Source of the DNA: Octopus vulgaris
Lineage: Eukaryota
Assembly (NCBI GenBank): GCA_951406725.2
Contig: OX597832.1
Span: 66,650,001 to 66,714,000, forward strand
Reading direction: 5' to 3'
DNA length: 64,000 nucleotides
The notes below the pieces were generated by a model. That model was not told the origin of the DNA, made no database searches, and saw only the letters and a list, made by a program, of their open reading frames with translations. A program made the position numbers and the translations under genes. Below are positions 1 to 64,000 of this stretch, in pieces. Each line of letters starts with the position of its first letter. Positions within the stretch are counted from its first letter, which is position 1.

Positions 1-119
1 ATATATATATATATGCCAATATGAAAAACAACATTAAAAAATGGGATAAGAACGCAACAGGCGACGGCAAAACATGCAGACAGTTAGATGATACAAAAGG
101 AACGAGAAAAAACAAGGAT

Positions 120-295
120 GGATCATGAATTAGAAACTGGAAAAATGTGGAGCAGTACGTTTTTTATAAGTGCCCTAGGAAGAGTAACAAAATGGGCTGA
201 TTCCTGCCTAACTCAGATACCAGGAAACCCCAAAATGGCAGAAATTCAAAAGATAGTGCTCCTAAAATACTGTCTATGTAATCTCAAATTTTAAA
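120..295 (+). mobile_element. 3' remnant of R4/Dong-type RLE retrotransposon
   Basis: ORF 88..294 contains ELETGKMW...ISALG...ADSCLTQIPGNPKMAEIQKIVL, which closely matches the C-terminus of the element at 11316..11729. Confidence 0.85.
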
Positions 296-539
296 ACAAC
301 TCATAATTTTCTAACGTTTGCTTAAACCTTCTCTAGAGTTAAATGCAGTAAGAGCTGGTATGAATTAAATTTATATAAGATACCATGGTGGGAGATGGTT
401 AATCCATTCAAAAAAGAAGAATTTACTTCAGAATTGTCAATAAGGAGGGAAATATATTGTCAGTTTATATATTGTAATAGAATTCATCCAATTGTGTGAA
501 GACATTTTTAGGGAGAAGCGTAGCTTAATCTACCTCTCT

Positions 540-1499
540 AGTTATATATGTAAGTTTGTGACGGAAAGTATTCAAATAGCTTCAGTGACATCCGTCATTT
601 GAAAGACTGATGTCAATGGTAGATCCAATTAATCCCTGCAATCTAACAATTGTAAGATATGTTAAAGACAGATCGAACCTGGGTTAAAATCCTTGCAAAG
701 TAGAGAACTCATTTTTAGGATCCATGCGTTCCCCGAGGATATTACAGCAAAGCAATTGTTTTCATCAATGTTTTCGACTTTCGAGTAGGTTGTGTTTCGA
801 AGGCTATTCAGTGGAGAAGTACATAAAATCTAATGTCTTTACTTTAAAACTAGGCGGGGGTTCAGGTCTTACCTAACATATTTCTTGGCTGTTTTAAAAT
901 GACATTTGATATTCACAAAATAATTCATTTGTGAATAATTTTATATTTCTATTTTAAGTCAAATGTCGGAAGAACGCGTTGCAATAGCGGGAGAAGAGAA
1001 GATAATAATAGCCTTATAATCGTTGCATTTATGTAGGATTCTGCCTGAAAAGAGAAAAATAAGGACACAAAATGCATTAGCACAGCTTTAAAAACATTAT
1101 CACCCTTCAAAGCCTTTCGATATAATTTCAATCCTATTATGTTGATGTTTGATATCCCAACAAAAGGGAATCCCTCTTTTGTTATATCAATAGCAAGATT
1201 ATGCAGTATACATAATGATGAGAGAAGCTGCAGAAAAGACGGTAATTTCTTGCACAAATCACAGAAAGAATACAAACCTTTTTCAAAAAGTGTTTGCAAA
1301 TGATAACACGCATAATTTTAATATTCTATGTACCCGAATTGAAACAAGTTTATCTATTTTAGTTATAAAGCTGTTATATAATTTAGACTTGTTAATTAGG
1401 TATCACGTGGGAAATTTCGTTCTCTTTCTTATCATAGAATATCAGAATTATTATTCTTTTATCATCGTGCAATATCGCTTCAATGTTGTTTCATATTAA
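540..1499 (+). pseudogene. Possible highly decayed protocadherin/cadherin-repeat coding remnant
   Basis: Scattered cadherin-like motifs across frames: VKILAK...SKAIVFINVFD (~685-780) and MREAAEKTVISCTNHR...VFANDNTHNF (resembles DRE...ISCxDxG...VxDxNDNxPxF) in ORF 1215..1499. Many stops. Confidence 0.35.
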
Positions 1500-1553
1500 G
1501 CATAATTGGGAATGTATTTAAGAGATATTTCCTTTCTATTTGTGGGATGCATC

Positions 1554-1558
<5 letters not shown>

Positions 1559-1631
<73 letters not shown>

Positions 1632-1660
1632 ATATATATGTATGTATACATATATGTATG

Positions 1661-1737
<77 letters not shown>
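1559..1737. repeat. (TA)n microsatellite with TATG interruptions, representative of dozens of (TA)n/(AC)n tracts in the window
   Basis: Seen directly; source of the YI-rich ORFs. Confidence 0.99.
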
Positions 1738-1743
<6 letters not shown>

Positions 1744-2672
1744 GAGGTCTTCTCCCGTCGGTTTCGTCAAATAAATGGACCTCAAGTTGTTCGATCAACT
1801 GAATGACGAACCCATTGTGCTAGAGGGTGAAAAGCTGATGCATTCGAATTTAATCTCTCTCACACACACGATCTCTCTCTTTCTCTCTTCGTCTTTCTTC
1901 CACTCCCTTTCTTTCTCTCTCGTTCACTATCACACTCTAAAACACTCTCACGCACAATTTTCTCACACACTTTCTTCATCCTTCCGTGTTTGTTTCTCTT
2001 TTTTCCCTCTCTTACTGTGGGTAACACACCCACATACACCCCTCATTATTTCAAAAGCCAAGATCTAAATCAGAATCTCTCTCTCTCTCTCTCTCTCTCT
2101 TCTTTTTCTTGCACGCATTCACTTCCCATACTCTTCTAAATCCGTCCCTCCAAATAGTTTTTGAATTTCACCTTCAGGCAGATCGAGGGTAGGCACTTGA
2201 CACATTCCATTATATCTTAGGCCGATCAACAGTCACCCGACAGTAAATCAAAATCTTTTAAATACTATCTATAATTACGTATTGACTCGAATGGAAAAAT
2301 GTGTCGCGTAAGAAGGACTTCAGTTTGAAGAATTTTCATGATATTTTAAATTCAGATGTTTTTATTCAATTCATTCTGTGAAACCAAAATAAATTTTAGA
2401 ATTAAATGGTTTTGATTTACTGCCAAGTGACATTTGACAGTGAATTTAATGAAATTAAATACTGATTGAATTGCATTTACCGAATTTTCAATGACCCGGC
2501 GGGTTACCCGCAATATCACTGAATATTTAATTAATTTTCTCTTTAACAGAAGAGAATTCTCGCCTGAGTATGAGGCTGACCACGAGATCCCACCATTGCA
2601 AATGTCAAATATGCTCGGAATGCAACTGGCGTTCATGTTAGAATGATAATATATATGTATATAAGTACACAA

Positions 2673-2739
<67 letters not shown>

Positions 2740-3005
2740 TGCATTCACAGATATAAATGCATACATACACACATACATACATATGTGTAAGTGCACGCAC
2801 ACTAACCCACACACATGCGCACAGGTAAACAACAAGAACGCAGCTCGGATAATGGACAATCAACGACCATTGAAAAGGTTACAAGACGCAAAGAAATTTG
2901 CAGAAAAATAAAGAAGTAAATTAGTAGAAACTGAACCGCTGAGTGTGTTAAATAGTAAGGCACTAAAAGAGAATGAATCGCCCCAGGCAGCAAAATATGC
3001 TTCAA

Positions 3006-3285
3006 CACGTGACCGACCAGGCTATCAGATGTTGCTACACATCGCTGGTCGCAATACGCTTCGCATTGCTTTAGCCTTCAAATGACGCCACCCCGCTGGC
3101 TAACCGAGCAGGAGAAAAGGAGAAAGAGTGAGAGAGAGTTGCGGTCGCCACCCCCCATGCCGTAGCCTCGTGGAGCTTTTAGGTGTTTTCGCTCTCTAAA
3201 CACTCACAACGCCCGGTCTCGGAATCGAAATCGTGATCCTACGACCGCGAGTCGGCTGCCCTAACCACTGGACCATTGCGCCTCC
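3006..3285 (-). mobile_element. tRNA-derived SINE
   Basis: Minus strand begins GGAGGCGCAATGGTCCAGTGGTTAGGGCAGCCGACTCGCGGTCGTAGGATCACGATTTCGATTCC (A-box, and B-box-like TTCGATTCC), followed by a GC-rich non-tRNA body. Confidence 0.8.
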
Positions 3286-3306
3286 ACACACACATATTTA
3301 TATATG

Positions 3307-3348
<42 letters not shown>

Positions 3349-3599
3349 AGTGTATATGGAAAAACTGTGTTATATGTGATACTATTAGAAATAGTGTCTA
3401 TGGAAATGACTTCAATGCTTATTCTTACGACAGCGTACATTCGATGTAATTTTCTGGAATACAAATACCTCGACAAATTTAATGACTCTTATCTTGTGAT
3501 ATTGATAAATATCTTCTACTTATATCAATTTTTATACAATTGTTTACCTAATTTCGTCATAAATAAAACCAATTCTTCTGAAATCTGAAATCTGAAAAA

Positions 3600-4260
3600 A
3601 TCTATAACGCCCAAGTTATATTTTTTTTGTCTTAATACTAAATTTGAAAATGTTCGAGGCAGATCCAGCTAGCTTCATGGGACATTTTCTAAGTAAGAAT
3701 GAGTGTTGGGTTCATAACTGCAAACAAGAGAGAAAGGGACAATTTATGAAATTGAAGCTCTCTTCTTCTCCTGCTCCAAAGAAGAGCAAAATGGTCAAGG
3801 TCGTATCATTATGCTTATTGATTATCCTCAAAACGGTGACATCAACAATAGAGAGCAGTACGCCATCTTGGTGAGGTAGTTATGAAAGGCTGTCAAAACA
3901 ATACGCTCAGGGAATCCGCCGAAAGGGGGCCTGTTTCGTTAAGACAACGTTCCATCAAACAAGTCATTGGTTTCAATGGTTGCAGTGGGTGAGTTTGGTT
4001 TTGAAATGACTGCTCACATTTCCTATCTCCATCTGGCTATCATCTTTTCCCCAGCATGTAAAACCATTTGACTGGAAATCAATACTGCAGTGACGATGAC
4101 TCCTTATCTGCTTTTGATTGTTTCACCATCTAGATGAAAGTACTGCAATACCGATAGGAGTGTGTGTACTGCAGGGGATCATGTTGAAAATAAACTTAAT
4201 TGGGTCACATTCTATGGGTTTATATTGGTCAGCCTGTGTACTAATCAGCCGGCTCTCTTA
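3600..4260 (+). mobile_element. Degenerate mariner transposase remnant
   Basis: KNECWVHNCKQERKGQFMK...SSPAPKKSK (DExWV...PKK), DNVPSNKS (HDNAPxH-like) and SGYHLFPSM (PSDYHLF-like); frameshifted. Confidence 0.8.
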
Positions 4261-4884
4261 TAACATTTTTAGCATTTTTTGCCCGAAGGCATGTTGTAAA
4301 GTATACTCATTTATACATGGAACAAATATATTGGGTTAACATATTGGGGGGTTTAATGTTTAATACTAAGATATCATTTAACTTTGTAAATGTTTTATGG
4401 GTACGCAGTAATGTTGACAGCCCAGCGTCATCGTCGTTACAAATATTCTTTGCTGTGACCATTACATTAAGTGATCGCGTTTTCTCCGAATTGTTTATAG
4501 GTTTGGTATATGATGGTTTTGATTTTTTGTACTTGATATTTTTCCTCGTTTTTTTCTTTGTTTGAAATGCAATGCACTTTCGTACTTAGGGGAAAATATT
4601 ATCCCAGTCAAACATTATTTTGAAGGAACTTAAAATCCCTCAAATATGAATTATGTTATTTTACTACTTGTCTGCAGTCCTGAAACTCTCAGAGGAAGCT
4701 CTATGTTTCTTTCGTGTTTGTAACATGTGTATTAATTCTCTTAGAACTGCAAAGCTAGCGAGAGACACATTTTTGATAATTTTGTGTCTAGTAAAAATGT
4801 CCTTATTATTTACTATTTCGCAAAATGTATGTGGTTGTTTCATTGAATTCATTTTCTTTCGATTTTGTTTGCACTCTGTGTTAC

Positions 4885-5080
4885 TGTTACTACTTAAGCC
4901 CTTCGCTCCATTTAGGGATTTGGCCGTCCACAAGTTTTCTCCCCTTTACTCCACTCCGGGTTGTTGTACCGTTGCTCTGCAGTTGGATCTCTGCTCATTC
5001 CTCTCGACGTCAATATCACACCGCCAGGTATTTTTAGCGCATCCTCTCTTTCGCCTCAACTTGTGGATTCTATTCAACGT
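4885..5080 (-). mobile_element. 3' end of an RTE-clade LINE
   Basis: Minus strand reads NPQ..RKRGCAKNTWRCD...GAKGL followed by a short AGTAAC repeat tail; resembles the RTE C-terminus WNPQGKRKRGRPKNTWR. Confidence 0.6.
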
Positions 5081-6513
5081 TACGCTAAGTGAAAGTTGTT
5101 ACTCTCCCGGGTTTGTTGGTTTTGAATTGTTATAAAATTTGCTTTATTTTTCTTCGAAGCAATGATTGCCTTACGCAAAGCCATTTCCACCACTGGTATG
5201 AGGATTCCTTATTAGTCTATCCTCTGACTTTGGCCTGCCCACTATGGCAGATATTAACATGAGTATAATTTACATTGATGTAGCTCTCAGATTAGTAACC
5301 AATAGTAGCCAATATCAGAATGCTTTTCGCCGTGGAATTCCCTAAGCTGAAACTTTAGAAGATATTTCCTTTGCTTTCTCGACGACACAAGTTTACTATC
5401 AATGTCTTATATTTTATTAGCTTTATTTCTGTGTTTTCTTTCTTCTGGTACTGAAATCAACGGAAATTGCAAAACCCATTTCTTTTTTTTTACCTTATAA
5501 TAGCATTGGCCAAATGCTGAAATCCAGTCACGTTGAATGTAAAATCGAAGGACGTAGAAACAACTTATAAGAAATAAGGAAAATTAAAAGAAAATATTTC
5601 TGGAATGAAATGAATGTTAAAAGCGCCGATAGCGAGTAATAGAAAAGGAGATGGGGAGAATAGGAAACAAAATCTACAGAAATACGAAATATCTACTTCA
5701 AAATGTCACTGAAAACAAGGAAGACAGAGTAAAAATGATAGTCATTAAATCTGCAAAAACTCTGTTCATACAAGCAGCATCGCAACTTCTTCCTACTAAA
5801 TAAACACATTTTCTTGCTTTTTCAAACCTTGTCCATATTACAGTAAATAACGCAAACAACAAGAGAACTAGCAGATCATTTAGGAGCATAGATATAAATA
5901 AATACGGGTGAATATCCTGAAGTGTGTAAGCTTAAAATGAACCCAACGCATTTTTCGTTTTCGAGGCACAACATTAAACCGTTCTCAATGAAAACAATAA
6001 ACAGCATATATAGAAACAAAGCAGAGAACATGGCTTCTGGAATATTTAACAGAACAATCAATCACGTGTTTGCTGGCAGCCCGGTTTAATCTAGCACAAT
6101 ATATAATGAAATATAACATTGTCGATAGGTTTCTTACACTGGAAAAATGACATCGGCAGACATAAAAAGGTATGAAACGAACGCCCATGCTCTACATAAA
6201 TCTCTGAGAATGGAAAAACGACAATGTGTGATATACTGATTAATAGAGGGGGAGAGAGACTGGGAAGAGTGAAAAGCACAGCAAGACAAAGAGAGACGAA
6301 TGGTGGATTAATTTTTACATTTCCCCGTGTATTACTCTCCAAACCTATCAGCAAACACACATTTCCTAATCAATGGATCATCAGCAATGAATGAACATTC
6401 ATTTCGTGAAGATAAATGAGAAATTAGCCAAAAACAGAACAATATGGAAATAAAGATAACAAGACGAAAAGGAGTTGAAGGCAATGCTGTAAATAATATA
6501 GCCTTCTGGTATA

Positions 6514-6514
<1 letters not shown>

Positions 6515-6561
<47 letters not shown>
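6515..6561. repeat. (CTA)n microsatellite
   Basis: Seen directly. Confidence 0.98.
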
Positions 6562-6562
<1 letters not shown>

Positions 6563-6856
6563 GGAGATTGAAATCCAGAATGTGGCATCTCAAAGCAACA
6601 ACAGAAGCTGTTACCTAAAAGACTAGATACCCAACAGAAAAAGATAACTCGTTTTCGCCCCAACACGCATCGCAAACACTAATACAACAAAAACCCACTT
6701 TACACACCATAATAAAACAAAGTGACACGATACAATACCGGGAAGAGTTTACACTCAACTAACAACAAAAATGAACACACAATGTTGCACACTCCTCAGC
6801 AACACAGAAGTGTAGCGAGTGATGAAGGAGAAAATTGCCAGAAACTACCCAATGTA

Positions 6857-6900
6857 TAATAATAATACTAATACTAATAATAATAATAATAATAATAATC

Positions 6901-6950
<50 letters not shown>
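6857..6950. repeat. (TAA)n microsatellite
   Basis: Seen directly. Confidence 0.98.
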
Positions 6951-7849
6951 TAGAAGCTGGACGTGTTTTTCGCTGCTCTGACCAACCCAGCGTGACAACG
7001 GAAAAACTGGAAGATCTACTGTTTTCTGTGAGTAATTTGAATTTCCCTCAAAATAAGCTAAGGAACTTACATATCTCCAGCTTTGCACATACAAGCGAAC
7101 ACCTAACAAAGAATTTAGAATCATAAATATCTCCAATTTTGTGTGAACAGTCTGCCGTCCCTTCTTTGCATTTTATTGTAACAACACAATTAAATGCACG
7201 ATAAAAAAAACTATGGAAGTAAGCGTATGCCAATATATATACACTGCACAACTACAAAAACTGTAAACCACAGCATATCTTTTAAAAAGGAAAGAACAAA
7301 TTCTTTCATTTTCTTTTCTGGGCATTCGAAAATGTAAACATTCTTCCCTTTGCAAAAATCTTTTTTTTTTTTCCAAATGAACATCTCAAGAATACCTAAA
7401 ACTTTAATATATTACCCAAACACGTAAACACGTAAACTTTTATTGCAACAACACAATTGAACTCAGAAATTAGAAAAAAACAAAAAAGCATCGGCGTGAA
7501 TATCAGAAAATATGCGTGTGTGAATATACATATACATATGTGTATGGGTATATGTATATTGCTGGATTGCTTTTCAAGATAACGCTGGTACTAGTAAACA
7601 GATTTGACCTCTCCCTGACCCAAAATGTCCTTTGCCCACCATCTGATGAATCTATTTATAGAACATGACCACTTTACCGTGGCGATGGTGATGGCGATGG
7701 GAATAAGAATAATAAGCTACCGCTGTGACTACACATAAAACAATGTCATTGATGATGATGATGATGATGATGACGGTGATGATGATAATTCTTATTTTTG
7801 TTTGTTTATTTTTTTTCTCGTATTTTATTCTCATTTTTTCGAACTAATA

Positions 7850-10800
7850 CAGGCAGAGTGGACCTTTCATAGGTTAAAAAAGAAATGAATAAATAAATAA
7901 AAAGAAGAAGGGAAAACTATGCCCGGAGATAAAACTATCAACAAAAAAAATACAGACGAATACAGATCTGCTAGCCATAAGAAGCTGCGCTACGAACAAC
8001 ATTTACGTGCAGAGAATCCTAAACTGACAGATCCGTCTCTTAATGTAAGAGTCGAAGCTCGTCATGCTTCAATGTCAACAAAACAACCCACAATCCGAAA
8101 AGGTCGGCGAGCGGACTACAAAAGACCACGTACCCGAAAATTGAACCAAAGTCTGATTGAAAAATCAGCTACTGGAGCAAATCTTCACGACACACAGGAG
8201 CTGGACGTACCCCGCAACTGGAATATTCCAACAGATGGCCATCCATGCTCGTCACCAAACACTCAAAAGAAAAAGAAGGAAAAATGGACTAGGGAAGATA
8301 ATAAAGAAGTTCTTGCGGCCTTCTACCATGCCATATATTTCCCCACAGATAAATCGAACACTATACAAACCTACATAAACTGGAGACAGAAACACCCTGA
8401 AGTAAGACCCTACATAGACAGTAACAAACTTGCCAACGTCAGAAGAAACATTATAAAAAAAAAATTACTGACTGAAGTAGAGATTGATCAAATTAGACAA
8501 GCAGTAACGGATAGAATGAACGAAGCTGCAGCTAGAGAAGATAATACAGAGGAAATAATTATAGACCAGCTCAGAGCTAATAAAAATGAAGTAAGGATTG
8601 AAAGAGTTACTATAAATGATAGGCAAAGTGAAATACTCCCTGAACCAATCATAAACACTAAGACAGATGAACATCAAATAGATGAAGAAAGTCACACAAA
8701 TATTGACCCGACAGAACTACATGAGTTAAAAAGTCAAATCATGATTGAATGGCTGAAAATTAAAGAAACCAGTATGGATGAACGTGATACACCCCCTAAA
8801 ATCCGCAACTCTAACCAAAACATGAAAATAATTGGTAAAACCCGGCTTGTACTTAAGGATATAATTTCAGCTAATGATGTTGATATCACAGATCTCAACC
8901 ACCTATACTATGCCTCCGCGAAAATCTCAACGATCCTATGTGGTGAAAAGATTAGAAAACGGCAAATTTCCACAAAAAGCCTTCTTGGCAAGAGCGTTTG
9001 CAACAACAAATTAAACTATTTGGATCTGAACATTGAATATTTGAAAAACCTTAAGGTTCATAAGACTACCAAACCTATAAAAACCCCAAAACTAATGAAA
9101 AAATATAATATGAAAACTATACTTGATATTGATGCCACCATAGAAACCATCAAGCAAAAGGTATCTGCTAAAGCTGCCCGCATAGCGAGGTATGAAAAGA
9201 ATGTTAGATTCTTCAGGGACAACAACATGTTCAAAAATAAACCAAAAAATTTTTACAAGAAGATAGGAAAAAAAACAGTTACTGTAAAGTCTGTACCATC
9301 AAAAGAAGAAGTGCAGGGATTTTGGAATAAAATTTGGGCAGAAGAAAAAAAACACAGCGAAAAGGCCCCCTGGATTGATAGAATATCTAAAGAACTGGAC
9401 TCCTTAGAAGAGCAAAAGTGGGAAGGTGTCAAGGTAGAAGATACAAGATCTGCTCTCAGGAGGTCAAGCAAATGGAAGTCTCCAGGAAAGGATAAAATAC
9501 CTAACTTTTGGTTGAATGCCTTCCAGAGAGCCATGAACTGCTAACATAACTTTACAATGATGTTTTGCAACACCCTAGTAGGATGCCTCCTTGGCTAGTT
9601 AATGGGTTAACATTCCTGCTTCCAAAAAGTGAAGATACAAATGAACCAAAAAACTATAGACCCATAACCTGCTTAACTACTATGTATAAAACACTAGGAA
9701 TATACCTATAGTTTTTTGACAGACAGCAGCATATTCCCTAATGAACAGAAAGGATGTAAACGTGGATCCTACGGTTGTAGAAATCAACAACTCATCAATA
9801 AGATTATCTTAGAAGATTGTCACAAACGACACAAAAACTTATCAATAGCTTTTGATAGCCTACCACATAGCTGGATTAAGAAATGCCTAGAAATGTATAA
9901 GATAGCACCTGCTCTGCGAAACTTTTTGTCTGTAAGTATGAGATCATGGAGAACCACACTAACTTTGAACAGTGACAATGAATCTCTAAATGCTGGTGAT
10001 GTAAACATTTCATGTGGCATTTTCCAGGGTGACTCACTATCACCACTCCTCTTCTGTTTAGCCTTAATACCTCTCTCAAAACTGCTCAATGACGCGTAGT
10101 ACGGATATAAAATGTTTGACAAAAATATAAATCATCTCTTTTACATGGATGATTTAAAGCTCTTTGCAAAAAATGACCAACAACTCAAGGGCTTACTAGC
10201 GATTGTCAAACAATTTAGTGATGACATCAGAATGCAATTTGGCCTCGATAAGTGTGCAAAAGCAATCTTTATCAAAGGAAAAAATGACAGAAACATCTAA
10301 CGTTAACCTTGACCAGCAGAATGTCATAAAAGAATTAGACCCAGCAGAGAACTACAAGTATCTAGGGGTAATTGAATGAGAAGGAATAAGGCATTCAGAG
10401 ATGAAGGAAAGGATCAGGAGAGAATGTTATCGCAGAGTAAGAGCAATACTCAAGACAGAGCTGAATGCAAGAAACAGGATCGAAGCGATCAATGCATTAG
10501 CTATACCAGTTGTGACTTACAGTTTCAATATCGTTAACTGGTCAATTACTGAAATATGTAATCTTGACAGAAAAATACGAAAACTGTTGACAATGCATAG
10601 AATGCACCACTCTAAGGCAGATACAGAACGACTTTATCTGCCAAGAAAAGAGGGAGGCCGTGGACTTTTACAACTGGCAATAACAATAAAGTTTACTACA
10701 ATTGGCCTAGACACCTACCTGAAAAGCTCTGAGGACTGGATGTTAAAACTTGTCTCAAAACATGAAAACAAGAAAGTATCATACTCAGTAACAAAACAGG

Positions 10801-11899
10801 CAAAGGAATATATAAGTGAATTCCGAATTCAACAAATTTCGGAATTAGAGATAGACATACAAGAAACAGGCACAGAAAAAGCTAAGCGCATGAAAACCCG
10901 TGCTAAATCTGCGGCCTTAGATATTCTGAATGATAAATGGCAAGAAAAACCTCTCTATGGCAAATACCCAAAAAAAGAGCAAATAATGCTGATATTGACA
11001 AAGCCCACACCCATCAATGGCTAATGGCCTCTGGCTTAAAATCTGAAACAGAGGGGTTTATCATAGCAGCTCAAGATCAATGCCTACCAACAAGAAACTA
11101 CCAGCCAACATATTAAAGATCAGAAGCAGTCCAACGTATCGTGTATGCCAGCAACAAAATGAAACCATTGACCACGTGGTCTCCAAGTGCAGTCTTCTAG
11201 TGCCTTCAGAGTATCTCAACAGACACAATAGAGCTGCACAATCTATTCACTGGGTAATCTGCAAAAACCTGGATTTGCACCATGAAAAAACTGGTGGGAA
11301 TACAAACCACCCCCAGTGCTTGAAAATGACCACATCTCACTCCTCTGGAACTTCACCATTCAAACTGACAGAAAGATAGATGCAAATAGACCAGACATCA
11401 TATTGAAAGACTTCAAACAAAGAACATGCCTCCTCATTGATATGACTGTCCCAATCGATATAAACGTATCTGTCAAGACCTACCAAAAACTGAGCAAATA
11501 TAAAGATCTTGAAATAGAAATCAGCAAAATGTGGAAGCTGAAGACTAAAACAATACCTGTTGTCATAGGTGCCCTGGGAATGATAGCAAAAGGGGCTGAT
11601 AGCTACCTAACTCAGATACCAGGAAACCCCCAAATGGCAGAAATTCAAAAGATAGTGCTCATGGGAACTGCTCATATCCTACGCAAAATACTTTCTATGT
11701 TTAAAACAAACATAATTTTCGGTTTTTAAAAAAATTTTTTTTTCTTAGACATTCATTAGTACAACACCAAAAACTCCCCCCCCCCCAATATATGGCACAC
11801 TAGGCATAACAACAACATGAACTTCCTACCTGTTGTCTCTTAAGGTCTCTGGGTGAGACTTGGAGCCAACTTGTACAAATATAAAGCAAGTCAAACATA

Positions 11900-11900
<1 letters not shown>
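7850..11900 (+). mobile_element. Near full-length, inactivated R4/Dong-clade non-LTR retrotransposon (RT + CCHC + restriction-like endonuclease)
   Basis: N-terminal KWTREDNKEV motif; KWKSPGKDKIPNFWL; NYRPITCL; EQKGCKRGSYGC; AFDSLPHSWI; GIFQGDSLSPLLFCLALIPLS; HLFYMDDLKLFAK; RLYLPRKEGGRGL; (C>Y)RVC...ETIDHVVSKC...RHN; RPDIILKD...LIDMTVP...KLSKYKDL. The single ORF is broken into pieces 7919-9544, 9716-10099, 10112-10300, 10401-11024, 11080-11379 and 11316-11729. The 3' end abuts (AAT)n at 11901; the 5' boundary is uncertain. Confidence 0.93.
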
Positions 11901-11941
<41 letters not shown>

Positions 11942-11978
11942 TAATAATACCACCACCATCACCAACATCACAACCACC

Positions 11979-12009
<31 letters not shown>

Positions 12010-12011
12010 GC

Positions 12012-12085
<74 letters not shown>

Positions 12086-12135
12086 TAATAATAATAATAA
12101 TAATGCTAATAATAATAATAATAATGATAATAATA
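11901..12135. repeat. (AAT)n tract with (ACC)n/(AAC)n interruption at the 3' junction of the Dong-like element
   Basis: Seen directly. Confidence 0.97.
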
Positions 12136-12289
12136 TTGAGACATGATTTTATTTGAAGAAAGGATTGCTAAAAAGAGAAGGGCGGCTAAAAGGAGAAGGA
12201 CGACTAGAAAGCGAAAGATAGTTAAAAGTAGCAGCACGACAATATGTATTGAAGATAAAATGTATAAAAGCAAAGGTAGACAATAATTA

Positions 12290-13050
12290 GCTAGATTCCC
12301 AATGTGAATTAAATTTCTTCCAGCTTTGGATTTCCTGGTATACGAGAGAGATAACATTCAGCCACTTTTGCTATTATTCCTACGCTACCTATGTCAATAG
12401 GTATTCTTTTAGCCTTCGGGTTCCACATTTTGCCAACTTGTCTTTCGAGGTCCTTATATTTGCTGAGTTTTTCGTAAGTCTTGGCACATTTATTTATGTT
12501 GATTGGGACAATCATATCGATGAGGAGACATGGTTTTTCTCTGAAGTCCTTTAATATAATGTTTGGCAAATTTGCATCTAGCTTTCTGTCAGTTTGAACA
12601 GTAAAGTTCCAAAGAATTGAGATGTGATCATTTTCAAGCATCCGTTTTTATCCTATATACTGTTCCACTCTAACATACCCGTTGAGATACTCAGTTGCAA
12701 GGACAAAATACAACCGATGTTTCAGTTTTCTGGCTGTTTACTCATACAATAAGTTGGGCTTTTGCCGTTCTTTAAGATGTTGGCCTCGTATCTCCTTGTA
12801 GGAAGGCATTAATCCTTAGTTGCTATGATAAACCCTTGAGTCTCTGATTTTATGCAAGAAGATACTAACTATTGATGGGTAAGAACTTTTGTCAAAATCA
12901 GCATTATTAACTCTCCTTCGGTATTTGCCATAGAGAGGTTTTTCTTGCCATTTATCAGTAAGAATATTTAAGGCAGTAGTTGCTACTTATTTTGTTGCTG
13001 AGTGTACAGCTCTCTTGTTTTGATGCTTTCTGAAAAGATTTAGCACGATG
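12290..13050 (-). mobile_element. Older, internally deleted inverted copy of the same R4/Dong family (3' part)
   Basis: ORF 12309..12641 (LENDHISILWNFTVQTDRKLDANLPNIILKDF...KLSKYKDLE) aligns to 11316..11729; upstream DKWQEKPLYGKY homology near 12920-12960. Confidence 0.92.
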
Positions 13051-13104
13051 TAGCACGTCTAAGTTCTTACTCATTTATTTATTTATTTATTTAATATTAC
13101 TATT

Positions 13105-13364
13105 CTATGTTTGACTTTTGCTTTATGTCTGTACAAGCTGGCTCCAAGTCTCACCCAGAGACCTCAAGAGACAACAGGTTGGAAGTTCACGTTGTTGTTA
13201 TGCCTAGTGTGCCATATATTTGTTTTGGTGTTGTACTAATAAAAAAATTTTTTTTAAAGAATTTGTTTTAAACCTTGTTTTAAACATAGAGAGTATTTTG
13301 CGTAGGATATGAGCAGTTCCCATGAGCACTATCTTTTGAATTTCTGCCATTTTGGGGATTCCTG
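13105..13364 (-). mobile_element. Severely 5'-truncated (~260 bp) copy of the same Dong-like element including the 3' UTR
   Basis: Reverse complement matches 11620-11900 (CAGGAATCCCCAAAATGGCAGAAATTC ... GTCAAACATAG); bordered by (ATT)n at 13372-13452. Confidence 0.93.
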
Positions 13365-13369
13365 TTATA

Positions 13370-13454
<85 letters not shown>

Positions 13455-13759
13455 AAATATCATTATTTCTAATTCTCTCAAAAGGAGACTACAGCAGCGG
13501 TACTGGATACTAGTTATCACCAAGCTAAAATCGTAGTCCAGAAAAATAGGACGAATGCTGCCTTTAAATAACTATGTGACACACAAACCTGTGTCCATTG
13601 AACAGGGGAGGTCAACTGCTTCCCCTTGCTCGTCTAGCAGCGACAGACAAGTTTCGAGGTGGCTGCCTCTTATCAATGTGGAATAGCCGAACCGAGCAGG
13701 CGTCGCTGCTGACCGACTGTTCGAAGGATTATTTACCTCAATTCAGTGAATGTATTCTG

Positions 13760-14690
13760 TTTCTTTTTATTTCATCTTAACTTGTTTGGAAATTCTGAAA
13801 AAATCAAATGTTGACATCACTTGCAGCCAAATGGATCGGACGTAAGCAACATTAACTTTTGTCGTCTTAAGCACATCTTCATAATCTCGCCTTGACCATT
13901 TCTCCATATTTTTCTTTTGATTATATGATAACAAGCGTGGATGACCATCTGTTGCTTGTGCGCTCTCTTCAATACGGCTTCCATGTTACTGAGGACTATC
14001 TTGAATAGATTTAATCATTTTCTCTCTGTTCTTGATTGCTGAATACATTATCTGGAAAACGTTTCCATCGATCTTCTCAGATGATATGTACGTTGTTTCA
14101 TTAGAATTGTTTGCCTCCTTAATATGTCTGCCTTGCTCCTTGAGGTGATCAAGTAATAATTGCATGTTGGCGTTCCTGTTCTGATCATATTTCTCAAAAC
14201 TTTCCTTTATCTCTTCTTCTTTGGACGCCATTTCATTACTCTGTCATGCGTCAGATACCTTTGTACGATGTTCTCAAAGACGATCAGGAAAAGCCTTAAC
14301 CTGAACTTTCAAATTTCTCTTATTTAATCCTTAAGTCTTGCGAACATTTTCGTTTCGAGACGTGCAAATGTTGTTATTTGCTTCTTGATCTTTCTGCCGA
14401 ACCTGCTGCGCTTGTTCTCTTTCTTTCTGCAGTTGTTGCAATCTCTGGGGTTCTAGAGAGTCTCTTCTGAGCTTTCTTTAAAGTATCATCATTCGCTACC
14501 TGGGTAACGAGTGTCCTTCACACGAGAACCAGGTTGACATGGTGGCATAATTTGACGCAAGTTTCAAAATAACTTCATACTCAACATCATCAGTAGTTTC
14601 CTTGGCCATTTTCGTTGACATATCTTTAGTTAAAAGGAAGAAGTGGCAGAAAAGGCACTAAGAAATATGTACATTTAGTGCTTCTTCAGT
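13760..14690 (-). pseudogene. Stathmin-family pseudogene, intronless, probably a retrocopy of a multi-repeat invertebrate stathmin
   Basis: Minus-strand translation with frameshifts and stops: CLFCH...MSTKMAKETTDDVEYEVILK.../PGSRVKD/LKKAQKR...LQQLQKEREQAQQVRQKDQEANNNIC...NKRNLKVQVKAFPDRL*EHRTKV...EKYDQNRNANMQLLLDHLKEQGRHIKE...AIKNREKMIKSIQDSPQ*HGSRIEE. This matches the stathmin pattern (F/Y)E(L/V)IL...KLxxAEERR...EENNNF...KENRExQ...RLREH. Confidence 0.78.
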
Positions 14691-17374
14691 ACCGTTGCAA
14701 AACGGATGAAGCGAACTGAACGCGCAGCTTAAAAGCCTGAAGGAAAAAAAGAAAGATTGGTTTGAGGGCTGAGAGCAAAAGAGAAATGGGTTTAGGTCTC
14801 TTTCTCTACTTAGTTACTTTAAACGTTTAAACGGGCTTCATTTTCAACTTAAATTACGGAAACAAGCTATGTTTACAACTGACATCTTGAGGCTCGATAT
14901 ATACAATGTCAAAGCTATAGCTTCCTTAAACCATAGGCACACACAAGCTGTTAACTGCAATGTCAAATATTATGATAATACTAAGTTATCCTAATGTGGT
15001 ATTTCCAAATCCATGTTATTCAAGCATTTCTGCTTTCTCCTCGGACATGGGTTCTTAAACATTATTTAATCATTAAATGCGTACGTATCTGATTGGTGCC
15101 CCGTATAGACTTTCTGTGAAGGAAGGAGAGAAAGAGGGAGAGAGAGAGAGGGAGAGAGATCTGTGTTTTCTGATTATTGTTGGTATTTTAGTGAAAAGAT
15201 TTTATGTTAATGGTGGGGTGATAATGTTATTTTATTAAGCTGCATCTTTTCTCTTGGGGATGATAATGCTTTTCCAGATCGCTTCCGGCCCTTTTGATAA
15301 TTTTGCCACCAGAAATAATATCAAACAATAGATTGGGGTATGCTGCTTCCTTCTACCTTGAAGATGTATGGCTGCATTGCCTTCTAAGTGATTTACATAG
15401 TACGTACGGCCTCCTATAATTGTTCGAGTTTAATATTTTTGTGGTTTGTGTGTTGATTCATACGCAGTTATTACTTTCCTGCGTATGTACCCCGCCAACA
15501 CGTTACAGTTTATCTTAGTGTTGGCGGTTTATTGATTGCTTTATTTTATGGTTTGTTAAATCATTATTGTTAGAGTCCACGTCTTTGTTTCGGTAAAGGA
15601 ATCTTTGTTGCCTTTGATAACTGCAGCGGATTTTAAGCGATTACGCAGGGATCACTAGTTTCAGGTATTCTATCACTTCAGGAAGTCGCTTTATGCTCCA
15701 TTTCTATGATATTTCTCTTATGTTTCTGCTTTTCCTTTTTATTCCTTCGTTAATGATTTCATTAATGTTTCCCGAAACTTGTTTTTGTTATGAATGATCG
15801 TCTTTTACGCGTAGTAAGCTTGAATTTTGATGCTACATTAACAATGGATATGAGAGGTCTACCAACATTTATTTGAATATAATATGGAGGATATGTATGT
15901 GCGTGCATGTGTGTGCATGGGTGCATGTGCATTTATGTATAATATAGTATAATATAATATATATTATATATATCTATATGTATATATATGTATATACATG
16001 TATATATATGTATATGCATGTATATATAATATATATATATATATGTATATATATGTATATATATATATCAGTTTATATAGAAGTTCATTTTGTTTCAATT
16101 AAGTTTACAATGATGTTTTACACTTCATTGTTTCGGACATTTATCGGTAGAAATAAATGTTCGTTTGATCCATTGAAAGATCGACCAGTTTAATCCTTCA
16201 CCGATCCCCTCTTTTATTTTATTGTCAGTTTTCATAGTTTGTGTTCAGAGCACATATTTCATAAATTCAATGCTTATTATAGATTTATTTTTATTCTCTT
16301 GTTTCCTTCTTTTTTTCTTTCGTTGATCAAGTTTCTAACCGTATCGTACGACTTGATTTAGTTGTGCCCTGTAATGGTGTCTGCTTAGTTTGTGCTTGTT
16401 CATTACCACAATTTATGTACTACATGCTTCTTACTTGAATGATTAAAAACAAAATATAATGCAGTATTCACATTTGCATTTGTTTTTACTTAACACTTAT
16501 TTCAGCTGTACGCTTTTTCTCTTAAGCGTATTATCTACACTGAATATTCAGATTTGATTTAAGCAATAAATTACCTAAAAGGAGGAAGTCTTTTGTGATC
16601 CAAAGGCAGGTTATTAATTTTTTTTTTACCTTAGTTCCTTTTTTTCTTGTCATTATATGTATATGTTACGATATTCGGGGTTTTTTTTCGTTTGGAAATA
16701 GTTGCAAAACGTGCAGTAAATACAGAAGGCATTCTTCACATTTCCATCCAACATTTTTTACTTATTTACTTGAGTTTAGCAGTAAATATACAGAGAGTAT
16801 TTATATTATTATTTTCATCCGTTAACAGTTTATTTGCTTTAGTGGCACGGGAAATTTACATTGTACAGTCTTGTTCATGATATGCATCAAAACACGCATT
16901 TTTATCTCAACATTAAGAATGATACAGTTTTCCTTTCCATAAGTTCCTTCTTGTGCAGCTGTGTGTGAAAGTGGAAAAAGTTACTTACGTGCCACGGTAT
17001 TAGTTTTATACAAGCGTTGGTAATTAGAATGTGGTATGAACACTTGTTATACATAATTTATGCGAAACAAAACTAATATAATTACGCTAATTGTTTCATA
17101 TATTCTTTAAAGGAGTATGGTCCAAATTCTTCATTATTGCTCCTGTGTTATTCGTTCATTTTGGTTCGAAATCAACAGTTATTTTTGACAGTAGCAATGA
17201 ACCGTCTCCCAACTCCTTTCTCTCTCCATATTTGCTCCTGACTTTCTTGTAATGTTTAACATAATTAGTAATAATAGTAATGATAACAATAATAATAACG
17301 GTTATGAAAATAGTAGTATCACTCGTAGTAGTAGCAACAATTATGATGATGATGATGACGATAATAATAATAGT

Positions 17375-17556
17375 CCTTTCTACTAAAGGCATAGGGTCTG
17401 GAATTTTGGGGAAACGGGTAAGTCTATTGCATCGACCAAAGTACGATCCTTAAAGGATGAAAGACGAAGTCGACGTTGGTGAAATTTGAACTCAGAACGT
17501 AGCAGCATACGAAATACCGATCAGTATTTCGTCAGGCGTGTTAACGATTCTGCCTT
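17375..17556 (-). mobile_element. tRNA-derived SINE (degenerate)
   Basis: Minus strand GGCAGAATCGTTAACACGCC...ACGTTCTGAGTTCAAATTTC (B-box) ...GTCGACTTCGTCTTTCATCCTTT; related copies at 19545 and 20197. Confidence 0.8.
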
Positions 17557-17579
17557 AAATATAATAATAAGTTTTTATG

Positions 17580-19447
17580 GCATTATATGTCTTTTATATT
17601 TATAATGAAATTTGGGTAGTGTTGGTGTGTTGTTTATTGGTGTGATGAAATCGCTGTGTGTGAAGTCGTTTGTAATAGTGATGTCTGATGACTGTGATAG
17701 AGGTGGTGGTGGTTTTGGTAGAAGTGGTACTGGTGGTAATGATAACAATCAGGAACATGACGTTGGTGACTGTATTGGTGGATGTTGTTGGAAGAAGTGT
17801 TTGTTTTTTGTTTCTCAAAGACGTCTCGCCACTTTGAACCAACCTGCCTGATTTGTGTATTGATTTTTTTCGCATTTTGGCTCTTCATCATCCCTTTCAT
17901 TACAGAACAACTCTCAATGGTCGCAAAAGTAGCGTGGTATTTCCTGCGGGTATATTTTATTTTTGTTCTTTTGGTGGATTCTGATTTTGTTGCTTTTGCT
18001 GCTGTCTGTATAAGACATTAATGTTTGTGTGATCTCTCTTTCGTTTGCTGCTGTTGTTTTCACTGTTGCTGCTGCAAATATTGATGTAGATGTTGCTGTA
18101 GTTGTTCTTGCTGCTACTGATTATGTTGTTTTTACAGACGTAGCTGTCACTTGTCTCTGCTGGTGCTGTTGTTGTAGTGGTGGTTGTGACAGAGTCAGTA
18201 GAAGTAGGAATCTCTCTTCTATATTTTGTTGCGGGCAAATAGCCTTCGGATGATTTGTGTCTCGACACAGGAGACACCTCGGTTTTCTGCCCTCAACGAT
18301 CAAGTTATGGTTTGTTCCATCTGCTAAGCTTTTAATACTTGGTATCTCTTCTAGGTTTTTTCTCGATCCACATGTGCCCACAAATACATACATTGACTCA
18401 ATCAGTTTTGTTTTTGCAGGTTCTGAACCTGCACTATATTTGTTTTGTTCTCTATGTCCTGGAACACAACTGCCTACAACCAGTGGGTGTATTTTTCTGA
18501 TTGTATGTCTCCTATATTAATTTTTGCTACTCGACACACTAGGCGTGTAGGTACCAGAATCAGTTCTTCCTTTTCAAAGCCAAAGTGAAGTGTTTCCTTG
18601 CTTTCTCCTCTTCTTGCGACGTATGCATTAGTGTCTCGCTTTCGTCTTGGACACTTTTCAAGTTGCTGCTGTCTCACCCGTTTTAGTTTACGATATCTTA
18701 TTCCAGTTGTTTTGCATATTATTGTCATTATGCATGATTTTATTGTCATTATGCATGATTTTATTGTCATTATGCATGTGCCCTCTACAATGGGTTCAGG
18801 GGTGTTAAAATAACCCTCTTCCATTTATTTTTAGCGTGCTTCATACCTTCTTAAATCACCATTGGGAAGCTTTACATTTTCTTATGCTTGGCGCATCTGA
18901 ACGGCAAAATAGCTTTATTGCACGATTTGTGGCTTTTGTTGATTCCAGCGAGAGTGTTGGTGTTAATGGTGGTAGTCGTGTCGGCGGTGGTTCAGTTGCA
19001 AGTGTTATGCTTGAAGAATTTTTCCTGCTTTTTTTATGTATTGTTGTGGCTTTGGTAGGGGTTGGCAATGGCAGTAGTACTGTTGTTTTCGCATGTTCTT
19101 TCTTTTATGTGTTTCTCTGTGATGGTGATGGCGCGAGGGTGTTTATGTTTTTATTGTCGCTGCTGATCCTGCTGCTACTACTTCCTTCGCCTACAAAACC
19201 ATCTCTCACTTTCCTAGCTTCTTGATTCAGCGACTAAGATGGCGCCATGTTAAGTTTTAAGAGCTATTTCGGAAAGAAACGGTTTTGTTTCGAAATTTTG
19301 TCGCTTAGGGCGGATAACTGTAACATTTGCTCAGACACGTATGCTGTGCTCTAACCTGACACACTATGCAACAAAAACAAACGGAAACAAAAATAGAATG
19401 ATGTCAATGAACACAAGACAATAACTCACAGAACGCTTGAGGCACGT
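17580..19447 (-). mobile_element. Decayed ORF1/gag-only element of L1/Tx1 type (zinc knuckle, no RT)
   Basis: ORF 18121..18393 has LIVEGRKPRCLLCRDTNHPKAICP (CX2CX4HX4C). Upstream fragments lie on the same strand (18474..18824, 18856..19068), with T/N-rich low-complexity linkers. No endonuclease or RT motifs downstream. Confidence 0.65.
18721..18778. repeat. 21-bp tandem repeat, ~2.8 copies (ATTGTCATTATGCATGATTTT)
   Basis: Seen directly; gives an in-frame KSCIMTI repeat on the minus strand. Confidence 0.97.
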
Positions 19448-19544
19448 CTAGTCTTGGCGGTGAACAACAAAAGCAAAAGCAACAACAGCAACAACGACAA
19501 CAGCAACAACATCAACAACAACAATATTAATAATACTATGCAAC

Positions 19545-19720
19545 TTTTGATACAAGGGTGGCAAATTATTAGGGATGAAATACTGTCGATTACATTGCAC
19601 TAGTAGTTGAGTATTACATGTCATGGACCCCGAAAAGATGGAAGGCAAAAACGACATGGGCATAGTAAGGATTCAATAAATATCGCTAAACATTTCAGTT
19701 CCTGCACTAACGAATTTCTG
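19545..19720 (-). mobile_element. Degenerate SINE, same family as 17375
   Basis: GTCGATTACATTG...GACCCCGAAAAGATGGAAGGCAAA...CTAACGAATTTCTG is similar to the 17375 copy. Confidence 0.65.
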
Positions 19721-20196
19721 ATTTTTCCACTCTAACAATAATACGGAAAGTGATGAACCTTTCGTCGTTTTGCCATAGACGGCAGTTAAATATCATTTGC
19801 AAATGCACTGAGATAAAATAGTAAAGACTATTTGTTTTAGGGGGGAAAACTTGTGACAGTTATCAAAATTTGTTGAAAGCAACATGAAAACGATTGTTGA
19901 TATAGGTCTACTTGGAAAGGACATTCAATGTATTGGCAAAATGAAGACATTTCATTCTCTCACGAAGAAACGCACGCGCGCGCACCGGTTCATATGTTTG
20001 AAGTAGATGCATAGAGATTGGTATAAAAAATAAGATGCAATTACTATTGATACAGAGTCACACAATATTAGGTACACAGTGATTCGACAGATCGGTAAAG
20101 ATTACTCCAAGTCTCATCTGCTCGAACTCCGTTCTACATCTCTTCATTGTTTCTTCAAAAATTCCTACAGATAAATCTTGAACATTGAAATATTGG

Positions 20197-20400
20197 TTCC
20201 GAATTTTGGCACAAGGCCAGCCATTGAGGAGTAAGTCGAATATACCGATCGCACTTCATAACTAATTATTATTTATTCGATCTCGAATGGATCAAAGGCA
20301 ACGTCGACCTCGGGGGAATTTAAATTTAATATGTAAAGAAGGATAAAATGCCGCTAAGGTTTTGATCCTGGGGTGCAAAAGGTTCTGCCTGTTCGCCGCG
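20197..20400 (-). mobile_element. Degenerate SINE, same family as 17375
   Basis: GGCACAAGGCCAGC...AAAGGCAACGTCGACCTCGGGGGAATTT...TTCTGCCTGTTCGCC. Confidence 0.7.
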
Positions 20401-21178
20401 AAATGACCGTTGAAATATTGAGCTGATTTTGCATCTACTAAATCAAATCCTCCCTGAGTAGAAATATGAAGCTTTGAAATATCAAATACGCGAAGTAGTT
20501 TCAATATAGAACTCAAACTACATCGATATTAAACTAAACTGAATATGAACGACAGGAAATCTAATCTAAAAATATACTCCAATGCAGTTTTATATTTAAT
20601 ACGTATATTAATATGAGATTTAACAAAATATATGTCTTTCCTCACAGAAAAAAGATTACAAGTGAATATAATGATGAAATGAAGATAAATTAGCATTGCA
20701 TACAGAATTGCTGGAATTTAGTTGGAATATTCATTATTTTTGCATCGATATAGAGATTTCTATATTTTGATTAATTGAGGTATAAGAACGGGTATTGGAG
20801 TAATATTGTCTTTGGCTTGATTAAGCGGAATAGGGGGAAATGTAGATGCAAAAGCATATATATGTATATGTACATAAGCATGCACATACGCACACGAATA
20901 TATACATGCACACAAATAGCTTGATTCACTGGTAGATATATGTATATGAACATATATTTACACACTTCCACATACACACCCACATCCACCCCCATACATA
21001 CACACACACATACATATATATATATATATTTGTTCAAACATGCACATATACATCTATACTTGAATAGATACCGAATGAAAAAGAGAGGCAGATCTATTAT
21101 ATTATCATGTCATATAATCATAATTGACTTTCATTTAAAAATTTTAGCAACAATATACATGACTTGTAATAATAAGTG

Positions 21179-21222
<44 letters not shown>

Positions 21223-22431
21223 GCACATATATATCTTATAGACAAGTATGTGGGAGTAATTTAGAAGTAATTCTGTATGCATGGATTCAGAACACGTTCT
21301 TGCAATGTCATCTCGTTGAACGTCTTATCCGTATATACAATGTGTGTAAACATCTCACTCTAATTGAGTAGCGTGGATTATAAGATACTGTTGTTTCGGT
21401 TGGATACTTTTCTTCTGCCCGAGAGAAAATATATTCGTTGAAGCTAGATGTCAACAATAATCTACTGAAACCAACAAAAGAATCCTCTCCCTAACCCTGC
21501 AAAAGCTTGAAGAGCTGAAATGAAATACTATGGGCACGCAAAGTGCGGGAATCGAATGCGAAATATCACCTTGGCGAAAGTGGGGTGCATCCTTAAATCC
21601 TTGCTTATTACCATGTTTAGAACAATTAACCATGTCTAGCTAAAAAAAAACATACAAACAAAATCAAGCAAACAAAAGCAAAACACGGGGGCAGTTTGTA
21701 TCACTGAGAAGTAAAACTAGTTCCGAAATATCGGTTCCTAAAATCACTTCCTGCGAGGAATGTGTTCTCAAATATCGTCAGAGTGTTTAATCTTTCAGCG
21801 GGACGAAATACAAGAGCGGAACCAGTGATAACTCTCCAGTGTTTTTTTCCTTGGTCTTTCGTCTGCATCTAACACAATATCATGTTGGGAAGATTTTCCA
21901 GACAATAGCATGTTCTTGTTTGTAGATTTCTAAAACTAAGAGCAGCTGTTCTTTATATGAGCTGTTGGGATTAGTTATTTTACATTCACTCAAATCATAA
22001 TCGAAAATCGTATACATAGCTTTGTACAACAATAAACCTCAGAGCTCACAGTTGGTACCACACAAACAGTTGTGAATTCACTTGTACTTGAGTTTAAGTG
22101 GAAAATTTGAAATAAATATCCAACCTGAATTTAAAAAAGGAACTTGATTAAAAAGACGCTCTACGCGCGTTCCATGACATCATGTGCACACTTATGCACA
22201 CATATATGTATAGATTATGTATGTACATATGTTTATGTATATATGCATATATCTATATATTATGTATATTATTATATGTATTTATATATATACATATATA
22301 TATGTATATATATATGTATATATATATATATATTATTTATATAACTATATGTATATTCATATATATATGCATATGTATATATATATATGTATATAAATAT
22401 GTATATGTATATATATATATATATATATTTG

Positions 22432-22529
<98 letters not shown>

Positions 22530-22548
22530 TATATATATATTTATATTA

Positions 22549-22830
22549 TATAGAGGATCGTGCGTAAGGCCAGACCAATGCGAAGTAAATGCAATGTAAA
22601 TCGCAAGAAAACAAATATGTAAATTGATGTAGACTTACCTTGTATTCAATATTTCGTGGTTATGAACCCATTTTCAACAAATCTATGAATGTTGCCGATG
22701 TGCATGTGTTTGAGCGTGTGTGGAGTAGACATGCGCGGAAAGTTGCTACCTTGCCTTTACTTCGCATTATTTTGGCCTTTCCCACGATCCTTTATACAAT
22801 ACATTCTTCACAATACTTCATATATCTATA
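22549..22830. mobile_element. Miniature inverted-repeat element next to (TA)n, probably a PLE pseudo-LTR derivative
   Basis: ~50-bp imperfect inverted arms at 22549-22598 and 22747-22796, with ~30 nt of extra tail beyond the right arm. A degenerate hammerhead-like string lies on the minus strand (TTGAAAATGG...CCACGAAATATT, ~22645-22680). Confidence 0.55.
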
Positions 22831-22855
22831 CACACACACGCACACACGCATATAT

Positions 22856-22905
<50 letters not shown>

Positions 22906-23199
22906 GTAGTGGTTTCGGGAGGCTAGTATGAAACGATAACTTTTAGAGGGAAATGAAAGTGAGGGGATCTAAGTTTCGTTAACAATGTATCTCGATTCAG
23001 AAAGTAACGAGAGAGGAATTACACGGAAGACTAGATTCAAAGATGCAGGTGAATCAAAAAGTCAAGCGATAGCTATTTTGTTCTAAATTATCCAATCCGT
23101 TAGTATAGAGGATTAGCATATTTTTATAGATTATTGAAAATCCAGAAGAAAATATATAATAAGCTATTATATTCAGGGATACTATAACTGGAAACACAC

Positions 23200-23373
<174 letters not shown>

Positions 23374-24947
23374 AAATTTGTACTGTTCTTGATACCACTG
23401 ACACTGATTCTGAGGAAAGCAAAGCTGGGTATGTATTCAGAAGCCGCCAACAAAAAGTCAACCATTTGTTATTCATCGATGACCACAAACTTATGGGGAA
23501 GATGAAGCCCAAGTTAGTTCCCTCGTTGATACGGTGTACACGTTCAGCGTCGATATCGGAATGGAGTTCGGACTGAGAAAGAGTGGTGTGCTAGTCTTGA
23601 AGAGAGGCAAAATCAAATGTATGGACAGACTAACGATACTATCGGGGAGGTTATGAAGGAGATAGAAGAGACGGGCTATAATTACGTGGGGATTTTGGAA
23701 ATGGATAAATTGATGGAGAAAGAAATGACAGAAAATATTAAGGTGAAGTACTTGCGCAGGCTGAGACTGATCCTTAAGTCGAAATTAAACGGATGGAATA
23801 AGATCGAATCTATCAGAACCTGGGCGGTTTCACTCCTTAAATATAGTACAGGGGTAATCGCATGGACAGTAGACGAACTAAACAGCTTAGACAGAAAGGC
23901 AAGGAATTTGGTAACTAGATATGGGTGACACAGACAGACTGTATGTACCAAGAAAACGAGGGCAAGAGGCCTTTTTGTATGCGAACACAGCATTAGAGCA
24001 GAAGAAAACGACATAGCATGGTATGTAAAAAATGATACAGAACCGATATTATTAGAAGTATGAAGTTCAGGCCTGTGCAAGGTGGAAGATTGCAAAGATA
24101 AAGCACTATACAAGAAATTGAAAACGATTGAAACTGAAAATAGGTGAGTAAAGAAAAGACTGCATGGTCAGTTTCATAGGGATGTTGAAGATAAAACAGA
24201 CAGAGAAAAAGTATGGCTGTGGATGACTACAATTAATTTAAAACCGGAAACGGAGACTCTAATCTGTGCTGCAAAAGAGCAAGCACTAAGAACAAAGTAA
24301 ATAAAATAAAGAATAGAGAGCACATCATGAGGTGATAAATGTAGAATTTGTGGACCAAACGGTGAAAGCGTACGGCATATTACCAGCCAATGTACGCCAC
24401 GAGCCCAGAAGAAACATAAGAGATGTCACGACAATATAGCCAGGTTTGTTCAATGGACACTTTGCAACAAGTATGGATTTGATAGAGCAAAATATTTGTA
24501 CGACCGCAAAACAGAGGACATGGTCGAAAATACAAATGCAAAGATCATATGGCATTTTATTATTCAGTGCGACCATGAGATTAAGAATAGGAAGCAGGTC
24601 ATAGTGTTAAATGAGAAAGAAAACAAATAATACTGGATCATAGATATAGCATGCCCAGCTCACAACAAGGTACGCGATAAGGAGGAAAGAAATGTTGAGA
24701 GATATGACAGGTTAGCTTGAGAAGTTAAGAAGTTGTGGTCGATGAAAATGGTAGCAGTAGTACCAATAATTGTCGGAGCCCGGGGAACAGTGAGCAAAAA
24801 TCTCGAGAAGTACGTGGAACAAATATGGGCTGCAATAAGAGTGGAGCACTTGCAGAAAACAGCACTACTTGGAACCGCTCGAATCACTGGTAGTGAACAA
24901 CTGGCACCGTAGTACATCTCCAGCGTTAGAAGCTGTGCAAATGCATT
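23374..24947 (+). mobile_element. 5'-truncated R4/Dong-type retrotransposon, second subfamily
   Basis: KVNHLLFIDDHKL (FMDD-like); YLRRLRLILKSKLNGWNKIESIRTWAVSLLKY; LKPETETLICAAKEQALRT; CRICGPNGESVRHITSQC; HDNIARFVQWTLC; WIIDIACP; VVPIIVGARGTV; LQKTALLGTARI. (TAA)n on both sides. Confidence 0.92.
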
Positions 24948-24948
24948 A

Positions 24949-24950
<2 letters not shown>

Positions 24951-25028
<78 letters not shown>
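24951..25028. repeat. (TAA)n microsatellite, 3' flank of the insertion
   Basis: Seen directly. Confidence 0.99.
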
Positions 25029-25029
<1 letters not shown>

Positions 25030-26499
25030 TACAACAACAACATGAAAGCTAAGACTCCCTAACAAATTAGCACACAAAAATGGAATCTAGCTGGTCTATT
25101 TGAACAGGATCAAACCGATAATTCATCACACCATTTCACGCTACCGAAATGCAAATATAATTCAGTGGGTAACTGAAATATTTCTTTGTTGATATACCAT
25201 CTAACTGTTACCCCTCTGGCAATAAACTTAAAGTAATAGAAAAGTAATCAGCTGTAACCGTATTATATGAATAACAACAGCAACAGCAAGAACAACAACT
25301 AGACCAGCACCAACAAAAACAACAATAACAATATTAATAATAATAATGTTATAGTTGATATATGTAATCTTCAACTGTATATTCCTACTTTATCATTATT
25401 GTATTTGCTCACTGCTTTCCTGCCGAAATTATTTCTTCATACTTCTTCAATTGAATTTCTCTGTAGTTGCTAGAGAATTATGAACGGGTGCATTATTGTT
25501 TTGCGCTTGATAGCAGTATTGATTTCTTAAAATTCACATATGTTAGTTGTATGCTAGATTATATCAACACCGGTACATGTCTAAAAGTTTTAATGGAGAC
25601 CGAATGGGAAATGCAATGTAGACCTAATATGGTAAAACTATTCATAGTGTCAAAACATAGCAAAACGAAAGTGAGGAGTGAATGGAATTTGATCCACAGT
25701 GTTATAGTCTCGATGAATCCATTAGCGCATGGATACGAATCTTATTGCAAGTAGTAACAAAGAATGAGTTTCTATGTCATGGTTGTTTAATGTGCTAGAA
25801 ATAGCAGTCAAATTTTATTTAAATCATAGCCTTCCATCTTAATAAAAAAAAGACAAGTTTCATATCGTAGTCATGTATTATATGACTACGGTATGCATTT
25901 TAAAATATGTGATGTTCATTTCTTATCTGCCATATCATTGATCATATAACTGCCTGATCAGGATAACCTGAATCTGGGCACAACAGGTAATTGCATATAT
26001 TCATTCTCTTAAATCACATGCAGAGATAATTGGTGCTAAAGGTTATCAGCACTCATCAATATCTATTCATGATACTCGTCACCAGTGATTTGGAATGAAC
26101 CTGTGTATGTAAAATTTATTCGAAATGAAGACACCGAGTTTAGTGTTGTTCCATGAAAATGTGCCGGTACCTGATTATAAATTTCCATAATCCAAATATT
26201 TTTATCTCTGGTGCTTCTCTTCTTCTGTACAAGAATTCGGTAATAAAATACAAATATCGTTGTCGTTAGTAATCCAATCTTAAAACCGCTCCCCCTACCA
26301 TATTTATAGCTAAATCCTCCTGATCTGCTAAAGCTGGGAATTTTATGGTAATTTCCCAAAACGCCCTACGCCTTACTCTGACAAGTTTCCGTTTCAACAA
26401 CAAAAGCTCTAGCTACGCTGCTAATGAAGCAACTAAACTGCTATCTCATATAAATAAATAATTAAGGGATTTATTCCAAGACATTCTGCGACAGCAAAA

Positions 26500-28440
26500 T
26501 CAAAGCAGGAAAGGAAGAGGACAGATAGAGTGCATTGATGGTGCTATTTTATGCTGATATTTCATCGATGATTGATGTTTGAGCACGGTAGTTTTGAAAG
26601 ATGAAAATTTAGCATATGAATAGCATCAAACCTGAATCAATCTATCTAATACTAATTTATGCTTAGTTCATCTCACCTCTTATTATTCCCTGATATAATT
26701 TTCTCTTTTTCTGTTTATTACCAGCGGAATATAGCTTCGTTGTGAGTATAAAAGCGTTTTCTTTAATGTTAACAGCTGCAGGTCTGACATTAACTTTATC
26801 ATGCAATTATGCATCGTGAAGACATAGAAAGGGAGCTGGAAATGCATCTAACAGGCATATTAACCTTAAGTTGGTTGTTGCAGATTATCAATAATTTTAT
26901 GATCAGTGAATGTTCTGAACATGTGAACTTTAGAACGGGGGATACTTTTTTATAAATGTGATGCACGGAACTGCAAGAGGCGGCCAGCTATTTAGACGGT
27001 CATCAATACAATTTGTTAAGGATCTCCTGTTTGTGACACAAAAGAATACATTTTATTTGAAAGCTAATAAATACACATCCGTATGTAAATTATTTGATTA
27101 TGTATCTTAAGATTTTTTTATGATCAACATGTGACGTAATGTTGATTTCTATCTTCCACGCTTCCACATAATATGTTACGTTCGAACTATCTTCTAGAAG
27201 TGTGCATGTAACATGAAGGTGACCATTAGATGATTACATGATTACAATTTGTACTAAAATGTTAACAGCAAAAAATACTGGACTAATGTTAGAACCTCAG
27301 CTGCTCTGCATAATCTGCTATATGTAGCATCTATATCTATATTATAGCATATGCAACATACAAATAATGTGGATTCATAAGCACCAGACGATGTAATTTT
27401 ATATGCTGTACATCCAAAAATAACTGGATGACCATAGTCAGTACATAATCTACAACACTAAATAAATTTAGCCAAATTTGAGTTGAACGAAATCAAAGTG
27501 AATTTTGAAGAAGTTAAGGATACCTTGCACTCATAAAATTAATTTCATTAAAGTTTATAAACAGGAAGATACTTGCAAGATCGTAGATTAATTAATGCTA
27601 TTTTCTTAGTATATGAATTGTGAGAAAAATAAGTTATAATACACTTGAGTTGATAAATTTCAAAATGTATTCGTAAATTATTAAATTTAAAATATGTTTA
27701 ATTACAAAGTAAATGAGGAAGTTGTATTTGTCTATCATGTTTCTCCCGATCAATACTTTTTTGTTTACAGATGCGATGCTGGGAACTGCAAGAGGCGTCC
27801 AGCTATGTAGACAGCCATAAATACAATTTGTTAAGGATTTCCTATTAGTGGCACAAAAGAAAACTTTTATTTAAGAGGTATTAAATACACATCGATATGT
27901 AAATTACATAATTATTTATCGTATGATTTTTTGATAAACATCTGACGAAATGTTGATTTCCAACTATCATACATCTAAATAATACGTTGCATCCGAACTA
28001 TCTTCTTCTAGAAGCGTTCATATAATATGAAGGTGTGCATTAGATGATTACATGACAATTTGTACTAAAATGATAATTGCATACATGTCCGATTGGTGCA
28101 TGTAAGACCCAATCAAAGACAGGATGTCGTTCAGTTCAATCGATATGAATAATGAATAATATAAATGTTAGTTTTCAAAATCGGAGTATGCTTGTCATAT
28201 TTACTACTTCATGTCCTATTTTTAATGTTGTAGATTCAGTATCTTTACGCTTTTGATTAGACAATTCTTTGATCAAGATTGTCATTAACGTACAGGAGAA
28301 ATAGGCGTCTGATGTAATATTCAGTCGCGCTGTATTCGGATACTCTGCAATGTATGATATTGTGATATCAACAAAAGTAATTTCAATAAAGTTCATAATG
28401 AATGTATAATAAGATCTTTTATAACAGTACATCTTTCCAC
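26500..28440 (-). pseudogene. Possible decayed protocadherin-like sequence
   Basis: Microsatellite-free stretch. Minus-strand fragments in plausible cadherin order: LLYVNDNLDQR, KYDKHTPILKTNIY (DxNDNxPxF..xY-like), NYHFST, KSIDREKHD, DYGHPV. Many stops. Confidence 0.3.
26956..28072. repeat. Diverged ~305-bp direct repeat pair (26956-27261 and 27771-28072)
   Basis: Colinear shared blocks: GGAACTGCAAGAGGCG, AATACAATTTGTTAAGGAT, AAATACACATC, AATGTTGATTTC, CGAACTATCTTCT, CATTAGATGATTACATGA, ACAATTTGTACTAAAATG. Confidence 0.9.
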
Positions 28441-29175
28441 ATCTTCGACGCCACCCGAGTTGACTTCATAAAACTCATATTCTTAATTCTTCAAACCGAT
28501 GCAAGAAGTGCTCTGAAGTGTAATAGGCGATGCTTTACTCGAAATTCTTACCTCATAACACCGAATGTTGCATCTCTGATGTGGAATAACTAATTGTCGT
28601 TTCTTTGTGATAGTATTTGTGAGGGAAAATGAGGACAAGTTGAGAATGGCAATAGATCTTGCGGTGAATGTGATGGTAAGGATAAAAGTAACACAAACGC
28701 ATCGTGTTGACACGGGAATTTTGAGTGACGGTGAGGATAGTTCGGGTAGTTGGATGGTGGAAAGTAGGAGAGCGTATGATTGTAATTGGTGGCGCTAATA
28801 GTAAAGAGGCTGGAGGAATCTGTGTTGATGGTGATAGTGGAGATGGTAGTATTTCACTAACACTTTTTCTCCGCTAATGCTACTAGTATACCAACCACCA
28901 ATCCAACTCCATGCCGGTTCATGTTTCACCATTAACACGCCCAACAGCCACAGTTACCATATTAGAATTCATTTCCATCATCTGCATAAACTCCACCACC
29001 ACTACCACCACAACCATCCTTCTCCTCCTCCTCATTATCATCATCTTCATCATCATCACTACCACCGGAATTTTCAGAGTCAACCACTTGCTATTACCAC
29101 TCCAAAATCATCTAATGAACACATTCAAAGTTAATACAGACCTTATTACGAATAATTCCATCTAAGTTCTCTCTC

Positions 29176-29229
<54 letters not shown>

Positions 29230-29399
29230 ACTTTTACCGTCACATCTTCTGATTGTAACTCCTCCAATCACTATATCTGCCTTTTTAATTAGGCTCAAAG
29301 CATGATTCGTAAAAAGAAACATAAAACATTCTTATATATAGGTAATATAGTTGTGTATTCACGTAAGAAAAGCAGAATTAAGCAGTATCTGAGCTCAAA

Positions 29400-29720
29400 A
29401 TCTGTAGATAGGAGTAGATAATGTAAATTGAGAAATTATTTCTATCAATAATATTTCTGAACTAGATTTTGATACTTTAAGCAAAAGCACTTCTAACCTT
29501 GATGAAACAGTTAAGATAAGACCTAGTTTTAATAACCGCAATACTAATAAAAATCGGGACTTCACACTTGCTGCTGAGAGGGAGATTTGCTCCAATACTT
29601 TTAACAATAACTACCACTTACAATTAAATAAGCGCTTTTGCAATTTTAATACCACAAACCGTGAACTCTATTGATTTGGAACAATCCAAATTATTTTATA
29701 GGTCCTCGCAATATAAGGTC
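29400..29720 (+). pseudogene. Possible leucine-rich-repeat gene remnant
   Basis: Open frame IISINNISELDFDTLSK...PSFNN...EICSNTFNNNYHLQL resembles LSxNxIxxL / IxxNTF LRR segments. Confidence 0.3.
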
Positions 29721-29945
29721 CTCGCAATCTATTTTCCTCGCTTACGACCTTGTGTAGTAGAGTAATAATCTAAATGGTTTCAAGACTATTTGGGGTCTAC
29801 TTCTAGCACACTAGTGTTGTAATCATTCAACACACTTATGATTTTAATATTAATTAAAATATAACTTAACTATTATCGTATTTTAGTATGCTGTCCAATC
29901 ATAAATCATTAAATAATGACTTTATCCTAATTACGTAAATTACAT

Positions 29946-30016
<71 letters not shown>

Positions 30017-30117
30017 GGAGTAAACAAATAAATGTGAAACAAGGTGGAAAAAGAGTACTCAAATACCAGTGGTAGAGTAATATGCTTTATTTTAAGCAGC
30101 AGAAAATTCAACAAGAT

Positions 30118-30155
30118 CTGTTACTCTGAGTTTCTCGTTGCCGTTCATCAGACAG
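30118..30155 (-). ncRNA. Minimal type I hammerhead ribozyme motif (PLE1 left arm)
   Basis: Minus strand CTGT-CTGATGA-ACGGCAACGA-GAAA-CTCAGAG-TA-ACAG: stem I CTGT/ACAG, core CUGAUGA/GAAA, near-palindromic stem III, GUA cleavage triplet. Confidence 0.8.
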
Positions 30156-31151
30156 TTTTTGCTAGAATGGAACTTATATATTAATTCAATCTATACTCTT
30201 ACAAACGCTACACCTTTAAAAAGAAATGGACTTGTTTGATTGGCCCTTTAGAAAAAACGGTCAATCTTCGAGCGATAAACAAAAAGGTCAAAAATATATG
30301 TATATATATATAAAAAAACTTATAAAAATTATAAAACTTATAAAATCCGAGGAAAAAACCGAGGAAAAAACCTATTGCCGTTAATGAAGACAGTACAAAT
30401 TAATGCATAGAAATTAAACCTGTTATAAATACTGCAATACATATTTATATTAAAATCCACATATATATATCAACATACACAAAAGGATGCGCGTAAACGC
30501 CATACATACATATACAGACGTATGAATATGAATCTAAATTATACACATAAAAGCATGTGTACATATATTCACGCAAACCGTCTCGCACGCAAGCTAAAAT
30601 TCATCTATGTAGCAATTCTCATATACTGAGCAAGGAGGGGGAACGAAAGAAAGGGAAAGAGAGAAAAAGGAACGAAGGAGGGGTGGGGAAAAACTTGTAG
30701 CGATATTATTGGCATCTATAGAGGCCAGTATACATACACAAGTTTGAATTGATACATATACATACCGTCGTGTGTATGCGTGCTTAAGCACAAGCATACT
30801 TTCACTTACACATACACAGATACGCATGCTTACAAATACATATGCTTTGCTATACACATACTTATATAAACATTCTAATTTTGACAACATTGCTTTTAAA
30901 AAATGGGTGCATTATTAAAAATATATACGAAAGACATATAAAATAAAATATAACATCCTATTTTGGGTCATTTATAAATAATCAAGGTAATATAAATAAT
31001 CAAGGTAATCCTATTCAATACAATAACATGAAAACAAAGTTTGTAGGTTTTTCCTAATATATATGTAGAAACAATAAGACTTTGCTATAGATCCGTCGTA
31101 GCGCTCAAGATTCAAAATCAAAATCAAAAATCAAAATACAAAATATATACT

Positions 31152-31466
31152 CTATCCATATGGTATATTTATATTCGACATTTTAAATTTAGCCGCGTGC
31201 CTACATAAGTTCATTAACTCACTTCTTTGATTCAAAGAATTATTGTCTTTGAATAATATGTGCATTTTCTCTAATAAGCAAAGCCTGCACTTGAAATTAT
31301 ATTTGTAAGCTCCATGCCTGTATGGTGCCGCCCTGTCCAGAATGCTCCATGTCACGTTGAAAGGTGGGGCTTCCTTTTCTTTTAGTTCCCAGACATATTT
31401 TGCTAGGCTGATTTTCTTCCTATTCTCTGGGTATTTAAAAGAATTCTTATGAGAATAAAATCTCAT
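31152..31466 (-). pseudogene. C-terminal fragment of a PLE GIY-YIG endonuclease (Naiad-like motif pattern)
   Basis: RFYSHKNSF...LAKYVWELK...VTWSIL..A.PY...CRLCLLEKMHIL...LNQRSELMNLCRH. The frame is open up to the inversion junction. Clade assignment is from recollection of motifs. Confidence 0.8.
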
Positions 31467-32515
31467 AAAATGTCGAATATAAATATACCATATGGATAGA
31501 GTATATATTTTGTATTTTGATTTTTGATTTTGATTTTGAATCTTGAGCGCTACGACGGATCTATAGCAAAGTCTTATTGTTTCTACATATATATTAGGAA
31601 AAACCTACAAACTTCGTTTTCATGTTATTGTATTGCATAGGATTACCTTGATTATTTATATTACCTTGATTATTTATAAATGACCCAAAATAGGATGTTA
31701 TATTTTATTTTATATGTCTTTCGTATATATTTTTAATAATGCACCCATTTTTAAAAGCAATGTTTTTCTTTAAAAAAAGCAATGTTGTCAAAATTAGAAT
31801 GTTTATATAAGTATGTGTATAGCAAAGCATATGTATTTGTAAGCATGCGTATCTGTGTGTGTGTAAGTGAAAGTATGCTTGTGCTTAAGCACGCATACAC
31901 ACGATGGTATGTATATGTATCAATTCAAACTTGTGTATGTATACTGGCCTCTATAGATGCCAATAATATCGCTACAAGTTTTCCCCACCCCTCCTTCGTT
32001 CCTTTTTCTCTCTTTCCCTTTCTTTCGTTCCCCCTCCTTGCTCAGTATATGAGAATTGCTACATAGATGAATTTTAGCTTGCGTGCGAGACGGTTTGCGT
32101 GAATATATGTACACATGCTTTTATGTGTATAATTTAGATTCATATTCATACGTCTGTATATGTATGTATGGCGTTTACGCGCATCCTTTTGTGTATGTTG
32201 ATATATATATGTGGATTTTAATATAAATATGTATTGCAGTATTTATAACAGGTTTAATTTCTATGCATTAATTTGTACTGTCTTCATTAACGGCAATAGG
32301 TTTTTTCCTCGGTTTTTTCCTCGGATTTTATAAGTTTTATAATTTTTATAAGTTTTTTTATATATATATACATATATTTTTGACCTTTTTGTTTATCGCT
32401 CGAAGATTGACCGTTTTTTCTAAAGGGCCAATCAAACAAGTCCATTTCTTTTTAAAGGTGTAGCGTTTGTAAGAGTATAGATTGAATTAATATATAAGTT
32501 CCATTCTAGCAAAAA

Positions 32516-32553
32516 CTGTCTGATGAACGGCAACGAGAAACTCAGAGTAACAG
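32516..32553 (+). ncRNA. Minimal type I hammerhead ribozyme motif (PLE1 right arm)
   Basis: CTGTCTGATGAACGGCAACGAGAAACTCAGAGTAACAG, identical to the left-arm copy. Confidence 0.8.
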
Positions 32554-32590
32554 ATTTTGTTGAATTTTCTGCTGCTTAAAATAAAGTATA

Positions 32591-32668
<78 letters not shown>

Positions 32669-32676
32669 ATTTACGT

Positions 32677-32734
32677 AAAGAATTATTAACTTCCCATTCT
32701 CTATTTTCATTTTCTTCTTTTAGAGATGTTTGTA

Positions 32735-32778
<44 letters not shown>

Positions 32779-32841
32779 ATGCATACAAACATCTCTAAAA
32801 GAAGAAAATGAAAATAGAGAATGGGAAGTTAATAATTCTTT
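32677..32841. repeat. Perfect palindrome: ~62-bp unique arms around a (TA)n centre
   Basis: AAAGAATTATTAACTTCCCATTCTCTATTTTCATTTTCTTCTTTTAGAGATGTTTGTATGC and its exact reverse complement. Confidence 0.97.
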
Positions 32842-32868
32842 ATTATTAACAACAAATTAATCATCAAA

Positions 32869-32931
<63 letters not shown>

Positions 32932-33639
32932 TACACATTTATAGAGGATATTGTGATAGGAATAAGCAAAAGGTAAGCAAAAAACAAGGTGCATTTTAAT
33001 TGTGGTCGGAAGAGTCAAATGTGTATCTACAGTGCATCAGAAGTCTCTATACAGCATCTCAGCTGCATGGTACCAGTGTATGGTGGGTCGAAACAATCGT
33101 TGCTGTTAGGAATAGAGAATCCCATTAATTCCAATTTCTCTCCTTCACATCTTTTATATATATATGTATGTGTGCATATCTTTCTAGCATTTTTTCCCTT
33201 TTAATTTGTCTCAGTCATTTGACTAGAGTCGTATATGTATATATGTGTATGTGTGTGTGTGTTTGTATACATATACGTATATATGTATCTCTCTCCCTAT
33301 TTCTCATTCTCCTACATTCTATCTTCTGCCCACAGGTGACCAGTGTCTAATTTTCTCAGCTATTTTCGCAACGAGATTCTCTTCCACTGATATTTTTCTT
33401 TCAATTTCCATTAATGATTTTCCCATAACTCCTGTGTTTGGGTGTGTTAATTCTCTCTTCGTCTATCGTTTTCAGTAAAATTACATTTGTCTACTTTCGC
33501 ACGTCCCCCGCGTACCGTTTTTCTTACTCGATCCCTAATTCTCCGCAAACCTTTCGGGTGTCGCAGATATACGAAGTTCGAAAGCCATTGTTAGTATTTT
33601 GGCCCTACGTGCGTTTTGTAGTATTTATTGCATTTTCAG

Positions 33640-33711
<72 letters not shown>

Positions 33712-33729
33712 CGCATGTGTGTGTATGTG

Positions 33730-34085
33730 CATAGGTAGATTGTTAGGTTGCTCACTTCTGCATCACATATCCGGTTCAGTCCGATCCGCACCAGATTGGG
33801 TGTCATCTACAGTAGCCATGTATCAGCAAATTCCATGTGAGTGACTTTGTTAGTAAATAATTGTGTAGGATGCCGTTCTGTATACATGAGTGCGTGTGTT
33901 TCATTTTAGGAGATTTTGTTTCCACCAGAATTACCACAACTTCATGTTGACAACATCACTGTAACTATCGTCAAAAGAAAACGGAAAAATTAGTAGAAAA
34001 GTATTAAAAAAGTAAGTAATAAGTACTAGCGTCCATCTGATCGACGACGAACCTTTCAAGCCTCTGCTCTAAACTGGCAGCAAAT
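33730..34085 (+). mobile_element. Degenerate SINE, same family as 62949
   Basis: CCGGTTCAGTCC (B-box-like)...GGGTGTCATCTACAGTAGCC...TGTGAGTGACTTTG, colinear with 62949-63333. Confidence 0.6.
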
Positions 34086-34607
34086 TATTGACCGAAACAA
34101 ATATAAATTTAATGATAAAACATAGAAAGATATGTAGATTTACACACATACACACACGTACACACACATACACTCTCTCTATGACACACACACATACACA
34201 CACACTCACAATCACGTATACATAGTCGTATAGTTCTGTTTTGCTCAAGTGAAATACAGAAACAACTGTGTGTGTAAATTTTTGAAAACTCAGAGATAAA
34301 GACAAAACAATATCTCTGTTATTCGATATACACCTAAATATACATAAAAACAACCACACGTAGAAGAAAAGGCTTTGGCTGAAAAGTTAGTGAATACATC
34401 AGAGTTGTATAGGGAAAGAGCCTGACACGCCAGTTAATTAAGTCTTTCGTTCATTAATTAACAATAAAAACTTAACTATATCCATTGCGTGTGTTTTATT
34501 TGGAGAATGAACATACTGAAATGACTTTTTCAACACACGGATTCACATGAAGTACCTTGGAAATGAAATACAAAAATAAATACATAAATATGTATGCATA
34601 CATCCTT

Positions 34608-34674
<67 letters not shown>

Positions 34675-34795
34675 CATATATAGAGATACATAGCTATAGA
34701 GATTTATACATGTTTGTATGTATATATATATGTATATATATATATACACGCATACATATATAAAGATACATAAATATACATATTCATACAAGTTT

Positions 34796-34847
<52 letters not shown>

Positions 34848-35425
34848 ATTGTCCTGCGTTGATAGCGTGACACTGTACAGTGTTAACATTGTTAGGATTA
34901 CATTTAATTATATACTATTAATTATGTGTTTGATAATGAATCGATATAAATTCATTGGCATTATTTTAATTAATTAATTAATTAAAGTACCTAATTATAT
35001 AGCCATTGGTAATTAACTTTCTTTGAAGTAGTAATAATTTGATATGATCAGCAAATATTTTTTTTCTTATTATCACAGTCTTCATTAACCCCGCGAATTT
35101 TCATTTGTTTGTGTTGGATTTTAGACATTCAGATCTTAATCTATTTAAGTGTCATAGAAAGATGCATACTAAGAACATTGATGTATAATAGCGTTCACAT
35201 ATCCTCACAAGCGAACACTGACGAATATATACATTTATACAGATCTAACTCTGTGTACACGCATAACTGAAATATTACGTTGTAGTGACAAAAATGAAAT
35301 CAACTTCACTTGATAGGAACTGAAGAGTCAGAATCAAAACTAAAGACTGAAGACTATTTCGTTGTGCAATCTAGTTTATGTTGTACTATTTAACTCCAAC
35401 TTCTATATACATAAAGAGAGATATG

Positions 35426-35495
<70 letters not shown>

Positions 35496-36161
35496 GATAA
35501 TAACTCAGTCCATAACACTTGCAGCAGAGACACAGACTTTGTTAATTCAAGAAGAAACAAACCACTTTAACGCTAGTGTACGGTGAATTATTGGGGACAG
35601 GAAGCTATAGAGGGAGAAAATTCCTGTATACACCTCCAAAAATCCAAGTTACACATGTTACTATATCAATGTACATAACTGTAGATAAATTTTATTTCTT
35701 CTAAAAAGCGAATATGACGTGAAATATTTACCTTTACGTACTGAGCTCAACCGCATTTAAGTAGATTAAACGAATAGATTGACGTTCGTTTAAAATCATT
35801 TAGCAAATAAGACGCTAAGACTGCAATTAGTGTAGGGATGCTTATACATGTAGTGTATATTACTGCTGAATATTGAGTTAATTACGTGTCAATTTGTTAG
35901 GGAAATGGAAAAACACAAAGCTCATTGAATATATTACGGCAGCATATATTATATTGGTGTGCATCTGAAGACAACGGACAAAAATGAGAAATGAAATATT
36001 GATAAATTACCTATATAAATCAATAATTTATTCTGATTTAAGCTTATAAGTGTTTATATCAAGCCATCTAAGTTATAGAACGCAAATTTCAATGGACTAT
36101 TTTCATATATCTGTGTGTATGTTTATATATCCTTGAACATATATTTTCATTCTTCTGAACG

Positions 36162-36219
<58 letters not shown>

Positions 36220-36269
36220 CTACATATATACGTATATATATGTAAGTATATATGCGTGAAGGGTGTTCA

Positions 36270-36870
36270 TTACAGATTTCATCTGACTCACTTCCGTTTA
36301 TTGCAAGAAATAAAACTTGTACAGTTATTGTACATTCACGACCATTTACACATGTGGAAGTTGTCTGAATGATGGTTTCCCCGAAAGCTAACAGCTATTC
36401 AGAAGCAGGAATGATGCAATTGCTCCCAGGCACTTTTGTTAATGTGCCAACAAAATGATGAGGACTTTTACGAGCAAACGTCTAACACAGGATGAAACAT
36501 TGCTCCATCAATATGATTGTGAGACTTAAGTTTAGTCGAAGTAATTTGAGCATAACTCACCACCTCCATAAAGGTAAGGTGTTGCTCAGTCTTTGGAGTA
36601 GTGATGATGCATTTTCTGGCAAAAGGTACTACAATTAACGGGGTATAATATGCTTCTCCGCTGCGAAAATTACGGGAAGGAATCACAGTAGAGAGGTGTG
36701 GCATGTTGACCAAAGTTGTCCGCTTTCCCAGTGAAAAATGCCCCTGTTCATATTGCGCATGTTGCTTAGATAAAAGCCCACTCCTGCGAGTATGAAATCC
36801 TTCCTCATCTGCCTGAATCTCCCGACCTTGCACCATCTGACTTCCATCTCTCAAATATCTCAAACATCTC
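36270..36870 (+). mobile_element. Degenerate mariner transposase remnant
   Basis: WFPRKLT (WVPxxL-like), GVVMMHFLAKGTTING, LRKLREGI..ERCGMLTKVV, SPDLAPSDFHL. Confidence 0.85.
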
Positions 36871-37173
36871 AATCATCTCAAGTCATATATATTATTATAG
36901 GAAAAAACTCAAAGTCTTACAGTTGTTTCTGGGTTATTTCAGAGTATGGGATATTCCGTAATCAGGGCGCAATAGAGGAAAATGAGAAGGGTATAGATTA
37001 ATGAAATGATGACATAGTTGACAGGAGAAAAGGAATAAGGAGAGGAAGTGAGAGAGCGAGAGAGAGAAAGAGGGAGAGAGAGAGAGAGAAAGACAATTCA
37101 TAAATGTTCACAGTTCAACTTTCGAGTGTTGCAGAAATAAATGCATAAGTTTTAGATGTAATCATTCTTAGAC

Positions 37174-37233
<60 letters not shown>

Positions 37234-37948
37234 AATAAAAATGCAATGGAGGACATTAAAACATTCGGAAAGTTAGAGAATACAAAGGCAGGCAAGAGAA
37301 ACAACAACGAGAAGCAAAAGAAAACGGGTCGTTTGTGGATTTCTTTCCTCACGTCCCAGATGTCATGTCCCAGATGTCATGACCATTTCGCGCAGTTACA
37401 CTTGAGATGTTTAGATCTGGTTGCCCGCAAAAAGTCTAAGCATTAGACTCCATTGTAAGAAAGGTAGCGAATGTGTACAGCAACAAAGACAAAAAACAAA
37501 CAAACAAAAAACGGTGAACATGGTATACGATCACGAATAGAAACAAGAAATAACAACAGTTGTCTTTCGATTGAGAACGAATGAAATTGCGCTGCTGTGT
37601 ATGAAGTGAATGGCTAAAGGCAAGAGCATAGGAGATGAATATAAGAGGTGTTGGCAGTCAACTTTCAGACTAAGAAAGAAAGACCATGGCTGGCCGGACA
37701 CTGGTCAAGTGGAAGGAGAAGAGATGGGTAGGAGGTAGCGGGATTGAATGATTAGAAAAAAAATCAGAGACAAAGAGAAAGTTACGGGGGAGATAAACAA
37801 TTGGGAAATAGTGGGAGTTAAAGAAAGGGAGGGTCAAGGAATGAGAGAGAGGGGGAACGAGTAAAAGGAAGAAAAAATGAGAGGGGGAATAAAAGATAGA
37901 GTAAGGGTCCTACAAAATTTAGTTATATATCTACTATAAAGTGAGCAC

Positions 37949-37993
37949 GATAGATAGATAGATTGATAGATAGATAAATAGATAGATAGATAT

Positions 37994-38042
<49 letters not shown>

Positions 38043-38045
38043 GAT
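37949..38045. repeat. (GATA)n microsatellite (others at ~46315, 47580-47700 and 62125-62232)
   Basis: Seen directly. Confidence 0.98.
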
Positions 38046-39088
38046 ATAGATGTATACATACATGTATACATATATACATATATACTTACATATATACATA
38101 CATATACACGTAACATACTGATTTTTGTCTTAATTGATGTCGATCATCTCTGAAGAAGAGCTACCTCTTTTATTTACTCTTCGAATTTGTTTCGAGCATT
38201 TTATTGTATATAACTCCCTTAGAATAGTCTTGTCTGTATATTTTAACCACATCTTCAATGAGATTTTGTTCATTAACTGTACTGATAATCTTAGTTCATC
38301 GACTATTTTATATTTTATGTATTACATAGATTAAACTCCTTTGAAAATAATTTGTTTTGCATAGGGTGTGATTTGAGCAATAGGAAAGTAACCGGGACAG
38401 AGAAATGATAAAGTTAATCAATTGCAATACATAACGTACAGTGTTCAAAAGATAAGGATTCTGAAGAGAATTCCATAATTTATTGTTCCAGGGTCAGTAA
38501 AATAACAAGCTAGTAAACAATAGAGAACCAATATCCGCATACGTAATGCAATGTGCCAAATGTGATGTCTACTGCGTGTTAGATAAATCAGAAAAGTTCA
38601 GGAAATAATGACCGTCGCTCTCTTTTATACAATGTCTAGTGGAGCCCACTGTCATCAAGTCTGGAATATTTGTACTAAAAATGTAAAAAGACGGATTAAA
38701 GACACAGTAAAATAACGACAATAACAATAATAATAATAATAATGATTATTATCTGGTGATGCTTTGGCACGTGCACATTTTCGGTTTGTTAATCAAATAA
38801 CGCCAAGAATCTATCTCATTTGCGGTAGCGATCAAGTCTAAAAAGTGTTCTCTGCCTGCAATTATCATTAGGAAAATCTACGTGAGTTGTCATTTGGCAA
38901 AAAGAAAGCTTAGACATACATCCATATTTATATGTATATGTATATATATACATACATATATAATCATTTACATTTGCATACATATGTATATGTAAATTTA
39001 TATACTTATTTATATATTATATCTATCTATCTATATATATATATATATGTATTTGTAAACGCATACTTCTACTACTACTACTGCTACA

Positions 39089-39119
<31 letters not shown>

Positions 39120-39230
39120 ATACTAATACTACTATTACTACTACTACTACAACTAATAATAATAATAATAATGATAACAATAAAACCTATACATATACAT
39201 ACATATTTATATATATATATATACACACAC

Positions 39231-39282
<52 letters not shown>

Positions 39283-39532
39283 GTGTATATATATATATAT
39301 ATTTGCATACCAATTAATGTGCATAGGTGTTACAAAGAATGCGAAGCTTCAATTAGAATAAAAAGACGATGTATCTTGAAAATACTGCTGATGATTATAA
39401 TGATGTTGAGAGTGAAATTCATGATAACAATAATGAAAATAATAACAAAAAGAAGAAAAGAAGGAAAGTAGAAGCAGAATAATAATGGCAACATCAACAA
39501 CAATAGCAACAGCAACACTAACCATGATAATA

Positions 39533-39578
<46 letters not shown>

Positions 39579-39579
<1 letters not shown>

Positions 39580-40084
39580 TGATTGGAAGTGTTATCATGT
39601 ACATTGTTTTGTCTTGGTATAAAAGATGGGCTACAGCAAATATTCTGCTCAATACCACAGATTTGCTTGTCAGTTGTTTGACCTTAACCAGTTGAGCATG
39701 TCCCTTAGTGGCTGACGATATGTGCATCTCTGATCATGAGCAGAAGTAGTGGGGAGCATCATAGCCATGTGTTGAGAGGGATTCTTTGGGGTTTGAATAG
39801 TTCACCTCTGGAAACATGGGTGGTTCTTTCAACATCCTTAAACAACCCTTATTCAGGGACCGTTTGAGCGGGATGGGCTACTCAACCTGAAGAAAATTCT
39901 AACTGGGCCCCACCTGCAAGGTCATGTGCTGTTTATCTTGATATGAGATCACCATGTCGCGCACATATGGTTGTGATGCATGTGCCTGGTGTACCTTTAT
40001 CAGACGGGTAGTCATGATGGGTATATTGGGCTTCGTATATTTTACCCCAGTGTCACTTTGATGGCATGAACTGCTCTCTCACTC
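39579..40084 (+). mobile_element. ~505-bp non-coding, GC-richer insertion flanked on both sides by (AAT)n; probable 3' end of a TAA-targeting retroelement
   Basis: Sharp compositional boundaries and (AAT)n immediately on each side; no convincing ORF. Strand is inferred. Confidence 0.6.
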
Positions 40085-40745
40085 AATAATAATAATAATA
40101 ATAATAATAACAAAACAACAATAATGATATTAATAATAATAACAATGATAATAATAATAACATAATTCACTGAAAGTAAATCGAATAGCGTAAAGACAAT
40201 TGTAGCTGGATAAAGAATGATTTTTTGACATTTTCCATTTCTTTTTAACCTATATTTCATGCTATCCTCCAATTAAGAGCAGAAACATTGAAAACAGAAC
40301 TGAATTTCATTTGACCCATTTAAGATTTTAGTTTCGCCTAAAATGTGTTTTGTTTATTTACCGCTGAGCAGGAACGTCATTAAGAAACAATCAATATTTT
40401 CAAGCTATTTATTTCTGAAGGTGTTTCCTTCCGAAACATACAAACGTGAACGCTGCACATTCAAGAATATACAACGCACTCACACTCATGCACAAATACA
40501 CACAAAGCTCCAACGACACATTAAAACGCTCACGCATGCTCACACATACATATATATATATACATATGCATATATATATATGTATATATATATATACATG
40601 TATATGTTTATATATATACATATATATATACACATATATATACACCTTTAAATTTATATATATATATATTATATACATATATATATGTATATATGTATAT
40701 ATACATGACTGTATGTATATATACATATATACATATATGTATATG

Positions 40746-40826
<81 letters not shown>

Positions 40827-41399
40827 CGCGTGTGTATGTGTGTGTGTGTGTATGCATACAAAACATGATGCACCTGCATGCGTTTCGCGTAGAATTGAAT
40901 GTTTAAAACCACTTAACCAATATAATCTTAGAATTCTGAAAAACATATACTGCATGATATCTCTTTAAATCTTTAATGAGTGATTATATTTGTTGCTATA
41001 TCGTTGATGAATTATTTCATTTGATCAATTATAGATAATTGATGAGATTTTCGTAAATGACATATGTGCCTCACAAAGTAGAATTTTTATCACAATGTTT
41101 TTTTAAATATGGTTATTGTCACTGTAGATGTCACTGAATATAGGAAACACATACCAGGAAACACTCATTTGCATAGGAATATGGACGATTTTATATATCA
41201 TATTTGATACACACACACAGAGATATAAAGAATTTGGAGGAGCTTTCTATTCCTATATATGAACGTCTTGTGACTCTACTATTGCACGTGAAATGTGGGT
41301 GGTTTGCAACATTAATAAGTACCTATGGAGACACTTTGACTAGTTCTGACGAAGATAAAATAATATTTTTATATCCAGCTGAGAGCCATAGTTAGGAAA

Positions 41400-42230
41400 A
41401 ACCCATTTCTGGTAAAGTTATTCGATTGGGTGATTTCAATGCCAGAGTTGGAACAAACTGGCAAATATGTAACTCTCTAGGACGTTTTGGTGTGGGGAAA
41501 ATGAATAGCAATGGTCTGATGCTGATGGAGCTTTGCGATGAACACGTACTTTGCCTCGCAAGCACTCATTTTTATGCACAAAGGTGATCACAAAACAACG
41601 TGGATGCATCCAAAGTTTAAAGTTTGTCATTTGCTGAATTGTCATCATCCGCAACTATGGCATCAATGGCATTTGTAATGTCAAGTCCTTTCATGGTTCG
41701 GAATGCTGGACAGACCACAGTCTTGTTCGAGCAAACTTCCGGATGATAAGTGGAGTGAAATAGAGAAGAAGGCCAATTGGCATTTCTCCGTGTTTTAATG
41801 TGTCCACAAGATATGTGAAGCTGTGTTGAGGAGGGTGCTTCAGACCCGCTTGTCCAGCATTGAAAATACTACAGTATATGAAAATGTTCTCCACTGTGAT
41901 GCTGAAACACTTGGATATGCTACTGCCAGACTCAGAGACTGGTTTTATGAAAAAGATGCTTAAGTCCAGCCACTATTGGTTGTAAAGCCCACAATGTATT
42001 TCTGCACAAAGGACTTTCAGCTGTACAGCTAAGTCTAGCACTAACCCACTATACTGCAGCAATTTCTCAGGAAGATGCAGAACACTCAGTGGGAGGATGT
42101 TGCTTGTGATGTTCAGGCTGCTGGACATTTTCCCACTCTTCTTAACATGAAGCCAATGGCAGCCTTAATTCACAAAGAAAGAAATTATTTATCTACCAAT
42201 GCATTGTTGAGCACTCATTCCAACGTTTTC
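41400..42230 (+). mobile_element. RTE-clade LINE fragment (AP-endonuclease region)
   Basis: LGDFNARVG...LGRFGVGKMNSNGLMLMELC...HKTTWMHPK...GSECWTDHSLVRA...RLRDWFYEKD. Confidence 0.9.
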
Positions 42231-42250
42231 CTTGTACATATGTGTGTGGC

Positions 42251-42362
<112 letters not shown>

Positions 42363-43149
42363 TAGCATCAGAGCTAAGCGGTGGTGGAAATAGTCGAAAT
42401 TTAGGTTATTTACAACTTGTTTGTGACATATTTTAACTTATAGAGGCAAATTCATTATCGTTACCGCGCAGAAAATAATCTTTCTTCTGGCTTATTATAA
42501 AAGGCACGATACCTATGATAACAACACCAAGCATTTATTATGAAGAAACAAAATTTAGATTAATCCAATTACATTTTCTGACACGGTAATTGTCGTGAAT
42601 TTTCTTTAGAAAGTAAACTATATTACAGACCTATTTTAATTAACACAAAGTCATACTAACACACACACACACACATTCTCACACAGGCACATACATTCAC
42701 TCACATGCATATAGAGATAATGATGCAAATAACCAGATAAAATCGCTGACGATAGATATATGAAATATACATTCACATATACTAATAAATATAAAGAAAT
42801 GCAAAACTGAAACCTGTAGACGGAATCCGGTAATGCCTAATGTTCATATGCTGCCAATACTGGTTGCATATCTGGCTTTTCGCGAACTACTTCTAACAAA
42901 TCGACGTCGGACCTGGAATACACTGCTTCCTCTCCTCCATTTTTAGCGTCTTTGTAGTTTATATAATTCTGTTCTTTTAGTATAAAAAATATTCAAGCAT
43001 AACAGTTCATTGTCTGACTATTTTCAGTCTTTGCTTTCTCTCTATTTACATGTATGTATATCTTGTATACCTATCCCAAGCGAGTTTATTTGTTTATTTG
43101 CAGCATTATCTTCATATCCGCTCAACTATGTTCCCCTTATAGCCCTTTC

Positions 43150-43865
43150 TTTACCTTCTTCGTAGTTTTCAGAAGCCTAATTTCTCGACATTGATATTTA
43201 GGCAATTTTTTACATATCCCAGGGCACTAACAGTTACAGGTATAAACCGGAACTTTTAATCTGGATAGAGTAACTGCAGATTTCACAATAGTTCAGCATA
43301 GGTGTTCTCATTTTCATTGAGCTTCAGCTTTAGTATAACATCAGCTGGACAGCTAATTTCCACAATTGTGCACAGTTTCTCTTCTCCATCCCAAATCATT
43401 ATATCAGGTCTGTTCTGCTTACATGTTATTGAGGTCTTCACTGATACATTCAACCTATAGTCCATTTTATTATTAGTGCCTGTGGCTTCTGTCATATTGT
43501 GGATTCTTATTTATTTTCCTCAGGATTATCATTCCAACGGATTTCATTATAGAGTGTCCTAGCTACAACATCATGTAGCATCGGTAGATAATACTGTGAT
43601 GACATTTTCAGACAACTGCTTATGATATGCATGGTATCTACAGTCATAATTTTGCGGTTTTTCCTGCATCTCAATCACTTTTGTGCATCAGGTACTTGGT
43701 TGATATTTCCTGTTCCTGGATTGCAAACCTTATATTTTCTGCCTTACCTCTGATATCGTGTTTCACCAATTTAATAATTGAAGTTTTACTGATTAAGTCA
43801 TTAAATTGCATTACGTTCTCATACAAAAGATTAAACATCCCATGAAACGGCATCTTGTTCTGGTA
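43150..43865 (-). mobile_element. 3' fragment of an RLE-type non-LTR retrotransposon (third family)
   Basis: FAIQEQEISTKYL; YYLPMLHDVVA; KQNRPDIMIWD..KLCTIVEISCPAD; FIPVTVSALGYV. Confidence 0.85.
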
Positions 43866-44295
43866 TCAGGCTTGAAAGTTCAAGATTTTCAGGGAGTGAA
43901 GAGATACTCCATGTTTACGACTACTCACATATAGATTCCGACCCGTGTGGTCGGTGCCAGGGGGCTCTAATTATGGATTTATTGGCAGATTATGTTTTAG
44001 TGAACAAGGCATACAGTTCTCTTTCGAAGCGATTACGCATTATACAACGCTTTGGTTACCAATCGGTCAACTTATCTTGACGTTACGTTGACAAATCCCC
44101 TTCCCTGGAAGAGTTAAATATTGTAGGTGCTTCAAGACATTTGGTGGTTATCACAGTAAGTTCCAAACAATCTGTCAACGGGAATCCGCTACAATATATT
44201 CCCCAAGAAATGTCATGAATCTTCAGACTTTATCATGATCGCTGCCACTGTAAATGTCACGCTGGAGGAGGAGGAGAGGAAAGATGGAGAAACAA

Positions 44296-44337
<42 letters not shown>

Positions 44338-44649
44338 AAAAAACATGGGGAGAGAGAGACCAATGACTATGAGTGAGAGATCGTATTAAAGGAAAATATG
44401 TGAAGTACTATCACCAAAATAAGTCAGTTTCGCCTAAAGAATTAGTGATTATATATATTTTATAGTTATATGTGCATCGAAGAAAACTGTTATTTACATT
44501 TCAAACACTAAAAAATATATACAAAACATATCAATTTTATTACTTTTTTATTACTTAATTTCTGTCTGATGCTGCATTTTGGTCGAAGTCGATTTCCAAC
44601 GTCCAGATAATTAGCAAATTATTGGTAAACTGGTATTTAATGCAGCGGC

Positions 44650-46050
44650 CTTGGTGCTATGAAATGCAAATTCAAACTAGTGTGTGCTTTAATGAAGGCT
44701 ATTTTAACATCCAAGTGTAGCAATCATGCTTAAATCTATAGACACTATGTCATATACCTATAATCGATATTATATCGGCATGACTTGAATAGCGTTTAAT
44801 TAAGTTTCATTCAAATTACTTCCAGGTATCCAGCCAACAAGGGATCCCCTCCAGGGTCTTAAAAGTACAATAAGCGATATTTCCGCCGAAAGTTACATCC
44901 TACTATCTTAAACAAATGTTATATTTGCTGATAGACATGAAAAATCGCAGATGGCAGCTCGCATATGTGTCGTTTATAAGCATATGTCTACTGAAGAAAC
45001 AGATGTTAATTCTGGAGTTAATTCTGGAGTTCTGCAAAAAGATGTAAAAAAAAATAAAGAGGAAAGAAAAAGAGATCTGTAAGGAATGTTGGTTATCTTA
45101 TGGCTGTGTTGCTTAGAAATAAAAGCAAGACTTTGGCAAGGTACTTCATAACGTCTCGGCTCGACTAAGTATTCGGAAATTCTACAAAAGGAAATGTATT
45201 GAATTACGTCGTGGGACAAATTTGTTTTATCGTGTTAGTCATCCAGTTTAACGTCACTAGTTAGGTTTTGTATAGCTATCAGAGTTTTCTGAGACCTAAG
45301 CATTTAGAAAATTTGTCTGAAGACAATTGCTTTTCCTGGTTCTCCTAGCTTAACTACTTGTCATAAATCTTCTAATTAATTAAAATTTCGAATTTTATTC
45401 GAGTTAAAACTATTAAATATAGTATTGATGCATGCACTGTAATTTGAAGGAAGCGTAGGAAAAATTTAATATTCCGGTTTAGAATGATGTTTGGTATACT
45501 TTGCAAAGATAGAAGCAAATTTTATATTCACTAAAGTCGACACAATTATCGATCGAATTTCTTCCCCTCCCAGTCTTAAAGATAGAGTTGCAGAAATGTT
45601 ATATATAAATAAGAATCTTCTGAAATTTGATTATGGTGACATATGTAAATTATTCCGAAACATGATGGAAAATATCGAGATATCTATTTGCACAAAGGGT
45701 CAGAAAGGTATGGTACTGATGCCCCGTTATCAAGAGTGTTATACATCGTGAAAGGTATCTTCAAGTTGGATCCTCAAAGACATAACACAGCCGTTGAGAC
45801 CAGTCAGCACTATATGATGTTCGCAGTGCATCGAAGGTTAGCAGAGAATAGTATTAAAAGAATTCTAACGTAAATCGGTGGTGAAAGGTTATCAAACACG
45901 TATACGAAATCACTAGTTCAAATATATCATATTCTATGATTGATGCCGAAGGTGAAATAAAGAACTACACACATTTTTCTTGCGCGGATAATTAGATAAA
46001 GGTATAAATATATATTCTACGAAAGATATGAAAATCTCCGGCTAACATAG
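44650..46050 (+). pseudogene. Possible decayed LRR/Toll-like receptor ectodomain
   Basis: Fragments IAFPGSPSLTTCHKSSN*L, EMLYINKNLL...LFRNM and RLAENSIKRI fit LxxLxLxxNxL; many stops. Confidence 0.35.
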
Positions 46051-46313
46051 ATATTCTACGTCTATTGAAATTCGTTGATCTTGTTTTACGTTTCTCTCCA
46101 TAAAATCTGACAAAGTTAAGCGACTATGTTTGTATGTATGAATGTATGTTTCCTTGAATTGACATACGCTTCCAAAGAAGCATGAATTTAAGCATAGGTT
46201 TATGGATGCATGCATCTAATCTGCCTGAATACACACGCATACACACACATACACATTCATCTATCCATCAATCCATCAATCCATGTGCACATACATTAAT
46301 ATATATGTGTCTG

Positions 46314-46430
<117 letters not shown>

Positions 46431-46540
46431 CATACATACATACAAACTTATACACACAGGTATATGAGTATGTATATCTTTAGATATTCCTGGGTGTTTA
46501 TGAGTTTATGAGTATGATTATTATTTTTTCATTTTCATGC

Positions 46541-46850
46541 AAAGGGTAAAGCCCCGCTTCGGTCATGAATGACCTCGGGACTTTATTTGGAAAGTTCCGC
46601 TCTGAGGCCAAGTCCAGGTAAGGTTGATTATGGAAGCCCAGCAGTTACCCGTGCAAAGCAACCTTCCATCTCCATGCCATCGATAATGACCAAGGGAAAG
46701 GTAAGAGCAGATATAGCTTGTTACCAGTGACGTGACAACTCATTTTTACAGCTGCGTGAACAGCTGCTCAAGAACACAGTACACGGCTTAGTTGTGGATC
46801 GAACTCACTACCTTATGTTTGTGAACCCGACGCTCAAATTATCGTTTAAC
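46541..46850 (-). mobile_element. tRNA-derived SINE (degenerate)
   Basis: Minus-strand head ...GTAGTGAGTTCGATCC (B-box), then TGTGTTCTTGAGCA...CAGCTGTAAAAATGAGTTG core-like segment. Confidence 0.7.
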
Positions 46851-47023
46851 ATTTATATTGCCATAAAACGCTTCCATAGAATATTCCTTTGCAACCGTCC
46901 ATGGTTACATAGAAAATCGTTTAAATTGTGTTCACACAAGAATAATGTTTGTCATGAAATCCAAGTTCACAAATAATCCTCACGTTATAATACTAAGCAC
47001 TGTCCACCTACATGTATCATTAC

Positions 47024-47078
<55 letters not shown>

Positions 47079-47482
47079 GCATATATATACACCCATGGAG
47101 GTTAGCAAATTTTTGCTCCTTAGTGTCTAAACATTCGGATGAATATGAGAAATTAATATAATGAAGTATTGCATCGAAGCGTATGTAGTTGATCAATTGA
47201 ACGTAAAGTATGTTCAAGAATTTGCTATTGAAATATTCCTCTTCTCTTCAGATGAATCTCATCGGGAAGGGAAGAAAATATGTTATGCTTTAGATACCAG
47301 GAATTAAAGGTGAGACTCTAAATAAATTAAATCACGAATTTATTAGAGATATGCTGCTATACGTATATGTAAATACATACATGCATAGATGGGTCCTCAT
47401 ATCTTTGTTGGAAACCGGCTCTCTCTTCAGTGGAAGATTTATGATAATTAAAAATATAGAAGTGACATGTATGCATACATAC

Positions 47483-47513
<31 letters not shown>

Positions 47514-47593
47514 AGAGAGTATGTTATGTATGCATCAAGATAGATAAATTGATAGCTAAAGTGACGGAATAGGAAATAGGTAGATAGATAGAC

Positions 47594-47674
<81 letters not shown>

Positions 47675-48252
47675 TATTGATAGATATATTGATAGATAGA
47701 TGCAGTTGTAGTGGTGCAGAGATTTTAAACATTAATAGAAGACGAAAGTAAGATTTCGATAAATATCGTTTATTGAGGATTTCAATTCCCTTCAGGAATC
47801 TATCATGAATGATGGGGTATTGAAAATTTATCTCTTTTATACATTTTCGAGTGAGTTGGAAAACAGTCGAGTTCAAGTATTTTCTAGGGTTTTAGAAAAA
47901 AGAATGGTTATTTGGGAGTGGATATTTGAAAGATTCTTTTTCCTTATAAATTAAGGTGTGCTTGTATGTAGGTGTGTGAAGCGAATTTTTAAATAAATCA
48001 TATATGCAAAATTTTTGGAGGCATGCTTAGAAAAAGAAGAATAAAATAATAGAGCACAAATGAATAAAGAAATATAAAGGGGTATTTCTGGAGGTATTTG
48101 AAATGGTGACAGGCCAGACATTTTTTAAATAGCAATAAATTTACTCACAGAATGAATGAGAGGTTTTTGGTTAGCTGTTAAGTTGTTTAGATATAGAATC
48201 CACCAAATTGTTTAGAAAGGCTTTTAAATGCATGTGTCTAAAAGTGCGTGTA

Positions 48253-48299
<47 letters not shown>

Positions 48300-49730
48300 A
48301 AGAGAAACTCTGTGTGTGTGTGAAAGAGTGTGTATGTGTATGAATGAGTATGTGTGTGAAAGGATGTGTTGCTTGGGCTAGAGATAAGTTTACCAATTAG
48401 TTTAGCAAAAGTAATAAGAACATCATTAACGATATCAAGTAATTGTTTGGTTTGATGAATTTAAAAAGACTTTTTATTAAATATTTTCTCATATTTTCAT
48501 AAATTTGTTTTTTTCCCTGTTAGTTTCTGAAGCAGTTTTCTAGAAAACGTATTTCTATTTCTTTCCTGTATTTCGGATCATACTTTAAGTAATTTTAGAA
48601 TTGGAATGCCTTAAGTCTGTTGTTTCAACATATTTCTACATGCTTGTAAAATGAGGCCTCACATACTTCTGGTTGATTAACATGTTATCTAAGGATTCTT
48701 TCAACTTGGCAGATGGAATTACCAACTTCCTCAATATAAATCTCTGTATAATTGGGGCATAATCTAATATATGAAGTATATTAATCTAATATATGCAGCA
48801 TATTAGATTATAAGTTTTACAGTTCATGTTTACATTTATTTCGAAATGTAATAATGTTTTAAATTTTACATGAGGACCGATATCAAAATATTTCATAGTG
48901 ATGTTGTCATTGCACTCACCACATCTATAGTCTCTGTTTTTCACGGTAAATTCAAAATTATCCTATAATATAAATTCTGCCCATGTCAGTTATGTTACAG
49001 ATTTTTGGTTAACGTTTTGCTATTCTTTATGTTATTTGGGGAATTTGACAAAGTTTTGGTAGGTGTGTTTCTATTGCATTGAATATGTTCGTAAACATAT
49101 TCACTTACGTATCTTTTGCTTAAAGGCTCATCACACACACATACACAGACGCAAAGATTCAACATGGCCAAACAATATCTCAAATAACCACACCTAAAGA
49201 TGCTTATTTTCTCAAAGTAAATATAACAATTTGAAATCTTTTTTCAACTAATTCACATATCAAGCGATAAATTATCAACTCAAATTTCATGATGGAACGC
49301 TGAAGACCATGGCAGGGCTAAATAAATAATAATCAACCAAAATTCTGAATAACTTCATTTATTAATGTATATATATATACATATATATACACGCATATAT
49401 ATATATATATATATATATAACATTATTGGTGAATTGAAGAAATGGAGCTGAACGCAGATTGAACAGAAATCGTTTTATTAATTTCAATTATCCGCACCAA
49501 CGCACGGTTGCAACACCATATGGTTGTACCTCCAACCGTGCTGTTTTACTGCTGTGATTTTTGCTACTAAGGTATCGGTTAAACTTTTGATTAATCTACT
49601 ACAAGATTATTCATCTTTCTATTTCACATAATATATATATATATATATATATATAGTAAATTCAAATAAACAATTAAAAAACAGAGAAAAAAAGAAAAAT
49701 GAACCTGAAAACGTGCAAAGAAATATATTA

Positions 49731-50762
49731 TCAGGTCATCTCATTAGCCCTGCTTGGATTTAGAATAAAGAAAACAAGTGTTAAAATATTATATTTAATT
49801 CAAATTGAATCATCAATGTATTTTCCCTAATTATCTATGACTTCCTTTTGGCTTGCGGAAGTTTCATCAAAATGATTCTGTAAACTACGAAACAAATGGC
49901 AGTCTGAAGGAGCAAAGTCGGGAGAATAAGGTGGATGAAGAATTTTTTCCAACGAAGCTCTTCGATCTTCTGTGATGTGATTCTTGCAGTATGAGGTCAC
50001 GCATTGTCCTGATGAAACATAATCCCTTTTCGATTCACTAAAGCGGGTCTTTTTCCTTCAAAACTTGGTTCAAACGCTCTAATTGCTGACAGTAGACTTG
50101 AGCACTGATTATTACATAAGGTGGTAATAATTCAAAGTTAATTACTCCTTTGCAATCCCACCAGTTACAGAGAAGTACCTTTTTCCCATGAAGTTCCCTT
50201 CTCAGTTCTGGTCGAGCTTTTCCCCTTGTACCAAGCCACTGTTTACGACGTTTAATATTTCGATAGAAGATCCATTTTTCGTCAACGGTCACAAGTTGTT
50301 GGTTTGAACTAAGATTTATTGCCAATTCTTCAACTGATAATGCAGGATTTTCTTCAAGTTATGATTCAAGGAGCTAATCATCAAATTCAACTGGATGTCC
50401 TGTTCGATCTTCATCTTCAAGGCTGAATATCTCCATTTCTGAATTTTGCAAACCATCTTCTGCAAGCATTCTTTCCTATAAATTGAGTGTATGTTTGGAG
50501 TCGCTTCGGCTACAGAGTTTCCTCATAAAGCATTGTGTGCCTCAAATCCCCTTTGAATACTTCCATGTTAGAAATGGTTTTAATCAAAGAAATTTTAATT
50601 CTATTATTCTGTAATTCTATTTAATTCTATTATTTAATTAGTTTAAATGTACACAAATGCATAGACATAATTTTTAATTCCACTACACATTCTAAAACAC
50701 TATTAAATTTCATTCAATTTTTAAAAAACGTAAAATCGGACAGAACTTATGGGATGACCTGA
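49731..50762 (-). mobile_element. Mariner element with both TIRs and TA target duplication; transposase defective and partly deleted
   Basis: TA|TCAGGTCATCTCATTAGCCCTG ... CAGAACTTATGGGATGACCTGA|TA. Minus strand VTVDEKWIFY...KKVLLCNWWDCKGVI, HQDNA*PHTA, HPPYSPDFAPSDCHLFRSLQN. Confidence 0.93.
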
Positions 50763-51025
50763 TAATTGGACATTCGGTGAAGGGAGAGAGTAGTTGTTAG
50801 CGTCTAGAGCGTAGCTCTTCTTTGGAAACAGGTGAGTCTGAAGAGAACGAAGGAAGAATAAGGAAATTTCGCCAACAGTTCACATGCGTTTACATTTCTG
50901 AAATTACATGCATATATGAGCGAGAGGTAGAGAGAAAAAGAGAGAGAGAGGTGATTAATTATGATCAAATGTGCGAAACACTAACTAAATAATATTCATA
51001 TAAACATCTGACTGCTTCCTTAGCA

Positions 51026-51080
<55 letters not shown>

Positions 51081-51605
51081 AATACATACTTATACACACA
51101 CACACACATACACGCCCGCTCACACTTACATGCACAAACATATATATAATAGGAACTCATTATGCCTTAAGTATGTGTAATAGCATGAGTTCGTATTGGT
51201 CCCTTTTGCGAAGACAGGTTAACCTCTGAAGAAAATGAAAAATAACGTATTTCATAGCAAAGTTTAAAATATAAAGGGTGATAGAGAATAGAACGGCGTA
51301 GTGAAGAAAGAACGATAAGAAAGAAAACGAAGAGAGCGAAAAAGGGAACTGTGGAGGTAATAAGAGATACAATTTAACATGATACTGGGACAATCGACGG
51401 CTCCTGGTGGACTGCCAGATTAAAGATAATAGCTGGGGAACCTATCGGCAGTAAGTATCTGGATCAAGACAAGTAGACTCTAAAGGATAAAAAGTACAAG
51501 CTAATAGATGTCCTGGGGAAGTACGGTGCATAATTTTGTTCTGAGACGAAACTCTGCATTCATGTGTAAGAATATGTGACACTTGTCGAATATCAAGAAA
51601 GTTTT

Positions 51606-51691
<86 letters not shown>

Positions 51692-53261
51692 TATATTTAC
51701 AACAGTAAAGTAGCTCTCCTTGTGCCTAGATTGACCACATATACAATGAATGAATGAAATCAAAGAAATGGGGTCCATAATGCTTAGTATATACATTGCA
51801 GCCGCCTGTAATATAGAAATAAAATGTGCTTTTTCTCTGCTGAATGTTAACTGACATATAACATTGAATGACGTTATAATAGTTAAGCGTATCAGCAACA
51901 TAGTAAGTCCCGATGTAAAGGAAGGAAGTTAATACATGTCAGCAGTTGCTTTTCCTAATTTGCAAATGTCATACTATAAAGAATTCTAGCTTCATCCCAG
52001 CAGTTAAATTTCCACACTTTCAAAATTCAAGTGATATTTCTATGAAGATATTTAAAACTTTATTCTAACCTCTTCAACAGCAACTTGGTGAAATAGCGTT
52101 ATCAAAAATTGCCTTGGTTTTTTTTCTATATAATGTGTTGTGAATACTTTTTAGCTTTTGGAACTTAAAATACGTAGTATATCCATACATGCATAAATAC
52201 AAACATACACACGTACATATATATTATACATTATATGTATATACCTACACACATATATTATATACACATATATAATGTATATATGTATATGCATGCATAT
52301 ATATATATATATGTATATACATATGTACATACATATATATCTATACGCATATATACAATGGTATATGCACACATATATATATACCTATATATCTTTATAT
52401 TTAAATATGTACGTGTGTGTGTTTATGTGTGTGTATGTATGTCTGTATATATGTGTGTGCAAGTTTATGTGTTTGTGTACTGATATAACACCACAATATA
52501 GATATATGTAGACGCACACATATGCACACACACACGCACACACACACACACATACGTACGCACAGACACATATATATATATTCATATATATATATGGGTG
52601 TATATATATATATATAATCATGTTTTTTTTCTTTTTTTATGTCCTAAAATATATTTTTGATTGAGATTTCTCTCGCAGATTTTAAAAGAGTTTAAGGATA
52701 CAGTTTAATCGTTGTAGGCTTGCATAAAATTTGATTTCCATCTTTCGATCTTAAGTTTTTTTCGCATGTCGTGTTTTTTTAATAGCGAAGATATTATCAG
52801 CTGCAATTTATAAAGCTCTACACATTTCTGTATTCGCTACTTCATAATATGTATGCACAACATAATGATTAATGTATTTAATGTATAAGATGTTCCCATT
52901 ATTGCAAGTGGTTATACACACGCTTGCTCACACATACATACACAAAAAAAGCATATGTACACGCGAATGTGAATATATACATATATACACTCACATGAGT
53001 ATATAAGCCTCCATGTATTTTTATGTGAGTAAATATATATATATATGTATGTGTGTATATATATATATATATATATGTATATTTATATTTATATATACAC
53101 ACTCACGCACACATATGTATGTGTGTATATGCATTATATATTATACAGTGTTTTTTATGTTAAATAGTTCCATATTGGCACAAAGGTGCTTCTTATTTCT
53201 AACACCCTTTTCTTCCACTCTCCTTCAGTTCAATTACTCTCTCCCTTTCTCTTTATCTCTG

Positions 53262-53337
<76 letters not shown>

Positions 53338-53349
53338 CGATACCATTGT

Positions 53350-54370
53350 CAAGTATACTTTAACCTCGGGTAGATCAGATTTTGTGAGTTCAATATGTAA
53401 ATGGATATGTTATGGAAGGCCGTCAAATGTAAATTTTGTAGTGTTGGGTAGCTGCCGTAGTGTTACAACATTAGACATCTCCAATATGTCGTGGGATTTA
53501 TTTAGTAGATCACAGTCTATTTCAAGCTTTAATTCCACGTCTTTTGCCAAAGAAAGCTTTGTTTTTTACGAAATGTTACTTGGGCTCTGAAGTGAAGCAC
53601 AGTTGCTAGTCTTCCTCTCCTGATTATACCTTTGAATATAATTAACTGAAGGTTACTGTCCATGCAGTTGCATTTGTTGAGCAGATAACGACTAGTCTCT
53701 AAGTGCTTCTTACCTCTCTTTGATAACACTCATGAAATAAACATTATTTTGGAAAGCTGACACCTAACTTTTTTTCCATCAAACTTCTTAACTAAAGTGT
53801 TGCACAATAGGACCGTGAGGTCACAGGTTTTACTAAGTAAATTTTTAAGTACGTATCCCTTTAACTTAAAGTTTTAAATTATATGTCACCTAACCAAATC
53901 TCACACAGAATTTTTCCATTAATTAAAAATTTTTGGAACTTTCAGAAAGAAAGAGCTCCTTTACGCTTTGATTAACAATTCTTTTCTGGAGAATTAGGCT
54001 GATGTGGGTTAAATGTAGCCTTCATTACAACAGAGTATCTAAGAAATGTTCCGCCATAAAAATATATTAACAGAAGCATATACTACCCTACGAAATATAT
54101 CTACACATTCTCTGGAGATCTGGTTTGAACACTAAGGTAGGCTGGTGTACAGAGTCTACATATCTTATAGGGTTTATTCATAGAAAGATCAGCAGTATTT
54201 ATACATATTTTTTCAATATCTTTCAGATTAGTGAAACGAAACGAGGAAAGTATCATCAGGTTGGACACCTGCACCGAATATTTATAGTAGAGTTTATCGC
54301 GAGCATTTGAGCATTTGAAAGTATTAAGTTCGTTTCGTAGGCAGAACCGTATCCTTCGCATCCACGTTCT
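53350..54370 (+). pseudogene. Possible decayed LRR/Toll-like ectodomain
   Basis: SVTTLDISN...ISSFNSTSF (ORF 53384..53590) and SRAFEHLKVLSSFRRQNRI (~54295-54352). Confidence 0.35.
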
Positions 54371-56249
54371 TCTAATTCTTGTTCTTATATGGAATATTTC
54401 AATTTTAATACTCCTTTTGATTTCATTCTAAATGTAGTATCGTTTATAAAGGATTTGATTTGTACAATAATTGCACGAGCTACTTAGGCTTGAAAAATGT
54501 CTCAGTTCACAGCTACATATCACGTAAAATTAAATGATAATTTCTCGGTATACTGGTTGCAATATTAACGTTCTTTAGAATGAAGATTAAAAAATTATGT
54601 AGGTAATCCCCCTGAATGAGGCGTTGGTCTGTTATGTAAGTAATTTTGAATTCCATTTGAGACAATGTATCGTGATGAATCCACAAATTGAATTTCAAAT
54701 TCATATTGCAGAATAGACAAGCTGAGAGGTGAAAGTGAAATTAATATGTATTATTAATAAGTATCGTATATACATTTGCACCCACACAGACATACACATA
54801 TACAGAAACCCACGCATGCAACCAGAGAGAGAGATAGAGATAGGAAAGAAAGAAATATTAGAAGCGAGATCTTCGCAAGCTAAATATCTTGGCTCTGGTC
54901 TGAGAAAGACATACCTATATATAACTGCATGTCACAAGCAGATTTCCATTTGCACATGATTTTTGGCAGGCAATAGTTCACCGACACCATGATGGATGTT
55001 GATAGTAACCTTGAAACAAAGATACAAATATATTTGATGTAAACGTATTATCTGAATATCAAAAGAGGAATTTTACAAATCAAGAAAATATACGCCGTTG
55101 TATGTACAAATTTCCAAATGGTCTTGCTGTATTATATAACAAAAAGGAAGATTGGTAAAGAAAATCTAATTCTTTTAGTTCTATATTCATAGTTGTAATC
55201 AGAAGAATAACTCTCAATGGTTACATTAAACACAAGGATTGTGTCTCAGACGAGTAGAGGCAGGATCTACCGATTCTATAAAATCTGAGGTAGGATCTGG
55301 CCATTCGAGAAAATCTGTTTTATTTGGGTATTAAATAATTTATTACAGCCATTTTGGTGCTACCTATGAGGGGACGTTGATTTAACGCTGCCTTATTTGA
55401 CAAAAGTCATTTTAAAGATTTTCCCTCCCACTATGTGTGTGAGTGTATGTGTATCTATAAAAAGTGAGGGAAATTGTTTATGTTAATTGTGTCGAATTAA
55501 TAAATTGTAATATATCTCCCCTATCAATCTTTTATTTGTTTATATATACCTCACTGCAAAAGTACGCACGTCAGTGCATTCTTTGTGTATGTGCGTTAGT
55601 ATGTGTGTGTGAGTGCTGGTTTTCAGTGCCAAAACTTACTGATACCACACGAACTGAATATCCATTCAGCTGCGCAAAATCGATGGCGTCTTAAGAGTCG
55701 CGCTCAGTCGCGGACAGACCAAACTATGAACTATCCGACGCCACGAAGATTATGGAGTTGCTCTAGAGATTTGCAAATATAAAATCTAGAACCAGCAACA
55801 TAGCATAAACGAACTCAAAGTTTACTTTATTAACATAGAAATAGTAATAAAAAACTTCATACGACCCTCGGTTTACTCATTGGGTTTGCATTATTTAAGA
55901 GATTATCTCGTTTAGAAAATGAACTTGTTAGCTTAGATTTATATCCAAAGGAAAAATAAATTTATTCCGGTTGAGAATTCCAGACAATGAATTATTTTAG
56001 TATGGGGCAAATTTGTTATTTATTCACGAGAGTCCTTGTTTTGGGTTTTCTTTGACGAAACATGAAGAGACGAGGACATTAGTAGATGGCGAGTAAAGCT
56101 GGCCTGGCCCCGGAATGTTTCTCTGGGCAGATAAAACTCTAATTGTAACAGGAAAGAATGTGATAGGCTTCAGGGAGTCTATTGGTCCCTGATTGTAATG
56201 CGCCGCTAAGCGACGTCAAGCGAAATATTTTATTTATTTAAGAGTGGGG

Positions 56250-56760
56250 GGTTAAGAATTTGGAACATGGGGTATGAGATAACTTAATATGATTTCTATC
56301 ACAATTTTGTAAGGAGTTAAATACTCGTATGCAGTTTATGGGGATGAATATATTTTTGTCTCTACAGAAAAATGCAAGGTCTTGTGGTGGAAATATAGAA
56401 GTACACAGGAGTTGTACGATGCAAAGTTATATCGAAGAGATATTGAATTTGCCATTACAACTGCGCAGTTTCTAAGAGCTGTTTACAAACTATCTGCAGG
56501 AATTAATTGAAGATTCCATAATACTGCAGTAATAACCGTATCCATACCTTGTACATTAGTTCTATAAATATTCAGAAATGTACATTTCACTGATAAGATC
56601 TAATTGTTACCAAAAATAAAGAGAAAATATAATGTAAGCTGTTGAGAAACTCGTTTTAAGAAGAGGTCAGTGTTCGAATAGGACAGTAAATATAAATCGA
56701 ACAGACTTGGTTATGAGAAATTTTACATGGCTGAGTAAGCATTTAAAATTAAACTATTAA
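56250..56760 (+). pseudogene. Very weak TIR-like remnant downstream of the LRR fragments
   Basis: YAVYGDEYIFV...IEVHRS...IEEI/AITTAQFL...VFE*D...FTWLSKHL loosely follows TIR box order. Confidence 0.2.
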
Positions 56761-57410
56761 TATACCGTTTTACGGACGGCTAGATATCGCCAAAGGGTGT
56801 CCCGAAATCATTATATTAGCGACTGGACATGAAAGCAGCGAATATATAAACCAATGCAGGTTGGCAAGTAGACAAACTGAAACTTCGTTATACCAATTAA
56901 AGATATGAAAACGCGATAGCAATGTCTGGATTAAGAACGAACTTTGTTTTTCTGTATAATATTTACTGAACAAGTTAGTAATATGTATGTATGGAGGGAT
57001 GTATGTATGTATGTACGCATGTATGTGTGTATGTGTGGATACATGCATGGATGTATGCATATATGTTGGTAGGTTCCTATATATGGATGTAAGTTGATAG
57101 ATAAGTATGCATGTATGAATGTGTACATGTATGTACGCATTTAGTTATATAAGTATTTATGGATTATACATATATGTCTATAAGTCAGAGAATATAAATG
57201 CATTCATACATATATATTTGCACACACGCGCACATACATTTATACATATTTATATATGTATGTAAGTGTGTATATATGTGTCTGTGAATGTGTGTCTATA
57301 TATTACATATGCCGTATTATTTACCTATATACACAAAGACATATGTAATTCTCTCTCAATGTTTCTTTCTTATTCACTGATATATATATATATGTATATG
57401 CATATGCATG

Positions 57411-57509
<99 letters not shown>

Positions 57510-57633
57510 TAAAAGTAATTCCAACCTTGTCTGATTTTCACGTTTTATTTACAATCTTATAATGATATAATATAATATAATATAATATAATATAATAAAA
57601 TAAAATAATAGAATGTTAAACGTTCATTCTGAT

Positions 57634-57678
57634 TGAACTAGTACTTTCATGCATTAAATTCTGCAATCTTCAGGTTCA
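57634..57678 (-). ncRNA. Type I hammerhead ribozyme motif (PLE2 left arm)
   Basis: TGAAC-CTGAAGA-TTGCAGAATTTAATGCAT-GAAA-GTAC-TA-GTTCA: stem I TGAAC/GTTCA, stem II TGCA/TGCA, palindromic stem III. Confidence 0.8.
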
Positions 57679-58109
57679 TATAGTAGTAGTGACAGTCATG
57701 CTTCACAATTTTTGACTGTAGCGAGATGATTGAATCTGTGCTTTAAATACAGCTGTGTAGGCTCCAGATGCTAGGTTTTGCAAACTGTATTCTGACCAAT
57801 CAGTGTGTAGTATCACTCAATTACTTAAGCTGATTGGTTGGTTGAGCTGATTGGTTGGTTGAGCTAATTGGTTTAGGCGTCACGCTTTGTTGGACATGTC
57901 AGACGTCCTGTATCTTGACCCTGGCCGAAGCAGCAATTGTTGGGCTATTTTTAGAAATGGTGTAAATAGCCTTTGTCAGAGATTTTTATATTTTTATATT
58001 TCAATTTTTCATCATCATCATTGTCAGCACCTTAATTATTGTTGCTAGTGATGGCAATATAACTTTTAACCCTAAATAAGATATATTTCCTGCTATCTAA
58101 GTATTATTA

Positions 58110-59214
58110 TTATTGCTTATTTAGCTTGGGTTCCAATTTATCAATAACATTCTTTTCTCTGATTTTCCTCTCGATTTCACTTGGGCTGTGTAATTTGTAG
58201 AATGGAAATATTATATATATATTCCGGCCACATGTTTCTAGGTGGTTACTCAAAGGTATCTCACGGACCTCTGGGTCTCTAATATGTTGTCGGTGTACAC
58301 GTGAACGTTCTGGTAGTGCGTTTCCCGTCTGACATAATATATATTTCTTCACAATTCGGGCATTTTGATGCAGTAACTTAAATTTCTGCTTTTGCAGTTC
58401 ATATTCGCGTTTGTGAATATTTTCCCGGTTTTTGTGTTTATATATTGGCCGGTATGTATGAATTGGCATGTGCCACATCGGCTATCATTGCATTTAGATA
58501 CAGTGAATGTTTGGTCTTTGTTGCTAAGGTCAAATTTTGCCTTTGTTAGTAATTTTTGCAAGCTTTTAGGCTGTCTTTTACTAAGCACCATAGCTCGATC
58601 CGTGATTATGTCTTTTAATTCATTATTTTGGGCAATGATTGGTAGGTTTGCTTTGGTTGAAGATATTCTAGTGACATGGGTTGTGTGTCATTATGAATGG
58701 TATGACTTGATGTTGTTTCCTTTTTCTTGGGTTGTCCTACGTTGTTGTATGGGTATTTTTAGAGCCCGCTGTATGCCATTTTCTATAAGTAGAGATGGGT
58801 ATTTTTGTTTGAGCAGAACTTCTCTTGGTTTTATTAGGCGTTTGTTCCTGATATTTGCATCTTCTATAATGGTACAAATTCTTCTGGCTAGGCAGTATGG
58901 GATGTTGCGTTTTGTATGTGGTGGATGGCACGACTTAAAATTTAGGTATTGATGTGTGTCTGTGTGTTTATAGAATATATCTGTGGTGATGGTGGTGTCT
59001 TTTTTAATTACCATTATATCTAGGAATGGTAATTTGGTACTACTCATCCCCTTTGTAAATTGGAGAGAAGGGTGTAGGTTGTTCAGGAGGATATTGAAAT
59101 CTTCCAGAGTATTTAGAGATTCTGTCCAGATTATGAAGCAGTCGTCAAGGTATCTCTTCCATGCCTTTTCAATATACTTACTATATCCAGTGTCATAGTT
59201 TACCTCCACCTCTT
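58110..59214 (-). pseudogene. PLE RT C-terminus/thumb, Cys linker and GIY-YIG endonuclease (frameshifted)
   Basis: WKRYLDDCFIIW; LPFLDIMV; TDIFYKHTDTHQYLNFKSCHPPHTKRNIPY; KCNDSRCGTC; MNCKSRNL.YCIKCPNC; ERSRVHR; REKNVIDKLEPKLN. Confidence 0.92.
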
Positions 59215-59530
59215 GGAAAATATTCACAAACGCGAATATGAACTGCAAAAGCAGAAATTTAATTTACTGCATCAAATGCCCGAATTGTGAAGAAATATAT
59301 GTAGGTCAGACGGGAAACGCACTATCAGAACGTTCACGTGTACACCGACGACAGATTAGAGACCCAGAGGTCTGTGAGATACATTTAAGTAACCACCTAG
59401 CAACATGTGGCCGGAAAATTTAAATAATATTCCCATTCTAAAAATTACACAGCCCAAGTGAAATCGAGAGGAAAATCAGAGAAAATAATTTTATTGATAA
59501 ATTGGAACCCAAGCTAAATAAGCAATAATA
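59215..59530 (+). pseudogene. Inverted second copy of the GIY-YIG domain
   Basis: MNCKSRNLIYCIKCPNCEEIYVGQTGNALSERSRVHR; premature stops. Confidence 0.9.
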
Positions 59531-59749
59531 ATAAAACTTAGATAGCAGGAAATATATCTTATTTAGGTTTAAAAGTTATATTGCCATCACTAGCAACAAT
59601 AATTAAGGTGCTGACAATGATGATGATGACAATTGAAATATAAAATATAAAAATCTCTGACAAAGGCTATTTACAACATTTCGAAAAATAGCCCAACAAT
59701 TGCTGCTTCGGCCAGGGTCAAGATACAGGACTCTTGACATGTCCAACAA

Positions 59750-59910
59750 ATCGTGACGCCTAAACCAATCAGCTCAACCAACCAATCAGCTTAAGTAATT
59801 GAGTGATACTACACACTGATTGGTCAAAATACAGTTTGCAAAACCTAGCATCTGGAGCCTACACAGCTGTATTTAAAGCACATATTCAATCATCTCGCTA
59901 CAGTCAAAAA
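59750..59910 (+). promoter_or_regulatory. Putative pseudo-LTR Pol II promoter (mirror copy at ~57710-57885, minus strand)
   Basis: GTGACG, two tandem CCAATCAGC boxes plus a reversed CTGATTGG, then TATTTAAA (~59870) and an Inr-like TACAGTC ~30 nt downstream, just before the hammerhead. Confidence 0.45.
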
Positions 59911-59940
59911 TTGTGAAGCATGACTGTCACCACTACTACA

Positions 59941-59985
59941 TGAACCTGAAGATTGCAGAATTTAATGCATGAAAGTTCTAGTTCA
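59941..59985 (+). ncRNA. Hammerhead motif (PLE2 right arm), stem III palindrome mutated GTAC>GTTC
   Basis: TGAACCTGAAGATTGCAGAATTTAATGCATGAAAGTTCTAGTTCA. Confidence 0.7.
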
Positions 59986-60136
59986 ATCAGAATGAACATT
60001 TAACATTCTATTATTTTATTTTATTATATTATATTATATTATGTTATCTTATATCATTATAAAAGTGTAAATAAAACGTGAAAATCAATGTTGGAATTCC
60101 TTTTATTAATATATTCTTCTATACACAATCACACCC

Positions 60137-60218
<82 letters not shown>

Positions 60219-60667
60219 TTATATACATATATATATATATGTATTTATTTTTAAACTCACATATGGCAGAAAAAGAAGAAAAACAACGAAATCACAGTCT
60301 TCGGATAAATTATGGACGTACGTTGATTTCCTTATCAACATAATATTTCCCATAAATCTAGAAATGCTGGGAAAACTTACCTCTTATATTTTCGATTAAG
60401 TGACATAAAAAGATACAAAAGTCAACTAGCATATCCACACTTATATAGACAAGTGAATCCGTATTATTTTTGTAGTAAAAGGAAATAGTAGCCCTATGAC
60501 TGCTATTTCAAATATTTTCGGTGTGTGGTTTAAGCAACTTTTTGCAAAAGACCATTATTATTATAATTATATCAATTTTTACCGAAAGTGGTCCTTTTCC
60601 ATACCGCAATACTATTAGGTTAAATTTGTTGATTTTATTAACTCAATTATATTTCACCCTATATCTG

Positions 60668-60822
<155 letters not shown>

Positions 60823-62132
60823 TATATATTAGTGAATAAGTGACATACAGAAATAATTATACAGATAACTATAGAGAAGGGTAAGAAAAGATAAAGGATG
60901 GCAACTGAATGATAGTTTCTTATCTGTCGTCGTTGGTTTGACTAACACCCGTCCAGAAATGCTGTCCGTCAAATTAACTAATTTTACCGAAATATATTTC
61001 TTGAGTTATTCTACGTTTATCACTATATACCATTGAAGACAATTCCGACCAATCTCTTTTATTCGATCTACATCTAGCTTTATAAAAATCAAACAGGTTT
61101 TTAGACACTTGTTATTGTTGTTTCTTCTTCTCTTTTCTTCATTTATATATAAATTAGTTTCTTGTTATATTTGCTCTTATGAACAATATATTTTCAGATG
61201 CGTCAATTTACAGAAATTCACCGCTAATATTCAAATGGAGTGTTTCGAAAAGTTAATTAATTTCATTAAATTAATAAATAAATTGAACTTGTCATAAGCC
61301 AAATATTCTGTAGACACGCGTAGACAAAGGTACAGAACTAATGTAGTGATACAAAAATTCAGACGGCACACGCTTTCATAATTATCTACAAAATATAAGT
61401 CCCAGATGAATATAAGAATACACATACATGGTATAGTGTATATATGCATACATACATATATACACATATGTACACGCACACACATGTATGTATATACGCA
61501 CATTGACAGTCACACGTATATTTACGTATATATATGCACTTATATATGCATGTATATCTATATGCTAGTATACACACACATATATATATATGTGCATATG
61601 AGTGTAAGTTTGTATACATTTGTATATGTGTGTGTATATATATTGTGCATGTGCGCCTGTGCATACGTATATTTCTATTGTTATTATAACTGTCGAGGCA
61701 TGACATACCTCCTTCTCATCTCAAATCTAATTATAATATAAATTTAATTCATTATTTAATAACAGTAAAACTAAGCCACTTGTTAACATGTGACCTTTTC
61801 TCTCATTGTATCGTATTGTTTGAATTCACTACTAAAATCTATAATATTGCTATTCGCCTTGTCAGAATCTGTATTCTAATCGTACCCTTTTAACAAGTTT
61901 ATCTATAGTAAAAAATTCAATTCATAATAGAAATCTTGAAGATAACGAAAAGCGATTCGAAGATCTATCATTTTATGCCATATAAATCATGCTAAGTGTA
62001 AAATGATAAATTACCACGCGCCCAAGGAGGCTGATATTAGAAGAAATAATGTTCTGTTTCAAATGTAGATTAAGAGTTATACATGTGCATAAAACCATAT
62101 ATCTATCTATATATATATATATATATATCTAT

Positions 62133-62234
<102 letters not shown>

Positions 62235-62248
62235 CTCTCTCTCTCTCT

Positions 62249-62302
<54 letters not shown>

Positions 62303-62307
<5 letters not shown>

Positions 62308-62635
62308 TTAAGGGTAGAAATCAATATTTATCAATTAAAACCAGTGGTCTTGCATATTAAAAAAAAGAATCCGAAGATTAAATATTTATATATACCAATT
62401 AAGGACTGACGAAGACTGACGAAGACTACGGGTATCCTTACGGATAATAATAGTCGAAACTGATTCAGTACATGGATGAGTATTGTTTTTCGTATATTTT
62501 CACTTGTTTATTGCTTGGGTTGGTGTTGAGTTTGATCTGAGAACATAATCTTTTGTGGAGAATGGCGATTTGACGTCTTTATTTAGCATGTTGACTGTCC
62601 ACTTTTTCGTGTTCAGTCCTTAATTGGTATATATA
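62303..62635. mobile_element. Miniature non-coding fold-back element with hammerhead core, between (TA)n tracts
   Basis: Perfect inverted repeat TATATATACCAATTAAGGACTGA (62387-62409 / 62613-62635), ~85-nt tail left of the left arm, and an internal hammerhead core. Confidence 0.7.
62416..62475 (+). ncRNA. Hammerhead core with long stem II; 5' strand of stem I apparently lost
   Basis: CTGACGA-A-GACTA...(TATCC/GGATA)...TAGTC-GAAA-CTGATTCAG-TA-CATGG; upstream is a 10-bp duplication GACTGACGAA rather than CCATG. Confidence 0.65.
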
Positions 62636-62948
62636 TATATATATGACTTAAGCAGTAGAAGTTGATTCATTAAGTTGGTGAAACAAATGAAACTAGAAGT
62701 AAGGCAGAAAATATACTAAGGTATATAGCGCTACACATTTAAGTATATCATGATTTAATTTTGAAACCTATCTAGCTAAACAACAATTTGTCCTTCGTCT
62801 TGCACCCGATATATGAAAAGAAACTGTGTGGTTACGGAAATCAACGAATACACATAAATACATGCATGCATACGTCCGTTCATACATACATACATAAATG
62901 CATACATACATAAATGCATACATGCATAAATGCATACATACATATATA

Positions 62949-63333
62949 GGATCAGGACTGGCTGTATGGTAAGAAGCTTGCTTCTCGACCACACGGTTCC
63001 GGGTTCAGTGCACTGCGTGGCACCTTGGGCAAGTGTCTTCTGCTATAGCTTCGACCGCACCAAAGTCATGTGAGTAGATTTGGTGTTTGTGTGTGTGTAT
63101 GTATGTGTATGTGCGTGTGCGCGTATGTATTTTTGTGTCTGTGTCTGTGCCTTACCATCGTTTGCCAACCGATGTTTATGTGTTTGCGTCCCCGTAACTT
63201 AGCAGTTTTGCAAAGGAGGTGAATAAGTTCTAGGCTTACAAAAAATAAGTCCCGATGTCGATTTGTTCGACTAAAGGAGGTGCTCCAGCATGGCCACAGT
63301 CAAATGACTGAAACAAGTATGTGAATAAAGAAT
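62949..63333 (+). mobile_element. tRNA-derived SINE with internal (TG)n
   Basis: TGGCTGTATGGTAAGAAGC (A-box) ...CCGGGTTCAGT (B-box)...CACCTTGGGCAAGTG (CORE-like)...GGTGCTCCAGCATGGCCACAGTCAAATGACTGAAAC. Confidence 0.85.
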
Positions 63334-63360
63334 ACTCCCTCTATTTCTTTTCACCTGTCC

Positions 63361-63396
63361 CTTTCTGTTGAAGAACGTAGGCTCGAAACGTAAAAG
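63361..63396 (+). ncRNA. Variant minimal hammerhead-like motif
   Basis: CTTT-CTGTTGA-AGAACGTAGGCTC-GAAA-CG-TA-AAAG: stem I CTTT/AAAG, non-canonical core CUGUUGA, stem II with one mismatch. Confidence 0.45.
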
Positions 63397-63481
63397 TCTT
63401 TCTCACCTACCCTAGTGTTAAACTAATAGACTTTGTTGTTTATACACCTGCCTCCGTCTTTTCCCTCTCTCCCTCCATCAT

Positions 63482-63526
<45 letters not shown>

Positions 63527-64000
63527 ATATATATAATTTTTTGAAAGGGTAATAAAAATCTACGAATATATACTAAATACACAGGCGAACAGAAAACACA
63601 GAAAGACACCAACTTCTCTTTAGTTACCGGCCAGAGGTTCAAATCACAGTTTCGGTCATTATCGATAATATTCCTTCCACTCTGGCGGCACCGGTAAGAA
63701 GCATGCCGCGAATGGGACCAAAACATACCAAGACGAGACGGGTACGAGACGAGACCGACCGTTAGAAAAATGACGGAGGACAAAACAATAAACAAGATAA
63801 AGAAAAGAAAATGGGCATTAGAAAGTTAATAATTGTTTATACTTAACAGCAAATTGATCATCGTCACTTACAACCGTTTAAATTAACGCTCAAGAAACAT
63901 TAAATTTACATTAATGTGCTGGTATGTGATGATGATCGATTTATTATTAATTATAAACAATCATTAACTTTCTAATGGCCATTTTCTTTTCTTGTTATGT

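Follow-up and report, generated by a model that had tools for sequence, protein, structure and literature searches.

A probable two-sided snap-back repair scar at a (TA)n microsatellite containing a Penelope-like element in Octopus vulgaris

The window, a stretch of 64,000 nt from Octopus vulgaris (GCA_951406725.2, contig OX597832.1, 66,650,001-66,714,000 of the forward strand; all coordinates below are those of the window), contains a Penelope-like element (PLE) in a (TA)n microsatellite, both flanks of which are present a second time in inverted orientation. The whole locus reads L-(TA)n-[PLE]-(TA)n-rc(L14)-rc(R62)-(TA)n-R, where L and R are the left and right flanks and rc(L14) and rc(R62) are inverted copies of 14 and 62 nt of them. 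On balance, this layout is probably a double fold-back duplication at the microsatellite that arose by host break repair, with the PLE centred in the left palindrome and probably inserted later; it is likely to be a scar of ordinary DNA repair where a TA repeat is fragile, and not the footprint of element insertion. Read in this way, the locus shows cleanly, in a natural setting, snap-back repair on both sides of a TA microsatellite.

The left flank (29644-29937, + strand) forms the end of an older dispersed repeat, possibly a PLE-like end, with relatives at 64 places in the genome (73-85% identity, query positions 45-338) that often have an inverted partner. The template of the first inverted copy, L14, is the sequence TTACGTAAATTACA at 29931-29944 (+ strand), and it is repeated as its exact reverse complement, rc(L14), at 32665-32678 (− strand); both copies adjoin (TA)n, as the earlier note had observed. 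Extended by TATATA to a 20-mer, it has two occurrences in the 2.8-Gb genome, both of them at this locus, and a control pattern is not found at all; a common repeat end is thereby ruled out as the nature of the 14-mer. The composition-based chance of 13 matched bases at a fixed register is about 9e-8, and 2 of 5,934 shuffled flank pairs reached the threshold. The tail-side TA tract (29945-30014) has one T>A interruption, at 29959, which is mirrored by the one A>T interruption, at 32594, of the tail-less-side tract (32587-32664). Because the interruption is mirrored here and single interruptions are rare in other copies of the element (4 of 245 tracts on the tail side and 1 of 166 on the tail-less side), the mirror likely extends into the TA tracts. 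The end that the earlier note placed on the inverted flank, 32678, is correct for the 14-nt mirror but incomplete, since an inverted copy of the right flank directly continues it.

This second copy, rc(R62), was overlooked at that time, and the copied flanks are both sides of the TA repeat. It is located at 32676-32737 (− strand) and is a 62-nt, 100% identical inverted copy of the first 62 nt of the right flank (R62, 32781-32842), from which it is separated by a third TA tract (32738-32780), the centre of the right-hand palindrome. The inverted copies of the two flanks overlap by, and are joined through, a 3-nt TAA microhomology (32676-32678). The right flank R (32781-32866, + strand) consists of 16 nt of local sequence followed by a fragment of another old dispersed repeat. 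Relatives of R in the genome (77-93% identity) follow the sequence of 32781-32866 and in no case lead into the 14-mer; judged by these repeat relatives, R appears to be ancestral and rc(R62) to have been copied locally and recently. Because rc(R62) takes in local bases outside the repeat and matches R at 100%, compared with 77-93% for the relatives of R, it reads as a recent local copy and not as a new repeat insertion, and the site before the event was likely L-(TA)n-R. Other origins of the copies were considered and ruled out: the R repeat family does not naturally continue into the copy of the 14-mer, as the relatives of R miss the first 15 query bases, and rc(R62) is not the native inverted arm of an older PLE, as the ends point inward, local bases are included and the identity is 100%. 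Elsewhere in the window, an old palindrome with 78% identity at 63800-63993 is related to the right-flank repeat at 32802-32865.

Its motifs and alignments identify the element as a 5'-truncated Hydra-clade PLE in the usual layout of its family, a tailed arm with a tail-less inverted arm. The main arm (30015-31463, − strand) corresponds to unit positions 1891-3362 of a full 3,362-nt unit from locus L132, to which it is 94% identical, and covers the 66-nt tail (30015-30080) as well as the C-terminal portion of the GIY-YIG frame (31152-31604). The tail-less arm (31466-32591, + strand) aligns with unit positions 2169-3296 and differs from the main arm by 6 substitutions and 5 gaps over 1,128 columns; overall, the arms of the window are 94-96% identical to the L132 unit. 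The statement in the earlier note that the right arm lacks the tail of the element is correct, but the missing length is 66 nt (unit position 3296 versus 3362), not 70. The L132 unit has YRDD at the reverse transcriptase (RT) and GVVY..YTG downstream of it, a C-terminal GIY-YIG arrangement. RWK and DKT motifs are present and DKG is absent, the linker is CxCX5C instead of CX2-5CxxC, and the nuclease has CxxC and CxH; RWK, DKT, CxCX5C, CxxC and CxH are features of the Hydra clade according to passages of PMC8557442. Pfam gave no match for the GIY-YIG fragment of the window, and Rfam found no hammerhead in 29400-33200, where the palindrome gave sub-threshold miRNA-type matches only.

The family is young and abundant: relatives with 99-100% identity were found at at least 41 places (40 of 1,589 candidates scored), and the genome contains at least 4,551 exact tail-(TA)4 junctions, a pattern that itself demands TA, so that the count is not a measure of the share of copies inserted in TA, together with 1,679 junctions of the tail-less end with TA. 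Insertions were surveyed in two sets, set 1 consisting of 140 10-kb regions from contig C1 and set 2 being taken from other contigs. TA is also present on the far side in 105 of 143 insertions in set 1. The inverted 5'-truncated layout with a tail at one end only, as seen in the window, recurs in the family: 77 of 124 insertions selected by the tail alone (set 2) have an inverted arm, and an arm ending at about 3296 is found in 92 of 143 insertions in set 1, of which 41 of the 140 regions had been selected by that end. This one-tailed layout is known for PLEs from passages of PMC8557442 and PMC3846280, and the elements described there also share the C-terminal GIY-YIG, RWK, DKT, CxCX5C and (TA)n targeting with the octopus element. 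Their tails are 30-40 nt, whereas that of the octopus element is 66 nt, and their target duplications, where present, are short target-site duplications (TSDs), with inverted flank copies unmentioned in these passages; more generally, no description of inverted flank copies at PLE insertions was found in the passages of the literature covered. Mini-insertions of about 235 nt, with both arms beginning at about 3209-3211, occur at many loci (for example L064, L084, L095 and L113), and this truncation point recurs in dozens of copies. Loci L137 and L138 (G000:C1 67.40-67.48 Mb) contain the same insertion and flanks on opposite strands, about 60 kb apart, and are probably a large inverted duplication.

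A mechanism for the repair reading can be proposed from the self-complementarity of (TA)n, by which a 3' end within the tract could fold back and prime on its own strand. Following a break in the tract, both ends would snap back, copying 14 and 62 nt, and annealing of the extended ends at TAA would generate the exact layout minus the PLE, with one junction; the PLE would then have landed in the centre of the left palindrome, an order of events that we infer. In agreement with these steps, rc(L14) and rc(R62) each begin at self-complementary (TA)n and meet at the TAA microhomology, which at 3 nt is weak by itself in AT-rich DNA. The symmetric copying of both flanks with a single microhomology junction supports the repair reading, as does the similarly low frequency of such copies, described below, where the PLE family is present and where it is absent. 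According to passages of PMC5728401, the inserts of snap-back synthesis-dependent repair of the SD-MMEJ type are inverted repeats of the flank, with TA and AT among the frequent primers. The octopus locus resembles these polymerase theta insertions in having an inverted flank copy, a self-complementary primer and a short microhomology join, but differs in that both ends have apparently snapped back, the (TA)n primer is long, one copy is 62 nt and the event is a germline scar deduced from the sequence of one assembly. The length of the longer copy is a point against the repair reading, as it exceeds the reach given for SD-MMEJ in the passages of that paper (structures up to 30 bp from the break); so are the low rates and limited power of the survey, the frequency of TA-centred fold-backs near insertions in set 1 and the copies beside the family at L112, L167 and L239. 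Passages of PMC13645644 describe TA repeats as forming cruciforms, being cut and undergoing polymerase theta-mediated MMEJ, which resembles the present case in that (TA)n is a cruciform-prone break site with microhomology repair; that work concerns ecDNA in cancer, and its passages do not describe two-sided inverted flank copies.

The earlier note had read the inverted copy as an inverted target duplication and had named an enrichment of inverted flank matches at such insertions as its test. In an anchored test that counted inverted flank copies anchored at the junction and containing 10 or more non-simple bases, a single one of the 142 other insertions in set 1 (L112; 95% upper bound for 1/142, 3.9%) was positive, compared with 3 of 691 TA tracts without the family, and in set 2 the figures were 0 of 124 insertions and 0 of 173 control tracts. 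Pooled, this is 1 of 266 other insertions versus 3 of 864 TA tracts without the family (Fisher p = 1.0), where the control tracts are free of this PLE family only, many adjoin other PLE-like ends, and some of the control matches (L055, L146) may be paired repeats and not fold-backs. Enrichment is therefore not seen, which is an outcome that the note itself had named as refuting, the limited power of the comparison being compatible with an enrichment of a few fold. A relaxed test, which required the first complex 13-mer beside the junction to recur in inverted orientation within 800 nt of the other flank, gave 5 of 267 versus 8 of 484 (p = 0.78), and 6 of 3,969 in shuffled pairs; it uses the same loci as the strict test and hence is not independent of it. 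Real rates exceed those of shuffled pairs in both tests. At TA tracts in general, inverted flank copies are more frequent than by chance, and there is no detectable excess at the PLE family. Excluded from these counts were the rows L138 and L086 (duplicates or overlaps), L192 and L225 (overlap with set 1) and the second L067 cluster, together with insertions too near the locus end (25 of 149 clusters in set 2).

TA-centred fold-backs within 400 nt of an insertion numbered 3 of 282 in set 1, 2 of the 3 coming from one locus, versus 1 of 1,220 far away, an excess with p = 0.023 when the window is counted and 0.09 when it is left out; in set 2 there were 0 of 206 near insertions. Clear inverted flank copies beside the family are present at L112 (about 170 nt), at the second insertion of L167 (about 38 nt) and at L239 (22-24 nt), and fold-backs at TA tracts without the family were observed directly at L146, L180 and L055. 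General fold-backs in the 250-nt flanks of insertions and controls lay outside the test; the long ones mostly resemble other inverted repeat elements. The second inverted PLE of the window (57507-60108), a member of a different family with arms 92% alike and fragments of RT and GIY-YIG, has no inverted flank copy. At the tail junction of L062 (2380-2508), 10-nt flank copies, some direct and some inverted, follow one another between TA tracts, and L066 has a small fold-back directly at the tail junction (2450-2508). Direct flank duplications of 232, about 22 and 40 nt are present at L067, L131 and L167 (2508-5993), respectively, with TSD-like junctions at which the far end of the copies is not against (TA)n; long direct duplications occur with a LINE according to passages of PMC9977147.

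The coupled insertion and repair models predict the same sequence; the lack of enrichment alone opposes a single event coupled to PLE insertion, which is regarded as possible but not probable. Here the PLE GIY-YIG nuclease would have cut both strands in (TA)n, and the inverted copies would be a rare by-product rather than a regular signature of integration: cDNA would be primed at the tail at the left end, whereas the right end would snap back for 62 nt, jump at TAA to the left flank, copy 14 nt and TA, and prime the tail-less arm. One continuous bottom-strand path does read R, (TA)n, R62, L14, (TA)n and cDNA, and both features are young, R62 being 100% identical to its copy and the element 99% identical to relatives. 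Flank copies are also found beside the family at L112, L167, L239 and L062, and passages of PMC11167929 report that a PLE, when purified, cleaves both strands, extends them and begins reverse transcription at two sites, which bound the tail. Breaks made by L1 yield inversions and inverted duplications at target sites (passages of PMC11702581), a similar association of retroelement insertion with local inverted duplication from the processing of broken ends; the link with the element is experimental in that case, whereas the octopus family shows no detectable excess over element-free TA tracts. Compared with the symmetric model, the coupled event also places more steps on a single end. A broader form of it, and a more doubtful one, would combine the coupled cut, fold-back and jump with such copies at about 1% of insertions, the "empty" fold-backs at TA tracts being scars of abortive PLE cuts. 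If this were true, PLE nucleases would be a main source of local inverted duplications in animal genomes rich in TA, and the two PLE ends would be primed from a real double-strand break with a free, long-lived second end. A coupled reading that held genome-wide would bear on how PLEs resolve integration and form the inverted one-tailed layout, and the octopus genome, with its thousands of young copies, is a good place for testing it.

That an inverted target duplication is a regular product of PLE integration chemistry is highly improbable: although the 14-mer copy adjoins the TA tract of the element exactly, such a copy is absent in 265 of 266 other insertions in the anchored test, those with the same layout included. 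Neither recurrence (1/266) nor, at low power, enrichment (p = 1.0; relaxed, p = 0.78) is found, and as a regular feature the duplication proposed in the earlier note is refuted. As a clue to the use of (TA)n by GIY-YIG nucleases, the inverted copy is weak because there is no enrichment over TA tracts without the family, and the tail-less inverted arm is a known PLE layout. The self-complementarity of (TA)n, on which both of the alternatives offered at that time rely, does fit; of these, insertion into an existing TA-centred palindrome is favoured and a switch of synthesis onto the left flank less so; what does not fit is regular target duplication by the PLE (1/266 versus 3/864). It is scarcely credible that the 14-mer is a chance match in AT-rich DNA beside an unrelated TA-centred palindrome; it is AT-rich and contains an 8-nt self-palindrome, but its two genome occurrences are both here, the probability at a fixed register is about 9e-8, the tract interruptions are mirrored and the relatives of R never run on into it. 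An artefact of assembly or library, from fold-back reads at TA tracts, is unlikely on structural grounds. Palindromes and long TA tracts are difficult to assemble, as is generally known and as passages of PMC8557442 note for PLE assemblies, but a fold-back within a read should give a mirror of the neighbouring PLE arm and not of 14 nt located at a distance of 2.7 kb, there is a microhomology where the two copies meet, the tract lengths are unequal between the sides, similar fold-backs elsewhere (L112, L146) have arm mismatches and so are old, and the contig is chromosome-scale. The junction at 32660-32740 is known from the assembly alone: of 24 public runs, 4 contain at least half of the words of 32666-33640, and in contigs of all 4 compared with 29500-32715, with repeats skipped, 32632-32715, where about 50 bases are unique, is uncovered; these contigs show no empty allele. 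At the left flank (29500-29780), 3 of these 4 runs have another haplotype with a 16-nt gap and a few substitutions, and one public run has a contig identical to the window over 29500-29927.

Inverted flank copies beside Penelope-like elements need a TA-tract control before they are read as target duplications. Other repeats and element fragments are present in the same window. At 7901-13368, a broken non-LTR retroelement (RVT_1 fragment) is followed by an inverted, about 80% identical copy of its 3' part across (AAT)n. A fragment of a Mariner-type transposase is found at 50038-50358 (PF01359, E = 6e-21), and 26946-27265 and 27760-28076 form a direct repeat with 81% identity over 324 nt.

Follow-up and report, generated by a model that had tools for sequence, protein, structure and literature searches.

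The window, a 64,000-nt stretch of the Octopus vulgaris genome, contains an insert made of two head-to-head element fragments, a minus-strand one at 30015-31463 and a plus-strand one at 31466-32586. Judged by its sequence, this insert is a 5'-truncated inverted insertion of a young Penelope-like element (PLE) family of the Hydra clade. We consider it probable that it arose in (TA)n when both ends of the cut target were primed at two fixed start sites, likely on one uncleaved RNA. The observations behind this reading are the identity of the family, a rule of one tail per inverted insertion, variants shared by the two arms, and the sequence of the inversion junction.

Architecture of the insert

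Local alignment placed the arms at 30085-31185 (minus) and 31466-32586 (plus), with outward-pointing 3' ends that enter (TA)n on the left (29944-30014) and on the right (32587-32665). A tail of 70 nt (30015-30084) was found at the left end only; in full-length tandem copies of the element, the tail sequence runs on into the ORF leader. On all these points the original prediction was borne out. The 280 nt between the arms are no spacer: here the left arm carried on into the 3' end of the ORF, the GIY-YIG region (central region against the full ORF, tblastn E 4e-62). The features are as follows.

29931-29944, plus strand: left target flank, 14 nt, repeated inverted at 32665-32678
29944-30014, no strand: left (TA)n half of the target, putative primer of the tailed cDNA
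30015-30084, minus strand: 70-nt tail, the element sequence between two putative reverse transcription start sites
30085-31185, minus strand: left arm with 3' UTR/pLTR and last ORF codons; 21-bp deletion at 30894/30895
30108-30168, minus strand: left hammerhead motif with extended stem I, core at 30151
31152-31463, minus strand: C-terminal ~103 codons of the Hydra-clade ORF (GIY-YIG end, CxxC, CxH) and stop, within the left cDNA
31447-31468, plus strand: inversion junction with an 8-bp snap-back hairpin (31447-31454 / 31461-31468)
31466-32586, plus strand: right arm with last ORF codons, 3' UTR/pLTR and tail-less end
32503-32563, plus strand: right hammerhead motif with extended stem I, core from 32520, predicted cut after 32549
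32587-32665, no strand: right (TA)n half of the target, putative primer of the tail-less cDNA
32665-32740, no strand: inverted duplication of target-flank DNA

The arms differ by 5 substitutions (30115/32556, 30767/31905, 30813/31859, 31015/31636 and 31036/31615), two 1-nt run-length indels and a 21-nt gap (31757-31777). While the small number of differences was as originally estimated, the gap had been taken for an insertion in the right arm. Since the 21 nt are the common state of the family, carried by 51-53 sampled loci depending on the position, and the left arm alone lacks them, the gap is a left-arm deletion. The divergence of 5/1012 sites (0.5%; family median, 0.34% over 27 events) shows that the insertion is recent, which supports the proposed young age.

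The left arm stops at 31463, and the right arm begins at 31466 with a 3-nt overlap with the snap-back extension: the last 3 nt of the junction hairpin are the first 3 nt of the right arm. A snap-back combined with a short overlap is typical of synthesis-dependent microhomology joining. The window junction was met only once in our sample. Long inverted repeats beside (TA)n are hard to assemble, and contigs of four other DNA-type runs did not bridge 31463-31466; their loose ends showed the family sequence continuing on each side of the junction. However, these contigs were filtered and are probably from other individuals, so that a hole there proves nothing, and an assembly or read fold-back artefact is extremely improbable in view of the private arm differences (the 21-bp deletion included), the asymmetric ends, the templated snap-back junction, and a layout that recurs in 66/102 family blocks, dozens of which obey the same rule of ends. 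For these reasons we confirm, in line with the original prediction, that the locus is real, being neither due to chance nor an exact read fold-back.

To the right of the insert, the segment 32665-32740 consists of the reverse complement of 29931-29944 and, after a 3-nt overlap, an exact inverted copy of 32778-32842. The duplicated 65 nt show no mismatch to 32778-32842, whereas the similarity of that repeat to its other copies in the genome is only 83-93%. This suggests that a snap-back and a template switch took place recently at the target, perhaps in the same event as the insertion. As a rule of the family, inverted flank duplication was rejected, as it was found in 4/99 blocks only.

Family identity and assignment to the Hydra clade

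The family has roughly 4,000-5,000 insertions. A search of the 2.8-Gb host genome with the 280-nt centre of the insert gave 919 candidates, of which the best were 99-100% identical, and the 34-nt hammerhead core was present in 3,674 exact copies (reversed control, 0). One locus, L049, is a natural full copy with a 3,336-bp unit composed of leader, 711-aa ORF, 1.1-kb 3' region, hammerhead and tail. Unit positions are numbered on L049, the reference string of which repeats 2 nt at the ends. The 711-aa RT/GIY-YIG ORF was open in 8 of the 96 fetched loci.

With the ORF as query, 1,728 relatives were found at E<=1e-30; among the 120 listed, one carried PF01541 (GIY-YIG). The full ORF had no match in Pfam or among PDB sequences, and the clade assignment is therefore based on motifs and homologues. 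The family protein shows the motifs RWK, DKT, YRDD, CxxC-E and CxH. RWK, at residue 53, is shared by 89 of the 120 homologues listed. DKT is at residue 129, and DKG is absent; DK[TS] occurs in 118 of the 120 listed. The CxCX5C linker (114 of the 120 listed) belongs to a region outside the window copy; it is intact in 14 of the 55 family copies read, with Phe in place of the second Cys in 39/55. CxxCxxE (683) and CRH (711) both lie inside the window fragment, and CCHH was, by eye, absent from the protein. Furthermore, TA was found on both sides of 57/65 inverted blocks and 19/36 other blocks. According to the accessible text of Craig et al. [quoted passage not shown]

The traits of EN+ PLEs were also present: a single RT plus GIY-YIG ORF, a pLTR formed by partial tandems (11 partial tandems; 69 exact tail-to-ORF junctions genome-wide), inverted truncated copies, an optional tail, and a hammerhead motif in the pLTR. 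The 3,336-bp unit exceeds the short length (<3 kb) of Hydra-clade elements, which are described as "generally" short, a tendency and no defining trait (PMC8557442). Thus, the Penelope-like origin that had been proposed was supported and narrowed to the Hydra clade; by its sequence, compared by eye with published ones, the family is a new Hydra member. Assignment to the non-LTR retrozymes, which are non-coding tandem units with hammerheads, was rejected: the insert has ORF remnants, is inverted and forms no tandem array.

Hammerhead motifs

Each arm contains a type I hammerhead-like motif (core at 32520 on the plus and 30151 on the minus strand). The motif had been predicted for both arms, but the two copies are not adjacent: they lie ~2.35 kb apart, at the outer ends and on opposite strands. 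An Rfam scan of the window gave no match at the gathering score. The order of elements in each arm is stem I, core, a 2-bp stem II with a GCAA loop closed by A.A, GAAA, a palindromic stem III (CUC-A-GAG), and GUA. A private change at 30115 makes stem I of the left arm less stable (fold -8.9 versus -12.2 kcal/mol). The A at 32503 matches the family's 5'-end hot spot and sits in an initiator-like motif.

In the predicted folds, the monomer misfolds (-11.2 kcal/mol) and the homodimer adopts the hammerhead (cofold -24.6 kcal/mol). Stem III is therefore predicted to form in a homodimer, as suggested previously, but the two window motifs cannot dimerise within one transcript because they are on opposite strands. 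Self-cleavage appears doubtful given the short stem II (2 bp, A.A). Minimal type I hammerheads of metazoan PLEs are described as having an unstable palindromic helix III, a predicted dimer and low expected activity (PMC4209133, accessible text).

One tail per inverted insertion

The support for our model is genomic. The mapped sample comprised 36 loci selected because they resemble the window, a run of 60 consecutive hammerhead loci from one chromosome (C1), and the window itself. At 66/102 blocks, the inverted layout is the commonest insertion form of the family; the fold-back is a real structure of ordinary layout and no special element. All 58 automatically classed inverted blocks combined a tailed with a tail-less end (57 are independent, L120 duplicating L119). 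A single atypical end was found in 8/66 inverted blocks. Manual review of the remaining blocks added 3 mixed insertions and 1 exception, so that 60 of 61 two-ended insertions were mixed. The exception, L090, has two tail-less ends, with an 11-nt remnant. L094, which passed no alignment filter and has a tail-less 3' end, is outside these counts.

When only the coordinates of exact end patterns were used (C1:1-66.6 Mb), 51/51 divergent pairs within 8 kb were mixed, 22 of them outside the fetched sample. Genome-wide, 4,851 tailed and 4,195 tail-less exact ends were counted, and tail-to-ORF junctions numbered only 69. Because tailed and tail-less ends each occur also alone, in non-inverted copies, both are real start sites. 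The end junctions of both types fit a primer ending in TA. A proposed difference at one base between internal and terminal tails was rejected, since 10/11 internal copies had the terminal allele.

The variants of the two arms were compared without L120 and without the second L073 block, which is a separate haplotype. At 94 non-CpG polymorphic sites in 56 events, the minor allele was common to both arms in 186 cases and differed in 35 (84% shared); many of the 35 were in indel-prone spots. Upon re-pairing of arms, sharing averaged 10% and reached at most 27% (1000 shuffles). Private variants were common to both arms in 26 cases and confined to one arm in 84 (56 events). The window arms have 4 polymorphic variants and 1 private variant in common, and their differences are rare alleles found in 1-2 loci, except for one run-length indel. 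We conclude that the arms of one insertion come from one source lineage and drifted apart later.

Shared variants also fit two RNAs of one active source, or gene conversion after insertion; the 84 private one-arm differences argue against wholesale conversion.

Where the copies stop

Among 5' ends in the C1 sample, 54/106 were at unit 3179-3210, and 1/106 was near the predicted cut at 3232 (GUA). With this count, the hammerhead cut was rejected as the definer of template 5' ends, and we infer an uncleaved template. Unit 3186 is both the A of the initiator-like motif and the 5' base of the extended stem I (3186-3246). We read it as the 5' end of the RNA, set by transcription start or by trimming to the stem. 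Minis of ~240 bp ending at 3186 made up 24/49 simple inverted events; one palindromic mini junction was present in 144 exact copies with two haplotypes. In tandem copies, 0/11 upstream pLTRs started at 3186-3200. Long copies are therefore not simple run-offs of a linear RNA beginning there, and a multimeric, circular or jumped template is needed for them.

Of 64 junctions, 43 overlapped by a few bases (a count that BLAST over-extension may have inflated), 9 were blunt and 12 had inserts. In the 24 long events, the stops of both arms coincided within 15 nt in 4 (null mean, 0.42; p=0.0006) and within 60 nt in 6 (p=0.002). Furthermore, in five events (L061, L083, L087, L111 and L101), the tailed arm ended inside the tail without overlap with the other arm. 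The coincident stops and these five arms favour a single RNA as template, without proving it. Arm length was unbiased: either arm can be longer, and the tail-less arm was so in 13 cases versus 11. If one RNA were copied in a leading/trailing manner, the tail-less arm should tend to be the longer one, and trimming or displacement has to be invoked to accommodate these numbers.

A proposed model of twin priming at two fixed sites

A Poseidon-clade element provides the biochemical background. In vitro, its RT/GIY-YIG protein cuts and extends both strands on an uncleaved RNA template; in the same system, two RT starts bracket the tail, and the protein is a predicted dimer (PMC11167929, accessible text). 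From this work, together with the one-tail, same-source and stop-site rules, we infer that each (TA)n end primes at one of two sites. The protein would cut both (TA)n strands, leaving primers that end in TA. One end would prime at the upstream site and yield the tail-less right arm; the other would prime ~70 nt downstream and yield the left arm with its tail, and in the region of overlap it would displace the first cDNA. Both cDNAs would stop early, whereupon the end of the left cDNA would snap back by 5 nt and anneal via 3 nt to the end of the right cDNA, as in microhomology-mediated end joining, and host repair would fill in. The L090 exception and the 8/66 inverted blocks with an atypical end speak against the model.

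More tentatively, and with the balance tipped slightly against it, the same scheme may be extended to PLEs in general. They would integrate by fixed twin priming, in which one protein dimer and one RNA offer two start sites, assigned one to each end of the double-strand cut; overlapping cDNAs would be made by strand displacement, and tail and inverted copy would be a single phenomenon. Where the transcript's 5' module, beginning exactly at the base of the extended hammerhead stem, is primed, copying would run off after 85 and 150 nt and would have spread thousands of ~240-bp hammerhead palindromes across the genome.

Other explanations were weighed against twin priming on one RNA. Two RNAs from the same active source, perhaps paired as a stem III double hammerhead, could be held by an asymmetric protein dimer and each be primed at a different site. 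This would account for the variants common to both arms and for the lack of bias in the longer arm (13 versus 11), and it is in the homodimer that stem III is predicted to form. Nevertheless, we regard it as unlikely: the 60/61 mixed ends would require a built-in asymmetry, a double hammerhead should cut at GUA whereas the copies run through it, and by itself the scheme leaves unexplained the coincident stops (p=0.0006) and the arms consisting of tail only, which stop short of the other start site. Self-priming, in which one cDNA or antisense RNA folds back and is copied into the second arm (PMC3846280, accessible text), agrees with shared arm variants, with the short snap-back at the window junction and with perfectly palindromic junctions such as the 144-copy mini junction, L038 and L033. 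It needs, however, a second arm nested in the first. An arm without a tail offers no template for one, yet in 13/25 long events it is the tail-less arm that extends further 5' (often by more than 1 kb). In five events the arms do not overlap at all, and the window arms start 278 nt apart. Moreover, the mini junction centres on a self-complementary 4-mer and has two haplotypes, as expected of a recurrent microhomology join, making self-priming quite improbable.

The abundance of minis (24/49 simple events) and the junction found 144 times could suggest that the fold-back moves as a unit, MITE-like or retrozyme-like, copied whole from a read-through hairpin RNA. This is very improbable for the family, as the junctions of long events are all different, the minis have many junctions and several haplotypes, and the window junction occurs once in the sample. 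Finally, a transcript through the insert would form a 1.1-kb duplex, and the locus might be imagined as a selected host device, either an antisense-locked ribozyme switch or a source of dsRNA and editing. Such a role is barely conceivable for a recent insertion (arms 0.5% apart) that is one of thousands alike, with no host exon seen and a left hammerhead already weakened in its stem. We thus retain twin priming at two fixed sites as the probable origin of the insert.

Host context and significance

No host gene or exon was found among the 60/106 longer ORFs of the window that were scanned, a scan in which short exons would be missed; the matches were to transposon domains only, plus one weak DUF match. 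The insert codes for no working protein and is likely neutral debris. In a read-through transcript, a 1.1-kb duplex is possible, in which the hammerhead would be unable to fold. The putative starts point outward into (TA)n. Four runs, of which an RNA origin is only a guess, had many contigs over L049's hammerhead-tail module and few in the sequence flanking it; the minis give the same step in DNA, and contigs cannot rank the parts of the element.

Earlier publications already describe inverted truncated copies, (TA)n targeting, minimal hammerheads, and tails that often sit at one end only (PMC8557442, PMC3846280, PMC4209133 and PMC2377424, accessible text), and the locus is ordinary debris of a known class. 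The family is what is useful. How tandem and inverted PLE insertions form is named as an open question in PMC8557442 (accessible text), and a literature search with limited coverage of subscription journals found neither the rule of one tail per inverted insertion with counts nor twin priming for PLEs. In this very young high-copy family with intact ORFs, the counts speak for priming of both target ends, at two fixed sites, and against fold-back. Furthermore, the family supplies concrete RNA coordinates for in vitro work, and its thousands of palindromes, if read through, would be a source of long and short host dsRNA.

Comparison with known systems

Twin priming was reportedly described for LINE-1 by Ostertag and Kazazian in 2001, with both target strands priming one RNA and the cDNAs joined by microhomology. 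In LINE-1, the second primer is said to use a variable internal site, and the arms to barely overlap. In the family studied here, by contrast, both sites are fixed, a distance of 70 nt separates them at the 3' end, and as much as kilobases of sequence is duplicated between the arms.

The Hydra clade as presented by Craig et al. 2021 shares with our family the ORF layout, the motifs and the insertion in (TA)n, and an inverted 5'-truncated copy like ours was noted for Penelope-13_HM (PMC8557442, accessible text). Compared by eye, Hydra-2_Amil (Hydra-2_aMil in File S2) has stem I, core, stem III and cut site identical to ours, whereas Hydra-1_Obim differs in the protein N-terminus and the hammerhead. 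Our family departs from the usual Hydra-clade element (PMC8557442, accessible text) in its longer unit (3,336 bp versus <3 kb) with a 1.1-kb 3' region, its tail of ~70 nt rather than 30-40, a stem II of only 2 bp, and Phe in place of the second linker cysteine in 39/55 copies. With the motifs of Cervera and de la Pena 2014, ours has type I topology, helix III and the predicted dimer in common, but helix II is 4-8 bp there and 2 bp with A.A at its base here (PMC4209133, accessible text).

Drosophila Penelope and Adineta Pen2a resemble our family in the head-to-head copy, the optional tail on one side, the Inr-like pLTR motif and the 5' microhomology (PMC2377424 and PMC3846280, accessible text). 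The authors of those studies favoured self-priming on an antisense template, against which the arm lengths of our family argue. The closest biochemical counterpart of the proposed mechanism is Poseidon_Ac (PAc; Frangieh et al. 2024, PMC11167929), in which two starts bracket the tail, the target is AT-rich and both strands are processed, as proposed here. The accessible text of that paper does not link the two start sites to inverted insertions. PAc belongs to another clade, and its start site is alike for both strands, whereas here the two ends of one insertion almost never share a site.

A recent fold-back and a segmental duplication in the PLE family

The inverted insertion at 30015-32586 belongs to a young Hydra-clade Penelope-like (PLE) family, and at one sampled genomic locus of this family, L117 (G000:C1:64213500-64223499), two units, both full-length, are inverted relative to each other, and a pseudo-LTR lies upstream of each. 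The two units showed 0 substitutions across 3,206 aligned sites. L117 is thus a very recent fold-back of about 7.6 kb. At two other loci 60 kb apart, L119 and L120, the same mini, an inverted hammerhead insertion of this family, was found in opposite orientation. The two sites also share their flanks, and the pair is a segmental duplication.

Unusual ends of family copies

Three copies (L068, L088, and L125) ended at atypical points within the tail, the element sequence between the two inferred RT start sites, and their targets were (GATA)n or (CT)n, not (TA)n. These ends hint that the start site can shift through pairing with the target. Furthermore, 5' stops recurred, in small numbers, at unit positions 40 (two loci) and 1061 (two loci) among L060, L118, and L124.

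Other repeats in the window

Domain matches and sequence comparison revealed the following features:

9698-10096, decayed LINE-type RT, RVT_1 domain match
10914-13368, older inverted repeat (79-82%), adjoining the decayed LINE-type RT
11047-11376, decayed LINE-type RT, zf-RVT domain match
50041-50358, fragment of a Mariner-type transposase (PF01359, E 6e-21)
57507-60110, older fold-back of a different PLE family, arms ~90% alike
57673 (-) and 59946 (+), outward hammerhead-like sequence motif pair of this fold-back
63800-63993, older palindrome (77%), a relative of the 32778-32865 repeat

RT and GIY-YIG fragments and a CxxC linker were also present in the fold-back at 57507-60110.

The linker cysteine of the family ORF

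In the CxCX5C linker of the Hydra-clade family ORF (found, e.g., in the full copy L049), the second cysteine was replaced by Phe in 39 of the 55 copies read, a sample biased toward the window's subfamily. The replacement was also found in copies with an intact ORF, and TA targeting is retained in the family despite it. Among the 120 homologues listed, 114 have kept the CxCX5C motif.

Follow-up and report, generated by a model that had tools for sequence, protein, structure and literature searches.

An inverted, truncated retrozyme insertion in a (TA)n microsatellite of Octopus vulgaris, probably written by a PLE enzyme acting in trans

Metazoan non-LTR retrozymes, as described by Cervera and de la Pena (2020, PMC7229834), are non-coding, low-GC tandem monomers of about 170-400 nt, each with a type I hammerhead ribozyme; they are strongly self-paired and dispersed in many copies. 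Their cleavage and circular RNA have been shown, and PLEs were proposed as their mobiliser from the ribozyme type, the tandem form and co-occurrence. Li, Clavereau and Pollet (bioRxiv 10.64898/2026.07.22.740005) treat retrozymes as non-autonomous PLE derivatives. Their tandem hammerhead units, with family lengths of 51-972 bp, co-occur with PLEs as monomers, dimers and multimers in 35 species, no mollusc being among the classes named, and the evidence is homology to the terminal repeats (pLTRs) of PLEs, with cases in Xenopus. Only one of nine predicted Xenopus dimers was cleaved. In these two sources, PLE mobilisation of animal retrozymes has hitherto been argued from co-occurrence and pLTR homology.

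Insertions of endonuclease-positive PLEs of the Hydra clade were described by Craig et al. (2021, PMC8557442). They are inverted and 5'-truncated, often have a tail of 30-40 bp at one end, target (TA)n and carry a hammerhead near the 3' end. The same paper reports Naiad and other (TA)n-targeting PLEs from octopus genomes, and places non-autonomous Chlamys elements, e.g. MRC1, in a clade without canonical hammerheads. A mechanism is available for PAc Poseidon (Frangieh et al., 2024, PMC11167929), where in vitro work showed cleavage and extension of both strands by the PLE enzyme, with two internal start sites delimiting the tail and RNA left uncut serving as the template; priming is reported to need no target homology, and the start sites do not differ between the strands.

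Here, we compare with these systems a 333-bp fold-back in Octopus vulgaris, found at positions 62303-62635 of the 64,000-nt stretch that we analyzed as a whole (hereafter, the window). Its parts are listed below, sites 1 and 2 being fixed 3' ends about 90 nt apart.

62251-62302, no strand: (TA)n target microsatellite on the left, in direct contact with the inverted arm at its site-2 (tail) end
62303-62386, minus strand: inverted 84-nt tail, spanning the monomer from one fixed 3' end (site 1) to the other (site 2), with site 2 outermost
62340-62348, minus strand: ACCACTGGT within the tail
62387-62409, minus strand: short inverted arm, 23 bp; the site-2 arm halts just beyond site 1
62404-62423, plus strand: inversion junction, a 4-nt CTGA microhomology with a 10-bp tandem duplication
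62416-62470, plus strand: core of a type I hammerhead, including stems II and III; the cut is predicted to follow 62470, and this copy to be inactive
62471-62627, plus strand: monomer 5' region up to the fixed 3' end site 1; 62471-62475 is the 3' strand of stem I
62613-62635, plus strand: second arm, ending at site 1; its own TA run merges into the host (TA)n
62628-62644, no strand: right (TA)n target microsatellite

An initial annotation, made from the letters of the window, had described most of this anatomy, and we recovered all of it: (TA)n followed by a tail of ~85 nt (84 by our count), perfect 23-bp inverted arms with 8 bp of TA repeat, a hammerhead core, ~140 nt before the second arm (142 nt counted from the predicted cut), and a 10-bp duplication in place of stem I (units at 62404-62413 and 62414-62423). 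The core reads CTGACGA, a 5-bp stem II, GAAA, stem III and GTA; a strict hammerhead motif scan of the window returned position 62416 only. The junction deletes the 5' strand of stem I, whose place is taken by the duplication, so stem I does not close and the ribozyme of this copy is predicted to be dead. The junction 17-mer has two matches in the genome, the second of which is an unrelated 2-nt insertion; hence it is seen as a junction only here. The annotation was right to place the junction at CTGA in this copy, but a special role of the position is not supported: none of the 84 fold-back breakpoints surveyed below fell there in the first mapping.

The arm 19-mer has 1,855 exact matches in the genome and none for the reversed control, meaning that the family is not due to chance. 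The first 100 matches comprise 50 loci, which extrapolates to roughly 900. In a search of the octopus genome with 62303-62635 (1,445 candidates, 40 scored), many matches cover the query from 114 to 333 and then the reverse of 1-107. Therefore, the tail normally trails the arm on the sense strand, directly after it in other copies, and the order in the window copy is rearranged. The flanks of the matches contain tandem monomers of 505-512 bp, each with an intact stem I hammerhead, and complete-hammerhead units form arrays, e.g. at loci L033, L061, L073, and L080. The pattern of intact stem I plus core (A/B motif) has 552 genome matches, while two tail-motif patterns, with 1,832 and 678 matches, expose the older subfamilies C and D. 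Monomers of subfamilies A, B, B2, and C are 510, 505, 512, and 534 bp long, respectively, and mutually 71-94% alike. They are non-coding, the longest ATG ORF being 44 or 60 aa, and have a GC content of 33-34%, under the 45% used to define retrozymes. The window copy represents a single insertion, inverted and truncated, of this 505-534-bp tandem monomer and not the unit of the element; in itself, it is ordinary debris.

In an alignment of 17 ribozyme copies, including the window copy, 97% of 314 cells are paired, compared to 27-40% in slid controls, and 10 of 19 pairs are doubly changed, across all four helices; the copies are related by descent, so shuffle counts are not probabilities here. 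CUGANGA, GAAA, UH, and three covarying stems, the marks of a type I hammerhead, are all present at the family level. Rfam came back empty, with no hammerhead on the intact dimer at E<=10 and no hammerhead family among the 150 of 205 matches listed for the window. For this reason the ribozyme call, including that of the core at 62416-62470, rests on the core motif and covariation, from which we predict that the family carries a self-cutting type I hammerhead. The initial annotation named outcomes that would speak against its reading, namely fixed TIR boundaries matching a Tc1/mariner partner or a single-copy motif without covariation; what we see is 1,855 matches and the doubly changed pairs. 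The fold extends beyond the ribozyme. The whole B monomer folds at z=-7.4, with 0 of 100 shuffles as low, and RNAalifold applied to 11 copies of five subfamilies recovered the three-way junction along with long-range helices; of the 89 predicted pairs, 32 are doubly changed. The monomer RNA is, by these figures, highly self-paired.

By its sequence, the family thus fits the definition of a non-LTR retrozyme. Like the retrozymes of PMC7229834, it consists of many dispersed, non-coding, low-GC tandem monomers with type I hammerheads, and a U-U pair at the base of stem II, which we found in subfamilies C and D, was described there for axolotl HHR_Amex2. On the other hand, the monomer of 505-534 nt exceeds the 170-400 nt given there, while falling inside the 51-972 bp of bioRxiv 10.64898/2026.07.22.740005, and, among the listed records that contain the family, none is recorded as RNA. 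Contigs from four presumed-RNA runs include one of 535 nt, i.e. the monomer plus 30, which has the shape of a closed assembly cycle, although tandem DNA gives the same shape; an A>G/T>C excess in these contigs may be subfamily variation.

Some copies show peculiarities of their own. In family D (L189, L192, L195, L129), ribozymes have a minimal palindromic stem III and CCGA for CTGA in five of the six motifs found, two of which represent a duplicated locus. Two loci of this family, L195 and L196, lie about 65 kb apart on contig C1 and are identical over the 358 bp printed, which is likely a segmental duplication or an assembly duplicate. At L018 (1655-1680), a 2-nt insertion sits exactly at the predicted cut and could be a ligation or template-jump scar.

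To characterize insertions, we mapped to natural monomers all 50 loci behind the first 100 19-mer matches in genome order; all are on one contig, and each necessarily contains the search 19-mer. Forty-two loci are fold-backs and eight are direct copies, with (TA)n on both sides in 46 of the 50. Outer ends fall at two fixed sites, ~160 and ~250 nt past the predicted cut, each adjoining a TA-rich run. Site 1 is paired with site 2 in 41 of 42 fold-backs; the remaining one pairs site 2 with a shorter other end, and same-site fold-backs, detectable with the 19-mer pattern used, number zero. Seven of the eight direct copies end at site 1, and all 32 tail read-throughs continue into the next monomer. 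Arms range from about 36 to 2,148 bp and inner breakpoints vary, but the apex is symmetric to within 10 nt in 23 of 42 fold-backs, compared to a mean of 5.7 and a maximum of 13 in 10,000 shuffles; several of these apexes lie at short palindromes. Breakpoints are not enriched at the predicted cut (0/84, with the divergent L032, L034, L043, L059, L072, and L075 mapping poorly to the subfamily-B reference). The site-2 arm halts near site 1 (monomer positions 137-166) at five of the 42 fold-back loci, as well as in the window copy. The initial annotation asked whether copies are attached to PLE ORFs or free-standing; by tblastn with PLE peptides, none of the 50 loci is fused to such an ORF. The RT and GIY-YIG ORF of an autonomous PLE is missing from these loci. 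The traits of PLE-type insertion are present: two fixed 3' ends bounding a tail, the tail at one end only (41 of 42 fold-backs), inverted 5'-truncated copies, tandem structure, and a microsatellite target. Compared to Hydra-clade PLEs (PMC8557442), the family has no ORF, its tail is about 90 nt long rather than 30-40 bp, and its stem II is longer. We also observed, at L006, L007, L043, L044, L129, L206, and L221, that retrozyme and Hydra copies are often nested in or adjoin each other's (TA)n; therefore, these microsatellites gather repeated insertions.

The window itself contains two PLE copies:

30016-32591, plus strand: PLE1, truncated fold-back of a young Hydra-clade PLE family, in the site-2/site-1 layout; candidate enzyme donor
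57507-60133 (approximate bounds), plus strand: PLE2, an older PLE in fold-back form, with pieces of RT and of a C-terminal GIY-YIG and a minimal hammerhead

PLE2 has a cysteine-rich linker and a 33-nt one-sided tail, and may be Neptune-like. The minimal hammerhead motifs of both elements were found by eye. The PLE1 family is very abundant, with 98-100% protein identity and many 727-aa open frames (150 scored of 13,175 candidates). As Pfam returned no match on the PLE pieces or the 727-aa ORF, the Hydra label relies on the RWK, DKT, and CxxC/CxH motifs of the protein, compared by eye with those given for Hydra in PMC8557442. The unit of the PLE1 family is 3,354 bp long, and L131 (5102-7282) is a fold-back of two full-length copies. 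The initial annotation saw in the 333-bp fold-back the PLE layout at about one-eighth scale. Indeed, PLE1 is 7.7 times longer and has the same fold-back with a one-sided tail; still, the layout of the 333-bp copy is not that of its element.

In the PLE1 family, ten fold-backs with both outer ends visible pair site 1 with site 2, none is same-site, and four more pair site 1 with an unclassed tail-bearing end; for PLE2, the count is three of three site 1 with site 2, both sets having been picked by BLAST rank or ORF length and not at random. Since the autonomous PLEs of the window share the footprint of the retrozyme, a PLE enzyme that primes from both target ends is the likely agent of insertion. 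We conclude that the 333-bp stretch is very probably an inverted, truncated retrozyme insertion, written into (TA)n, likely by a PLE enzyme in trans. Of the two options offered in the initial annotation, a non-autonomous ribozyme-bearing family with a PLE insertion footprint holds at the level of the family, and an extreme truncation product describes the window copy, as a truncation plus inversion of that family. What can be read directly from the genome is the tandem monomer, the covarying ribozyme, two fixed 3' ends, (TA)n targets, one site per arm, varying inner breakpoints, and no attached ORF.

The way the insertion was made can be proposed as follows. The PLE endonuclease would cut both strands of (TA)n, and each DNA end would prime reverse transcription at a site of its own, site 2 for one and site 1 for the other; both sites adjoin a short TA-rich stretch of the RNA. 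Head-to-head joining of the two cDNAs would follow, in many cases at microhomologies or short palindromes. The site-2 cDNA of the window copy would have halted just beyond site 1, while the site-1 cDNA would have run through the uncut ribozyme up to CTGA, where the joining, with a 10-nt slip, would have removed stem I. Halting of the site-2 arm near site 1 would be expected if the second primer blocks it, and resembles twin priming of L1. The census fits priming from both target ends, one site each. PAc Poseidon (PMC11167929) offers a parallel in its two start sites bounding the tail, the cutting and extension of both strands, and the uncut template; by contrast, both sites here adjoin TA-rich runs, and each insertion end has its own site, whereas in PAc Poseidon priming goes without target homology and start sites show no strand difference.

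The template would likely be one RNA, a circle or an uncut multimer. Opposite arms within a locus differ by 1.0%, compared to 4.2% between loci, although the closest of the other loci is frequently no more distant than the opposite arm. We then considered sequence variants in 77 given loci, dropping rows with less than 94.5% identity to the reference, so that single-locus variants are private among those 77. Variants common to other loci are carried by every covering unit in 46 cases and by some of the units in 13; of the single-locus variants, 12 are in all units, nine of these in both arms. Shared variants have no ADAR-type A>G signature (2/58). The near-identical arms and mostly all-or-none variants favor one template unit copied repeatedly, as by a circle, with a uniform linear multimer or template jumping as possible alternatives. 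Mosaic arrays, with some variants in 2/3, 3/5 or 4/5 units, are not explained by a single circle without later local duplication. Unlike the units of bioRxiv 10.64898/2026.07.22.740005, multimers here appear to be made at insertion.

One may go further and suppose an old retrozyme lineage of five subfamilies with a conserved fold of the whole monomer, which would parasitise Hydra-clade PLE enzymes via its short tail hairpin and not be a fragment of its partner, each insertion arising from a single RNA circle by asymmetric twin priming, with one fixed site for each cut DNA end. We advance this only tentatively, as the odds seem to be against it. If true, it would give direct genomic evidence of animal retrozyme RNA returning to DNA, and for the origin of PLE fold-backs and one-sided tails.

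A different course of events, with the same family and enzyme class, would be a single priming at site 2, followed by snap-back of the cDNA and copy-back to the first TA run, that is, site 1. The symmetric apexes, several of them at short palindromes, and the near-identity of the two arms would agree with it. However, in the window copy and at L036, L045, L046, L050, L073, L074, and L080, the site-1 arm exceeds the site-2 arm in length and therefore cannot be its copy. Moreover, the direct copies ending at site 1 indicate that site 1 primes alone, yet none of the 42 fold-backs has site 1 at both ends. We consider snap-back unlikely as the general explanation, although some of the symmetric copies may have arisen in this way; our preferred reading remains priming from both target ends.

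Even less probable, in our opinion, is that the monomer is the pLTR of an unfound autonomous PLE, with arrays grown locally by unequal crossing over, a scenario discussed in bioRxiv 10.64898/2026.07.22.740005. Mosaic variants in few arrays would agree with it, our comparison covered three PLE families only, and one family-D copy is joined directly to a truncated Hydra ORF fragment: at L189 (1045-1800), a retrozyme fold-back meets, without (TA)n, a 5'-truncated ORF fragment of the older Hydra family. This fusion occurs at one of 30 D loci and at one of 30 older-Hydra loci, the two being the same place, so that the 29 other copies of this Hydra family lack it, and it is possibly a template-switch chimera. 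Against the scenario, all tail read-throughs enter the next monomer, whereas PLE1 copies read from the tail into the ORF; multimers occur in both inverted arms with the same variants; and covariation of the fold beyond the ribozyme extends across subfamilies of 71-94% similarity. Whereas the published argument uses pLTR homology, we detected no homologous pLTR among the three PLE families: nhmmer with a four-monomer profile had no match on the PLE1 unit at E<=1 and none on the PLE2 copy of the window. With PLE1, the monomer has only a motif of 8-9 nt in common, unlike a deletion derivative of a Hydra-clade element. Nor did we find an autonomous parent by tblastn with PLE2 and PLE1-fragment peptides (L001-L080) or with the full PLE1 protein (retrozyme loci), by two tail-motif pattern searches, in 30 older-Hydra loci, or by nhmmer; tblastn matches at L032, L039, L072, and L125 fall in flanking sequence.

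The perfect 23-bp inverted arms and TA flanks also suggest a MITE moved by a Tc1/mariner transposase, but the census rules this out, showing neither fixed symmetric TIRs nor uniform length: arms and inner breakpoints vary, the two outer ends are unlike, eight of the 50 copies have no inverted arm, and the family has tandem multimers and a covarying ribozyme. The initial annotation had correctly warned of a look-alike. A dedicated miniature 333-bp family with a junction fixed at CTGA would have in its favor a few top BLAST matches with junctions near CTGA, selected for their likeness to the query, and two of eight direct copies starting at CTGA or 3 nt ahead of it; it is ruled out just as firmly by the variable breakpoints, none of them at CTGA in fold-backs of the first mapping, and by the window junction being unique.

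Returning to the PLE enzyme acting in trans, the footprint does not name the donor, as site 1 with site 2 is common to PLE1 and PLE2. A one-sided tail was dropped as a Hydra marker, since PLE2 shows one, too. The initial annotation had pointed to a word common to the retrozyme and PLE1 tails (CCAGTGGT at 30066 and 62341). The word is indeed present, but as a sign of partnership it is weak, because a shared word of at least nine letters arises in 363 of 5,000 shuffles (7%). No 8-mer other than the core of ACCACTGGT is invariant across the tails of subfamilies A-D; this core also occurs in the Hydra-clade PLE1 tail, compared to 124 of 20,000 shuffled PLE1 tails; PLE2 lacks the motif, and the older Hydra family has a one-base variant. 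Copies are about 98.8% similar in PLE1, 97.9% (median) among the subfamily-B-mapped retrozymes, and 96.4% in PLE2, all three figures coming from biased samples; by this measure, PLE1 and young retrozyme copies seem to be of similar age and PLE2 older. Hydra elements target (TA)n (PMC8557442). Within a comparison of three PLE families, the young Hydra-clade PLE1 is the most likely, if unproven, donor, with the chances about evenly balanced.

The family is a newly described non-LTR retrozyme, while the kind of element is already known. Our search of the openly accessible literature returned no cephalopod retrozyme, no PLE twin priming, no previous record of the family, and no one-site-per-end rule for retrozymes. 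To the arguments from co-occurrence and pLTR homology the family adds a measured, countable insertion footprint (41/42 fold-backs, one start site per end) that matches that of neighboring autonomous PLEs. With a compact natural RNA as substrate and a young enzyme as candidate, twin priming and circle-templating become testable in vitro. In addition, short copies of such elements can be mis-annotated as TA-flanked MITEs, and Rfam misses them.

Two other regions of the window are worth mentioning. Positions 7901-12640 contain long ORF pieces with a weak RVT_1 match (9698-10096) and an inverted repeat of 80% (11317-11648 and 12309-12640), and are probably a decayed retroelement. Just right of PLE1, positions 32690-32828 form a near-perfect palindrome centered on a (TA)n run; Rfam miRNA matches there are below the gathering score and look like microsatellite artefacts.
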